From Magallana gigas (lineage: Eukaryota): a DNA stretch of 64,000 nucleotides. The notes under the pieces are model-generated. The model ran no database searches. It was not told where the DNA came from and saw only the letters and a list, made by a program, of their open reading frames with translations. This document shows, piece by piece, positions 1 through 64,000 of this stretch. Position 1 is the stretch's first letter. Each line of letters starts with the position of its first letter. The DNA lies in the NCBI RefSeq assembly GCF_963853765.1, contig NC_088859.1, forward strand, positions 49,104,001 through 49,168,000. The letters run 5' to 3'. Made by a program: the position numbers and the translations under genes.

Positions 1-680
1 TATTTTGCTTGAAATGTACCAATTTTGCACATTTTTTAAACTTCTGCCCTAGGGATTTCTTTTTCTGTTCTACATATTAAAGTTATTGCTAAAAGGCATC
101 AAATCGTCAAATAAAAAAAACCCTTTTACCTCCTGGTTTGTTCCACGGGTCTTATCAAAGTTATTTTTTAGATGCCCAATTTCCCAGTTTGTCAGATAAT
201 GACTATTGTTTATTCGACAAAGACGGAAGTGGTGATCTTTATTGTATTATTAAAACATTCAGACATATTTAAGTAATAAATAAATATATAACATAACATA
301 TTAAGGGTCATTAATATAAAATACATGGTTAATGTCTTGAAATAAATGAATTAAGCAGTATTTAGGCGGGTTAAGAACACGTGACAGAGGGCTAGGCTTG
401 CTGAACCCTCTTCACGTTTTCGACCCGAGCCCAAATATAGCTTATACCTTGAGACATTAATGTTTATTCCACAATATGGTATCAATTTTACGCATCAAAC
501 GAGCTATTTTCAACAAATTTCGCTAAATAGCTGCAGTTGAAACTATCACGCCATGGCGTCAACAAAGCAAAAAGATGACGTCACAATACAAATGAAACGC
601 TGCGCGAAAGCGTGCGTACTCGTTCTGTACTCGGCCTCGTTAAGTTACCTCCATAGCAGATATCCCACTCCTCAATGTTG
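1..680 (+). repeat. Repeat segment A, copy 1 (runs off window start); inverted copy at about 1540-2230
   Basis: 556-643 (GGCGTCAACAAAGC...GTACTCGGCCTCGTTAAG) is the near reverse complement of 1561-1650. Similarity continues back to position 1 (TTTTGCTTGAAATG vs CATTTCAAGCAAAA at about 2217-2230). Confidence 0.85.
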
Positions 681-769
681 TTGTATCAAGATTTTCTTGA
701 GAAGTATATCATTGAAATCTGTAGACAAAACAAACTTAAAAAATACAAAGATAATGGGGGATCAGTATC

Positions 770-1415
770 TTAATTTGACCTTTTTGCACCTAAAATGCAA
801 TTTCATCCTGATTAGGATTTGTTGTCAGTATTTTTGATTAAGCAAACTTATTTCTTCAAATATTGTTTTTAATTATGCACAATGGTCACACTGAGTAGAG
901 GGATTTCGAAAAAAATTTGTACAAAGCTGCATAAATTTTTGTGTGACCTTTTTGCACTTAAAATAGACAATTTCTATAATAGTTACAATTTGATTTGAAA
1001 TAAAAACTTTTTGAATATCAAGAATTTTATAAGATTAATCCAGTTTGCCTAAATATGTATTCAGTATCATTTTGACATAATTTAACATGGGGGTCAGTGA
1101 TGTCAAATTTTAGATATAGGCCTTCAAAGGTAAAATTCTCGCAAAATTTGGCTTTAAAAAATTCAGACATGTTCTATATATATGCATGCCTTTATGCTAA
1201 ACGGCTATCACATTCTCAAGATTTGATTTTGTACATGTCACACAGAACCTATAAAATATGTTACAAACCTATCAAATGTTAAAAATGCGAATAACGAATA
1301 AAGTATAATAAAAAGAAAAGTATATTGAAAATTCATAAAATTGCTTGTCTCTGTCATTTTCGTCTAAAAAAACCTTCCGCACGAAAAAATAGTTCCCCAA
1401 AAGACTTGTTTGTTT
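770..1415 (+). repeat. Repeat segment B, copy 1; inverted copy at about 2400-3090
   Basis: TTAATTTGACCTTTTTGCACCTAAAATGC at about 770 matches the reverse complement of about 3060-3090. CTTCCGCACGAAAAAA at about 1373-1388 matches the reverse complement of about 2427-2442. Confidence 0.85.
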
Positions 1416-1565
1416 TTTGAATTCAAATGGATTTTCTTTATGAATGTTGTGTAATTATGAAATGATAATCTATCTTTGATGATTAAATAAATAAAATCAT
1501 ATTCATTTTAAATATAATGATCATCTGCGCAATGAAATCAAAACATGAGGAGTGAGATACCTTAA

Positions 1566-2397
1566 CGAGGCCGAGTACAGAACGAGTACGCACGCTTTCG
1601 CACAGCGTTTTATTTGTATTGTGACGTCATCTTTTTGCTTTGTTGACGTCATGGCGTGATAGTTTCAACTGCAGATATTCCGCGAAATTTGTTTAAAATA
1701 GCTCGTTTGATGCGTAAAATTGATATCATATTGTGGAATAAACATAAATGGCTCGATGTATAAGCTATATCTGGGCTGGGGTTGAAAACGTGAAGAGGGT
1801 TCAGCAAGCCTAGCCCTCTGTCACGTTTTCTTAACCCGCCTGTAATTATAGCTAAATCTATAAATTTCAAAACAGTAACCATGTATTTTATATAAATGAC
1901 CCTTAATATGTGATGTTATATATATTTATTTATTACTTAAATATGTCTGAATGTTTTAATAATACAATAAAGATCACCACTTCCGTCTTTGTCAAATAAA
2001 AAAATAGCCAATATCTGACAAACTGGGAAATTGGGCATACAAAAAACAACTTTGATAAGACCCCTGGAACAAACCAGGAGGTAAAAGGTTTTTTTTTTAC
2101 CATTTGATGCCTTTTAGCAATACACGTAACTTTAATATGCATAACAAAAAAAAGGAAATTCCTAGGGTGACAGTTTAAAAAAAAAATTAATAAAATAAAA
2201 TTTAAAAAAATTGACTCATTTCAAGCAAAACCCCATTGGGTCCTATGTTAAAAATTAACAAACTTTGAGATGACCCCTTAAACAAACGGTGTGGTAAATG
2301 TCTGTTTTTTATTTTAAAATTATAATTATATCAGTAGAAATTTATGTAAAAAATTAAATTCAAAAATCTAGGGCAGAACAAATTAGACCCGATCTCG
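1566..2397. mobile_element. Putative TTAA-bounded non-autonomous DNA element with short imperfect TIRs
   Basis: TTAA at 1562-1565 and 2398-2401. Ends read CGAGGCCGAGT and (reverse complement) CGAGATCGGGT. A second copy ends at 639 followed by TTAA. Superfamily not assignable. Confidence 0.4.
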
Positions 2398-3574
2398 TTA
2401 AGAAACAAACAGGATTTTGGAGAAACTTTTTTCGTGCGGAAGTTTTTTTTAGATGAAAATGACTAAACCAGGCAATTTCAGATATTTTCAAAATACTTTT
2501 CTTTTTATTATACTTTATTCATTATTCACATTTTTAACATTTGATAGGTTTTTGACGTGTTCTATATATCCTGTGTGACTTACAAAAAATTAAATTTTGA
2601 GAGTGATAAATGTTTGGCATGAAATCATGCAAACATATTGAAAAAGTCTTAATTTTTTAAAACCCAAATTTTGCAAAATTATACATGTACCCCTGAATCC
2701 ATATATCTTAAATTTGATATCACTGACCCCATGTTTTATTTTGTCAAAAAATACTGAAAACATACGTAGACAAACTGGATTAATCTTATAAAATTCCTGA
2801 TATTCAAAATGTTTTTATTTCAAGTCAAATTGTAACTATTATAGAAATTGCCTATTTTAAGTGTAAAAGTGTCACAAAAATATTTATGCAGCTTTGTACA
2901 TTTTTTCGTAATCCCTTTATTCAGTGTGGCTATTGCGCGCTATTATGCCTAATGATTTCATTAAAACAATACTATATCTGCGCGCTATTAAAAAGCAATG
3001 TCTGGAGAATATTGTTTGCTTATCACAAATAATGACAACAAATCCTAATGAGACTGAAATGGCATTTTAGGTGCAAAAAGATCAAATTAAATTGGCCATA
3101 ACTCATAGGGATGAACACTGACCTCCCATTATCTTTGTATTTTTTATTTATTCACAGAGAAGAACAATCAAAGTTCCCATTAATAGGATTAAAATTATAT
3201 CCAATAATAGAATATATAAAATATTTCATATTAGAAGTCATTGGACAATGCTTTGCCCTGCGTATGATATCTTCGAATTGGTATTTTTTCACATTTGCTG
3301 ATTATATACTTATTGATGAAATAAAATGTCTTTCAACCGCTTTTCTGATACTAATTATTAAAATGTTTTTCGATCGCTTTACATTAGTATGCAAGTTAGA
3401 AATGCTGAGGTGGATTGAAAATACATTTCCTATAAGTTCAGTTTCAATCCAATGTTTTCTCAGACGTCCGTGTCAATTTGTTCCCGCCCATTTCAAATGA
3501 GTGAAACTGACGTAAGCTGTATATTTCCAAGCTTGCCAGTTAATGTTCCGCGGTCTTATATTTCTATATATATG

Positions 3575-3930
3575 TAAAACTTGACCCCCCCCCCCCATCG
3601 AGGACTTACCCTACCCCTTGGGACCATGATTTAAACAGACTTGAGTCTTCACTTCCTGGGATAGTTTTCACAGTTTCAAATTTCAGCTTTTCTGGCAGAC
3701 TAGTTTCTGAGAAGATTTATTTTTCAGAACTACCAATAAAGTTTCAGAAATTCTAAATTATCTCCCTTTTCAAGAAGGCGTAGCCCTTAATTTGAATAAA
3801 CTTGAATTCCCCTCATCCAATGATGCGTTTTGCGAAGTTTGGTTGAAACTGGCTCCGTGGTACTGGAGAAGATGAAAATATGAAAAGTTTACCACGACAA
3901 CGACAACCAACGGACAAAAGAGAAGCACAC
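3575..3930 (+). mobile_element. Partial Helentron-associated HINE / Cg170-type repeat
   Basis: Recognisable motifs CCATGATTTAAACAGACTTGA, CCCTTAATTTGAATAAACTTGAATTCCCCTCATCCAATGATGC and GGAGAAGATGAAAATATGAAAAGTTTAC followed by a GACAAC microsatellite. Family identity is recalled, not searched. Confidence 0.65.
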
Positions 3931-4515
3931 TTTAGAAATAATTTTGACCAAAGTCATGACAATACTCTTTTAATCGCCGATATACGTATATAAGCCAAAG
4001 ATTGCTTTATTACATTTTGAAGTTCAAATTCTAATATTGATGCCTAATGATTTCATTAAAACAATACTATATCTGGCTTCCATATAAAGTCAATAGCTGA
4101 TACAAATCTAATCTGTGGTTGTCAATAATAACTGATGGTATTCATTGAGTCATATTTTTATATAACATAACCATTACCACAAATCATGTATTCATGAGTT
4201 AAAACGTTCTTGTAGGAAGAATAAGGCAGACATACTAAATGAAAATATTTATTTGGATCGTTTCCAAAATAACATAACAATCACACGTTTGTGTAGTCAA
4301 AATACTTAACAAATAAACTGTGAACACAAATTTAGTGGTTTAAGTGAATAAAAACAAACATTTTCTAAAAAGAAATATACATTTAAAAGTATATTTTTAA
4401 TTTTTTACTTTTTGGAATTTTTAACTACTGTCTGTAGTTTACGAAAGTTAACAAATTCGATATGAACACATGCATCCTTTTGTTTTCTTCTTTTACCTTC
4501 TTTTACCTCCGAATA

Positions 4516-7500
4516 TTACTCCATGTCCATAACCCAAACATCCGATTTTAAAACGGACATAAATTCTGCCCGAAATTCCACATAATTATCATACGAGGTA
4601 GGTATCTCTAATACGCAACCGCATGTGTGTGCTATTACCCTTCTAGCAAAACCATCAAGGCTTGAAAACCGGACCCTTATTTCTTTCAACATCAAATCTG
4701 ATCCTGTGGAGAATCTCAAGAATTTTCCCAAAGCCTCTTTGTCCAGCTCTCGTATGAATCTTTGAAGATATCTCTTCATTTCTGCTCCTTTTTCTAGCAG
4801 GATTTCTGGGAAAGACAGTTTTTCTATGACTCGTCGATTGTTCGGTACTAGGTTTTTATAACATTCACAAAGCGCTGCTTCTGACATAAGACCATGCAAA
4901 TGAAGCTTGAATGAATCTATTACGAACATAGATTTTTGCACTATTTCCTTGTGGGAAATTTCCTTCACGATTGTTTCAATGTTGTCAGACGTAAGCAATC
5001 TCCTACAGTCATATGACTGCATTATTTCATTGAGCTCATCAAGATCCACTTTGTCAAACTCTGCCAAAGCTTGTTTCAGAACGGAAGCTTCAGATGGACT
5101 GACATAAGATAGAAACGTATCCTTCAAGTCTGTTTTTGCTTCTCCTACGATGCAGTATTCCATAAATGGACGAGCTATGTAGACGGGGAAATGTCCAAAT
5201 TCTTCAAATCCATATTTTATAATCTTCCCAACAGCTTCCCATTGCTGATGACCAAAGTCATGCCGTAAATAGGGAACCTTGCAGTCCTTACCAACTGTGC
5301 ACGTCGCGTAAAATTCTTCCCAGAATTCAGTCAAGCAGTCCCTTGTTACACCACCTTCATCCTGCGCTTGTTCAACCGAGCCATTTGGAAGGATCATCTG
5401 GATTTTAATTCTGCTGTTTGGTAACAATAATGTGTTGGAAAATGCCTCTAGCAGCTCTTTTAAGGCATGTCCCCTATGGACTCTTATAAGGACCTCATCC
5501 GACACAATCTCTTGATTATTGAGGTTTAACTGAACAATACCACTGTCATTGGGGTCAATACTGTAGATAACCTCTTCTTGCGTTCCGTCAGGCATTGTAA
5601 CTTGCATTGACCTGACAGTTCCAAAATAATCATGCAGATCAGGAAGTGTGTCACTGTCTGATTCATGAAAGGTCACATACTCTGAAGTGTGGAATCCAGA
5701 TGTACCAGGTATATCTTCCTGTGATAGTAGATGAGGGTTTGCAGATGTGCAAAGACCTGAAGGTCCTGGAATTTTAGACTTGTTGAAAGTCATGTTAGAT
5801 GCCTTGATGGATTGTTCACCTGAAGGGCCAGGTATATCAGGATCTGATACAAAATTCACATTCAAACTGCTGCTTGGACGCGAAGAGCAAGCTTTCTCAG
5901 ATTTGACGGCCATTGCTGCTTCTCTCTGAATACTGCTGTCATCTTCTGAATCCGAGTCTTGTGGGAGAGTAATTGGTTTCAAGTGTTTCTGACTTTTCCT
6001 TTTTTCATTTCTCTTTAGTTTTTTGGACTGATTCTCATTTTTTGGTTTTGTAAACAAATAATACCTGAGATTTTTCCTGTTAGTTTTTTTAAACAATTCT
6101 CCGATAGTTACATTGTCATCTAAAGGTTGAGATCTGAAGTCCGCCATGTCAAATTCTAGCTCTTCTTCTCGACCCTTTGATGATAATCCTTCCTGGAAAA
6201 ACATAGACTTTGCTCTCTCTAATAGATCTGCTTTTGTGAAACTTTTTGGCACAAAAATGTCATCCGTCCCTCCCCCTTTGTCGGATCTGACTTGAATATA
6301 GTCAGAGTTTTCAAAATGTTTCCACCCCATTTTTATCGTTCTTCCATTTTTCACGGCATTGCTGTTCCCTTTTAATGTTTTACGTCTTTTATCCTTAACA
6401 GTTTCGTCCTCACTCTCTGTGCTTTGTGATTCATCTTTTGAAGATCGCGCGTGCAGTTTTTTCTTTAACTTCTGTAGCAGAGATGTTTTTTTTAAATTTC
6501 CCGCCTTGGGAGTTGTTGATGTGGCTTTTGTACAAAACCGGCGAACTGCACATCTGTCTCCAAATTTGACGATGTATTTCGATAGATCTTCGTTGCTCAT
6601 TTCTGCTATTACATCTTTATCAATCTATAATAAGAAATATATTATTTAAGAATGATCTACAGAATGATTAAAATCATAGAAAGAGTACATTTGAGTGTTA
6701 AAATTCGTCTATAGTATGATATTTGTAACGACAATGCAGACGTGTTGTTATTTTGACACTTTGAAAATCATTGAAAACTCATTATTTTGAATTCATTTAT
6801 TTATTCATTATAAATTAAATTTATTTTTGTTACTATTCATTAGGTGCATTAATTTACTAAAATGATTTAACAGTGATGTATATCTACAACAAATAAATTT
6901 TTCTACTAGTTTTCTCAAAAAATCTAATTGTGTTCACATAACTTCTGAAAAAATACTAAGTTAAGCAAAAGAATACAATCATCAATTACTGAATACTGCC
7001 CTCAAGTGTGATAATAACATGTAGAAATGTTTATTTATTAAGAAACAGCGTTTAAATTATCATAATCCATACAATTAAAATGTGTTCATTGTTAAATGGT
7101 ATCTTATTTTATACTTCTATTATAGTTAAATGATTTAGTACTTTAATAAAGAAATCAGATTAGACAGAGAGAATAAATTTGTTTCCCTAGTTTTCACAAT
7201 TCACAAGGTCACAATAAACATTTGATCAATATAATGTTTTGTTATATTCAGTAGTATACTCTCACTATATAACTCTATGTAGACGATTAGTCAATAATTG
7301 TAATATTAGCTCGTCCGAAAAATATTGACCGGTCAATATTTTTTTTAATTACATACTTAGTAATAAATACAGTTTTTTTGCACATGTGATACAGATGACA
7401 TCACAAAATCCGTATCGGCCTCCGGGGCTGATACAGGTTATCAGCCCTCCAGGGCTGATACGGATCCGTATCGCACCCCTTGCGGAACTCCTCTGCCTTT

Positions 7501-9137
7501 TTTCGCTTCGGCATTTTTTCATGTTTACAGACGAAAAATAAAACATTTTCAGTTACAGTCGACATTTTTAAGAGCAGTTGAAAACTTCAAATGCTAGCAA
7601 ATGTTTTAAAGCAGTCAACTTTTAAAACCTGGTGAAATTCCGTTCTGTAGCTTCATGTTTGTTAAAACAAGAACTCATATTTTTATTAAATACATGTACA
7701 TGTCCAGACTTTTTCAAATGATATGAATAATCAATTTGTTCAAGTTGATGGGTTTTCTTTTTAAATTTATTACTAAGTATGTAATATAATAATAGATAGC
7801 CTTTTCCATATCACAGCTTGTATCAGCCCTCGACCAATATCAACCCTTGGGCCTTCGGCCCTCGGGCTGATATTGGAGTCTCGGGCTGATACAAGCTGTG
7901 ATATGGAAACGGGTATGTATTATTCTCTATATATTGACCGGCTCGGAATAATATCTTGAGAATATTCCCTTTATTTCAATTAATTGCTTCTGATTTGTTG
8001 ATTCGTAAACGATGACGTAAATAATTCTATGCAACACCAAAACAAGGTGACGTCATAATAGACAGTCAGTCAAGGCAAGTAAACAACGGACGCACAATGC
8101 GACGGTTTGGTATCATAACGGATATAAGGATTCGTGAATTATTACTGTGAAGTAAAATCAGGTAGAACATCAGTATGTTAATTCTTACGGGCGGCGGAAT
8201 ATCACCATTGACCGTTTGATGCCGAGGATATTTTGGTAATAAACTTTGAACAAATTGAATTCGTGAATTCATTGTTGAGCTGAGAAAATTATAGTGATCT
8301 GTTTTCAATTACTTTTTTGAATTTTGGAGTGTTTCCTCATATATTACACAACAAATGTTGACTGTGTTTTCGGGCAACATTGATTATATTAGCCCCCTTG
8401 GGACGAAAATATTTCCCTCCGCTTCGCGTCGGGCAATATTTCGTCCATCGGGGGCTAATATAATCAATGTTACCCTCAACCCAGTCAATATTTGTATAAT
8501 ATACAGTCAATATATCATCATATAATATACAATATCAAGATATTCTTGTGAAGAATATAAAATGTTTAAACAGAAAACCTTAAAACGTGTCTTGCCATTC
8601 TCATCTCTTATCAAATTTAATTTTCAAAATACTCAGTGCTAGGCTTATCGATATTACATTCGGATTTTCAAAGGGATGATATTAAGATGAAGATTAAATA
8701 ATGAATAGAATCATTTGTGTGCATAATAAATGTGGGGTGCGACAATCTTTAATTTAATAGTATGAGGATTACAGTTGTCAAAAACATCCTGGAAGTCAAC
8801 AAAACCATCAGAACCAACTGAATTTTAATTATAAGATATTTCAATCTGACAAATATTGTTTTGTGAAGATTAATTTGATATCATGTTTTTCATATTTAAA
8901 ATTTCAGGACTTTCTTTCATATTTATATATGGAGCTCTTCTAAATGCAACGTATATGCACCCCCCCCCCCCCCCCCAACCCTCTTAGTCTTTTATGCACA
9001 AATTGGAATCAGAGTAATTAACAAAGCAATATAAAAAAGTAGGATAAGAAACATCCAACCTTTTGATCCTTCATAGCTTCAATTTTTTCAGCCGGGATAC
9101 CTCGTTCTTCTAGGAAGTTTTCTAGTGATTCGTCCAT
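4516..9137 (-). CDS. HECT-domain E3 ubiquitin ligase-like protein (G2E3-like HECT) with N-terminal SAM-like and central ubiquitin-like regions, 728 aa, two coding exons
   Basis: Exons 9137-9060 (MDESLENFLEERGIPAEKIEAMKDQK, donor AAG|gttgga) and 6624-4516 (acceptor ttattatag|, IDKDVIAE-MSNEDL...). HECT motifs: DEGGVTRDCLTEFWEEF, FLRFSTGSD and the catalytic-type AHTCGCVLEIP. Candidate 5'UTR exon donor AAG|gtaagt at 10896/10895. Confidence 0.85.
7803..7909. mobile_element. Palindromic (hairpin) non-autonomous element, Crypton-like
   Basis: Perfect 27-bp arms 7803-7829 and 7883-7909 around a GGGCC-TTC-GGCCC loop. Related GGGCTGATAC repeats at about 7425-7462. The Crypton assignment is inference. 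Confidence 0.6.
8345..8500. mobile_element. Second palindromic hairpin element, Crypton-like
   Basis: Perfect 22-bp arms AACATTGATTATATTAGCCCCC (8376-8397) and its reverse complement (8450-8471), with a central GCTTCGC loop. Confidence 0.6.
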
Positions 9138-10959
9138 CTGTGGAAAAAATTGTCATCAATTTAAACAAGATGATTCCATTATTTTGCAATATTTTACTAA
9201 ATTGAGTTTTCTGAGACAATTTTCTTTAAGTACCGTCACTCTACCTTATCTACACATTTAAGCATACGCTAATGAAATGCTAAACTTAACAGCAAAACTT
9301 TATATCAATTGATAGTGTTTAAACTTTACTATACTAATTAAAAGTATTTTCCCCTATATTTTCAAAACAAAATTAGGATAAGATAAGATATATTCATTAA
9401 ATACAATTTATGGTAAAGCAAAATTACAAAAACATTTTCATTTATCTCCTACAATATATTTTTTTTAATCCATTTCTAAGAAAGACAACTTTACCAAGTC
9501 TAAGTATTTTCTTGACGCTTGTATCAAAAAAAGAGCTGGCTAAAAAGGCACCGCTATATTATGTTTTTAAAAATTGTTATAAACTTAAATTTGTAGGGCG
9601 ATGATATACAATAAAAACTAGTAGTTTGAAAATGTAAATGTAAGAATGAAGTTTTTTCCACCTATGAAATATTTTTACTTTTAATTTCTTTAAAACCAGC
9701 CATGTTGCTATGATGTCGCGATTATCGATAGATCATATTGTTTCATAAATTTGACGTCTGCTTATTTATTGTTAACAGCTGCAATTTGCAAAACAAACAG
9801 AAATCATTCACTTAGTTATGTATACATCTTATTATATTTTTCTGATGTAATCTAAGTTAATTAATACAGTATTTATTTTCAGTTTCATCATTCAAATATC
9901 ATGTTTGTACTCAAGTAATGGGAACTTCTGTCGTTTTCTTTCATGCACACGATACCCTAAATTTTTATTTTCGATATAAACCCATCGCCCTACAAAAGTT
10001 TTAGACAAAGAGTACATGTACCTGCTTTTGTTAATAAATGATGATATATATATATATACAATGTATATATGGGTTATATTATTTGATCCGTCGATTAGCT
10101 GATTGTGTAACATTTTGAGTGAGATACGATCCCCCAAACATGTCTTAACTTGACATTTGGTTTATACTTAAAAAATCATCAAGTCTACAATTAGTGAAAT
10201 CTAATCATATTGTAATAGTATTTTGCTTAACTTTTAGAATAGACAAATTTTGTCTTACTTCAGTAATTCAAGATAAGTATTCAATTTATAACAATTTGAG
10301 TTGACTATGAGTAGATTAAAATAACAATTTGAATTGTTTTTGGAAAACAAGTGACCTCACATGGTGCGGCTAAAAAATGCCTTGTGTATTTTATTAACTG
10401 GAAACCATCCATTAACTAAGTTCACACAGAACGCAAGGAAAACATAATTTTTACTGTATTTATCTCTGAATCCTTGAAAGTTTAAATGATAATAGATTTT
10501 AAGACCATATATGAAATATATAAACATTCCTTTTTTTTTGGAAGTTAAAGCTACTGATTTTTTTTCAGTGCAGTTTTCTAGCAATGATCCCATTTTTTTC
10601 TTATTTCTTAACTTCTTAAAATTATAAGCACGGAAAAGTACAAATGCTTGACAGATAACTTTAGTTACTTTGCAGTTATTTGGCAATTAAAATGTTTGTT
10701 TAAACTGCAGTCATGCATCCTTCAGAAAAAAGACAGGTTTCCGATATTTTGGGACACCCTGTATTAAAAAACAAATACATTTTTTTCATCCATTGAGAGT
10801 TTTAATGACGTTTCTTGTAAATTCAAGAATAAACCACGTATGAATATTGATCAATATATAACTAAAATTAATGTTAAACTACACTCGTGACTTACCTTTT
10901 TATGTAATGGCTTCCTCGATGACAGCCTCGCTTATAATATGGCTATCGCATAAATAAAT

Positions 10960-11446
10960 AAATTCGTTATATCGGTTTGCAAATTGAAATAACAATTTTA
11001 TAATTCGTTATATCAAATTTATTTATTTGTTATCACAGATTACACTTCGTGATAACGGATTAATAACATTGACATTTTGACACTGTTTAATTTGTTCCCA
11101 CAATTTATGGAATTTGTTATCACGAATTGGATGAAAATACGTTATAACAGATTTTAAAAAACCGAAAATACGAATTCAATCTTTGAAATAACGAATTCAA
11201 GAATTCGTTATTTCAAATTTAATTTGTTAAAACAGATTTCAAAATTTGAAATAACGAATTCAGCGAATTTGTTATAACAGATTAAATTCGTTATAACGAA
11301 TTCCAGGAATTCGTTATAACGAATTTAAATCGTTATAACGGATTCAACAATTCGTTATAACGATTTAAATTCGTTTTAACAAATTCAAGAATTCGTTATA
11401 TCAAATTCAAAAATATTTTTTAATAGGTCCTAAATGGGCTTCCGTA
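10960..11446. mobile_element. Orphan right terminus of an IS3EU-like (TAC..GTA) DNA transposon with a subterminal TTCGTTATAACGAA array
   Basis: The end read in reverse complement, TACGGAAGCCCATTTAGGACC, resembles the TIR TACGAAAGCCCATTGAGGTC of the complete element at 25884-28521. It is preceded by about 450 bp of degenerate tandem CGTTATAACG motifs. No left TIR found inside the window. Confidence 0.65.
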
Positions 11447-11924
11447 ATAGAGGTTATATTATCAATTATTAGAAAATACAACGCCAGGTGCATGTCGAAT
11501 AGAGCTCTGTTGAATTGCCTTAAACGTGACAATAACGGGCAATTGATTTGTTAGATATATTTATCAGAGATTATGACAAGTTGAAAAAAATTCTGTCACA
11601 TGAGGGAATGAAAACCATGTCATCTATGTCAAAAAGTATTCTAGCCCAACTCGCCTGTTCCATTCCGAAGCAATCGGTCATCTTCTTAGCTTTATTTACA
11701 TAGTTTAGTAATAATAAATGGATATCATATTTTCAGTCTCAAAATTAAATGATTAATTGGACCCATCAACTTAAAAGAAATTAGCCCGTCCGCATATGTA
11801 TCGGACAGTATGAACATTTTAAAACTAAAACTTTCAAATATGTGCATGATTGTACATTTAAACTGTGTAGATTAAGTTCCAGTTCAGATCAAAACTCTGA
11901 GGTTGGGGTCAATTCTCAACAGGA

Positions 11925-12123
11925 TCAATTTTCAACGTGTCGATGTCATCAGATTTTAGAAAAATCTTTCTCATACCGTTGAAAAATGACCCCGGGTATA
12001 AATTTCACGATTTTGGTCTCAATTTTCAACGTTGAAAAATAACCCCCCGGGTCAATATTCAACGTTGAAAAATGACCCCCGGGTCAATTTTCAACCCGGG
12101 TCAATATTCTTCGTTACAACGGC
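11925..12123. mobile_element. DNA transposon terminus fragment with TTCAACGTTGAAAAATGACCCCGGGTC subterminal repeats
   Basis: Several copies of TTTTCAACGTTGAAAAAT(G/A)ACCCC ending in TTCGTTACAACGGC. No partner end found. Confidence 0.45.
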
Positions 12124-12789
12124 ATGCCTTTTCCCGCAGCAAGGCAGTTGCCATATAAGGTCATGTCAAAATTCGACAAACTTGTAGACTTTACATTTGT
12201 CAATTTGTATCATGTTAGATGTGTTATTGCCGAGCCTGAAGTTACAAATGCAGAAACTACGGATTGAAAGTGTGCAAAGTTGAAGGTTTAATTAACTAAT
12301 GTAAACAATAAAGTTGCAAAATGTGCATCATGCGAAGGAACTGGGTCAATTCTTACACTTGTAGAATAGAATTACACATATTCATACTTAGGCTCACACA
12401 TCAATACGATTGCATATTCCGATTTACAATTAAGTTTACATGTCTGAATTTTTGAACACGATTACCCTCCATATATTGGAAACCCTTGGCCAGCGAACAT
12501 GACCAAAGTTATAAGAGGAAAATACTCGAGTACCGATCGAAATAGGGCAACTTGATAATCCCACCATGGAGAGGAGACATCATTGATCAACCAAATCAAT
12601 TAAAACAAAAGGTGCGTAATCCTTAACCCATCATAAAAAGACCCCAAAAACACCAATTCAATGATGCAATATCCAATATCAATGATGCACCGAAATTACT
12701 ATACATGGAGTCATCATACCCGTCATAACAAAGATACATTCTCGTTCTTAACAAACAAGAGAAGATACATTTTAACTTGATCATAAAAA

Positions 12790-13180
12790 AATACAATCAC
12801 TACCCCATCAAAACGAGAACGAATCCTCTAACAGATACGTACATCATATCCCCACCAAAATAAGGATACATTCCCCAGCCCATCAAAACATTAATTGATA
12901 CATTCCCTACCCCATCAAAACATTGATACAATCCCTACCCCATCAACACAATGATACATCCCCATATCCCATCAAAACAATTATAAATCCCTAACCTCAA
13001 CAAAACGGGATTAATACACTCCATATTTCACCAGAACAAGGATACAACTATTACATTGAAATAATTATACATTCCCTATATCCTATGAAAACAAAAGGGA
13101 CCACCCCTTAATTTGTGAGAACTGGATTACACCTGTATCCTATCAAATATCAAAATATGCATCCCCTACAAAATCAAAAC
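12790..13180 (+). repeat. Degenerate 5' portion of the 29-bp satellite
   Basis: Units such as AAAATAAGGATACATTCCCCAGCCCATCAAAAC match the main array consensus. Confidence 0.7.
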
Positions 13181-13186
13181 AACAAT

Positions 13187-14500
13187 TAAGTCTCCCAAAG
13201 TTTGGAGACTGATTGTTCTTGTACGGTTTCTTCTTTTTCTTCTTTCCCGCTCTGAACTTGTCCGTCATGTTTCTCAGAGATGGCTGAACAGAATTGTACA
13301 AAACTCTAGGATACGATAGGCCTGCATATCTAGATGTGCACGCTGGTTTGATTTTTTCTCATTTGGGGTTGGCCAACCATTTTTCTGGGGGTCAAAAGGT
13401 CGTGCGGTCTAACATTGAACCTTATGGGAAAAATCTTAGATTCTTTTGTAAATGGTAACTTGAAAACGGACAAAGATAATAATATAGTGTTTTCAGAATC
13501 ATATATTGACTGTTACAGGCAATATATAAGGTTTATTAGATCTTACCCCTGGGGTCATCCCCATCCCCAGGAATTGGAAATGACCATAGATCTCAGAAAC
13601 TGTTAGAATCCTGACCCCTAAATCATATATATTCTTGTTCCATGTGTTAAGGGTCAACAAATGGTATGTAGGTCATGGGTACCCGGGGTGGTCCTGACCC
13701 CCCCCCCCCCTCAAACAGGAAGTGCCCAAATAACTTAAAATGGTTAAGATCCCCACCCCTAAACCATATATATTCTTGTTCCTTGTGTCAAGGGGCATTA
13801 AATTACTATATAGTATATGTAGGTCATGGGCCAAGGGTTGGTTCTGACCCCTCTCAAACAGGAAGTGCCCGAATATCTTGAAAACGGTTAAGAACCCCAT
13901 CCCTTAACCATATATAATCTTGTTCCATGTGTTAAGGGGCATCAAATGGTATGTAGGTCATGGGCCCTGGGAGTGGTCCTGACCCCCTCAAACAGAGAGT
14001 GTCCGGATATCTTAAAAACGGTCGAGATCCCCACCCCTAAACCATATATATTCTTATTGCTTGTGTTATGGGGAATCACATGGTATGTAGGTCATGGGTC
14101 CCCAGGTGTGGTCCAGACCCCCTTAAAACAGGAAGTGCCCAAATAACTTGAAAATGGTTAAGATCCCCACCCCTAAACCATATATATTCTTTATCTTTGT
14201 GTCAAGGGGCATCAAATGGTATGTAGTTCATGGGCCCCGTGGATGGTCCTGACCCCTCTCAAACAGAAAGTGCCCGAATATCTTGAAAACGGTTAAGAAC
14301 CCCACCCGTAAACCATATATATTCTTGTTCCTTGGGTCATGTTGGTTCACCTGATGTATAGTAAAGGACCCCTGGGAAACATCATGAAACTTCAGAAATA
14401 AAAATAATCAAGTTCTAAATCTTTTTGTCTGTAAAGTTTGACCCGTGTGGGTCACCCCTACTCCCAATGATGGCCTCGTTCGTTTGGGAGACTTTATAAT
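13187..14500 (-). mobile_element. Helentron-associated HINE with about 5.5 internal ~135-bp tandem repeats
   Basis: Termini AAGTCTCCCAAAGTTTGGAGACT (hairpin) and TTTGGGAGACTT. Repeat unit starts AAACAGGAAGTGCC at 13713, 13856, 13990, 14126 and 14261. Confidence 0.75.
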
Positions 14501-14744
14501 CGCCCAAATTATAATTAAATCTTATTAAACTGTATGATAGGTTACTTTTGCCCCATGTTATTTTCGCATTTCTCCGCAAGCGATTTCGTCCCGTTTTGAA
14601 TTCGCCCAGTCAAAGTTGTGTTTTAAGAAAGATAACTTTAGCCATTGGAATTTGTACAGTCTGAAATTCGCGCATTGACAATGATGGGGAAAGAGTAAAA
14701 AAATTAAAATGGGGTGAATATTTCACTGTTTACATTATCTTATT

Positions 14745-17700
14745 CTAAATCTAACCCCATCAAAACAAGGATACATTCCAAAACCCTATCAAATCAATTA
14801 GGATACATTACCAAGCCCCATCAACAAGGATACATTCCAAAACCCTATCAAAGCAAGGATACGTTCTTAACCTCATCAAAATAAGGGTACATTGCCAAGC
14901 CTTATCGAAAAGAGGATTCGATCATTCTCAAATCCAATCAAAACAAAGATACATTACCACCCCAATCAAAACAAGGATATATCCCCAAACCCTATCAAAG
15001 CAAGGATACATTCCAAACCCCATCAAAATAAAGGTACATTGCCAAACCTTATCGAAAAGAGAATTCATTCTCAAATCCAATCAAAATAAGGATACATTCC
15101 CAAACCGCATCAAAAGACGGATACATTCCCAAACCCCATCAAACAAGGATACATTCACAAACCCTATAAAAGCAAGGATACATTCCAAAAACCTGATCAG
15201 AATACTTAGTAAGGGTACATTGCCAAACCTTATCAAAAAGAGAATTCATTCTCAAATCCCATCAAAACAAGGATACATTCCCAAACCGCATCAAAAGAAG
15301 GATACATTCCCAAACCCCATCAAAAAAATGAAACATTTCCATTCAGATCAAAACAAGGATACATTCCAAGATCCTACAAAACAAGAATACATTCCCAAAC
15401 TCCATCAAAACAAGGATACATTTCAACACCCTATCAGAACAAGGATACATTCACAACCTTTATCAAAACAAGGGTACATTCCCTAACCTCATCAAACAAG
15501 GATGCATTCCCTAACCCTATCAAAACAAGGATACATTCCCAAACCCCATTAAAACAAAAATAAATTTCCAAACCCGATCAAAACAAGGATTCATTTCAAA
15601 ACCCTATCAGAACAAGGATACATTTCAAAACCCTATCAGAACAAGGATACATTTCAAAACCCCTTAAAATAAGGATACATTTCAAAATCCCATTAACACA
15701 ATGATACATTTCAAAACCCTATCAAAACAAGGATACGTACATTCCTAAACCCTGTCAAAACAATTATGATACCTTCCTAAACTCCCATTAAAATAAGGAT
15801 ACATTCAAAAACCCTATGAAAACAAGCTAGGATTCACAAACCCAACCACAACAAGGAAATATACATTCCTAAACCCTATCAAAACAAGGATACATTCAAA
15901 ACCCTATAAAAAATATAAGGATGCATTCCAAACTCTATCAAAATAATTAGGATACCTTACCAAACCCCATCAAAACAAGGAAACATTCTTAAACCCCATT
16001 AAAACAAGGATACATTCCCAATTCCCATCAAAACAAGGATATATTTCAAAACCCCATCAAAATAAGGATACATTTCAAAACCCCTTACAAACCAATATAT
16101 ATCTTTGAATTCCATAAATATAAGGATACTTTACAAAACCCAATCAAATCAAACTAATTAGGATACATTTCCAACCCCTATCAAAACAATTCTGATACCT
16201 TCCTAAACCCTCATTAAAATAAGGATACATTTAAAAAACCCATCAAAACAAGGATACATTCAAAACCCTATCAAAATAATTAGGATACCTTACCAAACTC
16301 TATCAAAACAAGAATACATTCCCAAACCCCATCGAAACAAGGATACATTCCCAATTCCCATCAAAACAAGGATACATTTCAAAGCCCCTAACAAACCAAT
16401 ATATATCTTTGAATCCAATGAATATAAAAATAAAACAAATCAAACTTCCAACCCCTATCAAAACAATTATGATACCTTCCTAAACCCACATCAAAACAAG
16501 GATACATTCCCAACCCCCATCAAAACAAGGGTATATTCCCCAACCCCATCAAAACAAGGATACATTCCCCAACCCCATCAAAACAAGGATACATTCCCCA
16601 ACCCCATCAAAACAACGATACATTTCAAAACCCCATCAAAACAAGGATACATTTCATAACCCTGTTTAAACCAGGATATATCTTTGAATCCCATGAATAT
16701 AAGGATACTTAACAAAACCCAATCAAATCAAACTAATAAATTAGGATACATTACAAAACCCAATCAAAACAATTATGATACCTTCCTAAACCCACATTAA
16801 AATAAGGATACATTCCTAAACCCCATCAAAACAAGGATACATTCAAAACCCTATCAAAATAATAAGCATACATTCTAAACCCAATCAAAATAATGAGGAT
16901 ACATTACCAAACTGTCAAAACAAGAATACATTCCCAAACCCCATCAACACAAGGGTACATTCCCAAACCCCATCAAAACAAGGGTACATTCCGAAATCCC
17001 ATCAACATAAGGATACATTTCAAAACCCCTTATCAACCAGGATATATATATTTCAAAACCCCATTAAAACAATTACGTTACATTCCTAAACCCCATAAAA
17101 ACAAGGATACATTTCAGAACCCCATCAAAACAAGCTAGGATACAATTTAAACCTCTTTCCGCTTCAGGGTGCATTCCCAAACCCAATCAAAACAATGACA
17201 CATTTCAAATCCCATCAAAACAAGGATACATCCCCAAACCCGATCAAAACAAGGATACATTTTCTAAATCCATCAGAACAAGGATACATTCTCAATCAAA
17301 TCAAAACAAGGATACATTCCCAAACCCCATCAAAACAAGAAATTATTCCCAAACCCCATCAAAACAAGGATACATTCCCAAACCCCATCAAAACAAGAAC
17401 ACATTCCCAAACTCTATCAAAACAAGAATACAATTTCTAACCCCATCAAAACAAGGATACATTTCCAAACTCCATCAAAACAAGGATACATTCCCTAACC
17501 CCATTAAATCAAGAATAGATTTCCAAACCCCATCAAAACAAGGATACATTCCCTCACACCATCAAAATAAGAATACTTTTTCAAACTCTATCAAACCAAG
17601 AATACATTCTCAAACCCTACTTTCCAAAACCCAATCAAATCAAATTAATTAGGATACATTTCCAAACCCCATCAAAACAAAGATACATTCCAAACCCCAT

Positions 17701-19365
17701 CAAAACAAACACAAGGATACATTTAAAAAATCCATTAAAACAAGGATACTTTTCAAAACCCTATCAAAACATGGATACGTACATTCCTAAACCCTATCAA
17801 AACAAATATGATACATGTACTTTCCTTAAACCCCATTAAAATATGGAAACATTTCAAAAACCTCTCAAAACAAGGAAACATTCAAAACCCTATTAACACA
17901 AGGATACATTCCAACCCTTTTAAAATAATTTGGATAGATTCACAAACCTCATCAAATTAAGAATAAATTCCTAAACCCTTTCAAAATGAGTTCTTTCCAA
18001 AACCCAATAAAATCAAAATAATAAGGATACATTCCCAAACTATATCATAACAATGATACATTCCCAAACCCCATCAAAAGAAGGGTACATTCCAAAACCT
18101 CATCAAAACAAGGATAAATTCCCAAACCCAATCAAAATAGGGATACATTTCAAAACCCCCTAAAAACCAGGAAATATATATTTCAAAACCCAATCAAAAT
18201 AATTATGTTACATTCCCAAACCCCATCAAAACGAGCATACATTTTAAACCTCTATCAAATTAAAAGAGGATAAATCCCCAAACCCTATCAAATCAATATG
18301 AATATTTTCCAAACCCGATCAAAACAAAATGGATATATTTCCAGACATTCCAAATCCCATCATAACAAGGATACATTCCCAAACCCCATCAAAACAAGGA
18401 TACATTAAAAAAAAAGGATACATTTCCAAACTCCATCAAAACAAGGATACATTCCCAAACCCCATCAAAACAACTATACATTAAAACAAGGATACATTCC
18501 CAAACCCCATCAAAACAACGATACATATCCAAACCTCATTAAAACAAGGATACATTCCCAAATCCCATCTAAACCAGGATACATTCCCAAACCCCATCAA
18601 AACAAGGATACATTCCCAAATCCCATCTAAACCAGGATACATTCCCAAACCCCATCAAAACAAGGATACATTCCCAAATCCCATCTAAACCAGGATACAT
18701 TCCCAAACCCCATCAAAACAAGGATACATATCCAAACCCCATCAAAACAAGGATACATTCCTAAACTCTATCAAAACAATTATGATACATTCCCAAATTC
18801 TATTAAAACGAGGAAACATTCCCAAACCCAATCAAAACAAGGATACATTCCCTAACCCCATTTAAAAGAGAATACATTCCCAAACCCCATCAAAAAAAGG
18901 AATATTCCCAAAGACCATCTATACCAGAATACTTTTCAAACTCCATCAAAACAAGGATACATTTCTAAACTTTATCAAAATTATGATACATTCCCAAATT
19001 CTATTTAAACAAGGATACATTCCAAACCCCATCAAAATAAGGAACATTCCCAAATCCCATCAAAACAAGAATACTTTTCAAACCCCATCAAAACAAGGAT
19101 ACATTCCTAAACCCCATCAAAACAAGGATACATTCCCAAATCCTATCAAAACAATTAAGATACTTTCCCAAACCCCTTAAAAACAAGGATATGTACATTC
19201 CTGAACCTCATCAAAATAAGGCCTTTCAAAAGGAGTTCTTTCTAAAACCCACTAAAATTAATAAATAATTTAGATACAGTCCCAAACTATATCATAACAA
19301 GGATACATTCCCAAATCCCATCAAAAGAAGGGTACATTCCCAAACCCAATCAAAAACTCTGTTTA
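14745..19365 (+). repeat. ~4.6-kb degenerate satellite, 29-bp consensus AAACCCCATCAAAACAAGGATACATTCCC
   Basis: Period of 29 is directly visible (e.g. 16490-16660). About 150 units with local higher-order block duplications. Confidence 0.95.
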
Positions 19366-20365
19366 TGTGAATTATGAACCAGATAGAGCTAAGGGAAAAG
19401 TAATTTTGCTCTGAATTTTTTAGCAGTCTGATATGACCTTGACTTGACCTTGACACATCATTTACATGATTTCCTTAATGTTAAATAATTACAGATAATT
19501 ATTTTCTGAGACGCAAACAGTCATAGATAAATAGATCATGTACCGTTACATATACCAGTAGCTCAGGTAATATTAGACATCGGTTTACATTTTAATTAGC
19601 TTATCAATGGATTATTAAATAAATTACGAGGCTTACATACCTGCTATCTGCAGCTTGTCCTCCAATCTCGCAATTTCTACCTCTAAACTTACTGAACTCA
19701 GTTCATTGTACTTTTACATTCTTGTTTACCGGTACTTCATAAGGAAAGAGAGAACTAAATTATAAGAACAAAACATTGTATCAAATTTACGCTGATATAT
19801 TTTCCGCGATTTGGAAATCATCACAAACAAAGTGGAAATTGGATGGATGCGTGATATACAGTATGAGCCAAATTGGACCAAGGGATGAGAATGTATGGTC
19901 CAGACAAGGATTTTTCAGATAATTCTAGAAATTTGGTCCAAGGTCACTGAATTGTTGCGGTAATTCATTATCAGTAGTTGGTTACTGCATATCTTGTTAT
20001 GCTTCTACATGTGTCATTAAGTCACTCATACTTATGAAATATCTGTGTCCTATTCCACATTAATTCTACAAACTCACTATAGTTCTTCCCAATAACAAGA
20101 GTAACATTTATTTCGAAGTAATGTAAAACAAAGTTTATTTCATACATTAAGTACAACCAATTAATAAAAACAAGTGTTGGACCATTTTAAAAATGGAAAT
20201 GCCTAGTACACTGTATAACAGAAAAGAATCCCAGCCTGATTTGGAACTCTGTCTAACAACAATTAAAGGTCATGGCTAAAACACATCAACAAGAACATGT
20301 CAAGGTCACAGATACAAGTACAGTTGTATTATGCGATGTCCCATGGTCCACTTTTACCTCCCTTC

Positions 20366-23300
20366 TTACAATACTTCTTTCTGCAAGGCCTCTTGGTGAC
20401 TTTTACTGAACAACTTCTCCATTATAATGTCCAAAAAAGTGTAAATAAAATGTCTGAAATAAATTGGAAATCACAATTCTTTATTCCAATAACCACCGTT
20501 ATATCAAAATCTTTATGAATAAGAAACTTAGCCTTTTTAAAGAAATCACAAATCATCACATACTGAGATACATACAGGAGGTAATATTCATCAATAAAGG
20601 ACCATAGATACTGTAGATTCCTTATTTTACGCGAGTACTTAATTCCGTGATTCAACGGTTTTCCATCAAATCCCGAGAACATAAAATCGCAATTGCTGAA
20701 ATTTTATCATAGTTTCATGTAATTTACATATGTCTGAAAATTAAAAGCAAGATTTTAAAATTTGTGAGACAGGCTTCTCGCGATTTTACGCGGATATTAA
20801 TTCCTCACATTCAATTAGGAATTTACAGTACATGAATGATATGTATTTACTTTGTTTATCCCAAAGGGAAGTACACATAAATTTGATTGTAGAAACCTGC
20901 CACTTTTTTAAGGAAAATACTGGTAACAAAATTAAATTTTGTTCATGTGACAATGAACTGATTATTTCTAATTGAAAAGTGAATGAAATGGAATATTATT
21001 GGAAAACAACTAAACAGTTAACTTACATTACTTGAAAGTATACTAGCTAATAGATATATAGTAATATACATGTACATTGTATAGAAATGTGACTTGTTCC
21101 TCATAGTGCAGTACATGTGTATTCTTACTTGTTCAGCTTCTTATACTGAATGGAGTCTATAATTTCTTCTATTCCACTTTGGTAGTCTTCCTTGTCCAAG
21201 AGCTGAACCAAAACATCTACAATACATGTATATAATCAACATCACATTGAACATTGTGTCTCAGATAATTAAAGCATTTCTAAAATCTTTGAGCATTTCT
21301 TCAAATTGTTGCATGTCCGTATCATATTGGTTTATTTAGCCATGATTCATTGACAGTATAACAAGTTCATAAGGTGACTAAAAACATGGAAGAACGGGAG
21401 GATAAACATGCCTGGAAAAAATTCTGCCAGCACTCTTGTTGCTTGCTGTTTTGTTACCAATTTCTGCTTTTCTGATTTTACTTCACGACTGGAGGAATCA
21501 AATTTTCCATTTGGCCAAATCGCTTCTCGAAACAAATGAAGATACATTGCACATCGGTGGGGGGTTGTAAGGTCACTTATCTTCCATCGCAGCCACCTGA
21601 AACAAGGTTACTTAGTTTTAGTGACCACATTACTACCCAGTATAATGATTAATGTTCCAATGAGGTGTATAATACAATTTTGCCTATAATGAAGCGCTTT
21701 TGCAAACAGCAGACATTTTCAATATAATACAATATTTAATAGATAAAATAATCTTTAGGTTTTGTTGGGGATATATAGGAAAATAGCTAGTATGCAATAA
21801 AATGTGGGTATTTGACTATTCGAACCACTTTAAACTAAAACATTTAGATTAGAATATTATTAATATTATTAAAAAGACATCCTATGAAAAAGTTACATGC
21901 ATGGCCTAGTGGTTACATGTAGCTCTTTTTGATTTTGCAGTCACTGAATCAATTCCATCAAGCAGTAAATATTTTTTTCTTTTCTTTGAAAGCATGATAA
22001 GAATAGAGAGTTTAAATTAGATACATGTGTATATCTAATCTGCTGTATTTTAATTTCACCTTCTTGTTTAATTCTGAGTATGAGCATACCCAATATAAAC
22101 AGATCTCTTCAGTAACAGGATACTCCATTTACAGTCACGTTCACTGCATTTTGCTGGAAGTTATCACGGTTCAGAATATTAACTTACTTTATTGAAAGCA
22201 TACTGTGTATCTATTTCTTGATTCAGGTTTTTGAATTTATGACAAATTATTGGTTACAGACACATTTTAAAATCGCTACTTAGCTTTCGAAAATAATCTT
22301 GCAACAAGTGCCCATATCTTCTTTAAGTAACAGGTACTTTCCGTTTAAACATGGGTGTAGGTGAAATAATGGGAAAAGGCGCAATACCTCTTATAAATAC
22401 TAAAACAAAGACCATAGGCGATAGGGCCCTTGAGGTCACCTGAGTACGATACAGCCCTGTGAATTAAGGCTCAGTAAAATTTTGTGAAAGCAAATCATTT
22501 ACCCTGTAAAAGCAACCACAAAATAACAGATTGGGGAAGATGAGTTGCTCAGTAGGAAGATTCATAGGGTTACTGTGGATTAAGATCATCAACAAAATAA
22601 CCAGGACTGGTAATAAGAACCATTCCCTTCCATTCTGTATTGATTTCTTCATTATTGAAAGGGGTGGTATATTTCACATTTTTACCAATGTAATGTTGTG
22701 CAGTGCTACAATCAAAGATTTGATTTCAAAAGTAAACACTTGAATGCAAATGCTTTTTCACTAAGTGACTAAGAGAGCCCCCAACATCATAGGCCTTGAC
22801 CCTCTGGGGCCACAAATTTCACAACAATGGTAAAGACCTCCTACTTATGAATTCCTATCTATTCACCTACATGACCAGGAGAAGAGAAAAGATTTATAAA
22901 TATATAATGCATTTTTACTATCTGATAAAAAGACCTCCATCCTAATACCAGGAGCTCTAATTGAGGTACAATATTTTGCAATTTTAGTAAGGATAATACA
23001 TATATCATTCAATTTACACTAACCATAAGAGTGATAGATATATTTGGCAAGGTAGTTTATGAGAAAAAAATTTAAAAAGTTTTGGAGATTACTATCAACA
23101 GACAACCACAGTTAGAAATAAGTCACTTAAGTTACTCAGATTATTCCATACCTGTTGACTGCTGTACCAAACATGTGCTTGGCAAGGGAGATAACTCTTT
23201 CCCGACAGAGCCAACAGTTTCTGCCTTGCAGTGCTTGCACAGCTATGTCGATTGCAATCTCCGTCAGAGCAGTGTCGTGAAGCTCATCAGTAGCCTCTGA

Positions 23301-26300
23301 AGTTCAACAAATATTTTCAAGTGAAATTAATCCACAATGGTATCCCATATATTAGAAATTGGTATTCATTAGAAACTAGTAAATTTCCTTCAATATATTG
23401 TGGCAATCTTGGATCATTTAGGGAAATTGCTTATACATGATGCATTTCTAATAAAAATCTTACATTCACAAATGTTTGAACAAAACTATAACACACTCTA
23501 TAGAAATTGCAGGTAATCACAATCAAAGCATTTGAATTTTTAAGAATGTAAGGTTCTTATTTTGTATGAAAAATACCAGTCTTTTCAAAATATTACCATA
23601 ATTGTTGCATGGTAACCTACCATCTGCATTTTGTGAGATATTCCCTGAGGCTTCATTGTCTTCAGACACTTTAGAACAACCAGCTACTTGTACATAATTT
23701 GTAAACAGTCTTTCTAAGACAAGCACCTATTAAAACAAATTATTTAAACAAAAAAGCACCATATATGCAGTATATAAAACATACATGTATATTCTGCTGT
23801 ATGTATCAAATGACTGCCAGCACTAATTATGATATCTAAACTTACATCTCCTTTAATGGTACCAAACTCTAGCAGGATTTGATCTTCATCGACCATGCTG
23901 CTTTGGATATCTTTGGTTTGGACTCTCCTGGGAAGACTTGGCAGTAATTCTGTCATATTTGTAGAGAATTCTCCAATCTTGTCAAATACACTGGAAACAC
24001 TTCTAATCATCTGAAAATACAGGTATATGTGTGTAAGTCAGGAAATAATCAAACTCTTCTTCGCAACAATTTTACATTTCCAAATACAGAAATGTTGATT
24101 TTACATGCATCTACTAAATTTACTGAACACCATATAGAGACATAAAGCTTGCTTTTGTACACATTCTGTAAAACTGTCAATGTGGATAATATTTTCCCCA
24201 TGCAAACACTTCAACACTTAGTGTTCGATCAAACAGTAAAAGATGACTTTGATGTCAAGCTGTTTACCTTTGTGAAAGGTTGTATGCTATCTGGAACCTT
24301 CCTGACAAATGCTATGTGGGCATTTCCATCATATGCCAAGAACTCCTTTATTTCTGGACTGCTGCAGACATCATCTTTCTCCAGGAGAGACTAAGAAACA
24401 AGAGCATCAGGATCAAACACAGGTCAGAAAAAATAACACTTGATAACACTGAGCCATGTTTACACTATAAATAATTGTTTTGTTCAGTCATTTCTTGTGG
24501 TAAAATTATAAACCATTATCATCTATAACTAATTTTTTAATCTTTCCTACAACACACATATAATTCAGTTTTGATGGCTGGGTTATACATGTACCAGTAT
24601 ACATTTTTTGCTTACTTTCATGAAATTTTCCAATGTATTCTTGCGCTTTTCAATACTGTTCTTATCCATATTTCCAAATGGTAAGGAAAGCCACTTAGTA
24701 AGTCCTTTTACATCTAGAAATAAACATATGTAAGTAAGAACTTTTGATACAGTAAGTTACTTGGAACTATAAAGTAATCTTTTTGTAGCATGCCTATTAT
24801 TGATAAACAGTTAGTTTATATCCCATAACATGGATATGTTAAATATTACATGTAATATGTATACATGATTGTGTTATTATATATGAATTTGATAAGTTTG
24901 AATCCCCCCCTCTCCTCCAGATCCACACAATTATTGTTATGTCACACCACTTATAAATAGGCACTGTCACACAGGTGTATAAACCTTCAGTTTCATTACA
25001 CCCAATTGCACACCTGAAATGTATGGCCAACATGTAGTACATTGTATTCCTTTCATGGTACAATCAGATTTTGTGCACTGATGCTTATTCTATGTGCATT
25101 TTCTGTTTGTAATTTTCATTAACCTGTATATTTGATGCCAGTATTCTCCTGGCTTGGAAAATGTGCCTAAAAAAATGGGATAATTTCATCTCCACCAAGT
25201 TACATAGCGATGTAAGATCTACATCCACAAATGAGACCTCTACAGCAAAATACTTAGAACTGTTAAGAGGTCTGCAGCTTATATATATTTATATATATCA
25301 ATCGCAGGTACCCGTATTCTCCAATCAAAGAGAAATATGTTGGACAATGCCTTTTACAAATAGTGGTAAGCTTTAAGAACTGACCTTTCAAGCTCTTTTT
25401 GTACTCAGGATTATCTTCTAATCTGTTTTGTAGGTTAATGAATTCTCTGAACCGCCGCTTCACCACATTGGTTCTGACTCTGGGGGTCCCTTGGTCCTCG
25501 TACACTGCGTCATACTGAAAGAAAAATATTACCGTCTACTTGCTAGATCTCAAGTCAAAATATTTACTGAGAGATATCTGGCTTCCCAAAAAAAAAAAAT
25601 TGAAAAAATTGATCAACATGTTTAGGTTCACCAGTTCCATAGTATATGATACAATTTGGTTCAATTCTAAGAATGAAATTCAACTATCCTTGGCATATAC
25701 ATGTAACATAAGATCGATTTTAAACATACATGTATGTTATGCAATGTTTGTCTTCAGCTTTTGGACTATTAATTTGTGACTGTTTTATATTTTACATTGG
25801 AGTATCTTGGGAGTTATTTTTTAAAACAGTCTGCAGAATGCAAATGATGAACTGGCTTTTGTGGATTCTACATTTTTGTGTTGTACGAAAGCCCATTGAG
25901 GTCATTTTCGTAGGTAAAATTTTTTTTTTTTTTCCGTGAATAAACGCAAAACTTTCGCGATATAACGCGTTAGTTTCGTAAAAAAAAACCGCGAAACTTT
26001 CGCAATATAACGCATAACTTTCGCGAATAAATGCGAAACTTTCGCGATATGACGCGTTAGTTTCGCAAATAAACGCGTAACTTTCGCAAATAAACACGAA
26101 ACTTTCGCGATATAACGCGTAACTTTCACAGATAAACACGAAACTTTCGCGATATAACGCGTAACTTTCGCGATATAACGCCTAACTTTCGTGAATAAAC
26201 GCGAAACTTTTGCGATATAACGCGTAAGTTTCGCGAATAAACACGAAACTTTTGCGGTTTAACGCGAAACTTTCGCGATTAAACGTGAAACTTTCATGAT

Positions 26301-38000: not shown

Positions 38001-41000
38001 CTCAAATACTACAATCCTCTGTTCCTCTTCAAATCTAAGTCTTTCCTCTTCCTCTCTTCTTGTGAAAAAACAAAATGACATAAGAATGGTGTCATAAATT
38101 TTACAAAGAATTCACTCTCTTTTTAATGTTTTTTTTTTTCAACAGGTATGTATATACAAATAAATATCATGGTAAGTTTAGTGTTAGCAGTACATTCTAA
38201 ACAGGCACACAATGGGACCTTCCAGCCTGTGTGGTGTTTATCTTACATATAAAACATGCACACTAGGGTCACCTGATCTGTTCCAGAAGCTGCTGTTCCT
38301 CCCACTCTCTCTCCCGTCGCTCCAGATCCAGTTGTTCCAGACGAATCTGCTCCTGTTGCTTCCTCCACTCCATTTCTTCTGTTGCTTTCCTTCAACAAAA
38401 TCAACAAATAGCAATGATTTCAATCCAAACTGGAATTGCATGATATAAATATGTATTTCATTTAAAAATCATTTTTCTTTTGCACAGGGAATAAGATATA
38501 CTTGATGAAAAATGATATTCCATAAAAAATTGTACCTGATTTCATCTCTCTCTTGTTCTAGCTTGTATGCCTCGGCCCGTTGTTTGATGTGAAGATCCTT
38601 TAGTCTCCGACTTTTGTCGACAACTTGAGTGGTGCGAAAAGGAGACAATCTGTTACGCTGCTTGAAAAAATCAATAAAGATTTTAAATAGCTATCAGTAT
38701 CCAAACAAAAGACAAACATAATAAGTCTAAACAATCATTTTAAACTACCGGTAAATTTGCTTAGTTTAAGACTAATTTTTCATTAACTTTCCCCCTCGTT
38801 CTGACTTTCGCTGCAATTCTATCAACCAAATCTCCCTACCTGATCGTAAGAGTGAGACATTGCACTGCGGGACTTGAAGTAGCCAATCCTGTGGTTCCTC
38901 ATCCAGCCCGAGCTAGACTGCCAGCCCCTGCCTTCCCCACCCCCAGGCTTCCAGTTCAGATGAATTACCCTACGGGGTTTGTCTCCCTGGTCCTTACTGC
39001 TTACACTGCGGTCCCTGGAAGATATCCGACCCTCACCAGCCTTGTCAGTGCTTTTGCTCTTAAGGGAGATAATCTTAGATCCTTTCTCGTTGCTTTTGCT
39101 CTTAAGGGAGATAATCTTAGATCCTTTTTCGTTGCTTTTGCTCTTAAGGGAAATAATCTTGGATCCTCTGTCATTTGTTTTGCTTTTCGGGGAGATAATC
39201 TTGGATCCTTTCTCATTTGTTTTGCTTCTCAGAGAGATAATTTTGGATCCTTTGACCTCCTTCTTTTTCTCTAAATCAGGTTTTCCTGCTGTATTGAAAA
39301 GTAAACATAATGTATGAATGTATATACCTCTTTTATTCTTTATTTTTTTACCATATAAATAATCCAATGATACATTTACTGATCTGACCTGCTGCAGGTT
39401 TATCTCTCTTGTTGTCTCTGGTTTTCTGCGTTGGTCGGGGCCTCATGTCACCGGATTTCTTGTCGGTTTGACAATTTTCGGGTTTCTGTGTCTGACCTTT
39501 GACATCAGTGACCTTTGTCTTGGTACTGGTTCTGCCTTGTGTTTTGTTTACTTTTATAGTATTACTTGAAGTTTTGGATACAGTTTTTTTAACAGCTTCT
39601 TTTGCTGCAATACACATAAAGACCAAATAAAACCAAGTATCATATATCATTACATTCTGAACAAATGACATCTCAAATGTAAGAAAAGAATTTTCTTTTC
39701 TCAATTCACAAATATCAATGGTTAAACAATACATGAATGTCTCAAAACAGTTTCTTTTTCTATTGCACCACTTATTATTTTAATTTTTTCCCAGGATAAA
39801 GAATGCGGCAAAATGTAAATCAAGATATTATAGAAAATCTTACGTTTTTCTACAGCAGTCTCACTTGAGTTTGATAACTGTGACTTCGGAAGTTCAACTT
39901 TTGGCTAAGGTGGAAAAAAAGTCCATATGAATTATCTTTTGGTTCAATAAGAATGATGGAGAATGAACAAATCACTGCTGTCAGATGAGTGTGACAAAAG
40001 ATTAGTGTGAATATTATATGTATTTACATATAGGTGTACTGAAAAGAGAGAACTTGGTTGACCTTATCGAATGTTAAACTGATAGTATTCCCATTCAATT
40101 TGGTGTTGTTCAGACTTGCTATGCACTTCTTGGCATCCTCTATTGATGACAATATGATGTACCCAAAACAGCTGCTGTCAGGACTCCTGGCATTGGTCAT
40201 AATCTTAGCAGCCACCACCTACAACAAGAGAAACCGGTCATAATCTAAGCAAATACAGTAAAACTTGTCTAATCCAGTGAAGGGTGGTTCTGAGAAATTT
40301 GGCCAGATTGGGCAACATCCAATTTGGGGGACACTGTTGAAAATTAATTTTAGTATTTAATGCAGTAGGTCTTGATCATCTATTCTTCAAAATTTTCATA
40401 TTTCTCCTGAAATATATTAGTCATCCTCGATCGTGATTACAGGGCTAATTTTCCTTTTTTTTATTTGGAAAACAATTAATTGCATCACGGAATACGTACA
40501 ATGGAAATACCTTTTCAATCAAATCATCGATAATTTTTCAACACCCGATTAAACTGAGAAGACAAAAGACAAGTGCATGCTTCACCGGAAATTGCTAAAC
40601 AAACATTGACCACACGAAAAGTCAACAGGTGGTTGATTACGTAATGGCAAGAACTGTTTTTATGCAGGGGAACAATGGATAAATATTTTAAATTCACAAA
40701 AATTTCATCAAGAATGGAGCATTTTGACAGAATAAAATGTCACTCTGTTTGTACTACGGGCATTACAAACATTATCTTTGGTCTTACTCTTGCGGTATCC
40801 GGAATCAACACCTGAAAAAAATGGGGTGAAGTATAATCTAAATAATCTAATTTTGGCTTTAAAATTACGTATTTATTTATAACAAGAGTTAATGGTATAA
40901 ACTAAAGTGAGTTGAGAGTTTGGATAATAATATTTACAGTGGTTAAAATCAATAGCAACGACGGAAAAATTGCTCGATAATTGAGCAGTAATTATTCTGC

Positions 41001-44000
41001 ATAAGGCCAATTGATAAGTGGCCGATTGATAAGTGGCCAGATTACGAGATATAACTCTCACTAATTATAAGGAGTTGTTTCTATACATCGCGGCTGGTTT
41101 ACAGAATAGACAAGATCTGGATTGCACAACATTATTTAAACATAAAATGATAGGAAAATGTCAAGGGACTGAATAATTTTGCCGGATTGGACAACATGCC
41201 GGAATGCACAACATCCGGATTCAACAAGTTTTACTGTACCACCTACAACAAGACAGATTGGCCATAATCTTAGCAAATACCACCTACAACAAGACAGATT
41301 GGTCATAATCTTAGCAGCTACAATCTACGACAAGACAGACTAGTCATAATCTTAGCAGCTACCACCTACAACAAGACAGATTGGTCATAAACTTACAAGC
41401 TACCACCTACAACAAGAAAGACTGGTCATAATCATAGCAGCTAGTCTACAACAAAACCAGCTACAATCTACGACAAGACAGACTGGTCATAATCTTAGCA
41501 GCTACCACCTACAACAAGATAGACTGGTCATAATGTTAGCAGCTACAATCTACGACAAGACAGACTAGTCATAATCTTAGCAGCTACCACCTACAACAAG
41601 ATAGACTAGTCATAATCTTAGCAGCTACCACCTACAACAAGATAGACTGGTCATAATGTTAGCAGCTACAATCTACGACAAGACAGACTAGTCATAATCT
41701 TAGCAGCTACCACCTACAACAAGATAGACTAGTCATAATCTTAGCAGCTACCACCTACAACAAGACAGATTGGTCATAATCTTAGCAGCTACCACCTTCA
41801 ACAAGACAGACTGGTCATAATCTTAGCAGCTATAATCTACGACAAGACAGACTGGTCATAATCTTAGCAGCTACCACCTACAACAAGACAGACTGGTCAT
41901 AATCTTAGCAGTTACCATTTGCAAGAAGACAGACTGGTCATTATCTTAGCAGCTACCACCTACAACAAGACAGACTGGTCATTATCTTAGCAGCTACAAC
42001 CTACAACAAGACAGACTGTTCATAATCTTAGCAGCTACCATTTACAGCAAGAAAGACTGTTCATAATCTTAGCAGCTACCACCTACAACAAGACAGACTG
42101 GTCATTATCTTAGCAGCTACCACCTACAACAAGACAGACTGTTCATAATCTTAGCAGCTACCATTTACAACAAGAAAGACTGGTCATAATCATAGCAGCT
42201 ACAGTCTACAACAAAACCATCTACAATCTACGACAAGACAGACTGGTCATAATCTTAGCAGCTACCACCTACAACAAGACGGACTGGTCATAATCTTAGC
42301 AGCTACCACCTACAACAAGACAGACTGGTCATAATCTTAGCAGCTACCACCTACAACAAGACAGACTGGTCATAATCTTAGCAGCTACCACCTACAACAA
42401 GACAGACTGGTCATAATCTTAGCAGCTACCACCTACAACAAGACAGACTGGTCATAATCTTAGCAGCTACCACCTACAACAAGACAGACTGGTCATAATC
42501 TTAGCAGCTACCATTTACAACAAGAAAGACTGGTCATAATCATAGCAGATACAGTCTACAACAAAACCAGCTACAATCTACGACAAGACAGACTGGTCAT
42601 AATCTTAACAGCTACCACCTACGACAAGACAGACTGGTCATAATCTTAGCAGCTACAATCTACAACAAGACAGACTAGTCATAATCTTAGCAGCTACCAC
42701 CTATAACAAGACAGACTGGTCATTATCTTAGCAGCTACAATCTACGACAAGACAGACTGGTCATAATCTTAACAGCTACCACCTACAACAAGACAGACTG
42801 GTCATAATCTTAGCAGCTACAATCTACAACAAGACAGACTAGTCATAATCTTAGCAGCTACCACCTACAACAAGACAGACTGGTCAATATCTTAGCAGCT
42901 ACCACCTACAACAAGACGGACTGGTCATAATCTTAGCAGCTACCATTTACAACAAGACAGACTGGTCATTATCTTAGCAGCTACCACCTACAACAAGACT
43001 GACTGTTCATAATCTTAGCAGCTACCATTTACAACAAGACAGACTGGTCATTATCTTAGCAGCTACCACCTACAACAAGACAGACTGTTCATAATCTTAA
43101 CAGCTACCACCTACAACAAGACAGACTGGTCATTATCTTAGCAGTTACAACCTACAACAAGACTGACTGTTCATAATCTTAGCAGCTACCATTTACAACA
43201 AGAAAGACTGGTCATAATCATAGCAGCTACAGTCTACAACAAAACCAGCTACCACCTACAACAAGACAGACTGGTCATAATCTTAGCAGCTAACACCTAC
43301 AAGAATCATAATTATGTTATCATCATAACAGAACTTTACTCCATCTCCCCTAAAGACAATCAACTTGCTCAAGACACTTTGCAGAAGGATGCTCCTATCA
43401 ATGATTTAATTCATCTTCCTTACTTTACTTACTCAATTTATTAACTAACTAATCAAATCCCAAGAAAATTTCTTCCAAGCATTGTCACATATTCTTAAAT
43501 TGAAGGTTTAAAAGAAGTTTTTATTTTCACATATCTTAACACTGGTACCCGTTTCATTTTTTTCATTAAAACATATTTCATTGATAAACCAAATATCAAC
43601 AAGATTTAGTATCCGTCATAGCCTATATAAGCCCTCTCACTAATGGTACTAGTATATAGCAGCATACACGCCTCATTACAAGGGACAACAAAAATAATCC
43701 TACACCCCTATTGTCGTTTATCTCTGCCCTGCTTACAATAAGATTGTCACTACCAGTAGACCCCCCTTAGATAAATATTTATGTACTGCTTGTGGCATGA
43801 AACTGATACAACATTACTGAATAGCTGTACATGTGAAATAGAAATGCTTAGTAAAAAAACGAAGGGTTACCTTGACATGTTTGTTGAAGAGAGCTTTCAA
43901 ATCATTGGCCCTGGTGGAGGAATTAATCCCGCTGACCCAAAGGTTGCAAGACGGCACTACAATAGGGAATAAAAAACAGAAATCATTTAAAGTCTTCTTA

Positions 44001-47000
44001 TCTGGGTGGAGTTTTATTTTATCATTTATTTATAAAATGTCCTAGCAACACAAAGTGAAGAGACTTTTAAATGAGTTACGGATATTTATTTCAATACAAA
44101 AAGGCATTACCTGGAACCGCCCCAGTATTATCCTCTGATGCAGAACTGAAAAATAATGGGTGAAACCAAATTATTTCACAAAATTAATTTCTCAAATTTA
44201 AATGCATTCTGGTTACAGAATTACTGAAATACATGTTTGTTACTTAAAAGAGCAAATTCTACCATGAAGTTTTTTTTTATGGTCTCAAGTATCACACCAA
44301 GATTTATTGACAAACAGATTACTTTACATTTTTCTTGCCACATGTTGCCAGCTTTCAAAAGATTCTGTATCTACTGCAAAGTCACCTTTCAATCAACTTT
44401 GTATGAGGTCATAAATAAGTTTTCCGCCAACTCTTTCCAAATCCCTAAGGTCCAATAGATGAATTAATGAAACCAATAGGCGTAACAATTTGTACTCCAC
44501 ACCTGAATTGTGCCAATAATGTGAATTCCAATGTTCACTAAGGGCATATTATCAAGAACATGTCAAAACTAAAATTTACTTGAGCTTTTAGTACATTAAG
44601 CAACAAACAAGACAATCTTTTCCAATCAATTCCATTTAAATGATCACATTAAGCAGGTAAATCAGTTTTACAAATCCTTTCCATGAGTGTAACAGCGTCC
44701 CAATATTCAAAGCCTTAGAGCCGCGGGAGCAATGTATTATCAGCTCCCACTGTTCAGTGATCCATCAAACCCTGTACAGATCTACACGTCAACAAAGTGT
44801 GTACTTTGTCTTTTTACTATAGCAAATCTCTCTAACTTTTTGAATCTGTAACACTTCTGACTCTTCTCCTGTGTTTACACTGCTTCAAGGACTTGTATGA
44901 TCCCTTCTACCCATCTTTAATAATTCTCATCTAAAGCCTTTGTAACAAATGCTTATAACAAATGTTTGAATTTCAAGCTCCATTAGTGGCAATCCCCTCT
45001 TTTATTCTGTCATTTCTGTACTACTGAGAGCAAAAATTCCATGTGAACAACTTTTGTCCAACTTTAAAAACCAACATATCCAAATTAGCGGGCCATACAT
45101 AGATGTTCTTTCATAGGAATGGTGGCTCTGCCTTTACACTTATCTCATCACTATAGCTCCTTGGATGAAGACAGTCTCAACATTTGCATGATATGGAGCA
45201 TCTGCTGCATTACTCCAACACTAAATGTGGTAGTTGACTGCAATACCTCTCTAAAGGTGGATAGCAGAAATCAAGATGGAAACCAAGAATCACTTCATTC
45301 AAACATTGGATACTGAAACTACAGCAAGTTTCTCAAACTGGTTGACAGGTGCAAACACTTTTAATGCATAAAAAATATCCATCACTTTATTTACATCATT
45401 TTTGTTAAATTAGGATGAAATAAATATAGATCTGAATTATTGGCAAAGGAGGGCAATTTAGACTTTTTGATATTTTAACACTGTTCACCTCTATATCAGC
45501 AACCATTGGTAGGGGGTTGCCTTCAACACTCTATATTACCAACAGTTGGGAAGGATTGTCTTATACCGTGTATCTGTAACAGCAATGGTTGGAAGGGATT
45601 GTCTTATAATGGTTGGAAGGGATTGCCTTTGCCTATTTTTATTAGCAATGGTTGGCAAGAATTGTCTTTACCCCTCTTTCTCAGCAATGGTTGGCAAGAA
45701 TTGCCTTTATTTATCTATATCAGCACTGGTTAGCAAGGATTGCCTTTATATCTCTATATCAGCACTGGTTAGCAAGGACTGCCTTTATATCTCTAAATCA
45801 GCAACAATTGGCAAGGATTGCCTTTATATATCTATATCAGCACTGGTTAGCAAGGAATGCCTTCACCTGCCTTTACTAGCCAGGATTGCCTCCACCCCAC
45901 AATATTATCAACGGTTGGCCAGGATTGCCTTTACCTCACTGATTTGAAGACATGGTGAGGATTAGATTGCAGCAATTTACTGAGTCCTGTAACATCAGAA
46001 TTCACAATTAAATGATTATTCATTCCTTGTTGCTGGATAACAGGTCATCTTATAATAGACTCATCTGGAGGATAGGGGTCATCTCTTATTCCTTTTAGAC
46101 ACACAAACAAAATCTCATTCATGGATTAAAATCGTTCCTTCTTGGGAATGATTTGTCTCTTTATCTATTACAAGTATCTACAGTTCTTCTTCAGTAGGGG
46201 TACAATTGTCACATATGATGCTTTAGCATGTTAATTTGAAAGCCTGTTGATGATGAAATCACTTTAACAGTCAACTCTATACCAAAATCAAACAATTATC
46301 TAATTCACCAAGAACTGGTTTGGATGCTTTCTTCTTAGTACTTTCAAAACTGTAGTTCATCATAAGGTCTGCCAACATACTTTTCATCCTTCTCTTCCAC
46401 TGTTGTCATCAGACCTGCTGTTTCTCAGCAATGGCATTTTAATATTGATAGAAAAAGCCAGCAGTACCATAGGTTTAAATCTAATGGGCATTCCCTTTGG
46501 AAACTAGAAATAAATAAGACAAGAAAATAATTCATAAGAGAATCAATGATTTTTGGCAGTGCCTGGACTAGTTCAATATACCCCTGTGTTGTTCAAAGAT
46601 TGATGCAAACAAAACACTGTCAGTGGGTGATTCAGGATGAGTCCTCTGGATGGATGATACATCAGCCTCTAAGACCATTCCAAGAACTGATATCAGGGAG
46701 ACCAATAAACGCTGAGTGTGCCTTCTCTTTGCTATAAAGAGTAGTTTAGTTATCTACCTGAAGTCTTTCAATTTATTCTTCGTGAGTTAATTCCCCTGCA
46801 TTTTTTTGGTAAATGTTCTTTGTAGTATAATTATTTAACCTCTGAACATTATGGGATTGCTGAGTACACCCAATACAATCTCCCACAAGGATTGTCATAC
46901 ATCTCCTTGTGACTTCCCTCCAGGTTTGCCCGACAAGTTCTCTTTCATTCACCTTTTACGTGAGTAAAATAAATCTGTTGCATAATGATACCGTATCCAA

Positions 47001-50000
47001 ACTGTTCATCTGACAGGCTCTCTGATAATTCAAACAGGTTGATACAGGTGAAAAAATCCTGACATTAATAATGATGTCATCTTCCATTGAAGTCCCCAGT
47101 GATTGATTTTTTGGTTGATCAACTAATCTCATGAAAAAAAAAGATTTCTCATTCCTGTTCTTGTATCTTAGATGGATGCAAGAATGTAAAGGTATCTATA
47201 ATGCTATGCACAGATATGTCTTCTTTCTCTAGGTACATGTAATCCTTTTTTCAGTATATTTCAAGGTTGTCTTATGTTGTATTCTGGGGGGAAACAAAAA
47301 GTAAGAAACACACACATTCAAAATAACGTTTCCCTTCTTACAATTAATATTTCTGCAAATTCATATCAAATACAAATGTACAAGTACTTGAAATCTGAAA
47401 TAAAAGCAAAGAGAAAATACAAACTGATGAATAAAAGCTGGTTATATATCTACTTGCATATGTGTACTTATTTTACAACAATGTATAAGAAACATACAGC
47501 TCTGTATGTATACAACTGCCCCATAATTATACATTACCAAAACATTTTTAGTAAACTATAGTCTGTCTCAAGATATTTCTGCCGCACATTTTGAAGATTT
47601 TAAATAAAAAAACAAATACCTGTGAAAGAGGTGCAATTAATATTGATGAACGAGATTATTTCCAAGATAAAATCATTGACACTTTATCATTTTTCACTTG
47701 GAAATATTCTCAGGAATGAAAACAGATTTCTTACAGAGATTTATAATGGGATATGTTGACAATTTGACATGTTTCTCCATTCGGAAGTCACTCAGAATAC
47801 CATGCACAATTATTTTACATCATCATTCAGGTCTGCTGCTTTACTACAAATCCCTGTAGACATCACATTTTTTAGGCATGTATTGAAACCTGACAAGCTA
47901 GAGGGGGCGATTCAAAAGAGAAATCTTGGGATTTTTTCCTACCATTGCATTGACATAGTTTGATTCCTGACTGAGGTATTTATGAATATTGAATAATTAC
48001 AGAAAAAGTGCAGCATAAATATCTTGGGGCAGACTATATATAAGTACACATATATAAGTAAAGATACAGGTTTTCTGCATTAAAATATCATGCACTTGCA
48101 TTTGAATAGATTAATCAACATAGTTAATCTGAACAATGGTCATACAAGCCAAACCTTTTCATGGAAACTTTGCTGTCCACTTTTTCTTCCCTTTCTTCAC
48201 TATGCCCACTTCTTTGTCTCTGCCTGCTGTTTGACTTCTGTCCACTTCCTGAACTTGTCCGCTGTCCACTGCCACCACTACTTTTGTGTCTACTGCCACT
48301 GCTGGACTTCTGCCCATTGCCTCCACTGCCACCACCTGACTTCTGCCCATTACCATTGCTTGATCTTGATCCACTGCCACCACTAGATTTCTGCACACTA
48401 CCATCACTGGACTTCTGCCCACTGCTACTGCATGGTTTTTGCCCAGAACTTCTTGCTTTCTGCAAACTACTGGATTCAGTTTTCTGCCCATCTTTGCTAC
48501 TGCTGCTTGATTTCTGAACTTTGTTGCTGCTGCTGTTAGACTTTGGCAGGTTTTTGCTGCTTGGTTTTAGCCCACTGGTGCTTGGTTTTTCGGGTTTGTG
48601 ATCAACATCACTGCTTATTTTCTGCCCACTGCTGCTGGATCTCTGCCCACTATTACTCCCAGGCTTCTTCCCAGTGCTGCTTTTGAGCCTCTCAACACTA
48701 ACTATGCTGGACTTGAGTTTCACTGAGGTTTTTCTGTCATCGTTCGATCTCTTGACACTGGTGCTACTGGTGCTGCTGGATCTCTGGCTAGCATTCTCTG
48801 CCTTGTTGCTGGACTGAACTTCTTCAGTGTTGCTGTTTACAGATTTTTCTCTGTCCTTTATATCTGCATCAAGGTCATCCTGTGTGTCATCTACATACAC
48901 ATCCAAGGACTCCCCCACACCTTCTTGTGATTCCTCTGTCACTACTGGCCAAAACAGAAGTAGTCATTAATACTCATATAAATAACCTTTTTCTACTTTT
49001 AACTTACCATTTCTCATTTTCCATAAAACCTCAGTCACACATTTCACTGCAAAACCTAATAAATATTAGATGGAATGAAAGTGAGAAAAGGGCAGACATG
49101 AGTGAAAATGATAGATGTAAGAACATGGATAAAGAGTGGAGTGCTTTACACTTTATTTTTTGGTAAATGATTCAATGTTAACATGAACTCTGCTTTTTGA
49201 TTTGCTGTGCTTGGTTCAGTATTTCACGTTCAGTCTCCGATAAATGCAAGAGGTGCAATTATCACAAGTATTTTTCTACTGAGTTGCTTTGTCCATGAGT
49301 TTTACTTTATACAACAGAAGGGATCAGGGGCTACTGTGCTCCTATGATTTGGCTACTTTATGGTATGATGTGGTTACTCTGTGCCTATGATGTGCCTATT
49401 CTTACAGTATAACATCCTTCCACTTTTTCTGTATATATTTTCCATTTGGTTGAAGTGTATTGTCATTTTTTATCACCGATTTGGAGTTGGAAGTCTTATA
49501 TTATCTCATCAGATACAGATATTTTTCGCTGATTGACAAACACTTCCAACATTAACTTCTGGACATTAGAAAACTGTTACTGTTGTTCTGCCAAGTTACT
49601 GAGGTTGATCTATTTCTTAGCAACAGGAAATGATCATGTGTGAAGTCAAAACAGGTTCACATCGTCACAATTCTTCATAAAACTGTATAGTTTTCTCTGG
49701 TTTTGAAATTGTTTCTTTGATTTCCTCCTCATGATGATTTTTTTTTTATAAAACTGCAATACTGGCAAGGCTTTAATGTCTAATCCATGGTCTATAGTGG
49801 ACTTTAAAACTCTCTTCTGTTAACATACTGTCTCCACTCCCATCTTGTGTTGATTTAATCCCTGGACACCATCAGGTCACCTAAACCACTTCCATTTATC
49901 CTTTTTCGGTGATGTTACGTTCCTCCTCTGTGTTTCCAGAGTTATTCTTCATACACCTTGTTGCATATGTTCTTAATTTTCTCAGTATAAGTGTTCTTTA

Positions 50001-64000: not shown

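Follow-up and report, generated by a model that had tools for sequence, protein, structure and literature searches.

A gene for a predicted HECT-type ubiquitin ligase, found near the start of the 64,000-nt stretch of the Magallana gigas genome analysed here (the window), in all likelihood belongs to a DNA transposon whose ends are inverted repeats of ~760 bp and whose two spliced genes converge, and in which the ligase has been kept as the constant partner of the transposase. This element, E1, is complete and 20,723 bp long (C7:49094724-49115446), with both genes inside: its right 11.4 kb occupy window positions 1-11446, and its left 9.3 kb, where the left inverted repeat and the gene for the transposase are found, precede window position 1.

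The ligase gene (window 4516-10944, minus strand) consists of three exons and 728 codons. A non-coding leader exon of 49 nt (10896-10944) with the donor AAG/GTAAGT is followed by intron 1 (9138-10895) and by exon 2 (9060-9137), which provides the ATG start and 26 codons corresponding to the first half of a SAM domain; in an alignment, the peptide of exon 2 falls on the N-terminal extension that homologues from fish and oyster have. Exon 3 (4516-6624; 702 codons plus the stop) completes the SAM domain and adds a ubiquitin-like domain, an acidic, low-complexity linker and the HECT domain. It contains a 694-amino-acid ORF (4516-6600) whose frame stays open as far as 6624, and the phase is kept across the junction with exon 2 (26 + 8 + 694 = 728 codons). 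Exons were translated and searched one by one and not as a joined coding sequence. Intron 2 (6625-9059) houses an unrelated repeat at about 7239-8631 that is strongly transcribed according to the depth profile.

A preliminary description of this DNA had proposed a spliced HECT gene with nearly all of its 728 codons in one exon, and the ORF together with the phase of exon 2 bears this out. The two junctions it predicted (10896>9137 and 9060>6624) were both found in contigs of RNA libraries: 6624^9060 (CT..AC on the plus strand, i.e. GT..AG on the minus strand) in contigs of run X9, which is RNA on record, and of run X1, which we take to be RNA by guess, and 9137^10896 in an X1 contig only, intron 1 being retained, at least partly, in the X9 contig. 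The donor at 10896 has the sequence described; its placement inside the subterminal repeat array did not hold, the site lying just inward of the innermost units but still well within the terminal inverted repeat. One RNA-like contig (X1) shows the leader exon, which lies within the inverted repeat, joined by splicing to exon 2. Upstream of the leader this contig carries 28 nt more that are missing from the window and map once, to an exon on C2 with its own splice donor; no E1-like sequence was found within 1.5 kb of that exon, and the foreign 28 nt mean either that the contig is chimeric or that the animal in question had a polymorphic insertion. In a sample of about 1 in 100 raw polyA reads of runs X21 and X22 none fell on the ligase exons, which has no firm bearing on expression. 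A genome search placed the leader region at only three loci (on C7, on C4 and at one C1 locus), and alignment of both ends of E1 showed that the left inverted repeat holds a mirror copy of the leader exon with the donor GTAAGG. The two genes would each be served by a leader exon that points inward from one of the inverted repeats and bears a splice donor. The transposon end may also supply the promoter of the ligase gene, as had been suggested at the outset.

The encoded protein has a SAM / ubiquitin-like / HECT arrangement, with a ubiquitin-like fold at residues ~86-190 and the catalytic cysteine at residue 660 of the 694-amino-acid ORF, 34 residues from the C-terminus. The Pfam HECT profile (PF00632) scored 13.7 and 15.9 bits, under its gathering score of 23.9, and several homologues have precomputed PF00632 matches. 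Since a PDB sequence search with the C-terminal half of the ligase gave nothing useful, a fold search was needed. Residues 300-694 were modelled (mean pLDDT 80.5) as a two-lobed HECT fold, which matched at least 105 solved HECT chains at E <= 0.001 over ~380 aligned columns, the best being UBR5 (E 1.7e-12) and HUWE1 (E 9e-12). The nearest atlas clusters are named 'G2/M phase-specific E3 ubiquitin-protein ligase-like' or as cellular HECT E3 ligases. Judged from its residues and predicted fold, the ligase is a divergent HECT branch, and it would be an active E3 that the element produces to its own advantage.

In the mechanism that we prefer, though only tentatively, the SAM/ubiquitin-like N-terminal part of the ligase would bind the transposase and the HECT domain would ubiquitinate it; this modification might limit the level of transposase, or might remove the stable complex left after integration and in this way allow host repair to be completed. 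A complex prediction with the ligase N-terminus and the transposase (its two exons entered as separate chains) gave a score of 0.51 against 0.06 for the best of three controls, a value that is weak by calibration: of 78 solved complexes 51 reached the mark set, as did 2 of 108 mismatched pairs, and scores of 0.60 or under comprised only 5 of those 78 solved complexes yet all 4 passing mismatches. The prediction runs share at least 36% of contacts, with partner pLDDT of at least 59. As a second and only slightly less favoured option, the ligase could instead mark a host silencing or repair factor for degradation.

An improbable alternative is that the HECT fold is a catalytically silent scaffold, kept to bind ubiquitin, an E2 or the transposase and not to ligate. 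The very divergent sequence and the sub-threshold Pfam score are compatible with this, as is the C-terminal tail (...VWVMDME), in which the phenylalanine that NEDD4-type HECT domains usually bear near the C-terminus is not evident; the HECT domain of the cellular protein G2E3, moreover, is reportedly not a classical ligase. Against it, the HTC motif is invariant in 18 of 18 sequences from bivalves to fish, and the conservation of this cysteine and its flanking residues is hard to explain without catalysis; the predicted fold, too, has both lobes in full.

The ligase gene is multi-copy, is associated with inverted repeats and, as a genome-wide check proposed at the outset has now established, sits beside DDE transposase genes, convergent transposase/ligase pairs occurring at 28 places in this genome. 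Of 9 foreign loci checked, from metagenomes, teleosts and bivalves other than this one, 7 likewise had the pair in convergent orientation, Pinctada and three teleosts among them. Recurrence of the gene pair in many families, in other bivalves and in fish makes the ligase a long-standing partner and not a chance passenger. Distances among the transposases and among the ligases are strongly correlated (Mantel r 0.92, p 2e-4), and the same supported clades appear in both trees. Compared with a saturated pS of 0.71-0.78, pN is 0.17-0.27 in the ligase and 0.10-0.12 in the transposase; both genes are under purifying selection, and the ligase has diverged in step with the transposase between families and between phyla. 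The earlier term 'cargo' is too weak: the ligase is a conserved second gene. Within this genome, transposase matches at 38-41% identity were also found that had no ligase match nearby, tentatively suggesting that ligase-less IS3EU lineages exist.

DNA transposons do capture host genes, and E1 carries ~10 kb of other, non-coding material, so one might suppose that the ligase is a recently captured host gene, passive and of no use to the element. This is very unlikely, given that the same ligase occupies an unchanged convergent position in fish and across families with a transposase identity of only 42-55%, that the two trees are congruent and pN is far below pS, and that a genome search (E up to 1e-3) yielded no closer host HECT gene. 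The traits of Pack-type cargo, i.e. a content varying between families, a close host parent and a lack of constraint, are accordingly not those of this gene.

The boundaries of E1 agree closely with what had been anticipated from its right end. The TAC..GTA terminus at 11446 is real, the tip ...GGGCTTCCGTA ending there (its 18 bases occur three times in the window and in none of 100 shuffles), and the left end and transposase expected beyond the window start were located, with the partner tip at C7:49094724, 9.3 kb before the window, and an intact transposase gene behind it. The ATAGAG predicted to precede the left tip is present with one extra G, so that the same seven bases (ATAGAGG) lie directly before the left tip and directly after the right one (11447-11453); this flank match of 7 bp (6 plus 1) is offset by one from the exact 6 usual in the family. 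At a distance of 54 bp from E1's left tip there is the tip of another family. The right terminal inverted repeat (10680-11446; ~760 bp, tip ...CCTAAATGGGCTTCCGTA) is ~90% identical to the left one. Its outer ~360 bp are common to at least 40 short derivative copies (91-97% identity), and its inner part is confined to E1-type copies, at three loci in the genome. The subterminal array also proved genuine: palindromic ~19-21-bp units of the AATTCGTTATAACGAATT type form an array at 11175-11411, with similar units from about 10940 to 11410, and are probably transposase binding sites. A second copy of E1 on chromosome C4 is 96-97% identical over the whole length, and has a rearranged end at which no duplication can be checked. 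A nested high-copy repeat of ~910 bp between the two genes (658-1565) is missing from the C4 copy and was therefore inserted after transposition; nested repeats of this sort inflate the length of E1. Matched tips, shared inverted repeats and the C4 duplicate thus confirm that the ligase gene lies inside a mobile unit. That the two tips are instead independent insertions bracketing a host ligase gene by chance, as the many clustered family copies and the neighbouring foreign tip might suggest, is barely conceivable and was rejected, the 7-bp flanks being identical, the ends sharing ~760 bp with an inner part found at only three genome loci, and the whole 20-kb unit being duplicated on C4.

The suggested likeness to IS3EU was upheld by the TACGG..CCGTA tips, by 6-bp duplications in related copies and by a DDE integrase-type transposase. 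Not only E1 and its short derivatives but also another window element, at 25884, start with TACGG/TACGA and end with CCGTA/TCGTA. In other families of the type, which have related tips of their own, a perfect 6-bp target duplication flanks 10 of 10 short ORF-less derivative copies and 7 of the 8 copies of a young autonomous family (8.5-9.3 kb, ~99% identical); one also flanks the window element at 25884-28521. IS3EU/GingerRoot elements are defined by TA..TA termini (TAYGG..CCRTA in described families) and a 6-bp duplication (PMC10045372; PMC12730594). Their DDE transposase is of the integrase (IS3/IS481) type and lacks an HHCC zinc motif ahead of the core. The E1 transposase (~381 amino acids), encoded by an intact spliced gene that converges on the ligase gene, matched Pfam rva_4 (E 2e-23) and rve (E 0.002), and the D, D and E residues are kept in the 9-10 elements aligned; no conserved His/Cys pairs (HHCC) were seen in the N-terminal 120 residues of this alignment. 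By its termini, duplications and transposase domains, E1 is classed with the IS3EU/GingerRoot DNA transposons, as an element both intact and autonomous. Paired same-tip copies of ~3-6 kb were considered as the autonomous form and rejected: they have no long ORF and interiors unrelated to window 1-11000, and so are non-autonomous derivatives. Conservation of the gene pair under selection across phyla could also be expected of domesticated host genes that are no longer mobile, a most implausible reading in view of the many copies per genome (up to 99% identical, each with its own 6-bp duplication and inverted repeats) and of the dozens of derivatives that share these tips but lack ORFs.

Among the enzymes known to be encoded by transposons are proteases, kinases and demethylases, but we are aware of no published instance in which a HECT ligase is the standing partner of a transposase. 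Enzymes of ubiquitin-like modification do occur in mobile elements, namely the ubiquitin/SUMO-pathway proteases ULP1 (some MULE and Ginger2) and OTU (Ginger1 and some Helitrons); these are deconjugating, whereas the HECT ligase of E1, which has SAM and ubiquitin-like domains and a gene to itself, is predicted to conjugate. With cellular HECT E3s (HUWE1, UBR5, the NEDD4 family) the E1 ligase shares the two-lobed fold and the position of the catalytic cysteine, but it is only 12-16% identical to solved HECT domains, has other N-terminal domains, and is multi-copy and flanked by inverted repeats. E1 resembles described IS3EU/GingerRoot elements, for which oyster and fish are already on record as hosts (literature including PMC6839031), in its TA..TA tips (here TACGG..CCGTA), 6-bp target duplications and DDE transposase akin to IS3/IS481 integrase cores with an N-terminal helix-turn-helix; in the literature found, however, a HECT or ubiquitin-pathway gene is unmentioned, while in E1-type elements the ligase is the constant second gene. 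Fungal IS3EU families, which share the TAYGG..CCRTA ends and an accessory gene opposite to the transposase, carry alpha-kinase and TET/JBP dioxygenase genes in place of a HECT ligase, with escape from host silencing as the proposed role; TET/JBP has moved between superfamilies, in contrast to the co-divergence of ligase and transposase in E1-type elements (PMC12730594). Our literature search found no link between IS3EU and HECT, and the pairing may stand in Repbase, which was outside its scope.

Taken further, it is possible, if far from assured, that the IS3EU/GingerRoot lineage has kept a HECT ligase beside its transposase since before bivalves and vertebrates acquired the lineage, that transposition depends on the ligase (which would either ubiquitinate the transposase or transpososome, or eliminate a restriction factor of the host), and that both genes are driven from mirrored leader exons in the inverted repeats. 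No earlier HECT ligase system encoded by a transposon would then be known. Of the many predicted proteins named 'HECT domain-containing' or 'G2E3-like' in bivalves and fish, at least a part are products of transposon genes, and they should be left out of counts of the E3 ligases of the host. Intact copies for direct transposition assays are available in the young family of this genome, whose members are ~99% identical. Were the ligase to act on the transposase, a cut-and-paste element would control or dismantle its own integration machinery via the host ubiquitin system; were it to act on a host factor, it would be the transposon counterpart of viral E3 ligases.

The ligase, a HECT-type gene on the minus strand, belongs to and is conserved with E1, an IS3EU-type transposon of 20,723 bp whose right end lies at 11446 and whose left end precedes the window. 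This tip and its subterminal array, both described at the outset from sequence alone, are real. The genome contains at least 40 copies of the last 297 bases of the tip (93–97% identity), often as inverted pairs 2.9–6.2 kb apart, and 10 of 10 such pairs start with TACGG, end with CCGTA and are bounded by perfect 6-bp target duplications. Only the outer ~360 bp of these ten pairs is common with the window, no long open reading frame was found in them, and they are non-autonomous derivatives. The partner of the tip at 11446 is located at G000:C7:49094724 (chromosome C7 of this genome), 9.3 kb ahead of the window start. The ATAGAG predicted to precede the left tip was present, albeit with one extra base: ATAGAGG directly precedes the partner tip and directly follows 11446, representing either a 7-bp duplication or one of 6 bp plus one base. 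The inverted repeats at the E1 ends (~760 bp, ~90% identical) have an inner part that is limited to just three genomic loci, and both ends therefore belong to one element type. The overall observation of the preliminary description was thus confirmed and its transposon interpretation supported.

E1 also encodes a rightward transposase ahead of the window (271-codon ORF at L011:5294-6105, with a second part at L011:6368-6700; L011 is a stretch of this genome), which converges with the leftward ligase gene. The two parts encode a DDE integrase-type transposase: they match Pfam rva_4 (E 2e-23), and the alignment shows conservation of D, D and E. Its acceptor lies 10 nt ahead of the ATG, and copies from oyster and fish keep the donor (CAG|GTATAA) at the corresponding position. 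The ligase leader exon and its donor recur in the left inverted repeat as a mirror copy, which presumably serves the transposase gene.

A second E1 copy on chromosome C4 is 96–97% identical over its whole length, including both genes and their introns, and carries one stop in each gene; among the members of the E1 family seen here, only the window copy is both intact and autonomous. The 8.8 kb between the two E1 genes has been enlarged by nested repeats, one of which (658-1565, ~910 bp, at least 40 genomic copies at 93–95% identity) is absent from the C4 copy. An older inverted copy of this repeat lies at 2400-3146 (79% identity), and the stretch at 2-646 is duplicated, in inverted orientation, at 1554-2402. 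The terminal ~540 bp of the C4 copy (G000:C4:15916001-15942000; 3025-3921 of the joined stretches L031, L032 and L033) is inverted in place, has CGTGAC and GTCACG at its borders as an inverted pair, and abuts the tip of another copy; such a pattern resembles what an intramolecular, inside-end transposition would leave behind after a cut staggered by 6 bp.

Genome-wide six-frame searches with both proteins detected the two genes within about 10 kb of each other at 28 places, convergent in all 28, spanning families with 33–43% (ligase) and 47–55% (transposase) identity to E1. A second autonomous family (8.5–9.3 kb, ~99% identity between copies, tips TACGAAAGCC...GGCTTTCGTA) shows perfect 6-bp duplications in seven of eight copies. 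The only copy without matching duplications (TAGAAC vs TTATAT), at G000:C7:49085383-49094669 (stretches L030 and L011), ends 54 bp left of the E1 left tip. Derivative elements have often inserted in or beside autonomous copies, one for instance into the transposase gene located at C7:36992762 and another within the copy at C7:16463684. Within the window, a separate ORF-less element of the E1 kind occupies 25884-28521 (2,638 bp; tips TACGAAAGCCCATTGAGG...GTA; perfect 6-bp duplication GTGTTG), and large tandem arrays lie just right of E1 at 12845-19355: a 29-bp unit with strong strand skew is repeated about 149 times at 14753-19191, and a 134-bp unit makes up 13614-14334.

Outside this genome, ligase homologues were found in Pinctada, Mytilus, three teleosts and metagenome contigs, with a convergent transposase next to the ligase at seven of the nine foreign loci examined; at the locus of the fish Coilia (L050) the transposase is present though unannotated. 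One 10.8-kb contig (L043), labelled as a Candidatus Thiodiazotropha MAG, encodes a 631-amino-acid homologue of the animal-type ligase and is probably host (bivalve) DNA binned into a symbiont MAG by mistake. Pairwise distances of transposase and ligase were correlated across 10 elements (Mantel r 0.92, p 2e-4, a value inflated by close pairs), and the maximum-likelihood trees of the two proteins agreed in their supported clades, none of which were in conflict. Between lineages pS was saturated (0.71–0.78), with non-synonymous differences of 0.17–0.27 for the ligase and 0.10–0.12 for the transposase.

The ligase gene is spliced. Its ORF (694 codons, 4516-6600, minus strand) remains open for eight codons past 6600, up to 6624, and exon 2 (9060-9137, minus strand), which starts exactly at the ATG after the acceptor ccacag, adds 26 codons in phase, bearing out the 728-codon model; the exons were translated one by one. 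Both predicted junctions were recovered in contigs of public runs, 6624^9060 in X9 (RNA on record) and X1 (RNA by guess) and 9137^10896 in X1, each bounded by GT..AG when read on the minus strand. A contig of X9 extends from 9137 to 9443 and so keeps at least part of intron 1. No reads from the ligase exons were detected in two polyA raw-read runs (~1% of each sampled). In one X1 contig the leader exon is preceded, from 10944, by an exon of a chromosome C2 gene (G000:C2:15754949-15754976; L048:1501-1528); the AG at 10943-10944 (minus strand) could act as the acceptor, and the C2 exon has a good donor at its end. The join may reflect either a polymorphic insertion read through from the host gene or a chimeric contig. 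The very high depth over 7239-8631, inside intron 2, in all four RNA runs, with many loose ends, belongs to an unrelated, strongly transcribed repeat family.

Pfam HECT scored weakly in the ligase (13.7–15.9 bits vs a cut-off of 23.9). An AlphaFold model of residues 300-694 (18 homologues; mean pLDDT 80.5) matched solved HECT domains, at least 105 of them at E ≤ 0.001, including UBR5 (E 1.7e-12) and HUWE1 (9e-12), over ~380 columns that span both lobes. All 18 sequences share an unchanged H-T-C motif, its cysteine lying 34 residues before the C-terminus. Residues ~86-190 adopt a predicted ubiquitin-like beta-grasp fold (best match E 4.7e-4; nearly all of the top 50 matches being ubiquitin-like proteins), and exon 2, together with the ~25 residues that open the ORF, aligns with the N-terminal SAM-type extension present in homologues from fish and oyster. 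From these domain matches, the predicted order along the protein is SAM, ubiquitin-like domain, acidic linker and HECT.

E1 fits the published definition of IS3EU/GingerRoot, for which the oyster has already been named as a host. Fungal IS3EU elements carry accessory alpha-kinase and TET/JBP genes (PMC12730594), whereas the accessory gene of E1 is a HECT ligase; in the literature searched, with Repbase outside its scope, no paper combining IS3EU or GingerRoot with HECT or ubiquitin was found. A complex prediction that combined ligase residues 1-230 with the transposase, each of whose two exons was entered as its own chain, scored 0.51 (best of three controls, 0.06), with at least 36% of contacts agreeing between runs and a partner pLDDT of at least 59, and hints at a contact between the ligase N-terminus and the transposase. 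In calibration, 51 of 78 solved complexes and two of 108 mismatched pairs attained the mark; at scores of 0.60 or below, only five of the 78 did so, as did all four mismatches that passed. As to the presumed enzymatic activity and target of the ligase, a host factor is the alternative to the transposase, which we slightly prefer because of this tentative complex prediction. Under the preferred reading, the ligase would bind and ubiquitinate the transposase of its own element, which may result in dosage control or in removal of the post-integration complex.
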